Positions 1 through 64,000 of a stretch of 64,000 nt of DNA are shown here, in pieces. The translations under genes were made by a program, and so were the position numbers. This stretch comes from Guillardia theta CCMP2712 (taxonomy: Eukaryota > Protista > Cryptophyta). The stretch spans positions 411,319 to 475,318 of the forward strand of contig NW_005434657.1 in NCBI RefSeq assembly GCF_000315625.1, in the 5' to 3' direction. How positions within the stretch are numbered: the stretch's first letter is position 1; every line of letters begins with the position of its first letter. The notes under the pieces were generated by a model, which was not told the origin of the DNA, did not search any database, and saw nothing but the letters and a program-made list of their open reading frames with translations.

Positions 1-1665
1 GGAGGAGGAGGAGGAGAACGGGCAGAAGCGAGAGCGAGAGGGAGGAGGGGGATATGGTATCATCATCACCACAAGCTTGAGGGTCCTCAAAGTCGGAGTT
101 TGTCTCCCACCTACAGCACCGTCATCTCCCTTCAAGACTTCATCCTGCGCTCACCCCCCAGACAGGGCAGGCTGCGAAGGCGCAGGAACGAGCTGAACGA
201 GCCCCTGATCTTGATGCTCGTCGCTCTGCCCGCTCCGTTAACTTCCCACAGGCAGCAGCCGCGATCAGGCAGTAAGTTTCACCGCTTGCAGTTTCTCAGC
301 AGGGCCATGTTGAACTGGGGGAGGGCAGGGATGAGCGAGGAGGCGGACGGAGAGGAAAGGATGGGCGCTTGCCTTCTCGTGATCGCTTGTGATGTCTACG
401 TTCTGCACATTCTCTGTAGCAGCCGCCCGTCATCGTCCATCAAACATTCCAGGTGCCTCTCACCTAGGATGTTCTGAATGACCTCCCTCCAGTTCCGACA
501 GCAGAACGAGCAAATCTTGAAGCGCGATCATCAGTCGTAGCCTCTCATTCTCCTCCAACCCTCCCCTCCCCATCGCCTCCTCCTCTCCCTCGTCCTCAGA
601 GCAGTACCAACAGGTCCGGAACACGAAAGTATGCGAGCAGTTTACAGAACAGATCGTAGGACAGCAGCTCGAACGGGCATACCCTGCCACACAGTCATGC
701 CCAGTAGCGTGCAAGGCACTCCCCGGACCTCGACGATGGCACTTGTGAGGCGGGACCAGCAGCCTCCTCTTGCTCGTGGTGAGGGTTGGCGCTGCTAGAA
801 GGGACGAGAGAGAATTTTCAACCTTGCGGGTTCTACTTCACAGATCGTACCTCGGCTCAATCGTCATCTCCATTAGGATGTTTGCAGCCCTTTCGACCTG
901 ACAGCAACCAAAGGTCGTCATGGCAACATCACCGCCAACTATCGACAAGAACAGCTGCAACTGCATCTCCATCGTCATCATCTCAACCATGATATCAACG
1001 CATCAAGACTCTAATCATCGTTCTGATTCTTCTCGTCTTCGTTCTCGAATATCACCATCTGGATTAGCAACAAGATGTACAACTTTATCCGCATCTTATC
1101 GTGGCCATCACGATCCTGATCATGATCGAACAAGATCTCGTCTCATGGCATTGCCCGCAACATTATTCCCACTCTCATCTACATCAAAAGCTTATCTCAT
1201 TGCATCGCTCACATTCCATTCTGTTGACTGCAGAACTGAATTTAGGATGTCGACATCAACCGCTGTAGTCAATGTCAGAGCATGAGCAAGCATACTCAGC
1301 TTGATCAGCGCAGGTACATGGAAAGATCGCCGCCAAGTCTCTCAGGCATTCTGGACACGTCAGGTCAGTGCTCACGTCTGGCCGCAAGGAGAAATCGAAG
1401 TGGAGAATCAAAATCAGTGCATGTCCCGCAATTCATTGGAATGTGATTAACACACTGATCGGGTGCGCTCTGAAGATATCATCAAGACATCCAATAGCAT
1501 CACACCTCAGCAGCCTCCTCCCTCTCACACCCAGCATGCCGTTCAGACCATCGAGACGGCATCGTTGCATCACCTTCGTTCACCTGCTCCCTGTCTCTGC
1601 CCCTCCTCGCCGCCTCCTCTTCATCTTTGAACTTGATTCGCTCCGTCCTAGCATGGCGGCCCATG
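1..1665 (-). CDS. Possible multi-exon hypothetical protein running off the left end
   Basis: Short minus-strand coding-like segments (e.g. 460-714, 1500-1665) are separated by GT..AG-like boundaries. No recognisable domain. Confidence 0.25.
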
Positions 1666-1830
1666 TTCCCAGGATGCCGGGCCCGGTATCGTCGTGGCCA
1701 GTGACTGAGTAATGGTCTCCGAACCGGGCCGGGCCGCCGGGCCGGGCCGCCGGGGAAGTGTACAATCACCTTTGCGTTTTACTACTAATCGGTGCCGCTT
1801 TACTGCAAGAGTTCCGCGTGACCGATCACG
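1650..1830. other. GC-rich palindrome-dense intergenic module (CCGG/GGCC/GTGAC/GACTGAGT)
   Basis: gaaccgggccgggccgccgggccgggccgccgggg and gtgactgagt. The same vocabulary recurs in other intergenic regions. Confidence 0.6.
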
Positions 1831-1849
1831 AGGGCCATTTTTGCCAACA

Positions 1850-3790
1850 GGGGTCATATCCTATGAACTTCTGGGGGTGGGGGTTGGCGATCATGGTCTG
1901 CTGGTGTATGGGTCGCAAATGCAATTGGGGTACATAAAACCCAGTTATATAATCACCCACCCCTCCTCATGTGTGTGGAAGGTATTAATTACACCGGTGG
2001 CACCTTTACAATAGCTGTTTTAACACTGTAGGCTGACCCACCTATGGAATGATGACCCCTTGTCCGTAACCCTCCACTTACCCTACCCCCCATTTTTGGT
2101 TCATCTAGCCTCCACCCCTGCGGTCGCTTATGTAGCACGTATCCCATGTCGCAAATGAAGTCAGGTTTGCCGATCACCCCCACCCACTAGCAAGCAGTAC
2201 CTCTACCCTCTCTTAATCTGAAAAGTACCTACCCTTCTCAGAATATCATCCCACCTCAGTGATGAATTACGGATCAACACCCCGTTTCTTCGTAAAAGGG
2301 ACTGGCTACCCCCACCCCATGTTAGGAACCTTGCAAGGAACGAGTTGGGAAGGGGGTGGGGTCCAATGATAAGTCGCAATGAAAAAGTGGATCAACCGGG
2401 TGTACCACCCCCTCTTTTCACCCTCCCTAAAAATTGGAATCCCAATTTATTGGGTATTTTCAGTATACATAATGTATTTTCGTGATGATATTTCAAACTT
2501 TCATGCACTCATTCTGTGATACTCAACTTTCCCAAACAAAAACAAAAATAGTTTTAATATTTTTATGGTACCAAGATTTCTGAACATATTATACTATATC
2601 ACTGAATAACATTTTTAAACTCGAACAGAATCCTGTACAATCCTGGGATCCCTGACTCTATAACTCTTCTGTACCAACTTGTTTTACCTCTTACAAGTTT
2701 CCTCCCTATCATCGGCTTTTAAAATTGTACCAGAATAACCAATTCTTAAAATCGTTTTTAAAACAGGAAAGGCGTCATGCCTTCCCCGCAGTCACAATTC
2801 TCCACCCCGATCAAGACTACCCCGACTACCCCAACCCCCTTGGGTACGTGGTACCCTACCCCCAGCACCAAAGCAATATCGTACCCACCCTTTCCTACCC
2901 GACCCAAGAGGGGAAATTGATCACCCGTACATCTGACCAATTTTAACCCCTCTTGAGGATATTTCTTCTGTACCCCACCACAGGATTTCCCCGAACTTCC
3001 TTCTAGACCCATCCTTTCTTGTGTCCACCCCCTTTGGAAGTACCCTACCAATGAGTTCCCTAATCATTACAGGATCATAGCACCCACAGAAGGACCCACC
3101 CTACATCGCTCAACCCTACCCCATAAACTCCAAGGACTACCCCAGTGCTGATGGTTGAGCCTCACCTTAGCTTTCTCTCCACCCCCACTGTTGTATTTTC
3201 ATCTAGCAGAAGGGGGGTACTCACAACAGTCACAACGAGTAGTTCTCTACCCATTGTATTCCCAGTAAAAGTACGGGTCTATCAAGGCTTTTCACCATGA
3301 AATTGTACCCCTACCCCATGAACAAAGAGTGTTGTACCCACTCCGAGTACAAACTCACTACCCACCCTTCGTTACCCTACCCAGACCCATTCACTAAATT
3401 CTATGGACCCTACCCATACAGATCTCCCCAATCACCCCACCCTATCAAATCATGCACACCACCCCAACCCCCGTCACTGGACTGAACCTTCGTCCCATGG
3501 ATCTTTATCCTCCTCTTTCGCACTGCCCCCCCGCCCTTCATGGCTCCGCACCCCTCCCCGACCTCCCCAGATGCTTCTACCCCCACCCCCAACACCCTCC
3601 GGACCATCTGCCTTCACTCCTCACCCTCTATCCTCTCCTGCCATCGACTCCCACCCCCTCCTCTTCTCTTCCACCCCCTTGTCTGGGTCGACAACCTCCT
3701 ACCCCTACACCACGTCCTACCGCATCCTACCTCTCCATGTTCCACCCCGATGCTGCCAGCTAGCATGGATGACATCGACTTAGTTTTATA
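1850..3790. repeat. Degenerate TACCC/CACCC-rich low-complexity tract with an AT-rich core (about 2440-2760)
   Basis: Dozens of ctaccc/cacccc/gtaccc words, mostly on the + strand. No credible ORF. Confidence 0.6.
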
Positions 3791-4184
3791 ACCTGACTCC
3801 TTCCCTGCTCCCTCCAAACCACCTATCGCTGCTTCATTGCTCCTCTACACTTTTCATCCGCCTCTGAGCTCAATCCTAGTTGTCATTGTGGATTCATACA
3901 AGGTTCCCCGTCAGCGTCTTGCGTGTGCCATGCCATGCCATTGCACTGATGGCAGGAGAGACGCGTTGATGTCGAGAGAGGAATGAGTTTTCGACTTGAG
4001 CGCGAGTAGAAAGTAACAGGTCTAGCTGCTCAGTTTGTTGGACGACAGCATGATGCGATGCTTAGCTTTACCCTGTGCTGCGTCTTCTGACACGTTCTGT
4101 GATCTTCAGGTTCTCAGTCAAAACTCCCTCTCTGCCACACAGCCTAGCAAGAAGGAGCTTTGTTGCTGAACGGCCGAGTTCACT

Positions 4185-6160
4185 ATGTGTGGATTCTTCA
4201 GAACGCCATTGCTGGTGGTGTCCGCTCTGTGCATCTCGGGCATCGATGCCTTCTCGCACACCGGGGCCTTCCACCAGGGGCTTGCGAGGTCAGATGCATG
4301 TCGCTGTGCGAGGCGTACGATGACGCGGATGCTTCAGGCCCACTCTGCGACGCGCCAGGTTGTCGACCTCGAGGCACGCTACCATGACGCAGACGGCTCC
4401 GAGCAACACCAGGTGAGCTCGTCGCCATGGCATGGGAAGGAGGGACTGATGGTGTGGACACAGGCCTCCTGTGGGACTCGTTGATCTCCTCACTAAGTAC
4501 GCGTGGGGACAGCAGGATCCGGGCATCCCCCTGCCGATCAAAGCGATCCCTGGGCAGGTAGAGCGAGAGCGAGGAGGGTGACGGCGATGTAACGACCGCA
4601 ACAGCCTCCCGAGCCAACCAACGCCGTGACAAAGGAGCACCTGGAGACGCTCTACCGCGACGGCGTCGTTCACATCCCGGGAGTGCTCGACGAGAAGTGG
4701 GTGGAGTACCTCCGAGCGGTGAGGCCCCGCCGATGGCTGCCCGGCGTCGACTGACTGACCTGCGTCATGACAGATCACAGACTGGCAGATCGAGAACCCG
4801 CACATCTGGGCTGTTCCAGGTAGATGCTGACGTCACCTCCTGGCGATGGATCGCATGCTGACCTGTTGGGCAGGCGTTGCCTCCGGCCTGTACGACTACA
4901 TCCAGAGGTCCGCGTGGACGACCAACACAGGCATCTCCTCCTGCAACTTGTGATGCCGCTGGGCTGACGGTAGTTGGACAGGATTCGCTGATTTCTTGTA
5001 CTATAGTCCTGTCGCTTCAGTGCTGGGAGAGGTAGAGGCGCTGCTCCCCCATGGCTCGTCGGCTGACTCCCTTGCAGATGGCCAAGTGCGGATGGTTCCC
5101 CGAGGGAGACAAGAGGTGAGATTCTCCCCTTGCTCCCCCCCAGTCCCCATGTGCTCTCCTCCTCATGCTCTTGCGCTCGCCCCTGTCCCTCCTGCTGACG
5201 CTCTCCCCAGGGGTTTCCACGAGATCCGCATCTCCACCGACCTCCTCATGGTCAACCCGAACAAGGGCTTCAAGTGGCACCAGGACAACCAGAACGGACC
5301 TCTGACCTCGGGCCATGGCGGCAAGCTCGACGCCCTTCGGTTCTGGGTGACCCTGGACGAGACGCCTCCTGACTACGGCGCTCCTGTCTACCTCCGCCGG
5401 TCCCATCTGAACGAGTACGTGGGCAAGGACGAGGTGTTTGTGAACCTGGAGGACGGGGATCTCCCTCAGTTCGCCGAGGACGTTGTGGAGTTCCGGCCGA
5501 AGCCCGGCGACATGCTTATCTGGCACCCTCGTTCGATCCATAAGGTCGACGGAGCTCCCAACGGAGACTGGGGAGGGCGCAAGCGTCGGGTGCTGGGAGG
5601 GACTGTGGCGATCGACGACGCCCAGTACCAGGGGAAGAAGAAGGCTCTCTTCTCCGACATGGGCAACCACAACCTCAAGCAGGGGGATCCGCTCAAGTCG
5701 CCTTTCTTCCCCATCATCTACCCGCAGTCCGACCCTTACGAGAGGGAGTTCCGCGCGCAGGGCAAGGTGCGAGCGTGAGGAGCGGCAGGGGAGCATCTGC
5801 TGACTGGCGAGCAGGTCGGAAGGTCGTTCGGAGGATTCACAAGAATGGTCAAGTCCTTGTTCACCACGGAGAACCTGACGCAGTTCAGCTCCTGGTCCAA
5901 GGTAGGAGGAGGAGGAGGAGGAGGAGGAGGAGGAGGAGTTGATGAGTGTCGAGCAGGTTGTGCAGAATGCGAAGAAGGTTGCCGAGGTCAACGAGCCCTT
6001 CCTGTGGGAGAAGCAGGCGAGAACGATCGTCAAGGTTCGTCCCCATGCTGCCTGCTCGGCTTGTTGCTCACTGAGGGGACAGGAGGAGTACTCCAAGGCG
6101 CTGGCAAGGCAAGGAGCTGCTCTTCAGAAGTTCGAGGAGCTTCTCGGAAGTGGGAAGTGA
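4185..6160 (+). CDS. Phytanoyl-CoA dioxygenase (PhyH)-family Fe(II)/2OG dioxygenase, multi-exon, probable bipartite plastid presequence
   Basis: Motifs YRDGVVHIPGVL, FKWHQD (HxD), FWVTLD and PGDMLIWHPRSIH. The N-terminus MCGFFRTPLLVVSALCISGIDA|FSH is a signal peptide followed by Phe. Confidence 0.8.
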
Positions 6161-6657
6161 AAGGGAGGGGAAGGTAGAGGGAGCAAGTGAGAATGTTTTT
6201 GTGATTTAGGAGGAGAGGCGGCGGCGCGGGGAGAGGAGGGCAGGGACATGTTGGGGGGGGCCGTTTCCGAGACTGTGAGCATATAAAATAAAAAACAGCA
6301 AGACAAAGGAAAATAAGGAAGGAGGAGGAGGAGATAACATGGCTTGTCTTGATGTGCATAACTGGTCAGATTCTGAAACGAGGACTGCAGCAATGCAAAG
6401 AGAGGGAGGAGGAGGAGGAGGAGGATCAGCAAGTTGGAGGAGGGAGAGGAAGCACATCAGTGACAAGGACAGGAGACTCGAGTAAAAGTTCCTTCCGACA
6501 TATCGCAGTAACGGAGCGAAGCGCACACGCGTTTCCATTTAGATTTACGTGTGACCTGAAAGCACTCGCTGCAATCTCTCTGACGATAACAGATGATGAT
6601 GAGACGTGTGTCCTGATTGGCTCTGATGATGAATCCTCAGACGAGGAGCTATCGACC

Positions 6658-7178
6658 TCACGCAAGTGAGAGCAGGTAGCGCGCGTAAGGGGAGAGCGCG
6701 ACGTCTCTGTCCGCTGCCGTCCTGACGAGCCTGAGTAGACGAACGTCCTCCTGCTGGCAGTACGTTGGCAACCGCTCTCTTGCAAGCTCCGATATGTCGA
6801 AAGACTGCAGGAGGATCTCTACCAAACAGTCCTCGACCTTGCGGTCCCGCTCTCGGAACCTGGACAGCAAGTCAGTGGGGAGGAGGAGCAGACCATCGGG
6901 TACCCCAGCAAGACTTGGCACGAGCCGTTGGCAAGGGTGTCGAGAGTCCTGAAAGGTCCTATGAGCCGTCGCATGCGAGAAGAGGCACGACTAGGAAGGA
7001 GAGGGGAGGGGAGGGAAGGGGAGGGGAGGGGAAGGGAAGAGAAGGAAACTTTCACAAGACATCGCCAGCAGGGCGGGCAGTCACACTTACCTTGTCAAGG
7101 GTCCGATGCTCTTCTCGCTGTAAACGCACTCGCTCGCTATAATGAAATCATATTCCTCATAATTGCCGGGCAAGCGCA

Positions 7179-7243
<65 letters not shown>

Positions 7244-8351
7244 CCTGATTCCTCAAACACCTCTGACATGGTATCCCCCCACCGCAGCGTCCTCAAGCAC
7301 CACCGGCAGCCTCTGCTCGCGTTCTCGCTCAAGTTCATCTTGGCCAGCCGCAGGGCCTCACGAGAGACGTCGGTCGCTGTGACCTCCGCCCCTAGCAAGC
7401 AGGCGACCACCGACGGCACTCCCGTCCCCGCCCCAAGCTCGAGCACCCTCCTGCCCCGGAGGCTGGAGCACGAGTGTATGTCTACGAGAGACTCTGCCAT
7501 CACCATAGCCACGTCCCACAGGCTACCTCCAGTCCCCGTGCTCTTTGGGTCCTCATAGCACATCACCCTGAGCGAGCAGACTGAGCTGCCTGCCTGCCCC
7601 CCTGCAGCCTCCATCCCTCCTCCCCTGTGTAGCACGATCTCTCTCCTGCTCAGCGCGCTTGCTCCTTGCGGGTGCCCCGCTCCCCCCTCCCCCCCGAAGT
7701 CGAAGACGATGCAAGGCGACACCAGCTCCATGATCAGCCCTCCTCCAGGGTTCTGCGTGCCCCCGGCCTCCTCCTCCCCTCCCTCCCCGGCTCGCACGTC
7801 GGTCACGGTGAACAGGAGCCTGTACCCCTCCCGCGGCCTCACCCGGGCGCTTCCGGTTACCTGAAGCCGCACCCAGCCCCTGAAGCATCCTCCTCCGTCG
7901 AAGTGAGGGTCGTGCATCTGTTCCTTGTCGTCTCGGTCTGCCAGCAACTGGACCTGCATGTGGCTCGTCTTGACCTGAGGCCTTCGGAGGCCGTTCGCTT
8001 CCACCCTGCCAAGAAGTCAACTCGCCCTCCAGTCAACCAGCCTCCACCCACATGACACTGAGAACGTACTGCTCCAGCTCTCTCCGGGCACGAGCTCTCC
8101 TGCTCTCGCCCTGACCTTCGAGCTCGTTCACGACCTGCTCGTATCCTCCCGTCACTTCCTCCTCCCTCCCTCCCTCCTCCACTTACGCTCTCTCCGAAGT
8201 CCGTCACGAGCTGAAGCGAGATCTGCCGTGCTACCCCCACGTGCAGGACCTTGGGAGGAGCATCCAGGAAGGAGATGCGCCAGTTTCGGCATGTCCAGCA
8301 GTCTGCCCGCGAGGGGGAGGAGGAGAGAGGTTGAGCTTCGACCTGAGCCAT
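6658..8351 (-). CDS. METTL21/Methyltransf_16-family protein methyltransferase with an N-terminal extension
   Basis: TGGSLWDVAMVMAE, VLELGAGTGVPS (motif I), VTATD, LRWGD, YDFIIASECVY. Confidence 0.85.
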
Positions 8352-8645
8352 GTTGGAGGCGAGCGGAGCGGAGCTCCCGCTGCTGTCACAGCGTCCCCTC
8401 CGCTCCGCTGCTGTCACAGCGTCCCTCCTCTCATGCCCTCTTCTCGTCCTCCTCCTCCTGTTCCCTCTTCTCCTTCTCCTCTATCCTCTTCTTTCTTCTC
8501 TCCTCCTCTTTCTCCTTCCTCCCTCCGCCTCCTCCTCCTTTCGCCCCCTGTGTTCGCTTCCCATTCCCCGACACAGCCCTCGTCCCCGCTCAACAGGGGG
8601 GCGAATCGTGTCTGGAATCGTGTCAATATCTGTCGATATGAAACA

Positions 8646-11029
8646 ATGGAGGGAGGAGGAGGACGTGGAGGACGTGGAGGACGTGGAGGACGTGGAGGAC
8701 GTGGAGGACGTGGAGGACGTGGAGGGAGGAGAAGCAGAGGGAGAGAGGAAGGCAGGCAGGGAGGCAGCGGGATAGCAGGGCAGGCTTAGAGGAGGAGGGA
8801 AGGGAGGAGGAAGAGGATCCCCATTGAGGAGACGTAGCAGGTGAGCTTGACAAGAGGCGGGTGAGTACGAGAGTGAAGAGGCGTTCGTCTGATGAACATG
8901 AGCACATGCGGATCTTGATGAGTACAAGAGTGCACAAGCGCGAAGAGCTTGTCATGATTTGTGTCGGCAGGTCATGGAGGGCGACTTTAGGGCTGTCGAG
9001 GACGACGGGTGGGGGCCTTACGGTCGTGAAACTTCTCTTGTGCACCCACGTCCTCCTCACGAGCTCCTCGTCTTGCAGGTTACAGCATCTTGTACAAGCA
9101 TCAGATCAGGTGTTGGAGGAGGAGGATGTGAACGAGTGGAACGAGCGCCTGACATGCAGCCAGCCTCCTGTCATCCATCGCCCTCTGCTCCCTCCTCTCC
9201 ACCAGCTACGTGGCATCCCTCTACCTCTGGCGGGTCTGCTGGACTGGCCGGGGAGCCTCGTGACGTCTGCATGCTCAGGATGCGCTGAAGATTCCCCGCA
9301 ACCACCCGACCTCGATCCGCCAGAGGATCGTCAGGTGGGGACGAGTAGGAGGAGCTGGCGTGCGAGTCTGACGGAGCTGTCAAGTGTCTCCGTCGTCGCC
9401 CTCCTCTCCCCCGCTGTTGTCTGCTGCTTCCTCGATGGAGGTCAAGGTGGACTGCTGACGTCTCGACACCTGAAGAGTTTCATCGCCCAGGGAACTGCAA
9501 CATGGACAAGATCTTGAGGGTAGTCGGCCTCAAGAACGACGATGGTTTCTCGCTTGTATGTAGATTTTACCCTGTGCCTTCGCCTTGCAGTCGCTCTGAT
9601 GATTGCTTCTCCCTCCTCCCTCCTCCCCTCCCCCCTCTGCTCTCTTCACTTCTCCTTTTTCTCCTTCTCCCTTCTCTGCTTTTCTCTCCTCCGTTGTCTG
9701 CTTTTGTTTCCATCTCCTTCCTCCTCCCTCCCTCATCCGCCCCCTCCTCCATCTCCTCCATCAGATCGCATGGCGTCCAGTCCTCCTCATCGTCTCCTTG
9801 TTCTTCGGGCCTCTGGTGTGCTGACGTCCTCCTTCCCACCCTGCCCTGACGCAGAGACAACCAGGTCCTCAACCTGACGGACCTGCTCCTCCACAGCTCC
9901 TGGAGGTGTTTCAGTGCTGGTGGGATGCGAACAGGGTGACGGATGCTGAACAGAGAAGAGCTCTCATCGTTCTCCTGGACCATGCCGGTCACCCAGGTCA
10001 GCCCTCCCTCCCTCCTCCCTCCCCACCTCCCTCCCTCCCTCCCTCCCTCCTCCCTCCTCCCTCCCTCCCTTCCCTCCCTCCCTCCCTCCCTCTCTCCCTC
10101 CCTCCCCTGCTTCCCTCCCTCCCTCCTCATCCCTGTCTTGTTGCAGGTCAGGAATCTCATCGTTGGCCCAGTCACAGAGGAGATCGTCTTTCGTTCCTGC
10201 ATGCTCCCGCTCCTCCTCGTAAGGGACCTCACGTGTTTCCCCTCCCTTCCTGACGGAGATGCAGGAGGCAGGGATGAAACCTGGCCTTGCAATCTTCATC
10301 TGCCCCTTGTTCTTCGGTGAGCGTCACGTTGCGATCGGGAACGGCCTGCCATGACGTCGAGCACGCCAGGATCAGCGCATGTTCACCATGGGTATCAGCT
10401 AATGCTGGAGGGCCACATGAAGAAGTGAATTAGCTCAATGATGTCATGGCAGTGTTTCCTCTGACTTGTGTTCTCAAGGAACGTCGCCATCATCGTCATC
10501 TTTCAGGTCCGTCAATCCCTGCCCATGAGAGGCTGACCCGCCGCGTGTCGAAAGTTCTGCTTCACCACAGTCTTTGGGGCCTTCGTTTCCTACGTGTTCC
10601 TGCGCACGGGACAGCTCCTAACCATTATCTTGTGTGTCGACTCGTCTCAACTCTACAAGGCTCCCTCACTCGTTCTTGCTCAGGATACACTCGTTCTGCA
10701 ACATGATGGGCTTTCCCGCCTTCAGCGAGATGTTCTCTCATGCTTATCGATGGGTAAGGGAGGAGGAGAAGGAGAGGGAAGGAGAGGAGGAGGAGGGGGG
10801 GAGGGGGAAGGGAGGAGTAAGGAAGGTAGGACGGGAAGGAAAGGAGGACGGCGGGAAGGGGAAGGGAAGGGAGGGAGGGAGGGAGGGAGGGAGGGAGGGA
10901 GGGAGGGAGGGAGGGAGGGATGGATGTTTCGATTTGGACGTCGCTCTGACTTCCTATCAGCTCATCTGCCCCTGTCTCGTCGTTGGTCTCTTCGTCTTTA
11001 TCAGAATGTTTGGTTCATGGACCATCTGA
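8646..11029 (+). CDS. RCE1: CAAX prenyl protease 2 (Rce1), multi-exon; start uncertain
   Basis: Exons encode SYVASLYLW, RNHPTSIRQR, RNLIVGPVTEEIVFRSCM, FGSAHVHH and HSFCNMMGFP (the catalytic EE/H/H/N motifs). Confidence 0.85.
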
Positions 11030-11397
11030 GCCCATCGACAGAGCTACACTCCTCCTGTACATGTAAATTCTCAACATGATTCTCTGGCGCAGTTCTGGAT
11101 ACATGACACATGTAGAAGTAAAAACCACAAGACACCGAGGGGCCTTTCCCTTAACACACATGTATGCGATGCACTTTAATCCTCTCTTTGAATATATTTT
11201 ATAGCAAGTTTCACCTATACAAGGCAAGCAGCGTCTGCCTGCTGGCACGTCAAGAGAAATCCGCGAGGGCCCGTCGGTCTGGATTTACGCTGAACCCAAA
11301 CAAAGATGCGAGATAACCACAGCCTCAACAAAACGAGCAAAATCTGCAGCGCACGTTGAGCAAAGGACGAATCAAGGCAGGACTGAGGATTCACCTC

Positions 11398-11847
11398 TTA
11401 ACGACGAGGAGCTCCGCGTCCGCGTCCACGTCCTCTTCCTCTTCCACGTCCTCCACGTCCCTGTCCTGGAGCGGAGGCCTGCGGGTTGTGAGTTGAGGTC
11501 ACACCAAGGAACCTCGCCATCACCTTTCCCATCTTGTGCTTCGGCGCGTCCTCGACGAGCAGAGTGTCGAGGTTGAGGTTGTCAGGCAGCAGGTAGTAGC
11601 GGATGTTGCTGCCACGGATGGAGAGCTGCTCGAGAGGGACAGGGGTCTTGTTCCTCATTGTTAATTTTACAGCTTTAAGATGCGTGTTCATCGCCATGTC
11701 AATACCTAGACGAAAACAAGAGGTCAGGGCTGGACATCAGGGCATGACGATCGTACCAACGATGGTTCCATGAACAACAGAACCATTCTTCAACTCGATC
11801 GTCACCGTTTCGTTATTTAGCTTCATCAAGAAACGAACGAGCTTCAT
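11398..11847 (-). CDS. SNRPD1: Small nuclear ribonucleoprotein Sm D1
   Basis: [22 protein letters not shown]...[11 protein letters not shown]...[23 protein letters not shown], with a C-terminal GR repeat and two short introns. Confidence 0.95.
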
Positions 11848-13094
11848 CTGTTCAGAACGAAATCAGTTTCCCACATCGAGATGCTAGTCACGGCACAGAC
11901 ATGGCCAAGAAAATTCCCCAGCAATTCTCATAGCTCGCAAATGATACAGAGAAAGATAGATATGTCATGCAGCAACGCTCAATGTTATTAGCGAGTTCTC
12001 TCGATGCAATCGGGTGAACAAAAAAACTCGTCTGCTCTTCAATCATAAGAGGATCATAGCTCTGATTGGCAGTCACAAGCAAACAATCTGAACGCTAAGT
12101 ACTCCATGTTCAGTTCAACTTCACTGAGATTCAAGAAAAGTCTCCATTCTTTCCAACACCGTCATCATCACAGATACCAACGGTCATCTAAGATTTCAGG
12201 TACATGTTCAACTAATCCGCCCAAAGCAATAATGGTACAAATATGATGTCGTCTCCTTCTAGCAAGGATTCAATTCGTTCCCTATGACACAAATCTTTCT
12301 CCTCGCTTAATCACGCTGACTTGATATCTCTCCATCTCAGCTTCACTGAAACTCCTAGTCGTTGAAAAATTTGTCTCCCCTCATTAATTACCAACACATC
12401 TTAGTGTTCTTCACTCTCCCAACTTAAACCTCTCTTGGTACTAGCACTCCTCGCATTGCTCCTCCATTCGACACGCATACAAGATCCATCCATCTACGTC
12501 CCAAGGTAAACGTGTGGAATCCTTTGATCTCTTTGCATCTTGCTCTTCAGCTGCTGCTGCATCTGGCTGTTCGGATCAATCTATACTCGTTGGTCTCAGA
12601 CTCTCGCTCTGTCTAGCTTCCATCTATACACAAGAAACCATGAAATCCTCCATTCGCTCCTGATCCTGCTCCTGATCCTGCTCTGAACTCAAGGATCTTC
12701 TGACGCTGCATGGTATACTGCTCTATTCCTTTCAACCACAACTCAAACGTACCATGCTAGATTACATACATCTCTGAACACTCTTCTGATCTCCTCCCTC
12801 GCTCCCTTATTTCCGCTCTGAATCATATCAAACCCCCTCCTGCTGTCCCTTCCCCTCCCTTCTTGCCACTGTTCCACCTTCTCTCTCCCTCTCCTCCCCC
12901 ACAACTCGAACATCTCCTCAGGCCATGCCACCTCATCCACCTATCCCTTCCTCTCCCTCCCTCCCTCTCCCTCCCTCTCCCTCCTCCTGCCCGTCCCCCT
13001 CCTCCTCTTCTGTTCCTCCCGCCATCGCGCGGCAGAGGATCTGCCTCGTGCCTGCAACCGTTACATTTCCAACTGTCCGTTACATCTTACCAGC

Positions 13095-13200
13095 CGTTGT
13101 GGCACCGGGGCCCGGGCGCGGCCCGGCCCGGCCGTCACGCGGCTACGGTGAAAATTAAGGTGTAACGGTCACGGTTACAAGTTGGTGGCTGAAGAGACGG
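13095..13200. promoter_or_regulatory. GC-rich palindrome module between divergent genes
   Basis: ccggggcccgggcgcggcccggcccggccgtcacg...ctacggtgaaaatt...acggtcacggttac lies between the 5' ends of SmD1 and the next gene. A regulatory role is inferred from position only. Confidence 0.4.
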
Positions 13201-13525
13201 TCGAGATGGCCCAGAGAGGAAGTGGAGGAGCGCAGGGTAGGGACGGAGAGGAGAGAGAAGCCGATGACGAGAGATGGAAGACGATGGCTAGATTGTGTTA
13301 GGAGCGAGGGGGAGCGAGGAGGAGCGAGGAGGAGCGAGGAGGAGCGAGGAGGAGCATGTTGAGCAGTGCGTGTTTGTCCTCTGTGGCCTCCAGGAGTTTT
13401 CACTATCGTTGACCTGTTCCTTTGTTCCATCAGGAGATCATGAGGATCAAGAGCCACGACCAGGTACGGGAGACTTGTCGTCCTGGAAGAATGCTGTAGA
13501 GGAGTAAGTGTTTCTCACACAGGCT

Positions 13526-14562
13526 ATGAAGGCCATCGCCTTCATCTGTATGCTTGTTGCAATGGCAGCGTGCTTTGCTGCCATGATGCAGGTAACCCCT
13601 TGCGTTTGTTCATCAGAGAAGAATGCCGCTGATCAGAGGTACATCTTTCAGGGCTCCCATGTCGGAGAGCTTGCGCAGGTGGTTTGTACTTAGACTCGAA
13701 ACACCACCTGAAGTGATGCAGACTAAGGCAAAGTCGTCCAAGAAGGCAAAGCCTAGCTTCTATGGAGTCTCGCACGTGAAGACGTGGGGCAAGGTAAAGA
13801 CATGGAATCAACTACTTCATCATGAAATACTCGATTTACATCCTCCTCCCTTCGGTAGACTGGTTGGCTGTGTAATCCATTGTGAACAGGTTTACGAGCC
13901 AGTTCTACAGAAGCTCCCCAGAAGCGCGAGTCAGATTTCTTATCCTCTCAAGTGAGCCAATACTCTCCCACTCTATCAACAGCTTTATTTGGACACCTGG
14001 AGGCAGAGCAACTCACGGTTCCTCCAGAGGTGCCGCAGCGGAGGAGTTTGCATCCATTCACAAGGAGGCCAAGAGACTGGAGGTGCCGACGATTGATTCC
14101 AACTTGCAGCAATTGACACTGAGTGCAAAGAATGTTTATGATCCAGCGACGGACAGAAATCCTTCCAAGAATATGCCCAAGGTAGACGACGATACTTGGC
14201 CAGCAGAGCAAGACACTGACTGTTCCCAGCACACCGGTGTGCAGAAAGACGACAAGTGGTGGTCCTTCGAATCTTATCATGGATCTGCTGCTCATGTAAG
14301 GCGACGAGAGGAGAGGATTCGTTGTGGTGCTGGCGGTGCTCATGGTGATGGGGTGAAGCTGTCGTGGTGCCCCAGTGCGCGTGCGACTGAGTCATGGCGT
14401 TGATGATGTAACGATGGGATTGAGAGGGAGGATGGGGAAAGCAGAGCAGGGCAGGAGAGGAGCAGAGGAGCAGGCGAAGGGAAGCGGTTTCTTCATGACC
14501 TGATTTTTTGAAAGGGCGGAGACTCGTGGTGGCAGCACGATCACACTAATCGCGGATACTAG
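13526..14562 (+). CDS. Hypothetical secreted or membrane-anchored protein, multi-exon
   Basis: Hydrophobic N-terminus MKAIAFICMLVAMAACFAAMMQ and a chain of about 50-nt GT-AG introns. Ends GDSWWQHDHTNRGY*. Confidence 0.55.
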
Positions 14563-14739
14563 ACGTCATGGTAACTTGGGCCCTAGGCAACTTGAACTCT
14601 CTTACCCGCAGCCTACCGTTCTTACCTGCAAATCTTCCTGCAAGTTGACTTGTTATAGAGATTGTGATATTATTCTGCCGTGACTTGACTCCATAGTAGC
14701 CATCCTTTCACTTTGCAACTCGTCAAGTTCAAGCCCTTC

Positions 14740-15200
14740 AGTCCGGTGACCGACTCAGATTCCGCCTCACCATGGCAAGCTCAACTAGGGCGGCCCGGTT
14801 GAACCGGCTGGCCGCCCGGCAGTGTGACTCGTGACGGACCGTCGACGGGGGGGGGGCCGGGGGGCGCCGGCCCCGCCCCTGTCCGACGGCTGCCGCGGAG
14901 TGTACCCGGCCCGGGCCCTGGCAGCGCCCGGACCGTCCGGCGGACCCCGCCTCGTCGGCCGACGACTCAGTCACCGGGCCGCCCCGGGCTGTGCCATTGG
15001 GACTCAGCCTGACTGAGTCGGACCAGTGACTTCGGGCAGGCAGGCTATTTGTAGCGGGTTTCAAGCCCAAGGGGTGGGGTAGTTGACTCATCTGCTCAGC
15101 CACCGGTCATGATATCCACTACGACATTTATTGAGAAGCCTAGGGGTAGTGGGCAAAGAGATCGGGTCCATCAGGAAGGTGGGGTGGGGTGGGGTGAAAT
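14740..15200. promoter_or_regulatory. Palindrome module followed by a GGGTG/GGGTA tract upstream of AROM
   Basis: A gactcag/gtgactc/ccgg-rich block, then ggggtggggtag...ggggtggggtggggtg immediately 5' of the AROM ATG. Confidence 0.45.
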
Positions 15201-15300
15201 TGAGGACTACCAAGTTTGACATGATTTGTCTTTTTGGCTTACATTTGAAAAATAATAGGTCAATTTCAGAGCGCACTTCCAATCTCATTGCCACGCGGCA

Positions 15301-22047
<6,747 letters not shown>

Positions 22048-22253
22048 GGGGAGGAGGAGGAGGAGGAGGAGGAGGAGGAGGATTGAGTGAAATGACATTG
22101 AGAACAACTGGAATTGATTGAAAATGGATGAAAATTCTTGTGTGAACATCGAGGGGTCATCTTTTCATCGTAACTTCTATCTTTTCATTCAACAATGCTG
22201 TACAACGCTGCTGTGGAACAACGCTGCTGTGGAGGGAGCTTGAAGATGGCAGT

Positions 22254-22377
22254 TTACCTCTCAACACTCCTCATGCTCGTCGTCTGAATGTTTTTGCGTC
22301 GTCGTCGGTCGTCATCATCATCATCATCATCGTCGTCATCATCATCATCATCATCGTTGTTGTCGTTGTCGTTGTCC

Positions 22378-22476
<99 letters not shown>

Positions 22477-22706
22477 ACGTCATCATCATCATCTTGCAAA
22501 CAACATCGTCAAAGTCGACATCATCATCACACTCATCATGTCTGGCAACAAATTTCGCCCCGCAGCTATCAGCACGACTTTGCCGTCAACGTAGCCGATC
22601 TGACCATCGTCGACCAGCCCCCAACACTTGATCATGTTCTTGCCCGTCTCGTCGTCCTGTTCAGTTGTCAGGACAAAAAGGAAGAAAGGCAAAGAAGGAG
22701 GGCAGG

Positions 22707-22742
<36 letters not shown>

Positions 22743-25567
22743 AGCAGTAGGAGCAGGAGGAGCAGTAGGAGCAGGAGCAGGAGGAGCAGTAGGAGGAGCA
22801 GGAGCAGGAGCAGAAGCAGGGGCAGGAGCAGGTGATGAGAACCAAAAAGAGCATAATCAACGAAATGAGGTGGGAATAGGTCGAAGAGGAGGAGGAAACG
22901 ATGGGTGAGGAGGAAGAAAAAGAGGATGGTGGAGGAGAAGGACAGCAAATGGAGGAAGAGCAGCAGCAACAGCATGAAAACGTGGGATTCCAAAGAGCGG
23001 GGAGGAGCGGGGAGAACAGTTTCTCCATGTCTCACCCTAGAGATGGCGCAGGTATGGTATCCTCCCGCTGACATCAGACTCCATTGCAAGTTCTCGCAGA
23101 TCGCCGTTCGCTTCCAGGCCGAGCAAGTTTCAGTTCCGATCTTACCACATGGACGGAAGGGAACATTATCCTGTCTCTCTTCGTCACATTCGCCTCGTTC
23201 ACCTCCGCCACCTCTCCGTCCTCCCTCTTTCCCCTTCGCCTTTTCTAGTTCCTGCTCCTTCTCCTTCACCACCTCCTCCCCCTCCCCCTCCCCCTCCCCC
23301 TCCCCCTCCCCCTCCTTCCCCCAACTCGAAGGCCCATAACCCCCTTCTTCCACCTCACTCCATCCTTCCTTCTTCCCTCCTTCCGCCTCTCCCCCCGTCA
23401 GCTCTCAGCACTTGCCTGGTCGTACGCGTAGTCACCCCAGCACAAGGCGTTCTTCCCAGGAGACGTCGAGGCCCCGCAGATCCGCTCGGCAGGATCGCGG
23501 AGGAAGATGCCGCACGCGTGATGGTACCCGACGGAAAAGGACAGCCAGTGGTAAGGTCTCGTCCTCATGCACTTGCCGTTGCTGCAGTTGATCATGGCGA
23601 ACGTCGTCGGGTCGTAGGAGCCGTCCAGCTGCTCAGCCGTCGCATTCCCGAGGATGGGAACCTGTTCTTGCCGCTGGGGAACAGTGGCCTGCCCTCGTAC
23701 GTTGGCTCCCCTGCTGGAACTATCACCTGCTCCGTCCTCTCCCTGATTTCGAATCTCTTCCTTGCATATCGCCACCCTGCTCGCACCCAGCCTTGCTTCC
23801 TTGCTGTTTCTTCCCTCCCTCCCTCCCTCCCTCCCTCCCTCCCTCCCTCCCTCCCTCCCTCCCCTTCCCCAATCTCTCCTTCTCGCACAAGCAATACTTG
23901 CCAGCATTCCACTCTCGCCGAGACGTCCATGGCACATGTCACCGCTCCCCCGCAATCAACACTCACCCATGTACGACCTGACGATGTCACGACGAAAATC
24001 AGCATCACTACCATTCTTCACCTCCTCCCTTTCCATCCCTTTTCCTCCCCCTCCTCCCGTCACAACCCCATACCCGCAATCCACTCTCCCTCCTTGCCTC
24101 CTCTTCTCTCCTCTTCTCTCCCCTTCTCTCCTCTTCTCTTCTCTTCATTCTCTTCCTCCTCTCCTTTCACTCACTGATCAATGCATTCGGCACTTTGGTT
24201 CTGTCGTGGCCATCAAGACCCCAGCAAGTCAACTTCCCTTTCCCGTCCACCGCACAAGAATGCTCAGTAGCGCTGCAGACACTCACGTAACCGCTTCCTG
24301 CTGGCGCCTGCAGGCTCACCCGTCAACTGCTTCACGCTGATCTAGCTCTTCTCTCCTCCATCTTCATCTTCTTCTTCGTTTCCTCCTCCTCCTCCTCCTC
24401 TACCTCATCCTCCTTCTCTTCTACCTCCTCCTCCTCCTCCTCCTCCTCTACTCGACTCCTCCTCCTCCTGCCCCACCTCCTCCTCCTTCTCTTCCTCCTC
24501 CTCCTCATCCTCCTCCTCACCTGCGTCTTCCCGTTCTTGTTCTCTCCCCAGCATCGCAGCGACTTGTCGGGCAGAGCGATGCCGCACGCATGCTTTTTCC
24601 AGCTTCACACATGTCAGTGCAGACACGAGACAGCAACGAGCACAACCAGCCACGTCCTGCCAAGTCCCATCCAGCAACCCCGGAGCCTCTCCGTGCCTTG
24701 ACGCACGCGAACGCGAGTGTGAGGGAAGGAGGAGCACGAGAGCTGGTACCTGTTGTCTCCCCAGCAGTACAGCCTGCTACTAAGAAGAATCCCGCAAGTG
24801 AACTTCCATCCGCTCGAGATCTTGGACTGCAGCACCAGTCAGGAAGCTTGCTTCCTCTGCCTGTGCTCTATCACCCATCCTGTTGCGACAGGAGGTTGCT
24901 TCTGCCCCTCTGCTCCTCGGCCGAAGCAGAGGACAGGGAGCTCGCTGTGAGGAGGAGAGTCAACGTGCCCCTCATGACTTCTCCCCCTCCTCTCTCACTT
25001 GGTGCGACGGATAGCGCAAGTGTGTAGCCCCCCGCAGCTCACGGTTTGCCAATCCCTCTCATCTGCGATCGTCCTTTCCTGCATCTGCTGCATCAGGGAT
25101 GAGACAAAGGCAAGCTCCTTGCCTGGATGAGAAACCCCAGGCAAGATGCTGAGTTTGTGACGGCAGGACAATCCTCTGCGATTCCTCTCACTCAACGCCA
25201 AGGCAGCCAGCACAGGGGTCACCCGTTGCAGCAGAAGCTGCGGTTGTCTGCAGCAACCGACGGTCATGGAGGCTCCTTGCGCTGTGAGAGGAAAGCCAAG
25301 GGCTCCATCCGACGAGGTCATGCGTCACTGAGAGATGAAAGAGCAAGAGGAAGAGGAAGATCTGCGCAGCTCGGGTTGGATCAGACCTTTTCATCGCGCC
25401 CTGCAGCTGCTCCCCCCCACCCGGCGTCTCCCTCTCGTCTCCCTCTCAATCTCCAGAAGTTCTCCTCGTTCCCGCTCTTGCCCCTCCTCCTTCCTCCTTC
25501 CTCCTTCCTCCTCCCTCCTCCTCCTCCTCCTCCTCCTCACCTGCATTCTACCGCCCCCGCCCATCAT
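22254..25567 (-). CDS. RCC1/BLIP-II-type beta-propeller repeat protein, multi-exon
   Basis: Repeats WQTVSCGGLHTCAI, ISSGWKFTCGI..LYCWGDN, VSVDCGGAVTCA, FSVGYHHACGI..LCWGD, MSAGGYHTCAI and IKCWG. Both ends are approximate. Confidence 0.75.
22305..22495. repeat. (CAT)n/(ATG)n microsatellite, probably intronic
   Basis: Long tcatcatca run. Confidence 0.9.
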
Positions 25568-25649
25568 CGTCTGAGCTCACTGATCTGATCAACCACCTTG
25601 CAGGCCATTTGCTCTTGCCCCTCATACCGCATCACGTCGGGATCATCGG

Positions 25650-25950
25650 CATGACTGAGTGCCCGGAGTCCGGGGCCGCCGGGCCGGGCCCGTGGCCCGG
25701 CCCTGGCGGCCCGAGAGTGGCAGTGACTCAGTGGCCCCATTGGATCACCAACTTGGGCCTGATTGCCTAAATTTTCAAGCAGGCACCCTAAAAATATATA
25801 TAGCACGAGACCGTCAGAAATCAATTTTCTTCAGTACTTGATTCAATTTTAGTCATCATGCCTGGCGCACTACGAAATCTTCTACGGTGAAATTCGCGTT
25901 ATCCAAACATTGTCCTCGTACTGATTTTTAAGTTAACTTTGAATAAAAAC
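25650..25950. promoter_or_regulatory. Palindrome module plus the conserved ~28-bp motif (minus-strand copy at 25921-25948)
   Basis: gactgagtgcccggagtccggggccgccgggccgggccc. The sequence ctgatttttaagttaactttgaataaaa is the reverse complement of the shared motif. Confidence 0.45.
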
Positions 25951-26452
25951 CAACTCGTTGCTCGCGTTGGGCAACACTGAAACTCAGCAGTCACGTGACT
26001 TGTTGCTGCTTGCGCGCCAGACGGCCCAGTAGCATTCAATACGGGGAGCACATGAAACTTAGCGGCCGTGACTTCACAGATTCTCATCATTCAACATAAT
26101 CCAGAAAGAGGATAACAGCCTGGCAGACGAGTCATACCAAAATGGCACGCTATTTGTAGACATCACTGTAGCGATCTGTTACCGGGCACGGTATCTGTCA
26201 CTTTGAAATTTCATTTAAAAGATATTAATTAAGACAGAGGCTATATTTCACACTCATCAATCATAGATTAGTCGTTGAATAGAGAAGCTGGACTGTGACA
26301 TGCGTTTCAACAACCGTCTCCAGAGGCCTTCAACTTAGATCCAACATTTTCGGTAGGTTGTCACAGATACTGGGCCGTGACGTCCCTGAAGTTAGTCTTG
26401 CCACGTGCTTACATGCGTCATGCATCGCCTGCCGTGTGTCGCTGCCCTTGAT

Positions 26453-27139
26453 TCAAATCTCAACATCAATTTCATCCGATTCGTCGGCAGTCAGAAACCA
26501 CTCGATCCACTTCTGGTCCACGATCTGCTCAGAGATGTCCTCAGCATTTGCGTCTCCACCATCACTTTCCACTTGCACGCAATCGGACGAAATGTCGGAT
26601 TCAGACATGGCATCGTCTTGGTTGTCCGCAACGGGAGCAGGTTCTGATGGTTTTGTCGAAGATGATCCGGAGGTCTTAATGTTGCTCAACAGACATTCTT
26701 CCGCCGTTCTGAACTTGGTGCGAGGTTTGGGCTGTGGTGCCGCTTCCGATTCTTCTTTGGCTTTTGATCTGGTGTATGGCCAACGATTTAAGCCCAGCCG
26801 ACGGCAGGCTGTCTTGAGGCTTGTCAGTGAGATGCCCTAAGAAGGAGAGTGTAAGCTTTAACAGTAAGTGAGGATTCAAAGAGATCCAACTCACCAGTTC
26901 TTTGCAGCGTCTTCTTGACGGAGGTGATAGAGTCGCCCCAGCATGATCAAGTTGAGATCAACCTTGCCATTGCTTGGTTCTTTCCGGCCTTGGCCCTGGC
27001 CCTCACGACCACGTTTGATTGCATGTCTAGTTGAACGTTTACTGATTCGTGGCGTCAAAGTCGTTGCAGAAGTCTCCGAATCAAGCTTCGTCCTTAGGAT
27101 TTCCTTGTGCTTGGGGCCGATGGCACAATGATGTCGCAA
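26453..27139 (-). pseudogene. Divergent RWP-RK transcription factor with an apparent 1-nt frameshift at the end of exon 1
   Basis: Exon 1 ends LYHLRQEDAAK. Exon 2 reads GISLTSLKTACRRLGLNRWPYTR...WIEWFL. The donor falls in phase 2 but the acceptor needs phase 0. Confidence 0.65.
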
Positions 27140-27379
27140 CTTGCCAAGTTGGTCAGACGCTTGGGGAAAGTATCAGTCTCCTTGATGGAGAATTCCGGGA
27201 TTATGCTCAGTATATCGTGAGAATGAGGGGAGGAGTTCACAGCAAGATGGTGCAATAGACAGAAGCAGGAGGGAAGGAGGGAGGACCAGCTGCGATGAGG
27301 GCGAGCTTGCTTTACTTGCGTGTGAGCTGCAGGGAGAGCAGTGGCACGCGGAACCTTGCTAGCCCCGTCCCTAGTTGAA

Positions 27380-27900
27380 ATCTGGTCCCTACCCACCCCT
27401 TCGTGCGCCTCTCTTCTCCTTACCCCACCCCTCTATTTGCACCAGCGTGCGCTAGAAAAATCGGTGCGCCTGGTATAAAAGAGAACTTACCGCATTGACT
27501 ACCCCACCCATGGATTTTCCGGGTAAAAAAATCGGACGAAAATGGACCTAGACCCCTCCTGATTTACTTTCGCAATGTACCCCTACCCCCCCTTTTCCCG
27601 AGTCGTTATTGGTCAATTAGAACCTTATCCAGAAATCCCGACCCGACCCCCACCCCACCGCCCTCCATCAGAATTACAAAAGTACCCCTACCCCCCTCCC
27701 TCTCACTTCCAGATTCAACTTTATATACATAGTTCAGTCTACCCACCCGTTCCCAACAGGTCAAGTTAACACTTGACGAACTGATACACCCTACCCTACA
27801 ATATCACCGAGACCCACCCCTCACGCCCCATCTTCTATCTGCCCGTCTACTGATTGATATTGGTACCCCACCCCCACACTTCAGCTCGCCCCAGCCTGTC
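27380..27900. repeat. TACCC/CACCC-rich tract
   Basis: ccctacccaccc, taccccaccc and gtacccctacccccc recur on the + strand. Confidence 0.55.
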
Positions 27901-30499
27901 AGCTGCAAATCGCTAAAACACTTATAGTCGGAGCTCCGGTTTTTTCTTTGTAAAACCGTGATGTCGAAGAAGAGGGTGCAAGGTGGTTTTGACCGTGAGG
28001 AAATTTAAGGAGACGCAAGCGGTGACGAGAAGAAGGTGCAAGGTTTTAAAGATATGCAGGTTAGAACTGATACACGAGATAGCAACAGAGAACACACATG
28101 GTATCTTCTCTCATGTTAATGATGGTCCTGTCTCTCATCAGTGTTCCTAAAATAATTTGAATAAAAAACCTGTTTGCTAGAAGCATTCCCTAACAAACGG
28201 TGACAGCAATAACCAAGCTCATCTATGTTTCTCACTGACATGCTCTCTGAGAAAAGGTAGATCGGGGTTCGCAAAGTCACAAGCGAGGTAGAGAGAAATC
28301 CTGCGTCATGGCTGGTTGGAAGACAGGCAGGCAATTAGTTGAATGCACACACGGCTGTAATTGTATGTGCAGTATCAACAGGAATGCAGGCATTCGGACG
28401 AGTGACGAACCAAAAAGTAAGAAGTGTGAAATTCATGCTGTTGCCTGATTAGACGGAAAGACGGCGAAAAGTTGGAAGTTGTAACAGGGTGCGTGAACAC
28501 TTTCGCAAGAAGGGGAGGTGAAAGGTGTCATCAAGCATACGCAGATATTCAAGATTGTCGAGCAAGGGGGAAGGAAGCATTCAGCCATTGTAGCACACAC
28601 GGTCATTACACCCGGAGGCAGATGAAGGCAATAGGCTAGCAAGCAGGTCAGGCAGAGACTGAAGTCGTGTTCAGACGCAGACCCAGAGGTCTGTTTAATT
28701 GAATGCTATCACTGTTGTTTGTGAGGTATTCTGTAATTCATTTCACCATAATTTGAGAGTGAGATTTTCGAAGCAATTAGAACTTTTGCTGCAATGCCAA
28801 TTTCTGAGATTCAAAATATGAATCGTTACACAGCAAAACAAGAAAAAAGCAGATGGCACTTCGATGAAGCAAAGAACTTCCTACATCCGGGGTGAACGGA
28901 AAAGGCACACCGTTCGGAATGATGTGTGTACAACAACGTTGTCACATACGACGACACAACAGGAGGGCATCCAAAGCTGTGACAGACAGAAGGACCCTGC
29001 CTCAAGTAGACTACATCAGATGCCATGTACGCAAAAAGCTCGTAAGAAGAAGAGAGCGCAAGAAGAAGAGAGGGAGATGAGGAAGAATCAAGTCAACTAC
29101 AGAGGGAGCAGGTCGACATTACTGCTGTCAAGCAGCAAACAGGATATTGCAGTGCATTGACAACCATTTCTTACAACAACTGTGAAGTGATCAAACAGAT
29201 TCAGGACATAGAAAGGGTGATCTGATCAAGCAGATTCAGGCATGGCAGGCTCTGACCGGGCTCTTGGACTCCTACTAGCCTACCAGGCTCCTGACCTTTC
29301 AGACCCTGCCAGCTGATGTCACGGATCACAGCGGATCACGCCGTGACCAGCCTACATGCTGACTGACCATGTGAGCTGCTGACTGACAGTCATGCGGAAT
29401 TTTGTCATGGCAACAGTCGTAACTAGTTTGAGATACTGGGGTGCCTTGAGTAGGGGTAAAACGGGGGGCAATGCGGGGGTTAATTAAAGGGAGGCAGGGG
29501 CAAGATCGCAGGAGTAAACTCAAAATTGACTTATAAACTTTATTACGTCAGGGCAGGGGGGGGGTAGGGGTGGGTGGGCCTATCTAGGGATAAAAAAACT
29601 TCGGCTCGGTCCGCAGTACCAAATGCTCAAACGGTTTCCGTCAGCCTGAGGCATCTTGAGGAGGGGTGGGCTGGTCCTATGGATGGGGGGTCCATGGGTA
29701 GTCCGACGTCACGACCCTGATGAGCCTGGTGTGGGAGCTTCACCGCAGCGGCGAGCGCTTACACAGATCATACTCAGCGTCCTCAGTCGCAGACCTCTGA
29801 GCTAGCGCACGGATAACTCCTCCCGTCCATCATGGCACGACGTGAGTCATGTTCATATGTGCTCAGATCAAAAATGGTTGAGGCGGTATGCATGGCGCCA
29901 TTTGCATACGTGTGTGAACAGCAGCGTCATGGAAGATGTTTGGACGCTTCGATCTCATCTCAGGATGTTCCTCTCATAGCACCAACCCTGCCGATGTTGG
30001 GGGCAAAGAGTTTACAGTCAGCGCGATCATGTTCAACTCATTCGTTTCCTCATTGCAATGATGGGATTACAGATGTTTTCGTGTGGTGGGAGACGACAGA
30101 GAGCTTCTCAGTACGATCGGAAGTCAAACACACATCACATCGTTGCTCCTGAAGTTGGATGCGCAATCAAACTTTGCAAGGGGATCGAGAGAAAGGGAGT
30201 ACAACGGTATGCTGTCTTCGATTGAAGTCACAGTGACCCAGTCCTCGCCCCCAGATTCGCTCAGTCAAGTCAGTTTGGATACATGTCGATATAGTGCCAT
30301 GATGAGTAAAGTGTGCAGTAGTGTGTACATGATACACAGCAACATGGCGGAATGAGGTCGCGATATCGGACTCGAAACCCCTCCAGTAGGAGATACTAGA
30401 GTTAGGCTAGCAACAAGGAACGGTGCAACTTTGGTAAAGTGTCACAGTAGTCAATTGGACGGAGCTGTGCTGTATCCGCTCACGTAGATCTATCACACC

Positions 30500-31080
30500 C
30501 TAGCACTGCGATACCGTACGGTCACCGGGTCACTCAGCTCGTGATAAGCCTGCAGGTGGCGCCCGGCGCCGGACGGTTCAAAGGCGCCGCGGTGACTCAG
30601 CCGGAGCCTGTACGAGTTTGTTGGCTGCAACAAAACAGGTTTCCGAGGCAAGTGCTCAAGTCCGACGGCCCACGGTACAGGAAAGCACTGCAGGATTGAG
30701 GAGCACATGAGAGACAGACCGTCGGACTGCCACGGTACTACCGTATGGGCGGCTAGGCTCGAATTCAAGTTGAAACCCACTGCCAGCATCCAGACCCAAG
30801 ACCGTACGGAGTACGGCACACTGACGGAGACGACTCGTGACCGTGACAGTGACACAGTAAGGGCCGAGCCTTCACTGATAACCGGGCTCGGCGAACTTGG
30901 CATCTCCATGCCAGGCTACATTGGCTGCCGGAGTGTCCGACGGTCTTTACTCAAAGTTACGGTTAAGTCCAAAATCAGCCGCAGTGCACCGCCGGGGCCG
31001 CCGGGGACTCGGGAGTCCGGCCGACTCCCGGCGGGCCGGGCCGGGCACTCCGAATGGCAGGCCACATACCGTACCGCTTC
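30500..31080. promoter_or_regulatory. Palindrome module containing the shared motif TCTTTACTCAAAGTTA (30944-30959)
   Basis: ccgtacggtcaccgggtcactcag, gtgactcag, ccggccgactcccggcgggccgggccggg. Lies upstream of the O-FucT-like gene. Confidence 0.45.
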
Positions 31081-31147
31081 TTTTTCAGTCAATAAAGGGA
31101 AAAGCTTTTTGAGTCTTTCGGCAAAGTGGAACAAGTTGCCAACGAGC

Positions 31148-31472
31148 AGGGGAGGTAGAGAGGAAGGAGGAGGTAGAGAGGAAGGAGGTGGTAGAGGAAA
31201 GAGGAGGAGGTAGAGGAAAGAGGAGGAGGTAGAGGAAGGAGGAGGAGGTAGAGGAAAGAGGAGGAGGTAGAGGAAGGAGGTAGAGGTAGAGGAAGGAGGA
31301 GGAGGTAGAGGAAGGAGGAGGAGGTAGAGGAAGGAGGAGGTAGAGGAAGGAGGAGGAGGTAGAGGAAGGAGGAGGAGGTAGAGGAAGGAGGAGGAGGTAG
31401 AGGAAGGAGGAGGAGGTAGAGGAAGGAGGAGGTAGAGGAAGGAGGAGGAGGTAGAGGAAGGAGGAGGAGGTA
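31148..31472. repeat. Polypurine minisatellite, unit about 16-19 bp (GTAGAGGAAGGAGGAGGAG)
   Basis: Directly visible tandem array. Confidence 0.9.
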
Positions 31473-31569
31473 GGTTTGACGTCCAGAGAGCTGCGCAGGA
31501 AACCGGGAATGCTGACACATCCATGGGAGGAGAAATCAATGGAACTATCGTCGTGACTGCTGCTCAAAG

Positions 31570-34500
31570 ATGAAAGAAAGGGAATGCAGCAGGATCATTC
31601 TGTGCCTTGTTTTCCTATCGGTGAATACTTGAACCGTCTTGGTTCTTGCGTGATGCACTGTGCTAGATCCTTGTGGCAAGCAGCCAGGAAGGCCAGAGGC
31701 ATCAACAAGGTACAAGATTGCACTATCTCCTCGTTGTAGTGAACTACTTCAAGAGCTCGAAGGCCGCTACAGCAATCGCCTCGAGCTGGCAGTGCGATGT
31801 TTAGAGCATGGGATACAACTTCTGCGGTCCGAGCATCATCAGCAGGCACAGGGGTCATCTCGCGTGGCTGCGAGCCGTTGGGTCCTGACCCTCTCACACT
31901 CTACAGGTACATGCAGACCTCCTACAGGATGTCGCAAGACGTGGGGACAGGTGACTTCCTCCTCCTCTGGCTGCCCCCGCCCCTGCCCTCCTCTTTCTCC
32001 TGCTCCTGCTCCTAATCTCATGATCTGAATGTAGCAAACGCAAGCTCGATATCTAACAAGTTGAGATTTGCGTACATCAACGTCAGGATGCAATCGGCCA
32101 TGGTAGACCGTGATGCGCAGCATGCTCCGCTCATGTCCATGCAGTATCTAGGGATGTTGTCTGAGGTAACCAAGTCAGATCACATCGCAAGGGTTGGTAG
32201 AAATACAAATGTGGGGCATTGCCTGATGGCGATGTGCTGCTATCAGAACTACTACATGTCAGCGTTGCGTCTGGCGAAGGAGCACAACAGTGAGATCTCG
32301 CTAGTCTAGAGGGAGGGTGTTGACGAGGATGGCTCCAGGCGTTCCGACCTTCTTTCATGTGTGCAGGCACGTGTTGTCGTTACGGTGCAGCTTCGTGTGT
32401 GTGAAGTTTGTTGGGTGGCAGAGAGAACCTGCGAGCGCTGGTGGAGAGAAAGGTGAAGATCAGGTGGTCGTGGCGAGTTCTGAACCATCGCAAGGCAAAC
32501 AAAGATCACCAGTCCACTGAGGGGTTTTCCTCGGAGAGGTTCCTTGTCTTCAGGTTTTGGGCAGGTAAAATTAGTTTCTTCTCGTGCGTGCCGTCTCATA
32601 CATCCATCGTCTTCCTCTGTCGTGCATCCAGGACTAAGCAACAGGAGGCAAGAGCTGATCGGGATGATCGGAGCAGCGAGGCTCCTGAACCGGACCCTCG
32701 TGCTCCCTGACATGGTGGAAGGAAGGTGGATGGCAAACCACAAGGCTAACAGGTCAGTCTCCCATGTCCTCCTCTCCTCGGGCTCCTGGGATGAGATCGA
32801 GGCAGGAAGCGAGAGGGGGTCGATCGTTTCCATGACCTCCAACGGCTCTCACAAGTGCCGCGCTTGCATTGATGGGTCTCAGCAACGCGCTGACGTGGAC
32901 TTGTGACAGTACATCAAGCTGATAGATCAGAGTCGGTTTGTTTATGAGTGCGTCTCCTGCTCCTGCAGTCTGTCTGGCCCGCTGATCGCGTCCTTGCAGA
33001 GTCGTACCGAAGCTCCCGCCCGTCAACACAGAGCTTCACGTGCGGGACTACGCTTACTCGGGGCAGGTAGATCCCCATGTGCTACTTTCCTTTCCTTTCC
33101 CTGCACTTCTATTGGCTTTCCCTTCAGCCTGTCCGTTGACTTGGGGTCAAGTTTTCTTCCTTCGGGCTGTCCTACGGAACCATCTCCTACGTCTCCCCTG
33201 AGTAACTCCGGCGATCGTGTGGGGCTGCCCATGATTTTGGACGTCTGCCAGTCAAATCCAGTCCCCCCGCCCCCCCCAACAGCTCGAACAAGATCTCGGA
33301 AGAAGGTTGGAAACGTTGAAGACTCCGATGCCTCTGGTAATTTTTCCCCCCAGCAAGCTCCCTGTGCTCGCTATCGACTTCTCCTATCGGTGCTATCTCG
33401 CCATCTACCTGCTTTGCCTGCTCTTGTTTTCTCTCACGCCCGACAACCCCAAGGCTGCTCGACCTCGGCAACGCTGGAGAGTTTGAGTTCTTCAATGGGA
33501 CTGCGGAGTGGACCCCGAGGAGTAAACTCCCATCGAGCTACTTGCCGTGGCAGCTCAAAGTTTTCACTTGGCAGGAATTGACGTGAAATTCACCCCGTCG
33601 GACTTCTACGGTAGTTGGGGAGATGATGTGAAATGAAGTGTTGACGACTGTGATGGTTGGCAGTTGAAATCCTTCAGCATTTGCACTTCTCCCAGCAGAT
33701 CGCGGTGCCTCCTAGTCCACTTTCATTCTTGCTCGCTCCTTCTCTTCTTCTCCTTCCTGCCCTCTTGTCGTGGTCCTACTTTCTTGCTCTACACTCATGA
33801 TTGCTCTCGTTGCAGAGCGCTGGACGCGCCGTCATGCTTGCAACAAATATGAGAGAAAGTTCGTTTCTTGCGGGTCAGTCCTTCTACTGGCGGATGGGGC
33901 ATGACACATATGTTCCAGTGCATCTTCGTAGGAACGACATGTCCTACTGGAAGAATCGGCAGCATGCCTGGCCGGAGACAGACCAAGTGATTGAGCAGGC
34001 ACGTAGGTGGGAAAGAGGCTGAGGGCTGACGAGCCTCCAAGGTCCAGACGCTGGCTCGATCGAGAAACTTGTCCGAAATCTTTCTCGCTACAGACGGTGA
34101 GGCTGGTGGGGGTGGGAGGAGACTGAAAGGAACTGGCTGCAGCGGATGGGAAGGAAATCTCGCGCATCCAGCGGTGAGGACCTGTCGTGCTTGCCATGCC
34201 TGCTGACCCTCTGCCTGTCAGTTCGATCCCCCAGCTCGTCCTCTTCGATCTCGGGCTGCGGAAGCGGATGGGGATAACGACGGGAGAGGCTCAGGTCGCC
34301 ATAGTGGACCAGGTGAGGAGCCCAGCTCTGCCTCTGCATTCTCATCGGCTCTCGTCCTGCAGTTCGTCTGCTCTCGTGCTGCCTCCTTCCTGGGCAACTT
34401 CTGGTCGACCTTCTCCTGGGCGATCATCGAGGTGGTCGAGGCGCGTCCTCGAAGCGACTTGCTCACGGTGGAGCAGGAGAGGCACAAGCTCGGGCACGAC

Positions 34501-34630
34501 AGCAGCAGCAGCCATTTCTTCCAGGTGCGCCTGGTCGAGGTGGTGGAAACAGGAGCACAGTGAGTCCTCGATGCAGGCGCCTCTCCCCCGAGACCATCCG
34601 CTAGCGGAGAGGACGAGGACGTTGAGATGA
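31570..34630 (+). CDS. GDP-fucose protein O-fucosyltransferase-like (O-FucT) protein, multi-exon
   Basis: GLSNRRQELIGMIGAARLLNRTLVLP, YVPVHLRRND, AIVDQ and FLGNFWSTFS. N-terminal hydrophobic anchor IILCLVFL. Confidence 0.7.
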
Positions 34631-35913
34631 CGTGGCGATGTTGTCACATCATCAACAGCAACAACAGCAACAACATACCACAACAATCAACATCGACATA
34701 CTACCTTCACTCACTACGTCATCCGCTTCTCTCATCTCATTACACCATATCACCAGCTCTTCTCATCACATCACCTTATTCATTCGCTACAACACCTCTT
34801 CCTATCACTGCGTCAGCCCCTTCTCTCGTGCCCCCCTCGACGCTGAGCGAGGAAGGGAGGGGAAGGAGGAAGTTCGTGGGTCAGGGGCTGTACAGCGGCA
34901 GCTCAGGGTGCATATCGGTGTTGCGAGCCTTCCAGTCCTGGATGTCTGCAGAAACAAGAGTCAGCTTCCCCCTCCCTCCCCTGCCTCCTGTTCACCCGCC
35001 TCTTGCCTCTCCTTCCGCTCCCCCTCCACTCCTTCCTGCCTCCTATCCCCAAATATGTTGTTCCCGGCTATTTCTGATCGCTCCTCCCTGCCCCTGCCCC
35101 TGCCCCTCCAGTCTCTCCCACCTTGTCTCTTCCTCTGCTTCGCCGACTCCTTTAAGAAGTAGCTTCCAGCTAGCGTGTGGATGTCGTACGCGGGCTTCAT
35201 GGAAGGCCTGCTCGTGCTGGCCCTCCTGCTGGGCTGTGTGCTGGAGTCAGGGGGATAGGAGTCCAGCTGCGATCTGTGAGAGGCAGTCTCGTCGTCCCTG
35301 GGACTTCCGTCTAGCGACCTTCTGCTGGACTTGTGCTGGACCTGAGAGAAAAGTTAGTAAAGGAGCTGAGGGAGGGAGAATAGGACAGGGAGGAAGGTGA
35401 GAGGGAGGGGTTGGTCAGGTGCACAGGATACCAGAAAGTGGGTTGAGGGAAGGAGGACGCTGCAAGCAGTCGATGCAAGGTTGAGGGGGGAGGAGGAGGA
35501 GGAGGAGGAGGAGGAGGAGGAGGAGGAGACGAAAAAAGAGGACGAAAAGAGGTCAGAGGAGGAGGAGGAGGAGGAGGAGGAGGAGGAGGAGGAGGAGGAG
35601 GAGGAGGAGGAGGAGGAGGAGAAGTTGGGTGCGATATGGTCTGGAATGGGGATGGAATACATCAGATGTTCTTCGCAGTCTGAGAGGAGTAGAGGCTGCC
35701 GTGCTAGTCTTGGCGTTGCTCGACGAGTGCAAGGTAGACTGCAGAACGTGATGAGCATCGCAGGAGGGGAGAGGTAGAGAGAGAGGGAGAAGAGAAGAAA
35801 GAAGGAGAGGAGGGGAGGAGGGGGAATGGAAGGTGAGAGAAGTGTTGGAGGGGAGGATCATCGGAGGGAAGGAGTGATGGAGAGGAGGACGGAGGAGAGA
35901 AACGAGGGAGAGA

Positions 35914-38900
35914 TCATTCAGATACGCACATTTCCTGTTCTCGGTTGTAATTCGAACTCGTCAAGGAGGAGCTGAGAGATTGACTGATGTCAACATCATC
36001 ACATGATGCAGGAAACAAGCTGTTACGCTGAATTTGCTTCCCTCCCACGTCTGTTGGCGCTTCCAGTCGAACTTCTGTGGGAAGAAGTTTCAGTGGAGGG
36101 CAGAGAAGTGAGAGGAGGAAGAGGAGGACGTTGAGATGGAGGAGCTGGTCAATGCAGAGGTAATGATAGTTGCAACAGTGATAGTGATGGAGTGGGAGGT
36201 GTAGAGAGGACAGGAGAAGGTGGCAGGATGAGGAGACTGGAGGTAACGGAGAGGAGGGAGGTAGCAACGAGGAGAGGAGACGGAGTTGACTACCTCCTGC
36301 TGCACTTTCTTCTCCTCCTTGACTTGCTTCTCGTTCTGCCCGCTGTGATGCTGCTTGTGGTTGTGGCTCATCTCGGGGAGGGAGAGGAGGATGGAGTGAG
36401 CCAGGCTGCTGCTGGAGGAGGAGCAGACGGGAGCAGAGCTGTGCCGCCGCTCCCTCACCCTCTGTATGGGATGATTCATTCCGTTGCTTTCCTCCCTCAG
36501 ATTCGCCCGAGGGTTCTCGGAGCTCGTCCTCTGCTCTCGTCGCTCGTTCTCCTTGTCGTCTGTGGAGGTCGCCCCGACGTCGCTGGAGGATCGATGAGAC
36601 TTGTGGCGGCTCTTGGAGTGTTTGCGCTCGTGCTGCAGCTTGTTCAGAGCATCCTTTGTTGACTTCTCCATGCTGTCCATCGAGAGGACGAGGAACTTGA
36701 GGATGAGAAGAATGGTCCTGATCCTGATAGGCTCTGTCAGAAACTCCTCCTCCTCGCATCCTCCTCCTCGTCTCCTGCTCCTGCTGCCCCAGCCCCAGCC
36801 CCTGCTCTTACTCCTGCCGCTGCTCTTACTGCTGCCGCTGCTCTTACTCCTGCCCCTGCTCTTACTCCTGCCCCTGCTCTTACTCCTGCCCCTGCTCTTA
36901 CTCCTGCCCCTGCTCTTACTCCTGCCCCTGCTCCTTCCTACTCCTCAAGCTCTCCAGTTCTTACTGTCGGTTGTCGGCTTCGAGCATGGCGTTCGACATC
37001 TCTCTCATCGCAAAACGTTTGAGTTCAACGTACATCCTGCATCAGGGAATCGTCAAACAAGAGAAAGAAGAAAAAGTAGAACCAATGTAAGAAGAAGACA
37101 AGAAGCAAGACAAGAAGCAATAGAGCAAGCAAGAGAACAAGCTGCTCTTACATGGATCTGAACTGCTCCGCGTCGAACTCTCCGTCCTCATTGCAGAGAC
37201 TCCCATCACACGTCAAACTGTCCGGGAGATTGTCAAAATCATCGATATCGACATTGTTTTGATCATCATCCCCATCATCATCTCCATCGTCATCTCCATC
37301 GTCATCTCAATCGTCATCTCCATCGTCATCTCCATCATCATCTCCATCATCATCATCATCTCCATCATCATCATCATCATCATCATCTCCATCATCATCA
37401 TCATCTCCATCACCATCATCACCATCATCATCATCATTGTTATCATCATCTCCATCATCATTGTTATCATCATCTCCATCATCATCTCCATCATCATTGT
37501 CATCATCGCATCATTGTCAGTCACGATGAAGCTCGTCCCTTCTCACCTTGCAAAGTCTCCTTCTGTCATGTGAATCGAATCAGACAGCGGCAGCTTGCGC
37601 CTGCCCAAGCATTCAGCCCTCCTCCTCCTCNNNNNNNNNNNNNNNNNNNNNNNNNNNNNNNNNNNNNNNNNNNNNNNNNNNNNNNNNNNNNNNNNNNNNN
37701 NNNNNNNNNNNNNNNNNNNNNNNNNNNNNNCCTCCTCCTCCTCCTCCTCCTCCTCCTCCTTTCCTACTCCTCCTCCTCCTCCTCCTCCTCCTCCTCCTCC
37801 TCCTCCTCTTCCATCCTCCTCCTCCTCCTCCTCCACTTCCTCCTCCTCCTCCACTTCCTCCTCCTTCCTCCTCCTCCCTCTTCCTCTCTCACTCCTCTTC
37901 CTCCACACCTGGAACATGGTAAAGAGAGATGCGCTGAAATTGCCGAAGAATTCCGGGTGATCCTTGCCGAAGAGATGGGTCGCCATGACGGCATAGACGC
38001 AAGTGATGAGCATCATGATCATGAACGCGTTGATCAGAGGGACCAGGGCAGCGGCCAGCGCTCCCATGATGCGATTGAGAGCCTTGAGCTTCTTGAAGAT
38101 GCGGATAACTCGGAACATCCTGAGGGTTCTGAAGAGAGAGACGAGCCGGAGGGTCTTGGAGTCCACGACGTAGGACCAGACGGACAGGCAGACGACGAAC
38201 AGCTCAAAGATGTTCCACATGTTGGAGTAGAAAGGTTGGAAGTAGTTGTAGGAGCGGGAGAAGAGATTGATAAGAAGCTCCTGCCCCGGATACTTCAATG
38301 GACGCAAAAGAAGGGGAGGAGGAGAAAGGCTGACGAGAGGTGTGAGAAGGAACGGGAGGGGGGAGGGAGCGACGGAGATCAGGAGGGAGGGAGGGGGGGA
38401 GGGAGGGAGGGAGGGAGGGAGCAAGAAGCGTTCGAGGGGTAGGCGGTGGAAGGGGGAAGGAGGGGTCCACTTACAAATGCGAAGACCATCTGCCAAGATT
38501 GTCAGTCATCCCCCACTGAGACCACAAGGAGTCCTACCATGATGCAGAAGTTTATGAGGGACAGGATCGAGTACATGGCGTCCGTCTCCTCCAGCTGCAC
38601 CTCCGCCTGGATGCAGTCGAGCGAGAAGTTCGCGATGATAGAGAGCGCGATGAGCACCTGGGAAAAGATCGACTCGTACACTTGCAGTGTCCTGAACCTG
38701 GCCCACTCGAACCAGCTTCCCCCATGCTGCTCGATCTCCTGCGCTCTCTTCATACTCGCCAGCTGATCCTTAACCCCCAGCTGCAGTGCCGAGCACCAGC
38801 TCTTGACCTCCAACGCGGTCGAGGAGTGGAAGACGTACGCCCGCCCTCCGTTCCTTCCGCTGGAGACCGTCTGAATGACGAATGCAGTCTCCTCCTCCTG

Positions 38901-39811
38901 CGACTGCGGTTCATCAACCTCCTTCACGAACGCGATCTCGTGGAGGGGGACCCAGTCACTCGCTTCTTCCGCGCCCTCATCCAGGAAGACGAACGCGTCT
39001 TGGCACAAGATCGCGTGCTTACTCTTCCAGCTCACCAGCGCTGTCACTTCCTTCCTTTTCAACCTCCCGTCCTTGATCCAGCTGCTAGCAGGAGGAAGGT
39101 GGTACACCGTCTCAACCGCCTCCGCCTTCACGGTGATGGTGCCGTACTTGTTCGACCCTTTGTTCTCCTCCACTTCCAGGTTCGACCGATTTACCTCCCC
39201 TTTGATGACAGACTTCAAGTTGGTCTCGTACCCTCCGAGAAAGTCTTGCTTTGACAAGTCTGTGGTCCCGATCTCGTCGATGTCGTAGATGTCAAACTTG
39301 ATCTCTTGATGCAAGTTGGGTATGAAGTCTACCTCTATCTTCCTTGTGAACCTGTATCAATCAAACTCAGCAACAACGGCTCTATCTCAACCTCCTGACC
39401 GCTCACTTTGGGTTCAGATTATCTTTCATTTGCTCAGTTCGCCCGACCTGCAGAGCAACAGTCAACGCTCGCCAGTCTCTCTGTCATGCTGCGCTTGCTC
39501 ACTTCCACCCAGTGATTGTTCTTGTTCTTGGTAGAGACCTGGACGTGCAGTCACACGTCGATCAACATATGGAGCATGGAGAGTATACCACACAGGTAGG
39601 GTCCGACTTCGACAGGAAGTCTTTGTTCACCAGGTTCCTGCAAGCTTGTCAACACAGTGAGCGGAGGGACAGGTTGGCAGTACGAGCACTCGATGGAGAG
39701 AAGGTACGCCACCAGCTTCCCCTTGTCTGGCAGACTTTCCTCAGACGACTCCATGATCGGGGCAGGCTTGCTTGCTGCAGTATCGAAGCCATTGCTGTGA
39801 GCGATGGGCAT
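35914..39811 (-). CDS. C2 + PH + single-domain (6TM) voltage-gated cation channel; filter and S6 probably hidden in the N gap
   Basis: Copine-like C2 (CRNLVNKDFLSKSDP, KFDIYDID, QDFLG). PH (KDGRLKRK..WKSKHAIL..AFVIQT..VKSWCSAL). S3 WNIFELFVV, S4 LRLVSLFRTLRMFRVIRIFKKL, S5, pore helix FGNFSASLFTMFQ. Confidence 0.8.
36805..36930. repeat. 18-bp intronic tandem repeat (CTGCTCTTACTCCTGCCC)
   Basis: About 7 visible copies. Confidence 0.85.
37260..37505. repeat. Degenerate (CAT)n intronic microsatellite
   Basis: catcatctccatc array. Confidence 0.85.
37631..37730. other. Assembly gap (100 N) inside the channel gene
   Basis: Run of N. Confidence 1.
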
Positions 39812-40364
39812 GATACGTGATGAGAACCTTGGGGTAAGCAGGGTCAACAAGATCGAGACGGAAACGACGGGAACACGAGAGACGTTATGAACACTGGTTT
39901 TCAAGGAACAGGGTAGGACTCGATGCGAAGCTGCGACGATGGAGCTGATGATGTGATAGCTATGGGACTGATGATGTGATAGAGACGAGCGTGCAAAACA
40001 ACACCATGTTCTATGACATTCACTGCAGAAAACTGATGCACTCAATACAATGACTGACAAAACAGATTGGATGTTGGCGACAGAATTCAGAGTCACGAAG
40101 GAGCAGTGGGAAGGATGATTACGAGGAGAGTGAAGTGAAGACAAGAATGTATCAGCCAGGCAAGAGGGAGGAAGAATGAGAGAGTTGAGGAGAGTTGGTG
40201 AGGGGTAGAAGGGGTAGGGAGCGGTAGGGAGCGGTAAGAAGGGAGGGGTATTGCATGCTTTCTCGCAGAGCAGCGCATGGTTGGCACTGTTGTCAATCAT
40301 AAAACTCGTTTTAGAGTTAAAATGATTATAACTTCGTCTGGAGTACAAATATCGACTGTTGTCG

Positions 40365-40930
40365 AGCCACCCCACCCTTCGACCACCCCCCAACATGGAG
40401 AAAATTACCCCTCTATATTAAAGTCTTTAGAGGGGTAGGGGTATGTAGCGGAAAGGGGGGTAGGTTGTTCAACATCGGGATATTATCATCCACTAGGTAG
40501 TACCCCCACCCCTTGTTTCCCAGTCACATATATCTTTCAGGTCATGACCCACCCCCATTGTTTCCTTTCTAGAGACCGGACCCCTCCTACCGGAACAGAC
40601 TCTTCACTCAGAGGCTTCTTTTGCTCAGGCTCGGGCCACGGGTGGGTACTTGTACCGTACCGTACGGTTCGGACTTGCGACCACCCCTACTAACTGCGGT
40701 TCTAGACACCCCTCCGTGTACCTTCTTGGACTTAACTTGAACGGGGATTCAGTGACCCTTGGCATCCTCATGGGCCCGGGCCTGCAGAGTCCGGCCGGAG
40801 CCATTCCCGGGCCGGTGGCAGATCGGACGGTGGGGCAACCGGGCCAGCCCCAGGAAGCCACCGTCGGTCACCAGCGAGGTCATCGAGAAGGAGACTGGTG
40901 CCGACTCCTGCCCATGGAATCTCACGCCCA
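40365..40930. promoter_or_regulatory. TACCC/GGGTA tract plus palindrome module upstream of the channel gene
   Basis: ccacccccaccc and ggggtaggggta, then gtaccgtaccgtacggttcgga and gggcccgggcc. Confidence 0.4.
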
Positions 40931-41045
40931 CGGTGACTTGGCGATCAGCAGACTCCAGCGACTCGTATAGTCCAACTAACACAATCGTGAAACTTTGGAG
41001 CAAGAATGTACAAATGAAGTAGGTAGGAATGAAGTATTAGCTCAG

Positions 41046-42608
41046 CTACAGCCAGGAAGGCCAGCCTCTTCTTCCTTCAACCAGAAACGTGATGTTGATC
41101 CCCACAAACCCGAGCAACACCAGGCCTGCGAAAAAGGACCATGTCAAACCTTCATGCCCGGCAGAGTTCCTGACCGTTACCTCCTCCAACAAAGCTCAGC
41201 AGAGGGCAGGTAATTCCATGAAGAAACGTATCTGCAGCGGCAGAGGCAGGGATCGCTAGGACCGTCCCGATGGTGACGAACAGTGGGCTACTCAAGGCGA
41301 TGGCGATAGCAAGCCACACAAGGTATGCTCCTTCCAAGAAACAGTCCAGGAGGAGGTAAGGAAGAACATCTTCATGCGGCAGAACGAAAGTCTGCGGCGA
41401 AGGTTACCAACATGTCATGTTCGCGTCATCGAGTTGACCGTATATCCGCTGAAGTGCAGAATCGCCGCGGGAGCCCACAGCAGCGTCAGGTTCCACAACC
41501 CCATCCACCCCTGAGACAAGGTCACCGCCGCAGTGGTCGGAGAGCTCGACCCACCACCATGAACCCCAACGACGAGGCCGACCGGAGACCCTCCAACGAG
41601 TCTTGCAAGGGCACATAAGACATGTGCCCATACACCGACTCGTCCTCGTGCGCAACCTCCTCCTCGTTGGCTTGCGACCCGAGCATCTTCAGCAAGACTT
41701 CATAGAGTGCATAGCAGATGGCTGAGCACAAGCACAGCGTATCCCCCCAGAGATTTTCACCCAGCACCACCTGCTGAGCTGCGGACTTGGCTACACACGG
41801 CCACGAGCTACAAACAGGGTCAGCAAGCTCAAGAACTGCTCAGCTGCGGGCATGCCTGATCACTGCGACACCGGAGAAAGTGCATATCGTAGCCAAGACC
41901 TTGATAACTGTGACCTTCTCCCCCAGAATGACCACAGAGATAATGAAGCACCAGACACAGCACGACTGCCAGGGGATGAGATGGGATCGGCAGGGCCAGC
42001 AGACGCTACCTGGTATATGACTGTGTTGACGACATCGTCCGTCAGAGGTATGGAAGCGAACCACAGCCACGTGCACAGGTTGCACAACACTGAAAGCCAG
42101 AAGCTGCTCCACTGCGAGACTGTCAGCCACCAGCCTGCCACAGAACAGGATGAGGTGCTACCAAGAACGTGCCCTGAGGGCGGAAAACCATGTTGGTAAG
42201 AGATTGCCTCCCTTCGCTCTTAGGTATCATGCAGGCAGTGATTCCTCCCATGAGGAACCCTAGGACCATACTGAAGTTGTGCGCCATCCATACCAGCATG
42301 TACGGATTGTTGTACGGATCCACCCCTGAGAGGACGGACTTTGTGACTTCGATCTCTGTGACCCACGTGGCAACGGCTAAGGCTATGAAGAAAAGAGCGC
42401 TGATTCGTTTCCAAGGGATCGACCATGATGAAGAAGCTATCTCCAGTTCTCGGCGATGGTAGGCAAGTGCAATCCTATCGAGAGATCGGAACTCGTCTGA
42501 GTTTCTCCGGGAGCTCGGTGCTTCTGTGCTTGTGTCTGGCCGGTCATCGCTGTCGACCACCTGGTCCAGCAGAGCTTCATTCATCGTCTCGTTGTTCTGG
42601 GCAGCCAT
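41046..42608 (-). CDS. EamA/DMT-superfamily transporter, SLC35F-like
   Basis: Multiple TM segments, including FIISVVILGEKVTVIKVLATICTFSGVAVI, GDTLCLCSAICYALYEVLLK and SPLFVTIGTVLAIPASAAAD. Confidence 0.8.
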
Positions 42609-43617
42609 GATTGGCGCTGCCGTGCAAAGCCTTTGATCCGGCGCAACTACAACATTTTCCTGTGAATTACAAGTCAGAGTATGAAAGCCAAGTCATGGAT
42701 CGATGGATCGATGGCTCTTGTAAGAGCTTGCGCGTGTGATTCCATGACCTCAGTCACTTCTTCGCTTGCTGGGCATCAATATGCCACTCAATCTCGTCCC
42801 GCCTTTTGTGTGATGCGTTGCGCTGGCACCCTCTTTCTACTCTCCTGCTCTTACAGCGCAATGGACTAGAGTCGAGAGACTCTCTAGCACTCATCCTTTC
42901 AGATATACGAAATAGGCATCGCCTTTTTTGCGCAATCGCTACATCCAACCAAAAACTGAAGGAAACAAAGGTGAAAATCCTACCCCACAATCATCAACAG
43001 TGATCCCACTACCTGGAACACTCTTTCACAGGACTCTTCGACCTATCTTGAATCAATCTTGTCCTGTTTCCTCTCCTCCACCTGCTCTCCCTCTCCCTCT
43101 GTCTCTGCCTCTCCCACCATCTCGTCCCTTCGCTCCCCCTGCAACATGGCAAACTGGAAACCAGACTTTCATTGCCATATAACGCTACACCACCCCCTCT
43201 TAGAGCCGAGCAGATTCCTCCCTAGGTAGGGTGATAGAAACCGATTGTACCGGTCATATTCAGCGAATTCACACAGAAAGAAGAGGGTAGGGTGATAATT
43301 TGAGGATGGACCATGATTTGTGTCCTCATACCGCACCCATAGTACCAGTACCCCCCTCCCTTCTATCATAAACAAGGGATGATTAGGTGGGTAGAGGATA
43401 GGCACAGGGTGGGTGATGTGAGCTAGAAGGAGGGGTAGTGGGACCCTCGGCCAGTAGGTGGCAGGGGGTGTATGAGGGGGATGAGAATATGAAACTGGGC
43501 ACGAGAGGGATGAGGGGCTTTGTGACAGGTGGGGTAGTAGAGATGAGAAAGAGGGGGGTGGGGGTGAAAGGAAAGAAAGAAAGAAAGAAGCCCTCGTGCA
43601 CAGGAAAGCCGATCGCC

Positions 43618-44942
43618 ATGCCCCCCAAGTTCGACCCGTCGCAGATCATCGAAGGTGAGGAGGAGGAGGAGGAGGAATGGTGAAGAGGAGGACGAGAAAA
43701 TCAGGAATGCCAAGCACCTGGTGGAGAAGGAGAAGCAGGAGAGAAAGGGGCTCGCACGGACTGGGATAGCTGCGAACAGGAACTCGTGCGGATGAAGGAT
43801 CGCGAGCAGGGGAGAGAATGAGTCGATTCAGAGAGGATGTCAAGTGAAGACAAAAAGCAGGAGCTAGAGTATACGTGTGACGTGCTAGAGGACGTTCAAT
43901 GTGTAGTATAGAAGGAGGTAGACAAACAATACTCCTTGATTGGTGAGTGTTGACAACATGCAAAAATGTGGATCAAGGGTCTTTTTGCTTTATGCATGAC
44001 AGTATTGCACTCCTGAATTAGCTTGAGTGTTTGAGGTATTTGTCACGATTTTGATGTGTAATCCTGTGAAGTTTTTTCTTCGAACAAGAATGACATACTA
44101 TCTGCTGTGCTTCCTTTGTTTGGTTGAACCCGTATGGAGCATATACAAGACACGTATACAAGACAGTTTCTAGCTCAGGGGGAGGGAAGTTGCTGCACAT
44201 TAGACGGTGCCGTGTAGTTCTTGGGCTCTGTCCCACCCGCTGCTCTCTCCCTTGTACGAGCATCTGAAGTCGTTTCCAGTTTCCATCCGTGTCAAGGGAG
44301 GCGAGGTTCCCGGAGGCTCCTCCCTCGCCCCCAAGATCGGTCCTCTTGGTATGGTAAGACGCTCATGACCTGCCGGCTCAGCAGCGCCTGACATGCTGCA
44401 GTCCCCCAAGAAGGTCGGTGATGACATCGCCAAGGCCACCAAGGCCTGGAAGGGAATGAACGTTACTGTCAAGCTTATCTGCCAGAACCGTCAGGCTACC
44501 GTAGTCCTCGTGCCCACCGCGTCCTCCCTGGTCGTCAAGGCGCTCAAGGAGCCAGCAAGAGATCGCAAGAAGGTCAAGCACGTCAAGCACAGCGGCAACA
44601 TCTCCATGGATGAGATTGTCGACATTGCCCGCCAGGTGAGGGGGGGAGGCGATGATTCTGCTGCGGCTGCTGCTGCTGCTGCAAGTATTCGTTGTTTGTG
44701 TTTTCTTGTGTGTTCACCTGCTCTGGCTGATTGTTTGCTCCAGATGCGTGACAAGTCCATGGCTAAGGACTTGAAGGGAACTGTCAAGGAGATTTTGGGA
44801 ACCGCTTTCTCTGTGGGTTGCACTGTTGCTGGCAAGTCTCCCAAGCAGGTGCAGGAGGAGATCGATAGCGGTGAGAGCGACTCGCGACATGCGGCAGACG
44901 CTGATCCTTTGTGCAGGGGAAGTCACCGTCCCGGATAAGTAA
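43618..44942 (+). CDS. RPL12: 60S ribosomal protein L12 (uL11), 5 exons
   Basis: [72 protein letters not shown]. Confidence 0.97.
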
Positions 44943-45363
44943 ATGCAGATAACAAGTGAATAGTAAATTTTGGGAAGAGCGGATGTGTTGTGTTGAGCTT
45001 GGAGGGAAATTAGGAAAAGAATGAAAAACTCTCATGAGTGGAAATTTAAGTTGGTTATTTACTGCCGTGACACCTATCGATGCTCGTCACGCTTGTTGAT
45101 ATCTAGTCTGTGGTGTTGTAGTTCACGAAAGTTTGAATAATTTCTGCATCCGAGCGTTGTTTGCTGCTTGTTTGTCCAGCGCAGCTTACTGGTTCTATAG
45201 CTTTCTTTCTTATCTGAGGTCGAACTTGTTCGTTCGAGATCTACTGCCGATCATGTTGTTGTGTCTGTATGTTTCTTGTGCTTACTGTACATGCCCAGCT
45301 CCACCTTCCGCCATCTTCAACGCTCGAGGGTGGAAGGCAGGAGCAGGAACTGGTTCAATAGCG

Positions 45364-48300
45364 TCAGACTCCTTCTCGTCCTCTCAAGCCTCTACCTAGC
45401 GGCTTCACCTCCCGCTCGACTGCTGAACTCTCCTTGGCCTGCTGGGGTCGAAGTGAACGTCAGTCAGGACATGAAGGGGGGAGAGAGAGGGAAAAGGACG
45501 ACAGGCGTAGGTGTGTGTGCTGGAAAGGAAGGGGCGGAAGGATTGGGGGGGAGGGGAAGGGGGATGGGAGGGTTCGCAGAAGAGAAGTGACAAGGGTGGG
45601 AGGAAGCAGAGGCGGCAAGGAGGGACGTGTAGCTGCACCAGCAAGGCTCCCTCCACGTCCGAGGGCTCGAGCTTTCGTGCTCCGGTCGAGGGTGACGAAG
45701 CAAGGAGAGTGGCGGCGGCAATGGATGAAGGAGGAGGAGGAGGTGAAGGAGTTGGAGGAATGACCCGAGATCCACCATCGCCCTCTTCGTTGCTGCAGGA
45801 GGTACGTCAAGGACGAGGAGGGAGAAGAGAGGAGGAAGAGGGAGAACGAGGAGGGAGGACGAGGACGAGGACGAGACGGAAGGGGAAGGAGGGAGCAGTA
45901 GCAGGAGCAGAAGGATCAGCGACTTCTCGTCTCACCTTCCCTCCTCTGCTCTCTCAGCTCTGCCCAGCTGCCATGGGATTTTCATCCCTGTGGCACCAGA
46001 CGCCAAGGGGAGGATGTGACGTCCGCGGAAGACCTCGGCAGCGTTCTGAAACTCCCGCGAGAGCTGCAGGAGAAGGTGAGAGGAGGGAGATGAGAGGAGG
46101 GAGGAGATGAGAGGAGGGAGGAGATGAGAGGAGGGAGGAGGAGCACAGGGGATCAGAGGACGGAGTCGTGCACCCAAAGAGAGGGAGAGGATGGTGAATA
46201 AGAGGGAGAACGCGGGCAGGAGTAGGAGGGTGGGAATGCAGGACGGCGGGCAGAAGAGAAGGACTGAGGAGCAGGATAGAGGGAGGAGGAGGAGGAGGAG
46301 GCATAACAACCTTTTCAGCTGCCTCAACGACTGCATTGAGAGGAGCAGAAACAACTTGGGGCCTCCCCATCAGACCCTCTTCTTGTTCCACTGTCTCCTC
46401 CTCCACCTCCCCCCCCCCTTCCCCTGTCCCTCTTCCAGGGCATGACCCATCCTTCTGCTGCCGCTCCTCCTGCTCCCCCTCCTGCTCCCCCTTCACGGTT
46501 GTTTCTCCTGCTCGCCCTTGCTCGTCTCCTGCTATCTCGTCCGACCAGCTCTTCGCCGCTCGCCACACGTTGGTCCAGCGCTCGAGGATGGCGTCGTGCA
46601 GGTGGTTCCTGCGCTCCCTTGCAGCCTTCTCGTCCTCCTTGGCAAGAATTGCGATCTGACGGAGCAGCTGCCGGACGTCCTTGCTCGAGGAGGAGAGCGA
46701 AGCCCTCCGGTCCTTCTCCACCGCCCTCATGAAGTGATCCGAGGAGATGTCCAGCGAGTTCGCGTAGTCCAGCACAGACTTGAACGACTTCTTCCTCCGA
46801 AGCTGAGCCGTGTCCTGCTCCTGCGACCCTCCGGTCTGCATTGAAGGTGTGAGCTTTGCTCTTTGATGCAGAAGGACAGAGAAGAGAGAGACTGGAACGA
46901 AGGGAGGGAAGTCACCTCGAAGAAGTCTTCCATGTGCGTTAAGCATGTCAAGCAAACCTGCGCCTAGAGGTCAGAAGATGAAAAACGATGAAAGGAGAGG
47001 AAAGGGGAGGGGAGGAAAAACAAGGAGAAGGGGAGGAGAGGAGGGGAGAAGGGGAGGAGATAAAGATGGAGAGGACGGTAGGAACACGGGGGTGTCAGAC
47101 CCTCGTGCATGGGACCATGCTCGCTCACCTCAAGCGGAGCTTGAACAAGATCATCCTCCAGCTCATGAAGGACGCCGATCGTGATCCTCACAAAAGATGC
47201 GATCCCCTGGGACAAACACCTCACAAGAGCCCGGCTCTCCTCCCCGTCTCTTCCTCCCTCCCTCTCCTGTCCAATCACAGAGCCTTTGTTTCTTGCTGCG
47301 TTGCTCCTCCCCGTCTCTTCCTCCCTCCCTCTCCTGTCCAATCACAGAGCCTTTGTTTCTTGCTGCGTTGCTCCTCCCCGTCTCTTCCTCCCTCCCTCTC
47401 CTGTCCAATCACAGAGCCTTTGTTTCTTGCTGCGTTGCTCCTCCCCGTCTCTTCCTCCCTCCCTCTCCTGTCCAATCACAGAGCCTTTGTTTCTTGCTGC
47501 GTTGCTCCTCCCCTCTCTCGTCTTCCCTCTCCCCTCTCCCCTCTCGACTCGCTCTTTGTCTCTTCTCCCCCTCTCCCTCCTCTCTCCCCCTTCCTCCCTC
47601 TCTGTTGGTCTCTCCCTCCCCTCACCTCCAAGAGGAGAAGGTCCCACACAACGCTAGCAGCATCGATCGGCAAGACCGTGCAGAACCCCTGCAAGCGAGC
47701 CGGGGGATCAGCGAGCGAGGGGGGGGAGGGGGGGGGAGAGGGTAGACCGTCATCCACCACTCGACGAGGAACAGCCTCGAGTCGACTCCGATGGCCTTGA
47801 GGTGCCGGTAGAGGTTGGGAAGATGATGGTGAAAGCTCTCCTCAAAGGCTGCCACAAACCTGCGCCCTCTTGACCCCAGCCGCTGCCTCCTCCTCTTCCT
47901 CCCCCGCCCCCTCACCTGTCGATCCCGTGGATGTCCACCTTGAGAAAGGCAGGGAAGTGATGCCGGTGCAGGAGGTTTGCCATGCAGACGAACACGTCCG
48001 AAGGCTTCATGTACACCAAGAAGATGCTGGCGATGTATCCCATCCCCTGCCCCCTCCCGTCATCCCCTCCTGCCATCTCCTCTCTTTGCTCCATCCTGCC
48101 CTACCTGGACATAACCGATCGACGGTCGGAAGCACGAGTAAGCGCGCAGGACGTTCCTCAGGTGGCTGTGATAGACCCCGTCGGTGGCAAACAGCCCCAA
48201 CTCCGTGTAAGTTCTGAGGAAAAACGTCAAGACGCCTCCAGACCCTCATGGCACTTGACCTGTCGAGATCGAGCTCGATCTGCCGGATGGTTTGGTGATC

Positions 48301-51160
48301 GATCCAGGGAGGCTCGAGGAACACTTCTTTCCCTTGCTTCTCTTCAGAGCGCCGTACGGACGAGCTGTCGTCTGCCCCAGCATCATCACCATCCTCTACC
48401 AGCAAGAGGGCAGTCCTACCGAACATGGCGTGCTCCACGAACTCGAACCCCTTCATCTGGGTCGCCTCCCTCTCGTGGGGGAGTAGCTGCGATACGGGAA
48501 GGTGAAAGGAAGGAGAGGACCCTTGCTCTCAAACTTCACACCTCCTGGTCCTTCCTCACGAAGTCATCCACCATCCTCAGCATCTCCTGGTAATCCTGCC
48601 CGGCACCTCAACATCATCGCTACCCCTGCAAGCCCATCGACCTTCTCTGAGAGCTTCAGGTCGTTGCCAATCGCGTTCTTCCAGACTTGCCCCCGCACGT
48701 AAGGAGAAATTCCCTGCCGCCAGATCTTGCGCACGCCTTCACCGTTGCATCGAGCCTCCCACTCCGGGATGACAACTTCTCTCCAAACCTTGCGGCAGCC
48801 TCAGTGTCCCATCCGCCGCACCTCAGCACCGGGCTCACAGTGATAGGGTCTTGTTCCAGCACGTCGTCGTCCTTGCTAGGGGAAGGGAAGAGCTGTTGAG
48901 ACAAGTCGTTACAAGGCGGAGATCACAAGAGTCAAGCTACAGGAGCGAATGACGACAACATGTCCGTGATTTGCGTCCTCTGCTTCAGAGCTGAATGTCC
49001 CGTGCCCCAGAACTGCTCGCCAAAACCATGCCAGCCCCCTGAAGAGAAGGAGGCTGGTCATGGAGGACGTTGACGGGGGGAGGGGGAGAGGGAGAAAGAA
49101 GGGGAGGGAGGGTGAGAAAGATATGAGAGAGGATGTAGAGGATAAGAGACACAGGACACATGGCAGAGGAAAGAGGAACAAGCGGAGAAGGGGGGAGAGG
49201 GGAACGAGGAAAGAGGGGAAGGGGGAGAGGAGAGGAGAGAGGAGAGAGGAGAGAGGCGAGAGGCGAGAGGCGAGAGGAGGGAGGAGGGAGGAGGGAGGAG
49301 GGAGGAGGGAAGAACTTACCTGGGAGTCGGCTGATGTCGTCACCATGTGCCCTCTCTGCAGAGCACTCTCTCTCCGACTCCGACGATTTTCCGCCGCACT
49401 CCTGATCATTCCCGTCTCTGACAGACATTTCCTTCGATCTACACATCCAAAGTCATTGCCTTGCTTGTTCCAAAAGCACAAAAGAGAAGCGTCAAACCTG
49501 TCGTTGGTGGATCTTGCAAACAGTTTGTTGGCCCCCTCGATCCACTGAAAACAGCGGATGTCACCTAAGGGGAGTCGAAGAGTCTACTGATCACCATGGA
49601 TATCTTGTGATGAGTTGTATCGTAGCCGACGTCTGTCTTGCTGTTGGATGGAACTTCGCCGGACCTGACAAATAGCATGAGACTGATCATCGTGTACCTG
49701 TGGGTGCCATACAAACAACTCTTGGTGCCATCGACTTTGACAAGGCTGTTCTTGGAGTCGGTTTCATGTCTCTTTGGAGAAGCTTTGGAGGACGAGATCA
49801 GAAACATTACGGCAAGTCAAGAGGAAAAAAAGACACCAGGTCCATCAATATGCTCCTCAGCCTCGTTGCAACAACCCTGATTCACCTCTGCTGACGGGCT
49901 TCACTGCAAACGACCAACCCCTTCCTCTTTCAATCACCTGCCAGCTCAAGGTACTTGCGCATCTCTGAATCTCGCTTCGCATCCGCGTCCCGATCTGCCA
50001 TGGCCTTCCAACATGACGAGATCAACAGACTCGCTCGGAGGGGAGGGAAAGACGCTTCTCAGTCACCTTCCTCACTCTCTGCACGTAGAAATTCTCCATC
50101 GGGCCGATTCCGACCTCCTCGCAACTTCACTGCACACAAGACCCAGCGCTTGTCCCTCACCTTGTCACGAATCGAAGGGTCCCCTCCCGCCGCCATGAGC
50201 AATTCAATGAGTTGTTGCCGTACCTGCGCCATCCACGTCAGCCGCTGCTCTCCTGCATGCCCGTCCCTCCCACCTGTATGCTCGGAATGAACAGCGACGT
50301 AGTGGCTGAATGCAGTGGCGTGCTCCCCGCAAACTCCTGGCTGTTGACCTCTGCTCCATGGCAGAGCAGGACCTTTGCTGCCTGTGAAAGCACAAGCTCA
50401 GGTCAAGGGGCGTCAGCAGACGGAGTCTGCTTGCTCTACCTCCAGGTGACCGCACGAGACCGCACAGTGTAGCGGGGTCTCCTTAGTGATGTCCCTTGCG
50501 TTGACGTCGGCCGACGAGGCACAAAGAAGGCCAACGATCTCCGTCCGTCCCCTCCTAGAAGCTTCATGCAATGGGCCTCCTCGGTACCCTCTCTCGTTCA
50601 CATCAACTCTCTCCTCTATCAGCCTTTTCACCTCATTCTCGTCTCCTGCTGATACAGCTTTGAACAACTTGCCCCGGAACATCGAGAGCCTTTTGTTTGC
50701 TGCTGGACGCCTTGGTACAACAGCTGCCCTTGCCAGGCTCCAGCAGCAGGTAACCGCTCACCCCTCAAGTCGGTTCAGGTCATGTGCTTGCTTCGGGTAG
50801 TCTCCCCAAGAGGCCGCTCCCTTCTCATCTGCTGAGAGGACCAAGAAAGTCAATGCCAGCATTTTCGTTGTTGTTGCTCGACCAGTGCAACTTGACTTGC
50901 CCTGAAATGTCAACTCAACCGTACCTCAGAAATACTTCACTATCTTCTTCCTCTACCACCCCTTTCACCACCACCACCTGCTCCTACTCCTGCTCCTGCT
51001 CCTGCTCCTGCTCCCGCTCATGCTCCTGCTCCTGCTCCTCCTGCTCCTCCTCCTCCTGCTCCTGCTCCTCCTCCTCCTCCTCCTCCTCCTCCTCCTCCTC
51101 CTCCTCCTCCTCCTCCTATGCCCTCCGAGCCCTCGTCTCCAACATACACCCTGATGCCAT
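45364..51160 (-). CDS. Ankyrin-repeat + TBC (RabGAP, TBC1D12/14-like) protein; possibly two genes
   Basis: ANK: GPLHEAS, TPLHCAV, TPLHSA (about 50160-50680). TBC: IRQIELDLDR, YVQGMGYIA, HHLPNLYRHL, FLVEWWMT, VVWDLLLLE. A continuous chain of short introns links the two parts. Confidence 0.7.
47237..47511. repeat. 67-bp perfect tandem repeat (about 4 copies) in a TBC intron
   Basis: Unit ctcctccccgtctcttcctccctccctctcctgtccaatcacagagcctttgtttcttgctgcgttg. Confidence 0.9.
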
Positions 51161-51219
51161 TTCCTGTATTTTCGGCCAAAAAGTAGATACAGGTCTTAGT
51201 GGGGATGGGGGCTAAATAT

Positions 51220-51730
51220 CAGGCCCGGACTCAGCGGCCTGACTCAGCCCCGCCCGGCCGGTCCGACGGTCGGATCGGCGGATCAGAGTCCCCGCCGGGC
51301 CGGGCCGCCGGTGTCAGGCCAGTGTCAGGCGGCGGCCGCGCGTTCCGGGGAGCCTCCTGTTCGGAGCCGGCCGCTCAGTGCCCCGGGCCTGTGACTCACT
51401 GTATCAGTCTTTTCTCACCGGGGGGTCTGAGCATGATGCCAGTGAGCACGCATTGAAGCCTCCTCTATACTATCGTGACTCTCCTCAGTCACGATGCCCC
51501 GGCGTCCTCGTTTTCGAACACGCCGACGTTGGCAGATTGACCACACGGTCACCGGTGACGGTGAGCCTTTCAAGTTTCAAGTTTGCAGAACCGTGACCGT
51601 GGCCGACTTATGATTTGCTCTCAGATCGGCGGCGGGCCCAGTCAGTGTTCTGAGGGCTGTCACACTCCGAGTGTTGAGCTGTGTTCTTTACTCAAAGTTA
51701 AGTTAGAAATCAGCCCGGCCGCGAGCCTGC
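51220..51730. promoter_or_regulatory. Palindrome module with the shared motif at 51685-51715
   Basis: ggactcag..gactcagccccgcccggccggtccgacggtcgg and tctttactcaaagttaagttagaaatcagcc. Confidence 0.45.
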
Positions 51731-51768
51731 CTGCTAGCCTAGTAGTGTCCAGCTCATTCAACATGATG

Positions 51769-52402
51769 TCACTCTCCTATAGCCCAAACATCCTGTTCCC
51801 CGTCCGAGTCTGGCCTCGTCATGTACCATGCTATCCAGCTCCCCTCAAGAGGCTCCCATCCCTCTCCGAGCCCCTCCTCCTCACTTTCATCTCCTTTCAA
51901 CGGCCTCGGCATGCCGATTTCTTTTGGCAGCTCCTCGTCAACGTCCTCGTCCTCTCCATCGTAGCTCGCTGCCTCAGACAACTGCCCCCCACTCCGACCT
52001 CTGGACCCCGACTGCCTCAGTCCCTCCTCCTCTCCTGACGCCTCGGCATTTGGCTCGCAAGATGCTGCTTGCCTGTCCGTCCCTTGCGAGCCCTCTCCCT
52101 CCTCCACCGTCGCTGGTGGAGTCACAAGATCTGTGTACCCTCGTGCATACGGCCAGCGAGCAAGGCCCAGCTTCCGGCAGCACGTCTTCAAGCTCGTCAG
52201 CGACATCCCCTGCCATCGTAGTCACCGCATCCATCGCCCCCAGCAGACAGAACAAGGAGGGGCTTACCAGGGAGTAGGCGGCGTCTTCCTGCCTCATGTG
52301 GAAGTAGGGGCTCAGGGAGTCGAGGGTGAGCTGGACGGTGACGGGGGGGCGATGGTGGATTCTGGCTCGGACGGAGCAGGAGGGAGCGGCCCGAGTGTCC
52401 AT
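51769..52402 (-). CDS. Small RWP-RK transcription factor (paralogue B), intron 52210-52267
   Basis: LTLDSLSPYFHMRQEDAAYSL|GMSLTSLKTCCRKLGLARWPYAR, with C-terminal GWEPLEGSWIAWYM. Confidence 0.9.
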
Positions 52403-53069
52403 GCCGCTTGGGTACTGGTGGCTGGAACGCCTGATCGAGCTTATGCGTACAAGGATACAGGAGGTACCAGACTGCTAGAAACAAATGCTCGCTTTGTCTT
52501 CCCGTCTCTGTCTCTGTCACTGTCTCTGTCTCTGTCTCTGTCTCTGTCTCTGTCTCTGTCTCTGTCTCTGTCTCTGTCTGCCTCACTCACTCACTCACTC
52601 ACTCACTCTCCCTCCCTCCCTCCCTGCCTCCCTCCCTCCCTGCCTGCCTCCCTCCCCTCACCCTGAATACCCTACTCACACTGCCATGTTGGAAACATTC
52701 CTGTCCCTCTCTCCTGCTCCAGCACAGTCCTCGCCACGCGGCACCCTCTCGTCCTCTGCCTGCCGGAATATTTTTTTACCCCCTTCCTTCACGTTCCGAC
52801 TGTCGGCGACGTACCGACCGTCTTATTAACACCTGGAGATTTCCGTAAGTATCCGACGCCTTGAGATCGCCCGCCCGGACCTCCTGCCGCAGTGCTGTCC
52901 CGAACACGTCACGGTCCTTCCGCCCACCTTGCCACGCAAACCGCTGACACTGCTGCTGACATGCTACTAGGCTAGCTACTACCGTACTACTGGCTCGGAG
53001 CCTCCGGCAGGCAGATGTCACGAGACCGTCCTGGCTCAGATACACCCCGACGATGCCCAGGCGTAGTGG

Positions 53070-53725
53070 GGACCGTACCGGTACCGTACGGTTCTTGCGC
53101 TGTTGCGCGTTAACGGTGCACTGTAAAGCCGGAAGCCCTCCGGGAATAATAACTTAACTGTAGTAGTACGGAATTAGTATAGGTCACGGTGACCGTGATA
53201 GTTTTATTACACTCCTACTATTACTCCACGGATGATCCCGACGGTGACGGTGACGGTGCATTGAACGGTCACGGTGACCCGGTCACCCCGCCGACGGTCG
53301 GAAGCTGTCCGGAAGCCGCGCAGTGCGGCGGGAGCGCCGAGCGGAGTGAATGGGACTTCACGGTGCCGGGCAGGTCCGAGCCCCCGCGGCCGGACGCCCG
53401 GACTCCGGACTCCCGGAGACGGTCGGCGTGCGGTACGGTGAGTATCACTGGCCCGGAGTCTCCGCCCCCGGCTACTAGGTGCCCGGCGGGCAGACGGCGT
53501 TCGGGGGCCGCCAGTGCCCGGCCCGGCTGAGTGGCAGGCCTCGGCGTGAGCCCGGCGCCGCGCCCGGCGCCCGGCCGCCCGGCCCGGCCACACCGGACTC
53601 GGAGTCACCCGGCGTACTACTGTGACTCGTGTGACAGGGTCCCGGTCCACTGCCCAGGCACGGTCACCGGGGCCCGGGCGCCGGGCCGGGCGGCCGGTGG
53701 CCGGGCCCGAGTCCACCGGGGCTCC
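53070..53725. promoter_or_regulatory. Largest palindrome module, upstream of PCIF1
   Basis: accgtaccggtaccgtacggt, gtcacggtgac repeated, ggactccggactcccgg, ccggccgcccggcccggcc. Confidence 0.45.
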
Positions 53726-53849
53726 TCTCCCTTCCTCCTCCCTTCCTCCCTTCCTCCCTTCCTCCCTCCTACCCTCCTGCTGTGATCTCTGAGCAAGCCC
53801 CAACAGCTGCTCCTCCCCTCCCCTCCCCCCTCCCGTCGCCGCAAGCAAC

Positions 53850-56800
53850 ATGAGCAGCCCTATGAGCATGGACGAAGAACTGCCTGAAGGCTGGACGAAA
53901 CATTTCTCGAACAGTTGGAAGGTGAGAGGTGGTTGATTACGAGGATGGAGAGGAAACGAGCAGAGGATGGTGGCGGAGACGGAGATGAAGGAGAAGATGA
54001 TGATTCAGATGAATTTTGAGATGATCATGTGGACAGCTCCTGATAAGGAGCATTCACAGAGGCATTACTACTTCAATTCAAAGACGGGAAAGCAAAGCTG
54101 GGAACACCCGAACAAGATGGGTGAGCAGGAACACGATGTCTCCCTTGCGCTCTGTGACATCCTGAAGGAGTGGGATCGGACTCTGAGACGACTCCGAAAT
54201 TCGATACGTCCGAGGGTGAGGAGTTGGAGGTGAAGACGCGAAGTTGAGGCGGGGGTTGTTAGGGGACCATAAGAGGAAGGGCGCCCCGTCCATGGACATG
54301 ATAGGTGACATGCTGAATCAGTGCCGTCAAGGGCCATTGCTGATCTTAACTGCAGTGAAGCACCCGCGTCAAAGCATCGGGTAGTTTCGACGGACAGTCC
54401 TCCTCGTCCTTGTCCTCCTGCCCCTGCTCCTCGTCCTGTTCTTTCAAGCCATCTTGTGCTCTTGTGCGAATCTACAGTTAAGTTTCTCCCTGTTGTCTAC
54501 AGGAATCAGCAGATGTTAGCTCCGGGAGAGATGAGCCAAGAAGACACGCCCGAGATCGCTGTCCTAAGAGACAAGCAAGTCAAGAGCCTGCTGTCAACTG
54601 TCCGGCAGGTGAGCGTCGGGGAAGGGATGCAGAAGTTTTGTGAGCGAGTGTGAGAGCAGCTATGTTCAAGGAGCAACTCGATCTCCAAAGAACCTGGGAA
54701 TGCTCTGACTCGGTCTCCCGCCCCATGAGATCTCAATGCGATCTCTCACTTGAACACTTCAGCTTCTTCTTTCTCAGCAATCTCGTCCCCAAACACGGAG
54801 AGAAGGCAATCTTCATGGAGACAACCTGGGCACGACCCTTGACTTCTGATCTGTGCAGGAGGACCCGCTGATTCCCTCCAATGCCGGAGTGGATAGCTGC
54901 CTACACAGGTGCTTCGATCCTCAGCGTCTGCTGCGTCCCCCTTACCTTGTGCGCCAGAGAACTTCTCAAAGCCGGCATGGACCCCTCTGAATCCGAATCA
55001 ACCTGCAAGCAGGTGGCTGCATGTGACGTGCCTCTTGTCGCTGTCCTCACCGTCTCCCGTAGCTGTCGGAAGCAGCGACTGAAGCGGCCAAGGTGACCCG
55101 GCACATTTGCGGCCTGAGTTGACCCCGAGGCCCTCCAGACCATATGGGAGGCTCGCACGCAGAACAGGAGGAGGGTGGAGAGTTACATACCAGAAGGTAG
55201 GACGAGGTTGACACCCAAGTCAAGTTGATTCGGTCGGCAGTTACCGAGAAGGAGTTGCAGAATCGTCAGATCCAGGTGTGTGCCCTTCCTCCTCCTCCTC
55301 GCTCCTCCCTCCTTCTCCCTCTTCCGCCCTCCTCCCTCCTCCCTCCGCTCTACCGGTGACGTCTCTGCGCAGATCATGTGGAGAGACACCATGCTGGTCA
55401 TCAACCGCGATCACTACCTCAAGGTGAGATGGTGATGTGGGCCGATCGCTCCTTCTCTCACCATCTTTGAACGGCAGGTCAAGAGGATGTATGACGAGCA
55501 GGGAAACGATCCACAGTTGTTCCTCGTCCGCCTTTTCTGCCTCCTTCAGAGGTCAGTCGAGGACCCCAGCAAGTCATCCTGCTGACCCTCTGCAGATACG
55601 AATCGATCGGAGGAGCAGGATATCAGGTGAGAGGAGGGGAGCTCCATGGCGTGCTATCCTAACAGGACGGGTGGAGGCGGCAATTCCGAGCTCTGCCTTC
55701 AAGACGCTGCAGGAGGTTGTGAACTTTCCTTTCTGCAGGACTCTCTGACATGGTTCAGAATTTCGGGGTAGCTCATGAGTGTTTTGCCTCACCCTTGAAC
55801 TCGACCCTGCCGTCGTTCGGATCTGGTGAAGCCTGGTAGTATCTTCCATCGCTGAAGTCTCGGCAGCTTTCTTCGACACAGACATGTTCTTTGGAAGCAG
55901 GGGGAGTTTCTTCGACATAAATGTGAGCTGTACATCCTGTAGCGCGTTGATGTAGCAGGGCTCATAGCGAAAACATGTCTTGAGGAGCATCAAACAACAA
56001 TAGCTGTGAAGCCGTGAAGTCTGATCAAGCTTTCAACAGCGTTGGACTGATCGGGGTAGGCTGGACTTCTTCAAGGGCGGATCGTTCGAGGCCAACCCTC
56101 CCTTCGTGAGAGCCTTCAGGTCCCTCTGAGGGTGGTGAGTGCGTCCTTAGGTCGAAGAGTCGATGCAGCTCATGTCGGAAACGATCGAAGTAGTCCTGCA
56201 GAAGACGGAGGTGAATCTGGATACGGTGTTTAACTTGACTTGACCGGCTTCTTGGTACCACCAGGAGCACAGTCTGCCCGCCTCCTTCATTGTGATCGTT
56301 CCGGGTAAGATACTGAGACTGCAGCTCTCGTTGCTCACTCCATGCAGCGTGGACGGATGAGAGGGCCCATGAGATCATGAGGGAGAGCAGGTGAGATGAA
56401 GTGTTGCGTTACAAGGCCTCCGTTCCGGCCTCTCCTTATTCTCTGTGCCCTCTGTCTGTTCGCTGACCATCATCAAGATTTTGCCAGAAATTGATTGTGC
56501 TCGAGAAGAGCCAGCACTCATATCGCTCCGGCACTCAGCACAACAGCATCCAACAGTACCATGACGCGGGCTTCAGGTGAGTTCGACCCAGGGAGCGAGA
56601 GCGAGCTGAGATCATGCTGGGCAGAACCTCAATATTCTTTCTTCAAAACACGCAAGGCGCGCAGAAGTGGCCGGTAGGGAGCAGGACGAGCTCGCCCCTG
56701 ATGATGCACGAGACCTGTCTTCCTTGACTTGTGCTGCTCCTGCCTTGTTGACCTTGTTTTTGCGTGTGTGAACGGACCAGCAGGGCGAGGAGGTGGAAGT

Positions 56801-56850
56801 ATAGGCGGATGCTGCTGCTGCTGCTAATGCCTCTGCTTTTGATGCTGCTT

Positions 56851-56908
<58 letters not shown>

Positions 56909-57022
56909 CGATGCTGATGCCAATGAGAAAGGGGAAGAGGAGGCCGTGCTTTACGTGGATTGCGGCAGGTCACCTCAAGAGCCATCGAGAGCTTGCAAGA
57001 AGCTTTCAAGAAATGGCAGTGA
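53850..57022 (+). CDS. PCIF1: PCIF1/CAPAM-like cap-specific adenosine N6-methyltransferase with an N-terminal WW domain
   Basis: WW: LPEGWTKHFSNSWK-RHYYFNSKTGKQSWEHP. MTase: ECFASPLN, GGSFEANPPF, SFIVIVP, HSYRSGTQH, FFLQN...KWP. Confidence 0.88.
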
Positions 57023-57402
57023 TCTCTCCTCCCTCCCACAGTAAATTTCCTCCCCCGCCCCTGACACTTGTCGCCTGCCCGCCGTTGGCGCGTCCATCGG
57101 AGATGATCCACTTCAGACGTCTTTGAGATCAGAGAGCCTCTCTTCCTCACACGAATCCTTGAGCTCCTCCAACGGCTCTCCTAACCTCCCCCCCACTGCC
57201 CATGGCCCTCTACCAACACACCCCACATCTGTTCCGATGCCTCTGCCTCTATCTAGATGCGCGCAGGAGCCTTCCTCTTCTCTTGCAGCCTCTTGTTCCC
57301 CTCCTCAGGGAGTGCGTCGGAGGGAACGATCCTTTTCCCAAGTACACTTGACAATAACCCCCAGCAAAAGTATTTCGGGCGTTTTTCTCATATGAAAAAA
57401 TG

Positions 57403-57525
57403 ATCGCAAGTATACTTGTGATCTCTATTTCAGAATCGCAAGTATACTTGTGATCTCTATTTCAGAATCACAAGTTGAAATAGATAACAGAGATCACAAG
57501 TTCACTGAAATAGAGATCACAAGTT
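57403..57525. repeat. 32-bp tandem duplicate plus a 20-bp inverted copy (foldback)
   Basis: atcgcaagtatacttgtgatctctatttcaga occurs twice. ctgaaatagagatcacaagt (57505-57524) is the reverse complement of its core. Confidence 0.8.
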
Positions 57526-57869
57526 CAACAGGTCAGAGTCTTAGCCAGGTTTTGGATGAATGTCTCCGCTATCCACCGGCTCATTTAGAGACATGTTTAA
57601 TTCTTCAGCATCCTAAAGTTTCAGAAAGGGCACTTAGTGGCCACAAAGGCCATCCTCCTATCTACCCGCAAACACCCCGATAATGCGAACATTGATCAGA
57701 TTCCTTGACCTCCCCTTGCTCCTCCTCCTCCTCCTCCTCCACCACATCAACAAGAGCGGGGTGTGCGGGGGGAGTAGTAAAACACACCACTCCTCTCCTC
57801 CTACTGCTGAAAGATGATGACAGCGGCGGTTGTGTTGTTCCTCCGGCGCGTGTAGAATGAGACACAGAG

Positions 57870-58051
57870 NNNNNNNNNNNNNNNNNNNNNNNNNNNNNNN
57901 NNNNNNNNNNNNNNNNNNNNNNNNNNNNNNNNNNNNNNNNNNNNNNNNNNNNNNNNNNNNNNNNNNNNNNNNNNNNNNNNNNNNNNNNNNNNNNNNNNNN
58001 NNNNNNNNNNNNNNNNNNNNNNNNNNNNNNNNNNNNNNNNNNNNNNNNNNN
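57870..58051. other. Assembly gap
   Basis: Run of N. Confidence 1.
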
Positions 58052-58581
58052 ACCTCCCCTTCGTCTCCTCCTCCTCCTCCTCCTCCTCCTCCTCCTCCTC
58101 CTCCTCCTCCTCCTCCTCCTCCTCCTCCTCCTCCTCCTCCTGCATGTACCATGCTATCCAGCTCCTCTCAAGAGGCTCCCATCCCTCTCCCTTGTCTCCC
58201 CATGCCCCACTTCTAACCATGTGCCCCGACACCCTCCAACCCCACCCCTGCCCCCTGCCCCCGTCTCCTCCTGATGCTAACCCCATCGCTGGTGCAGCTG
58301 TAAGGTCCGAAAAGCCTCGCGTGTACGGCCAGCGAGCAAGGCCCAGCTTCCGGCAGCACGTCTTCAAGCTCGTCAGCGACATCCCCTGCCATCGTCGTCA
58401 CCGCGTCCTCCATCGCCCCCAGCAGACAGGACAAGGAGGAGCTTACCAGGGAGCAGGCGGCGTCTTCCTGCCTCATGTGGAAGTAGGGGCTCAGGGAGTC
58501 GAGGGTGAGCTGGACGGTGACGGGAGCGTGGTTAAGAGATCTGGCTCTGACGGAGCAGGAGGGGAGGGGAGGAGAGGTCAT
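58052..58581 (-). CDS. Small RWP-RK transcription factor (paralogue C) with a poly-Glu tail running into the gap; intron 58386-58446
   Basis: YFHMRQEDAACSL|GMSLTSLKTCCRKLGLARWPYTR...EGWEPLERSWIAWYMQEEEE. Confidence 0.85.
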
Positions 58582-59531
58582 GGAGGCAGTGTGCTGGTAT
58601 GCGAGGAAGGTGCGAGGTCAGTGCGGTGAAGCAAACGGCGTCAAAACGGAACAGCATGGACTACTTCAGGCTGCGGGTAAAGCTTCTTACTACGTGACAC
58701 TTACTTAGGATCGCTGACTGGATGCCTTACAACCCGTGTATTCCCCATGTTCTCGTTGGCTGTGAGGGGGTGGGGGTGTGTGACTAAGCGAACACGTCAC
58801 TGCCGTAACGACGCAAGTGAGGGTCGGGGTGGATGGATGTATTATCGGACCTACCCTGTTCCCCAGTGATGAGAGGTCAAAGGAGGGGGTGGGTGTACAG
58901 GTTTGCCTCCATTGCTGCAACGTTTCGCTCAGCCCATGGACGTGTGGGGGGTGGGGTACTGAGAGCCGATGTGTGGGTTACTACAGTACCAAACTGTACC
59001 CGTCAGACGATCTCGCTTGAATCTCGCGGCCGCCGCCGGGCTCGGTGAACCGTCACGGCCGCGAGACATGAGGGGAGACCCGATAGGCTCCGATGGGTAG
59101 GTGCCGCGATGTGATGATCGGAAGTCACAAGCTCCGAGCCAGACTCGACGCTGCAAGTCTTTTACTCAAAGTTAAGTTAAAGATCGGTACGAGGTAGAGC
59201 GTGTTGCCTGGACTTCGTTGTTTCAACAATCGATCACCGGGAGGACGTGCCTGAGTGGCGAACCCCGATCTACGAGGCATTACTGCTGGCCCCTGGACTC
59301 ACGGACCCTCACTGAGAATGGAACTGATGGTCCGTCAGATCTCAGGCGAGTTTTGATGATCTCACTTTAACCGGTTTGTTGTGTTCATAACGTTGCCAAA
59401 GCAACTGTTCTTGCAGAGAAACAACACAAACATCACTTCCATTGTTTTTTCTTCTTCTTTCAACTCTACAGAGAATCATGCTTGTAGAGAGTGTGTTGCT
59501 AAAACTTTTCATCTTGTGTTGCCAGCACGTT

Positions 59532-60084
59532 TCATTTGTACGCCCAATTCTCAGATTCCTCGTCTCTGTCCTCCTCGTTCTCCTGGTCCTCCTGCACGTA
59601 CCATGCTATCCAGCTCCTCTCAAGAGGCTCCCATCCCTCTCCCTCCCATCCCTCTCCCTCTCCCTCCTCTCCCTCTCGCCCTCGCTCTCGCTCACCCTCC
59701 TCTCCCTCTCCCTCCTCTCCCTTATTCAAGTCTGAAAGACTCGGCAGGACCGAAGCCGATCCCTCCTCCCCTCCTGACACATCCGACTCGCTTGATGCTG
59801 CCTGCCTGTCTGTTCCGCCTCGCATGTACGGCCAGCGAGCAAGGCCCAGCTTCCGGCAGCACGTCTTCAAGCTCGTCAGCGACATCCCCTGCCATCGTCG
59901 TCACCGCGTCCTCCATCGCCCCCAGCAGACAGGACAAGGAGGGGCTTACCAGGGAGCAGGCGGCGTCTTCCTGCCTCATGTGGAAGTAGGGGCTCAGGGA
60001 GTCGAGGGTGAGCTGGACGGTGACGGGGGGGCGATGGTGGATTCTGGCTCGGACGGAGCAGGAGGGGAGGGGAGGAGAGGTCAT
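59532..60084 (-). CDS. Small RWP-RK transcription factor (paralogue D)
   Basis: Same exon 1 and intron. RWPYMR...EGWEPLERSWIAWYV. Confidence 0.9.
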
Positions 60085-60652
60085 GGAGGCAGTGTGCTGG
60101 TATGCGAGGAAGGTGCGAGGTCAGTGCGGTGAAGCAAACGGCGTCAAACTGAGTTGCGTGCAATCGCTAACTCAAATTCTCCCGAATAAAACTTCTTAAA
60201 AAGGTCGAACAAGTCACGGGGCAACGCTATCTCGACTGAATCTCGCGGCCTCCGTCAGCACCTGGTGGCTCATGGCGCACTCTCAGTCGCAAGAATCAGT
60301 TATGGCTGGCAGTTACATCACCCGAGGGGCCGCAGTCTTGGGGCCTTTGGAGTTCAGCAATTCCGATGATCCGGTGGCCCGGTCGGACTTTGCCGAGAAC
60401 ATCAGAAATTGAAAGGCGGCAGACAGTCACCCGCGCTGCTCAGCGAAACTCCCTAAGACCTTCGGTAGAAGTACTTCACTGCTCAAAGGCCAGTCAAGTT
60501 TCTGACCTCATCATCAGCCGTTCAACTTTTGCATTGGGAGGTTAGACTAGTTCTGACACCCATGGCGGCTGGACAGACATCAAGCAAGGACGACTGTCAT
60601 ATCGTGTGCAATCTCGAGTTGGTCGAGTTTACTAGCGATTCTAGATCAGCGT

Positions 60653-62026
60653 ACATCTAGCCGTTACATGCTTACAGTCCTTTGAGAGTCCTTCGCATGA
60701 CTTTGTTAACGATCAAGGCTAAGCCTAGCCTTGTCTGTCCCTTACCTTGGGTAGGTCCAATCTGAGTTGAGCTCGCTGTGCTAGGGCTCTGATACGCTCC
60801 AGCTGCTGCCTTCTTGGAGATTACTCTCTCAGAAGACTTGGCTTTCAACTTACTGACGATGCTTGTCATCTGACTCTTGCTCACGAGTCTTTTCAGACTC
60901 TGCTCTCTGCTTCTGCTAGTCTGCAACCTTAGGACATCGCAAGCACGACTCCCAGAACGACGAATTCGCTTGAATGAAGTCCCCCATGACTTCCATATCA
61001 TGACGTTCCACAGCAGCGCCTCGCAAGGCACGCTGCGACAAATGGTTACACACAGAGTCAGTGCCAGTGGCCTCTGCCGTGTCTTGAGAACTTCAAGTAG
61101 CAACTGAAACACGGTTGCCACATGGTCATGACATCCTTGTTATGTCCAATATCGAGGATTCTGTCAAAGAATCCCTCGAGTCAATGCTCTTTGCTGACCT
61201 GGGAGAGCTCCAGGGTGCACGTAAACATGCTTGTCATGAGATCGCATCACATGTGGCGACTGTCCTGCGATCTCCATGCGCCGGAGAACGCGATCTCGTT
61301 GGACAGCTGTGAATCGAAGTCTCTTTGACCTCCGCTTCAATCTTGGCGGCGGTATCGTCGCGGCCAAATGTTCATGTGAGGCCCTGCTTCAGCATGTCTT
61401 TCACAACTCCTGGGACCACGTTGAACGTAGCCATCCTATGGCACGGCGTGTGTAAGGGATCGAACCTTGATCCCAGCGCTCAGAAGTTGGAGGTTTCTGT
61501 TTCGACATTCCATCAGGGCTCCCAGCCGCCGCTTGGAGGCCACCTGCTAGGGGAATGCCGCGTCATATGCTATGTCATGCACGTCCTACAAGACTTCCTT
61601 CCATGATTTCCTCGTTGTGTCTTGAACGACTGCCTCCAGGCAGCCATGTCAGTGTTGTCGTTGTCCCGCAAGGCTCATCCAGAACAGTGGAGAGGGGGGA
61701 AGACAACACACATCACAAGACTCACTACAACACCAACACTGTCGCTACCGAAGCGTGTCACACTCCGAAGCTTTACGGGTTGCAGACGTCCAGAGCGAAA
61801 GCTCAAGGCACCTCTGCTGGATCACACATAGAGGTGTAGTGTAGTGATGTCGAGTCTCGGCCAGCAGGGATCATCCTCTAGAGCACATCTAGCCGTTACA
61901 TGCTTACAGTCCTTTGAGAGTCCTTCCCCTGACTTTGTTAACGATCAAGGCTAAGCCTAGCCTTGTCTGTCCCTTACCTTGTGTAGGTCCAATCTGAGTT
62001 GAGCTCGCTTTGCTAGGGCTCTGATA
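60653..62026. repeat. 142-bp direct repeats (60653-60794 and 61885-62026) bracketing about 1.1 kb of decayed coding-like DNA
   Basis: acatctagccgttacatgcttacagtcc...ctagggctctgata occurs twice with a few mismatches. Confidence 0.8.
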
Positions 62027-62452
62027 GAGACGGGATAGCATTAACTTTGTTTTTAAGGATTGAAACATGCGTATTCATTGCCGACTAAGAATACAGAAAC
62101 CGGTATGATTGATAAAATACTCTTTACCATTTCGCACAGATTCTCTTTCTTTCTGGGCAACTCTGAGCAGGACTGGGTCTTCAGACCCCGTCTAGTTGTT
62201 GCAACATGCGAGCATCAAGTGGCTGTTTGTATGACACTGAGTCAGACAATCTGCTCAGCCTGCAGTCATACAATAAGTGAATGGTGCAAAGGAGCAGTAC
62301 AGGGCAAGTTTAAACCCCATGAGTTCAAGTGACTTCTGTGAGACATCATCGGTGAGAAGCTGAAGAATTTAAGAAGGTGATGGGTGCAATTTTCAATCCC
62401 ATGGGTTTAATCGTATCTGAGCATGCAGCAGCAACAGGCTTTGGTTTCTACA

Positions 62453-62999
62453 CTAGTGAGCACCCTCGAGGTCAGAGAGATTCTCCTCGTCTCTCGTCAT
62501 GTACCATGCTATCCAGCTCCTCTCAAGAGGCTCCCATCCCTCTCCCTCCTCCCAACTGCCTTCCAACCGCTGCCCTGTCTCTACCTCTGTCTCGACATGT
62601 TCTGCGAATATTCTCTTCTCTCTGCTGATCCTCGTGTCTCCTTCCTCATGGCTCCCTGCTGCAGTCAAGACTGCAGCCGATTCCCGCCCTCCGCCCTCCC
62701 CTCCTTTGAGAGGTTCTGAAACAACAAGCTGCTCTTGTGCAGTAGGCCAGCGAGCAAGGCCCAGCTTCCGGCAGCACGTCTTCAAGCTCGTCAGCGACAT
62801 CCCCTGCCATCGTCGTCACCGCATCCACCATCGCCCCCAGCAGGCAGGACAAGGAGTGGCTTACCAGGGAGTAGGCGGCGTCTTCCTGCCTCATGTGGAA
62901 GTAGGGGCTCAGGGAGTCGAGGGTGAGCTGGACGGTGACGGGGGGGCGATGGTGGACTCTGGCTCGGACGGAGCAGGAGGGAACAGGGTTTGTGGTCAT
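62453..62999 (-). CDS. Small RWP-RK transcription factor (paralogue E) with a degenerate RWPTAQ motif
   Basis: YFHMRQEDAAYSL|GMSLTSLKTCCRKLGLARWPTAQ...EGWEPLERSWIAWYM. Confidence 0.85.
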
Positions 63000-64000
63000 C
63001 GTGATAACCTTTGCTGCTTGTGTAACGAGCTGCAAGTTTTCTGTCTCGGATTTGGTTTGTAGAGAAGTTCTTGTCTACTGTCACTCGTGCACTCGCTTCT
63101 GTCTACAGGGTTGGTCGGGAACTAGCGGAGCCTCTGGGTAGCTTTCATCGCTTGCTCCCCATTCATGGTCGTCAGCCCCGATATCAAATAAAGCCTCCAC
63201 ATGCAGGGCCGATGACAGTCAGCAGGTCACGCGACAGTTAAACCTGGAAGTCACGACCACGAGCCGTGCACATATCCGGGGCCAGAGATTTGAATTGGCT
63301 TCCTGTAAAATCGAAATTCTTTGAGAGAAGTTGGGGATTGTGAATCGGATCTGGCCGTCATCACGGAGCACATAATTGTTCCCCTAGGGGGTGTCGGGGG
63401 CAAATTATATCGTTCCTTGACGCTTGCCAGCTAGGGCATTTGCTCTGAGGCTGACACACTGCCGTGCGCCGCCGGGCCCACTGGCACCCGAGATGCACGG
63501 CACCGGGTGTTAAGACTGCCCTGGCAGGGCCGTCAACCGTGCTGATGACGTGCCAGGGTGGCAGATCGTCACCGGGCACCGTACATTGAGCCTCGGAGAG
63601 TGACCGGATAGGGTTGGTGCTCACTGTCTTTTGGTCGGAGAGCCTTGCGAGAGTCTTGCCACTCTCTGGTCAAAGCAAACTGACTGAAGCCTCCTCGCCC
63701 TCTCAGGATCTCAGGATCACCTGAGACGGCGAGGCCGAGAGACCATCCAGCGCTGCCGTTTCCTTGTTCGCCAAGCGACCCGCCAGCCACCAAAGAAAGC
63801 GCAACCGGCATCATCCTGCAGGAGTCCATCAGTGCTCAGCGGCTGGCGATGATGGGAAGAAAGGCCTTTGGCTGGACGTGCTGAGCAGATGCGTTACCCG
63901 GTATCCCAAAATCCCCTACGATCTTCAGGGCCATGTTGGGAAACGTTTTTTGCCTGGTCAGTGCCGGGAACGCCTTGCACGTGGACGCGGCATCTCACAC

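What the first reader, a model, noticed from the sequence alone, without database searches (positions are those of the whole stretch)
35914..39811. Single-domain voltage-gated channel fused to copine-type C2 and PH domains
Seen: C2, then PH, then S1-S5 with an Arg-rich S4 and a pore helix FGNFSASLFTMFQ resembling bacterial Nav and CatSper-type one-domain channels. Established: one-domain Nav/Cav-like channels (EukCat) occur in marine algae. Inference: two lipid/Ca2+-sensing modules on such a channel suggest gating or targeting by Ca2+ and phosphoinositides. I do not know this architecture from characterised channels. The selectivity filter is not visible and probably lies in the gap at 37631.
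Basis: partly seen in the sequence, partly recalled or inferred. Interest (0 to 1): 0.72.

Follow-up and report, generated by a model that had tools for sequence, protein, structure and literature searches.

The report
C2-PH voltage-gated channel gene, pore unassembled
This stretch of the alga Guillardia theta holds a real gene for a one-repeat voltage-gated cation channel. It carries a calcium/lipid-binding C2 domain taken from a copine gene and a PH domain in front of its voltage sensor, but the exons for the ion filter and last pore helix are missing at an assembly gap.

Summary
On the minus strand, 39811 to about 36090, lies a spliced gene with ten visible GT-AG exons in consistent phase, plus a tail exon whose start is ambiguous. 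It encodes a copine-type C2 domain, a PH domain, then S1-S5 and the pore helix. After the gap come three exons of an EF-hand-like tail.

One exon (39351-38538) encodes the end of C2, the whole PH domain, S1 and half of S2. The fusion is therefore in the DNA itself.

The gap was tested first. The exon before it ends in phase 0 and the exon after it starts in phase 2, so a direct join reads a stop after six codons. A paralogue 188 kb away has about seven exons (about 130 codons) in that interval: filter TGDSW, S6, coiled coil and the first EF-hand. No read contig crosses the gap, and no other contig holds these exons. Both flanks show purifying selection, so I judge the gene intact but unassembled (about 0.65).

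It belongs to the EukCatB/NavEh kind of channel, in a PH-bearing cryptophyte subfamily with at least 17 loci in this genome. C2 occurs only here and in the paralogue, and it shares all four intron positions with G. theta copine genes.

This scan had already noted the PH-channel family on other DNA of this genome, and the C2 paralogue as well. I found no paper describing PH or C2 on such channels. The function is inferred.

The parts
39684..39811 (-). Exon 1: start codon and C2 strand beta1 ('...LVAYLLSIEC'). An alternative in-frame ATG lies at 39754.
   Evidence: Donor GT, ends in phase 2. There are 42 residues from ATG 39811 to '...IEC', the same length as the paralogue's lead, which ends '...TIQCE'.
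39589..39637 (-). Exon 2: C2 loop 1 ('NLVNKDFLSKSDPTCV')
   Evidence: AG/GT borders with consistent phase. 94% amino-acid identity to the paralogue. Hit by tblastn with copine C2A.
39503..39538 (-). Exon 3: C2, 12 codons ('VSTKNKNNHWVE')
   Evidence: AG/GT borders. Same 12-codon exon as in the G. theta copine gene L021.
39407..39447 (-). Exon 4: C2 ('VGRTEQMKDNLNP', ends in phase 2)
   Evidence: Same split codon as in the copine genes.
38538..39351 (-). Exon 5: one open exon with the last C2 strands (loop 3 'YDIDE...D'), the PH domain, a long helix, S1 and the first half of S2
   Evidence: Pfam PH E 1.2e-8. AlphaFold2 gives PH strands and helices 179-209, 213-226, 228-251 and 258-270. Foldseek finds PH domains. 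Copine C2A is 47% identical over 62 residues.
38475..38489 (-). Exon 6: 15-nt micro-exon 'MVFAF' in the middle of S2
   Evidence: AG/GT borders, phase 0. The paralogue has 'LFFAF' at the same place.
37909..38280 (-). Exon 7: end of S2, S3, S4 (4 Arg plus Lys), S4-S5 linker, S5 and the pore helix. Ends in phase 0 after '...FTMFQ'.
   Evidence: Pfam Ion_trans E 2.3e-17. 77% identity to the paralogue. PDB matches.
37601..37908 (-). Interval with (GGA)n-type simple repeats on both sides of the assembly gap 37631-37730. By homology, about 7 exons (filter, S6, coiled coil, first EF-hand) are missing here.
   Evidence: No frame of the visible 208 letters encodes anything but low-complexity sequence. 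No contig crosses 37374-37894. The paralogue's interval is about 1.28 kb.
37547..37600 (-). First exon after the gap: 'RKLPLSDSIHMTEGDFA', which starts in phase 2. It belongs to the EF-hand-like tail and is not the filter.
   Evidence: Homologous to 'RKLPLSSPIHLTENDF' of the paralogue, which lies downstream of its S6. Read in phase 0 it gives AQAAAV and then a stop.
37152..37217 (-). Exon 'LTCDGSLCNEDGEFDAEQFRS': EF-hand-like loop
   Evidence: AG/GT borders with consistent phase. 71% identity to the paralogue. Aligns with '...LTENGRFCN...EF...QFQEIM' of family members.
36965..37036 (-). Exon 'MYVELKRFAMREMSNAMLEADNR'
   Evidence: 74% identity to the paralogue.
36090..36723 (-). Tail exon ('...IRTILLILKFLVLSMDSMEK...' followed by a low-complexity tail) and the stop codon at 36092-36090. 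The acceptor is at 36723 or 36717. Further introns are not excluded.
   Evidence: Open frame. Its start is homologous to the paralogue's '...RVILLILKLLIISMDNLE'. No Pfam hit.

Best explanation
The locus is a protein-coding gene of Guillardia theta. Its product is a subunit of a one-repeat voltage-gated cation channel of the EukCatB/NavEh kind; such channels form homotetramers.

Layout: N-terminus, copine-derived C2A domain, PH domain, long helix, S1-S4 voltage sensor, S5 and pore helix. The missing part follows (filter, S6, coiled coil, first EF-hand). Then comes an EF-hand-like tail.

The missing exons most likely exist in the organism and fell into the assembly gap, which is flanked by simple repeats.

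How it most likely works:
1. Shown: the voltage sensor has four Arg plus Lys in S4 and acidic partners in S2 and S3. Depolarisation would move it and open the pore.
2. Inferred: the filter is probably the Asp type. The paralogue and family members have TGDSW. Introducing this Asp by mutation made the Na+-selective E. huxleyi channel Ca2+/Ba2+-permeable. The channel would therefore pass Ca2+ as well as Na+.
3. Inferred: four C2-PH modules hang at the inner leaflet next to the voltage sensors. A rise in Ca2+ would dock C2 onto anionic lipid, and the basic beta1-beta2 region of PH would bind phosphoinositide. Together with the EF-hand tail, this would feed Ca2+ and lipid state back onto gating or onto where the channel sits.

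The domain layout and its origin are shown. Steps 2 and 3 are inference.
For: - Gene model: ten visible exons with GT-AG borders and consistent phases.
- Domains: PH and Ion_trans pass Pfam. The PH fold is modelled at pLDDT 84-95 and matched to PH structures.
- C2 identity: copine C2A homology with a summed E of 1.3e-13, and Pfam C2 on the paralogue's model.
- C2 origin: all four intron positions and phases are shared with the G. theta copine genes L021 and L022.
- Fusion: the end of C2, PH, S1 and S2a lie in one exon.
- Same order elsewhere: the paralogue L013 and an environmental orthologue of it, L020 (91% DNA identity).
- PH-channel fusions in transcripts: Hanusia phi and an MMETSP transcript of unidentified organism.
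- Family size: at least 17 loci in this genome have PH next to the channel.
- Closest solved channel: NavEh is the best solved match of a family member's pore (E 1.3e-19).
- Gap: the flanking exons have phases 0 and 2. The paralogue holds filter, S6, coiled coil and EF-hand 1 in that interval.
- Selection: pN/pS is 0.21/0.54 upstream and 0.195/0.89 downstream of the gap.
- Published function: the E305D change (TGESWSE to TGDSWSE) gives Ca2+/Ba2+ permeability, and there is a C-terminal EF-hand pair (bioRxiv 10.1101/2020.04.29.068528). NavEh architecture is in PMC9114117.
Against: - The filter and S6 of this copy have not been seen.
- The gap is written as 100 N, whereas about 0.7-1.3 kb would be needed.
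- No DNA contig of three runs crosses it, and no other contig of the assembly holds the missing exons.
- Only 2 RNA reads were laid, from about 6% of one RNA run, so splicing is unconfirmed.
- No annotated protein or orthologue of this copy turned up.
- The only other C2 copy in the assembly carries a 26-nt tandem duplication that breaks its frame as assembled.
- Ca2+ and lipid binding are inferred from motifs only.
Confidence: 0.6

Rival explanations
1. This copy has really lost the exons for filter, S6, coiled coil and first EF-hand, through a deletion between simple repeats. It would then be a recently broken gene or pseudogene, and the assembly gap is short as written.
For: - The gap is written as 100 N.
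- A direct join of the flanking exons is out of frame and stops after 6 codons.
- The missing exons are nowhere else in the assembly.
- RNA is very scarce.
- There is no annotated product in the length ranges searched.
- The sister copy is also frame-broken as assembled.
Against: - All ten visible exons keep open frames, GT-AG borders and the paralogue's phases.
- The three exons after the gap show pN 0.195 against pS 0.89. They were therefore under selection for most of the time since the duplication.
- Both gap flanks are simple repeats, a common cause of assembly breaks.
- DNA contigs stop at these repeats rather than joining them.
Confidence: 0.25
2. The gene is intact, but C2 and PH serve only to place or anchor the channel (for example at a particular membrane or at the flagellar base). 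They would have no effect on gating.
For: - Copine C2 domains and many PH domains are membrane-targeting modules (established knowledge; copine review PMC10968396 listed).
- PH is kept across the whole cryptophyte subfamily, whatever the filter or tail.
Against: - An integral membrane protein does not need a lipid-binding domain to reach a membrane.
- In the model, PH is tied to S1 by helices with only short breaks, which suits mechanical coupling.
- In the related EhEUKCATB1, currents were absent in Ca2+-free external medium.
- None of this is decisive.
Confidence: 0.3
3. C2/PH and the channel are two separate genes, or the gap hides further channel repeats (a multi-repeat channel).
For: The gap prevents direct reading of the middle of the gene.
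Against: - A single exon without a stop runs from the last C2 strands through PH into S1 and S2.
- The paralogue and all family members have one repeat, with about 130 codons between the pore helix and the exon that follows the gap here.
Confidence: 0.03

Closest known systems
EukCatB channels / NavEh (EhEUKCATB1 of Emiliania huxleyi; PDB 7x5v, 8j7m)
   Same: One-repeat eukaryotic voltage-gated channel that forms homotetramers. The pore helix and filter context is '...LFQV.TG[ED]SW...', and S6 ends '...NVVVAVLLD'. [quoted passage not shown] NavEh is the best solved match of a family member's pore. The literature places cryptophyte single-domain channels in EukCatB.
   Different: NavEh has a short N-terminal plug helix and no PH or C2. 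It has a long extracellular loop between S5 and the pore helix that is absent here. Its filter has Glu (Na+-selective), whereas the cryptophyte paralogues have Asp. This gene starts directly with a C2 domain and has no Arg-rich N-helix.
PH-domain-bearing single-domain channels of cryptophytes (for example GUITHDRAFT_112959, named 'PH domain-containing protein' in UniRef; Hanusia phi transcripts P0043, P0045, P0046)
   Same: The same PH, S1-S6 and EF-hand layout. PH is joined to S1 by the same helix. At least 17 loci in this genome.
   Different: They lack the C2 domain. They are at most 50% identical to this gene in S3 to the pore helix, whereas the C2-bearing paralogue is 77% identical.
GUITHDRAFT_104646 (P0018), the paralogue 188 kb away on the same contig
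   Same: The same C2, PH, channel and EF-hand order, the same intron positions and the micro-exon in S2. Filter TGDSW and S6 are visible there.
   Different: Old duplicate (synonymous sites are saturated; 47-54% identity in C2-PH, 77% in S3-pore). As assembled it carries a 26-nt tandem duplication in the PH exon. Its public model skips half of PH, keeps an intron and omits an S6 exon.
Copines (C2A-C2B-vWA proteins), including the G. theta copine genes on C50 and C39
   Same: The C2 here is 41-47% identical to copine C2A. It has the same acidic loop residues and the same four intron positions and phases.
   Different: There is no second C2 and no vWA/copine domain. The copine-like sequence ends at '...YGTI.V.AE', where PH begins. 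This is a channel that borrowed one copine domain, not a copine.
Bacterial Nav channels (NavAb, NaChBac)
   Same: One-repeat six-helix architecture. S4 and the pore helix are similar (E about 1e-14).
   Different: They are prokaryotic, have no cytosolic N-terminal domains, and have a coiled-coil tail without an EF-hand.

Membership tests
EukCatB / NavEh-type single-domain voltage-gated channel | One Ion_trans repeat, S1-S6 | tested here: inconclusive
   S1-S5 and the pore helix are present (Pfam Ion_trans E 2.3e-17; helices). S6 is not in the assembled sequence. The paralogue and family members have exactly one repeat.
EukCatB / NavEh-type single-domain voltage-gated channel | S4 with basic residues at every third position, and acidic partners in S2/S3 | tested here: met
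   Read directly from exon 7: four Arg plus Lys in register with family members. Glu in S2 ('FAFELL') and Glu in S3 ('WNIFELF').
EukCatB / NavEh-type single-domain voltage-gated channel | Selectivity filter T-G-[ED]-S-W after the pore helix | tested here: inconclusive
   Absent from the assembled letters of this gene. The paralogue has TGDSW. NavEh has TGESW.
EukCatB / NavEh-type single-domain voltage-gated channel | Closer to NavEh/EukCatB than to bacterial Nav or four-repeat channels | tested here: inconclusive
   The pore module of family member L009 matches NavEh at E 1.3e-19, against about 1e-15 for bacterial Nav. For this gene's own exon 7, four-repeat Nav/Cav chains score higher than NavEh (E 1.4e-14). 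No tree with named EukCatA/B/C sequences was built.
EukCatB / NavEh-type single-domain voltage-gated channel | C-terminal EF-hand or EF-hand-like domain | tested here: inconclusive
   The three post-gap exons align with the second EF-hand-like half of paralogues whose tails pass Pfam EF-hand. On their own they give no Pfam hit. The first EF-hand would lie in the gap.
C2 domain, copine C2A type | Sequence match to the C2 / copine C2A domain | tested here: met
   tblastn of copine P0074:1-135 against the window gives a summed E of 1.3e-13 over exons 2, 4 and 5. phmmer hits of exon 5 residues 2-82 are copines. The paralogue model passes Pfam C2 at E 9.4e-9. The joined exons were not scanned.
C2 domain, copine C2A type | Acidic Ca2+-ligand residues in loops 1 and 3 | tested here: met
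   Read directly: '...NKD....SDP...' in exon 2 and '...YDIDE....D...' in exon 5, matching the copine sequences. Ca2+ binding itself was not tested.
Copine family (C2A-C2B-vWA) | Second C2 and a C-terminal copine/vWA domain | tested here: not met
   After C2A comes PH and then the channel. The genuine G. theta copine genes do have C2B and vWA.
PH domain | Pfam PH above the curated cutoff, and a PH fold | tested here: met
   PF00169 at 35.8 bits against 25.1. AlphaFold2 pLDDT 84-95 with seven strands and a C-terminal helix. Foldseek probability 1.0 to the GRK2, TAPP1, SKAP55 and Akt1 PH domains, with TM-score by target about 0.8.
PH domain | Phosphoinositide-binding basic signature in beta1-beta2 | tested here: inconclusive
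   Read directly: '...IKDGRLKRKE...WKSKH...' has Lys/Arg at the usual places and is more basic than the family consensus. No binding data. The PDB sequence search gave nothing.

The most novel reading that the evidence does not exclude
A voltage-gated, Ca2+-permeable channel carries its own Ca2+-dependent membrane-docking switch. Ca2+ entering through the pore makes the copine-derived C2, helped by the PH domain, clamp onto the inner leaflet beside the voltage sensor. This shifts gating and gives a self-contained feedback device. As far as my paper searches went, it would be the first case of a C2 domain built into a voltage-gated cation channel, made by exon capture from a copine gene in cryptophytes.
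Probability: 0.3. Interest if true: 0.8.

Novelty: new variant of a known kind. Interest (0 to 1): 0.6.

Why it matters
One-repeat eukaryotic voltage-gated channels (EukCats, NavEh) are recent models for how fast Na+/Ca2+ signalling arose outside animals. The published members have only a short N-terminal helix and an EF-hand tail.

A subfamily with a PH domain, and two genes that also have a copine C2 domain, would put lipid and Ca2+ sensors directly on the voltage-sensor side of the channel. This gives a testable, modular case of how cytosolic sensors can be grafted onto a voltage-gated pore.

The shared intron positions also give an unusually clear record of how the graft happened. It was DNA-level capture of the first four exons, and part of the fifth, of a copine gene.

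Guillardia theta is already a source of optogenetic channel tools, so its channels attract practical interest.

Tried and rejected
- **Reads across the gap.** The three holders are DNA contigs that stop at the simple repeats. The one raw RNA run gave 2 reads from about 6% of its data. There were no joints, so neither splicing nor the gap could be settled.
- **Missing exons elsewhere in the assembly.** Searched with the paralogue's filter-to-EF-hand segment. Only other family members were found, at most 59% identical. There is no orphan contig.
- **Annotated product or orthologue of this copy.** The word search with exon 5 found only the paralogue's environmental orthologue P0041. The search with P0018 found no protein close to this gene. 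The exhaustive representative search with exon 5 gave the same single strong hit. Length windows limit the word searches.
- **'...MTEGDFA' as a filter.** I first took it for one. I rejected this because it is homologous to a tail exon that lies downstream of S6 in the paralogue.
- **The Asp-rich (GAT)n stretch at 37230-37520 as coding.** Rejected: it holds an in-frame stop, and the flanking exons splice around it with correct phase.
- **PDB sequence search with the PH part.** No hit. The fold search was needed instead.
- **Supplementary tables of the EukCat paper.** Not held, so I could not check which G. theta proteins the authors placed in clade B.
- **Joined exons.** The joined protein was never built or searched. 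There is therefore no Pfam scan of the whole C2, and no fold of the full protein.
Full report
**What the genome is.** The window is contig C17:411319-475318 of an 87.1-Mb assembly in 669 contigs. A protein found by homology, GUITHDRAFT_104646 of Guillardia theta CCMP2712 (P0018), sits on a contig of 1,003,429 bases. That is the length of C17. The genome is therefore this cryptophyte alga, and genes have short GT-AG introns.

**The gene model.** I translated the minus strand in three frames and tested every proposed border. This gives ten visible exons, each with an AG acceptor and a GT donor (exon 1 has only a donor), with phases that follow on from one another. A tail exon comes after them.

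| Exon | Coordinates | Content |
|---|---|---|
| E1 | 39811-39684 | Start codon, C2 strand beta1 |
| E2 | 39637-39589 | C2 loop 1 |
| E3 | 39538-39503 | C2, 12 codons |
| E4 | 39447-39407 | C2, ends in phase 2 |
| E5 | 39351-38538 | End of C2, PH, S1, first half of S2 |
| E6 | 38489-38475 | 15-nt micro-exon inside S2 |
| E7 | 38280-37909 | End of S2, S3-S5, pore helix |
| gap | 37631-37730 | Assembly gap |
| post-gap 1 | 37600-37547 | EF-hand-like tail |
| post-gap 2 | 37217-37152 | EF-hand-like loop |
| post-gap 3 | 37036-36965 | Tail |
| tail | about 36723-36093 | Low-complexity tail; stop at 36092-36090 |

- The Asp-rich (GAT)n block at about 37230-37520 and the 18-nt tandem repeat at about 36790-36930 are intronic.

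I never built or searched the joined protein.

**Domains.**
- Exon 5 passes Pfam PH (E 1.2e-8, 35.8 bits against a cutoff of 25.1), and exon 7 passes Pfam Ion_trans (E 2.3e-17).
- An AlphaFold2 model of exon 5, built with a 14-row alignment, gives pLDDT 84-95 over the PH part. A 31-residue helix follows, then a short helix, S1, and the start of S2.
- The N-terminal 79 residues of that model are half of a C2 domain, and as expected they are poorly modelled.
- Foldseek against the PDB returns PH domains (GRK2, TAPP1, SKAP55, Akt1, DAPP1) at probability 1.0, with TM-score by target about 0.8.
- S4 reads R-x2-S-x2-R-x2-R-x2-R-x2-R-x2-K-x2-K, in register with the family's S4.
- Exon 7 matches solved Nav, Cav, NavAb and NavEh chains at E 1e-14 to 1e-21.

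**The C2 domain and where it came from.**
- The C2 is spread over exons 1-5, so no single exon passes Pfam C2.
- tblastn of a copine C2A (P0074:1-135; P0074 passes Pfam C2 and Copine) against the whole window hits exons 2, 4 and 5. The summed E is 1.3e-13, with 47% identity over 62 residues in exon 5.
- The paralogue's model passes Pfam C2 at E 9.4e-9.
- The acidic residues that bind Ca2+ in C2 domains are present: '...NKD....SDP...' in loop 1 and '...YDIDE....D...' in loop 3.
- Within the genome, the C2 part of exon 5 hits only this gene, the paralogue, and two loci on C50 and C39. Both of those are genuine copine genes with C2A, C2B and the vWA/copine domain.
- Their C2A exons break at exactly the same four places and phases as the channel's C2 exons:
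  - after '...IEC' plus two bases;
  - after '...DP.CV';
  - around a 12-codon exon ending '...W.E';
  - after '...NLNP' plus two bases.
- The copine-like sequence stops at '...YGTI.V.AE'. From '...LPP...WIK.G...' on, the sequence is that of the PH-only channels.
- The C2 was therefore captured at the DNA level from a copine gene, with the junction inside what is now exon 5.

**The gap, tested first.**
- Exon 7 ends in phase 0 after '...FTMFQ'. The next visible exon (37600-37547) begins with the third base of a codon. Read in phase 0 it gives AQAAAV and then a stop. The two sides are therefore not continuous in frame.
- The 208 visible letters between them are (GGA)n-type repeats and an intron end.
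- The paralogue on the same contig (L013, 77% identical in exon 7) has the same exon order. Between its pore-helix exon and its '...RKLPLSS...' exon it has about seven short exons. They encode '...IVTGDSWAS...', S6 ('...AFFFISYVLIAG' then 'VVLVNIVIA'), '...LLDEFIS...', a coiled-coil stretch and the first EF-hand. This is about 130 codons in about 1.28 kb.
- The stretch '...IHMTEGDFA' after the gap is the counterpart of '...IHLTENDF' in that tail. It is not a filter.
- Reads did not help. The three runs that hold the region are DNA contigs, and none crosses 37374-37894. The one raw RNA run gave 2 reads from about 6% of its data.
- The missing exons are not on any other contig.
- Indirect test: window against paralogue, pN/pS is 0.21/0.54 over 314 codons upstream of the gap and 0.195/0.89 over 60 codons downstream. 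Both sides have been under purifying selection since an old duplication. That requires an open frame through the middle for most of that time.
- I put an intact but unassembled gene at about 0.65, and a real, recent deletion at about 0.25.

**The family.**
- About 90 places in the genome match exon 7.
- At 17 loci or more, a PH match lies just upstream of the channel match on the same strand, often in the same open frame.
- Intron-less members such as L009 (618-residue open frame) show PH, S1-S6 with filter TGDSW, a coiled coil and EF-hands.
- Transcript-derived proteins of Hanusia phi, and an MMETSP transcript whose organism I could not identify, carry PH plus Ion_trans in one ORF. The Geminigera cryophila protein found in the same search (P0010) lists Ion_trans and EF-hands but no PH among its precomputed Pfam domains, and I did not scan it for PH.
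- One G. theta member is already named 'PH domain-containing protein' in UniRef.
- The pore module of L009 matches NavEh (PDB 7x5v, 8j7m) best, at E 1.3e-19 against about 1e-15 for bacterial Nav. '...LFQVLTGESWSEA...' aligns to '...MFQVITGDSWASA...', and S6 is nearly identical at '...NVVVAVLLD'.
- NavEh is EhEUKCATB1. The EukCat papers place cryptophyte single-domain channels in clade B and list only coiled-coil, ion-transport and EF-hand domains. NavEh has an N-terminal plug helix, S1-S6 and an EF-hand-like domain.
- None of these papers mentions PH or C2. Full-text searches for such a combination found nothing.

**C2 copies.**
- Only this gene and the paralogue have C2.
- The paralogue, as assembled, carries an exact 26-nt tandem duplication in its PH exon. 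Its public model is faulty: it skips half of PH, keeps an intron and omits an S6 exon.
- A metagenome contig (L020, sample ERZ930071) is 91% identical in DNA to the paralogue. It holds the C2 exons, an unbroken PH, S1-S2, the micro-exon and the start of the next exon. This is independent support for the layout.

**How it most likely works.**
- Shown: the domain order, the intact voltage-sensor signature, the C2 acidic loops, the PH fold, and the helical link from PH to S1.
- Inferred, filter: it is probably the Asp type seen in the paralogue. In EhEUKCATB1 the change from TGESWSE to TGDSWSE made a Na+-selective channel permeable to Ca2+ and Ba2+, and its currents were absent in Ca2+-free medium.
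- Inferred, mechanism: a Ca2+-permeable voltage-gated channel with a Ca2+-dependent lipid-binding C2, a PH domain and an EF-hand tail suggests feedback of Ca2+ and inner-leaflet lipid state on gating. The rival is that these domains act on placement only.

**Earlier notes of this scan.** The scan had already noted the PH-channel family on several other pieces of this genome, and the C2-PH paralogue 159 kb beyond this window. I re-derived the points I use: the family layout, the C2 paralogue, the 26-nt duplication and the NavEh/EukCatB link. New here are the shared intron positions with copines, the phase test at the gap and the selection test.

**Verdict.** This is a real gene and a new variant of a known kind of channel. 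The pore of this copy is unseen.

Noticed in passing
L013:6156-6209 (G000:C17, paralogue GUITHDRAFT_104646): An exact 26-nt tandem duplication inside the PH-coding exon breaks the frame as assembled. The environmental orthologue L020 lacks it. The public protein model skips half of PH, retains an intron after the pore helix and omits the S6 exon 'VVLVNIVIA'.
   Followed up: yes
L021:4350-6800 (G000:C50) and L022:3295-5260 (G000:C39): Two genuine copine genes (C2A-C2B-vWA). Their C2A exons share all four intron positions and phases with the channel's C2 exons.
   Followed up: yes
window 38475-38489: A 15-nt micro-exon encodes five residues in the middle of transmembrane helix S2. It is conserved in the paralogue and in the metagenome orthologue.
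   Followed up: partly
window 37230-37520: An intronic (GAT)n-like microsatellite reads as poly-Asp in one frame. DNA contig word depth there is 200-570, against about 3-6 elsewhere, so it is a genome-wide repeat.
   Followed up: no
window 36790-36930: A tandem repeat of an 18-nt unit (CCTGCCCCTGCTCTTACT-like) inside the intron before the tail exon.
   Followed up: no
window 44393-44938 (+): An open frame that looks to me like ribosomal protein uL11/L12 ('...[22 protein letters not shown]...'). Unrelated to the finding and not searched.
   Followed up: no
window 57870-58051: A second assembly gap, written as 182 N.
   Followed up: no
L012 (G000:C1:75853-79206): A more distant family member with an EF-hand pair inserted in its N-terminal region between a weak partial PH match and S1 (Pfam EF-hand_7 E 5e-10 at residues 160-221), and a filter region that reads '...AAGMSDGW...'.
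   Followed up: no

What the first reader, a model, noticed from the sequence alone, without database searches (positions are those of the whole stretch)
51769..62999. RWP-RK family with constant-variable-constant architecture: the intron is better conserved than the coding linker
Seen: paralogues B-E share near-identical DNA over exon 1, the ~60-nt intron and the RWP core. Identity ends abruptly just after RWP, where each copy has an unalignable in-frame linker of different length (about 40-90 aa). Near-identity then returns for a ~45-bp block encoding EGWEPLERSWIAWY. Established: RWP-RK is the DNA-binding domain of NIN/RKD/MID regulators of nitrogen response and gametogenesis. Inference: either gene conversion homogenises two cassettes around a variable segment, or the linker is exchanged or expands rapidly. 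Either would give a diversified TF repertoire.
Basis: partly seen in the sequence, partly recalled or inferred. Interest (0 to 1): 0.75.

Follow-up and report, generated by a model that had tools for sequence, protein, structure and literature searches.

The report
Gene-converted RWP-RK gene cluster
Four neighbouring small transcription-factor genes of the alga Guillardia theta keep their DNA-binding part (intron included) almost identical because the copies overwrite each other by gene conversion, while the floppy middle of each protein drifts freely: a clean example of a known process, not a new mechanism.

Summary
Four minus-strand genes (B, C, D, E) share a 235-238-nt 5' block (most of exon 1, a 58/61-nt intron, the first 60 nt of exon 2 up to RWP; 92-100% identity). 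They also share a 43-nt 3' block (EGWEPLERSWIAWY; 98-100%). The in-frame linkers of 46-95 codons between the blocks do not align better than shuffled sequence, except one B-D patch.

The best explanation is old paralogues whose 5' block is homogenised by gene conversion between paralogues. Two environmental contigs carry D-type and E-type linkers (87-88% identical to D and E). In the exon-2 block, however, they share four states, three of them synonymous, that differ from all four window copies. So the linker tree and the block tree disagree.

The linker is a real coding, disordered spacer under weak constraint (dN/dS 0.5). It has no donor loci, and D shows microsatellite length change. The 3' block is a C-terminal motif (P-L-E-x-x-W-I-x-W-Y plus an acidic tail) found in many Guillardia and Hanusia RWP-RK proteins. 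Conversion there is plausible but untestable.

The assembly gap touches only copy C's tail. This scan already found the same process in another RWP-RK cluster of this genome (s1-448816). Interest is moderate to low.

The parts
51769..52402 (-). Copy B gene (191 codons from the first ATG): exon 1 52268-52402, intron 52210-52267 (58 nt), exon 2 51769-52209
   Evidence: Database model GUITHDRAFT_104604 (P0002) uses the same splice (AAYSL|GMSL) and reads the linker as coding. PF02042 scores 40.8 bits.
52150..52384 (-). B 5' constant block (exon 1 nt 19 to the Pro codon of RWP, intron included)
51866..52149 (-). B linker: 95 codons, acidic, Gly/Glu/Ser-rich
   Evidence: No donor elsewhere in the genome.
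51823..51865 (-). B 3' constant block (EGWEPLEGSWIAWY; one A-to-G difference, Arg to Gly)
58052..58581 (-). Copy C gene, 5' part: exon 1 58447-58581, intron 58386-58446, exon 2 58052-58385. It runs through 26 Glu codons and is still open at the gap edge.
   Evidence: Exon 2 alone scores 29.7 bits on PF02042.
58326..58563 (-). C 5' constant block. It contains a patch found only in C at 58525-58548 (11 differences in 24 nt).
58189..58325 (-). C linker (46 codons)
58146..58188 (-). C 3' constant block
57870..58051 (.). Assembly gap inside or next to copy C's acidic tail
   Evidence: The 10-mer AAGGGGAGGT lies at 58052-58061 and again at 57708-57717.
57662..57869 (-). Probable 3' end of copy C: one frame is open from the gap edge to TAG at 57662-57664 and ends ...EEEEEEEQGEVKESDQCSHYRGVCG
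   Evidence: From about 57598 to 57735 it is 92% identical to the 3' end of environmental contig L076. Continuity across the gap is not shown.
59532..60084 (-). Copy D gene (163 codons): exon 1 59950-60084, intron 59889-59949, exon 2 59532-59888
59829..60066 (-). D 5' constant block
59641..59828 (-). D linker (63 codons). Its second half is a GA-rich simple repeat.
   Evidence: more than 70 genome-wide matches at about 80% to query nt 107-201. 87% identical to L076, with a 60-nt length difference.
59598..59640 (-). D 3' constant block
62453..62999 (-). Copy E gene (161 codons): exon 1 62865-62999, intron 62804-62864, exon 2 62453-62803. After RWP it reads TAQEQ, so the Arg/Lys of the RK motif is absent.
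62744..62981 (-). E 5' constant block. Its last base (CCT, not CCG) is shared with the E-like environmental contig.
62544..62743 (-). E linker (67 codons)
   Evidence: 177/200 identical to L077 with no indel. dN/dS 0.5.
62501..62543 (-). E 3' constant block
26453..27024 (-). Paralogue A: a distant member of the same subfamily. It has an intron at or near the same domain position and ends KWIEWFLTADESDE...

Best explanation
B-E are four old paralogues of a very large family of small RWP-RK transcription-factor-like proteins specific to Guillardia and Hanusia. Each protein has three parts:
- an N-terminal three-helix RWP-RK DNA-binding domain, split by an old phase-0 intron;
- a disordered acidic/Gly-rich linker under weak constraint;
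- a short C-terminal amphipathic aromatic helix (P-L-E-x-x-W-I-x-W-Y) followed by an acidic tail. I infer this to be an activation or partner-binding motif.

The DNA pattern arises in two steps. Purifying selection keeps the two functional modules similar. Non-reciprocal recombination between the neighbouring copies (interlocus gene conversion, perhaps with unequal crossing-over) then repeatedly overwrites the 5' module, carrying its intron and synonymous sites along. Tracts stop where homology stops, right after RWP. The linkers are too diverged to pair, so each is inherited vertically and drifts by substitutions, in-frame indels and GA-microsatellite slippage.

Shown: concerted evolution of the 5' block, vertical inheritance of the linkers, coding status of the linkers, and the family-wide C-terminal motif. 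Inferred: conversion of the 43-nt 3' block, the role of the C-terminal motif, and DNA binding.
For: 1. Incongruent trees. In the first 60 nt of exon 2, sites 1, 34, 42 and 45 read G/C/G/C in B, C, D and E, but A/A/C/T in both environmental relatives D' (L076) and E' (L077); three of the four are synonymous. Linkers pair D-D' (111/128) and E-E' (177/200) and are otherwise unalignable. Site 60 pairs E with E', which places the tract end at the RWP codons.
2. E/E' dS is 0.25 in the block and 0.20 in the linker, yet the four window copies show no synonymous difference inside the exon-2 block.
3. The intron is 92-98% identical among B-E. Six other paralogues on six contigs have an intron at the same domain position with unrelated sequence, 47-119 nt long. 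So the intron position is old and its sequence is young.
4. Flanks are unalignable, and the copies are 1.5-6.2 kb apart with another gene between B and C.
5. D' and E' share 159/159 nt of E-type upstream sequence and the same loss of exon 1 plus intron, but carry different linkers. D' also carries a C-type 3' end. The junctions of this mosaic fall at the two constant blocks.
6. The linker is coding. It is open only in the joining frame (about 4e-7 by chance), all length differences from the relatives are multiples of 3, and the database model of B reads it as coding.
7. The C-terminal motif is present in 22 of 38 distinct RWP ORFs fetched from this genome. It is also in 46 of the 136 RWP-containing proteins among the best 150 hits of a profile search. 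Twenty of these were looked up and come from Guillardia theta, Hanusia phi, MMETSP transcripts and two environmental contigs.
8. An AlphaFold model of an intronless family member (L043 ORF) gives the domain pLDDT 86-94, the linker 50-58, and a C-terminal helix at 132-147 with pLDDT about 72.
Against: - The concerted-evolution signal rests on four sites and two short environmental contigs of unknown organism (project PRJEB17505, found in no paper).
- Both contigs lack exon 1 and the intron, so the intron itself could not be compared across genomes. These copies may be decaying: E' has Trp to Cys in RWP.
- The 43-nt 3' block has no informative variation. Selection alone could explain its protein conservation, and 43-76 nt is short for a conversion tract.
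- No orthologue of B or C was found.
- Expression and splicing of C, D and E are not shown. Only B's model turned up in the protein collection searched.
- Copy E lacks the Arg/Lys after RWP, so it may not bind DNA.
- GC bias of conversion is not established: 2 of the 3 synonymous sites favour GC in the window copies.
Confidence: 0.75

Rival explanations
1. Recent duplication of the whole gene, followed by hypermutation or cassette-like exchange of the linker from donor loci. This is a programmed diversification of the middle segment.
For: There is an abrupt fall from 98-100% identity to chance-level identity right after RWP. D's linker carries an expandable GA-rich repeat. The D-like environmental gene is a mosaic.
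Against: No donor exists for the B, C or E linkers anywhere in the genome. Linkers are stably inherited: E-E' are 88.5% identical without indels, and linker dS (0.20) is no higher than block dS (0.25). Flanks outside the genes are also unalignable, which argues against recent whole-gene duplication.
Confidence: 0.06
2. No conversion. The two blocks are identical only because of very strong purifying selection, including selection on synonymous sites and on the intron (for example codon bias, splicing signals or an RNA element).
For: dN/dS is 0.09 in the block and 0.1 in the C block plus tail. The exon parts of the block are more conserved than the intron. The C-terminal motif is conserved across the family.
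Against: Three synonymous changes did accumulate between the window copies and the environmental relatives, and they are shared by both relatives. Introns at the same position in six other paralogues are unrelated in sequence and length. C and D also share about 85 nt of upstream sequence that B and E lack, so tract ends vary.
Confidence: 0.1
3. The 'linker' is not coding. It is, or contains, a second intron, which would make its variability trivial.
For: In B, C and D a GT follows the RWP codons (CC|GTA), and AG dinucleotides precede the C block.
Against: E has no GT at that place. All four linkers are open only in the joining frame. Length differences from the relatives are multiples of 3. 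dN/dS is 0.5, not 1. The database model of B reads the linker as coding. At least 15 intronless paralogues have the domain, linker and motif in one ORF.
Confidence: 0.03
4. Assembly artefact: collapsed or chimeric copies make the blocks look identical.
For: There is a gap in copy C's tail, and a 10-mer repeats on both sides of it.
Against: The four copies have different flanks, N-termini, linkers and tails. Two independent environmental assemblies reproduce the D-type and E-type linkers joined to the same blocks.
Confidence: 0.02

Closest known systems
Concerted evolution of tandem gene families by interlocus gene conversion limited to part of the gene. Textbook cases recalled from memory: globin, opsin and RH genes. 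In this scan: the RWP-RK cluster of finding s1-448816 in the same genome.
   Same: Paralogues within a genome are more alike than orthologues across genomes in a bounded tract that includes neutral sites. Sequence outside the tract shows old divergence. Tract ends vary between pairs.
   Different: Here there are two islands, of about 238 nt and about 43-76 nt, around a non-homologous coding spacer. The second island is unproven as a conversion tract. The 5' tract carries an intron. One environmental relative looks like a three-part mosaic with its joints at the islands.
Small RWP-RK regulators of the RKD/MID type (Chlamydomonas MID, plant RKD; Chardin et al. 2014, as cited in the papers read)
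   Same: Short proteins whose only Pfam domain is RWP-RK (PF02042). They have no GAF or PB1 domain.
   Different: The domain is N-terminal and ends at RWP-Y-x-R; the K of RK is Gly, and E lacks both residues. The usual helix after RK is not matched (model positions 44/46-49). A C-terminal W-I-x-W-Y acidic motif is present. The family runs to hundreds of genes in one genome.
Acidic activation domains of transcription factors: aromatic or bulky hydrophobic residues embedded in acidic, disordered sequence (general knowledge)
   Same: A Trp/Tyr/Ile/Leu cluster next to an acidic tail, sitting after a disordered acidic linker. It is predicted to be helical.
   Different: No functional test exists. 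The motif is far more strictly conserved (an invariant Trp and a near-invariant second Trp) than typical activation domains, which suggests a specific partner.

Membership tests
RWP-RK domain family (Pfam PF02042) | Domain HMM score above the gathering cut-off (29.3 bits) | tested here: met
   Copy B's spliced database model P0002 scores 40.8 bits on model positions 14-43. Copy C's exon 2 alone scores 29.7 bits. For D and E the exons were searched apart: exon 1 of D gives 17.9 bits (model 1-22), and the exon 2 of D and E give 28.5 and 27.5 bits (model 23-43). Joined models of C, D and E were not searched.
RWP-RK domain family (Pfam PF02042) | Signature R-W-P-x-R-K | tested here: inconclusive
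   B, C and D read RWPY[A/T/M]RG: the Arg is kept and the Lys is replaced by Gly. E reads RWPTAQE, with both lost. Most Guillardia paralogues read RWPYxR/K.
NIN-like proteins (NLP subfamily) | GAF-like N-terminal region and C-terminal PB1 domain | tested here: not met
   No Pfam domain other than RWP-RK is found in any exon or in P0002. The proteins are only 161-191 residues long.
Concerted evolution by interlocus gene conversion | Within the tract, paralogues of one genome group together against their orthologues. Outside the tract, orthologues group together. | tested here: met
   Four fixed differences (3 synonymous) separate B=C=D=E from D'=E' in the exon-2 block. Linkers pair D-D' at 87% and E-E' at 88.5%.
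Concerted evolution by interlocus gene conversion | Neutral sites (intron, synonymous) are homogenised while flanks are saturated | tested here: met
   The intron is 92-98% identical, and there are no synonymous differences inside the exon-2 block. Flanks and linkers sit at chance level. Introns of other paralogues are unrelated.
Concerted evolution by interlocus gene conversion | GC-biased outcome | tested here: inconclusive
   The block is 64-67% GC against 49-53% in the flanks. Only 2 of the 3 synonymous differences favour GC in the window copies.
Concerted evolution by interlocus gene conversion | The same holds for the 3' block | tested here: inconclusive
   About 38 nt of the block are invariant in all six sequences apart from one change private to B, so there are no informative sites.

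The most novel reading that the evidence does not exclude
The two conserved modules act as recombination anchors. Conversion and unequal exchange at the RWP-RK block and at the C-terminal motif block re-assort promoters, linkers and tails among neighbouring paralogues. The environmental gene with E-type upstream, D-type linker and C-type 3' end would be one such product. This would give a modular shuffling route that helps diversify a family of hundreds of genes limited to Guillardia and Hanusia. The invariant W-I-x-W-Y acidic helix of that family would be a so far undescribed effector or partner-binding motif.
Probability: 0.2. Interest if true: 0.55.

Novelty: new member of a known kind. Interest (0 to 1): 0.35.

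Why it matters
The case shows at base-pair resolution how domain-limited gene conversion can make an intron look 'conserved' and a coding spacer look 'hypervariable'. That is a caution for anyone reading such patterns as programmed diversification.

It also defines the architecture of a very large cryptophyte RWP-RK subfamily that I found discussed in none of the papers retrieved: DNA-binding domain, disordered linker, W-I-x-W-Y acidic C-terminal motif. At least 150 loci in this genome score above the Pfam cut-off. The short C-terminal motif is a concrete target for functional tests. RWP-RK proteins control nitrogen responses and gametogenesis in plants and green algae, and sex in cryptophytes is still only suspected. 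A family of this size is therefore worth knowing about, but this locus alone tells nothing about function.

Tried and rejected
- Linker donors. Each linker plus tail was searched as DNA against the whole genome. Only the shared C block came back, plus a GA-rich simple repeat for D. The cassette-donor idea is rejected.
- Linker homology. Local alignments tested against dinucleotide shuffles and ungapped block counts gave one significant result, the B-D patch. Other patches seen by eye (B/C start, D/E GGEEGSASVL-like) are not significant on their own.
- Intron retention. The unspliced ORF ends after 117-143 codons in another frame and loses both the RWP half and the C block. Not pursued.
- More orthologues. 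Two scans of JGI metagenome contigs, one with a degenerate C-block pattern and one with the invariant exon-2 30-mer, found nothing. A second large protein search with B's exon 2 found no B orthologue.
- Source of the environmental contigs. Project PRJEB17505 appears in no paper of the library, so the source organism is unknown.
- Literature. I found no paper on a Guillardia RWP-RK expansion or on RWP-RK gene conversion. The one relevant item is a note of 56 RWP-RK genes in Rhodomonas salina.
- Paralogue A. A canonical GT-AG model at the shared intron position does not keep the frame. Left unresolved.
- Joined models. Joined (spliced) models of C, D and E were not sent to any search or fold tool. 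The exons were searched apart by reference, and the spliced reading was computed only locally to check the frame. B's spliced protein came from the database (P0002).
- Fold. I folded an intronless family member as a proxy. pTM is only 0.36, so nothing can be said about contacts between the C-terminal helix and the domain.


Full report
**What is there**

The window is G000:C17:411319-475318 of an 87.1-Mb, 669-contig genome. The database protein that matches copy B is GUITHDRAFT_104604 of Guillardia theta CCMP2712.

Four minus-strand genes carry the repeat: B 51769-52402, C 58052-58581 (open at the gap), D 59532-60084 and E 62453-62999. The 201-nt 5' probe and the 40-nt C-block pattern (up to 3 mismatches) each hit these four places and nothing else in the genome.

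Each gene has a 135-nt exon 1, a GTAAGC...GGCAG intron of 61 nt (58 in B) and one long exon 2.

**RWP-RK membership**

- Exon 1 matches Pfam RWP-RK model positions 1-22, and exon 2 matches positions 23-43/45. The intron therefore splits the domain cleanly.
- The database's spliced model of B uses exactly this junction and scores 40.8 bits against a cut-off of 29.3.
- I did not send joined models of C, D or E to any tool. Their exons were searched apart by reference, and the spliced reading was computed only locally to check the frame.

**The gap**

The N run 57870-58051 lies 94 nt 3' of copy C's C block. It touches neither a constant block nor a linker.

- C's ORF runs through 26 Glu codons and is still open at 58052.
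- Left of the gap, one frame is open from 57869 to a TAG at 57662-57664.
- Window 57598-57735 is about 92% identical to the 3' end of an environmental contig (L076) in which the C block, an acidic tail and this end are contiguous.
- The two sides therefore probably belong to one gene. Frame and length across the gap are unknown.
- A 10-mer repeated at 58052-58061 and 57708-57717 hints at trouble in a (GAG)n tract.
- Only the end of copy C depends on the gap.

**Checking the observation**

Pairwise identities among B-E:

| Segment | Identity |
|---|---|
| Exon 1 | 84-93% |
| Intron | 92-98% |
| First 60 nt of exon 2 | 98-100% |
| 43-nt C block | 98-100% |
| Upstream and downstream flanks | unalignable, except about 85 nt upstream shared by C and D |

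- Exon 1 variation sits in codons 2-6 and in a 24-nt patch found only in C. Nucleotides 58-135 have a single variable site.
- Linkers are 46-95 codons long. Gapped local alignments beat dinucleotide shuffles only for B-D (z 5.4).
- Ungapped identity falls to 3-9 matches per 15 nt within 15-45 nt of RWP. The abrupt boundary is therefore real.

- The intron is the least conserved part of the block. It has 7 variable sites and a 3-nt indel in 61 nt, against 2 variable sites in 138 nt of domain-coding exon. It is passively carried, not specially conserved.
- The linkers are not wholly unrelated. Short collinear patches exist, for example GTDRQAAS in B and D.

**The linker is coding**

- Each linker is open only in the frame that joins RWP to the C block, and the other two frames have stops. 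The joint chance is about 4e-7.
- The database model of B reads the linker as coding.
- Length differences from the relatives described below are 0, 3 and 60 nt.
- At least 15 intronless paralogues have the domain, linker and motif in one ORF.
- This rejects the rival that the linker is an intron.

**No donors**

The linker DNA of B, C and E matches nothing else in the genome. The second half of D's linker matches more than 70 GA-rich simple-repeat loci at about 80%. There is no cassette store.

**Relatives from elsewhere**

A word-based protein search with D's exon 2 returned two short ENA metagenome contigs.

- L076 carries a D-type linker: 111/128 identical, with 60 nt fewer of the GA repeat.
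- L077 carries an E-type linker: 177/200 identical, with no indel.
- For E against E', dS is 0.25 in the exon-2 block and 0.20 in the linker. dN/dS is 0.09 in the block, 0.5 in the linker and 0.1 in the C block plus tail.

So linkers are inherited vertically at about the neutral rate under weak constraint. The two modules are under strong constraint.

**The decisive pattern**

In the 60-nt exon-2 block, sites 1, 34, 42 and 45 have one state in B, C, D and E and another in both D' and E'; three of the four are synonymous. Site 60 pairs E with E'.

- The block groups by genome and the linker groups by orthology. This is the signature of concerted evolution.
- The tract ends at the RWP codons.
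- On the linker tree, each of the four sites would need a parallel identical change. By my own rough estimate from the measured divergence, about 0.2 such sites are expected in 59 nt.
- The argument holds even if the contigs came from unassembled paralogues of the same species.
- E and E' have dS 0.25, yet the four window copies show no synonymous difference inside the block. Their intron is 92-98% identical. The last homogenisation among B-E is therefore younger than the split from the environmental relative.

**Supporting observations**

- Six other paralogues on six contigs have a phase-0 intron at the identical domain position (...AAxxL | G[ILV]SL...). Their intron sequences are unrelated and 47-119 nt long. 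The position is old, and the shared sequence in B-E is young.
- D' and E' share 159/159 nt of E-type upstream sequence and the same loss of exon 1 plus intron (ATGACCA joined to GGATGTCG), yet they carry different linkers. D' ends with a C-type 3' flank.
- The joints of this mosaic fall at the two constant blocks, which fits recombination at both. With k=127 contigs and only 59 nt between the deletion joint and the linker, the joints must be present in real reads. That last step is my inference from how such assemblies work.

**The 3' block**

Apart from one change private to B, about 38 nt of this block are invariant in all six sequences. There are no informative sites, so conversion cannot be tested. 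Its protein conservation has a simple reason: it is a family motif.

- 22 of 38 distinct RWP ORFs fetched from this genome end with W[ILVM]x[WRAC][YFI] within 40 residues of the stop, usually preceded by P-[LI]-[DE]-x-x and followed by acidic residues.
- In a 20-sequence alignment the first Trp is invariant and the second nearly so.
- A profile search of 1.84 billion representatives gave 5978 hits at E up to 0.001. Of the 136 RWP-containing proteins among the best 150, 46 have the motif after linkers of 39-177 residues.
- Twenty of these were looked up. Nine are from Hanusia phi, eight from G. theta, and two are environmental contigs. One is an MMETSP transcript. Another cluster holds MMETSP transcripts next to G. 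theta gene models, one of them identical in sequence, so family members are expressed.
- An AlphaFold model of an intronless member (L043 ORF, used as a proxy) shows a confident three-helix domain (pLDDT 86-94), a low-confidence linker (50-58) and a C-terminal helix at 132-147 (about 72). pTM is 0.36, so docking cannot be judged.

**Context**

The genome holds at least 150 RWP-RK matches over the Pfam cut-off, out of 571 first-look candidates, many of them in arrays. Earlier notes of this scan report hundreds of RWP-RK genes, and gene conversion of the domain in another four-gene cluster (s1-436909, s1-448816). So the process has been seen before on other DNA of this genome.

I found no paper on the Guillardia expansion or on RWP-RK gene conversion. 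A preprint notes 56 RWP-RK genes in Rhodomonas salina.

**Mechanism**

- Shown: concerted evolution of the 5' block with a tract end at RWP; vertical, near-neutral evolution of a coding linker; microsatellite length change in D; a family-wide C-terminal motif.
- Inferred: the same recombination keeps the 3' block identical at the DNA level. The linkers block heteroduplex extension, so the two modules behave as separate islands. The C-terminal aromatic-acidic helix is an activation or partner-binding motif.
- Untested: expression of C, D and E; DNA binding, with E lacking the residues after RWP; any adaptive value of the linker diversity.

**Verdict**

The 'exchange or rapid expansion' reading is mostly wrong.

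This is a new, well-resolved instance of a known process in a known domain family. It has two modest extras: a previously unremarked C-terminal motif that defines a Guillardia/Hanusia subfamily, and a mosaic relative that hints at module re-assortment.

Noticed in passing
window 26453-27024 (-): Paralogue A is a distant member of the same subfamily. It has the domain and a C-terminal KWIEWFLTADESDE motif. With a canonical GT-AG intron at the shared position, however, exon 1 (…RQEDAAKN) and exon 2 (GISLTSLK…) are out of frame. It may be a pseudogene, a 1-nt assembly error or an unusual splice.
   Followed up: partly
L076:1-581 and L077:1-804 (ENA metagenome contigs, PRJEB17505): Both environmental relatives lack exon 1 and the intron. 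The start codon region joins directly and in frame to exon 2, reading MTRMSLTSLK. This removes the first half of the RWP-RK domain. The E-like contig also has Trp to Cys in RWP. The deletion lies between two similar short strings (ACGATGRC) at the start codon and at the intron's 3' end.
   Followed up: partly
window 58525-58548 (-), exon 1 of copy C: A 24-nt patch has 11 differences found only in copy C (RSLNHA instead of RIHHRP), inside an otherwise near-identical block. It could be a compensated frameshift or a micro-conversion from an unknown source.
   Followed up: no
window about 53850-56700 (+), between copies B and C: A multi-exon gene has a WW domain (PF00397, 27.3 bits on the ORF 53967-54233). 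It also encodes a piece reading DFFKGGSFEANPPF at about 56064-56108 that weakly matches PCIF1_WW (12.6 bits, E 0.1). It looks like a PCIF1/CAPAM-type cap methyltransferase.
   Followed up: partly
whole genome; for example G000:C2:281944-291187 and several stretches of C50: At least 150 RWP-RK domain matches score above the Pfam cut-off (571 first-look candidates). Many lie in regular tandem arrays, such as seven copies spaced about 1528 bp apart on C2. In the C50 array three genes share an identical domain head with different tails.
   Followed up: partly
window 60655-60795 and 61888-62028 (+): A direct repeat of about 140 nt, near-identical by eye, lies in the D-E intergenic region (…tctagccgttacatgcttacagtcctttgagagtcc…).
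   Followed up: no
window 57395-57530 (+): Tandem and inverted copies of a unit of about 32 nt (…atcgcaagtatacttgtgatctctatttcaga…) lie just 3' of copy C's probable end. This may be a small hairpin-forming element.
   Followed up: no
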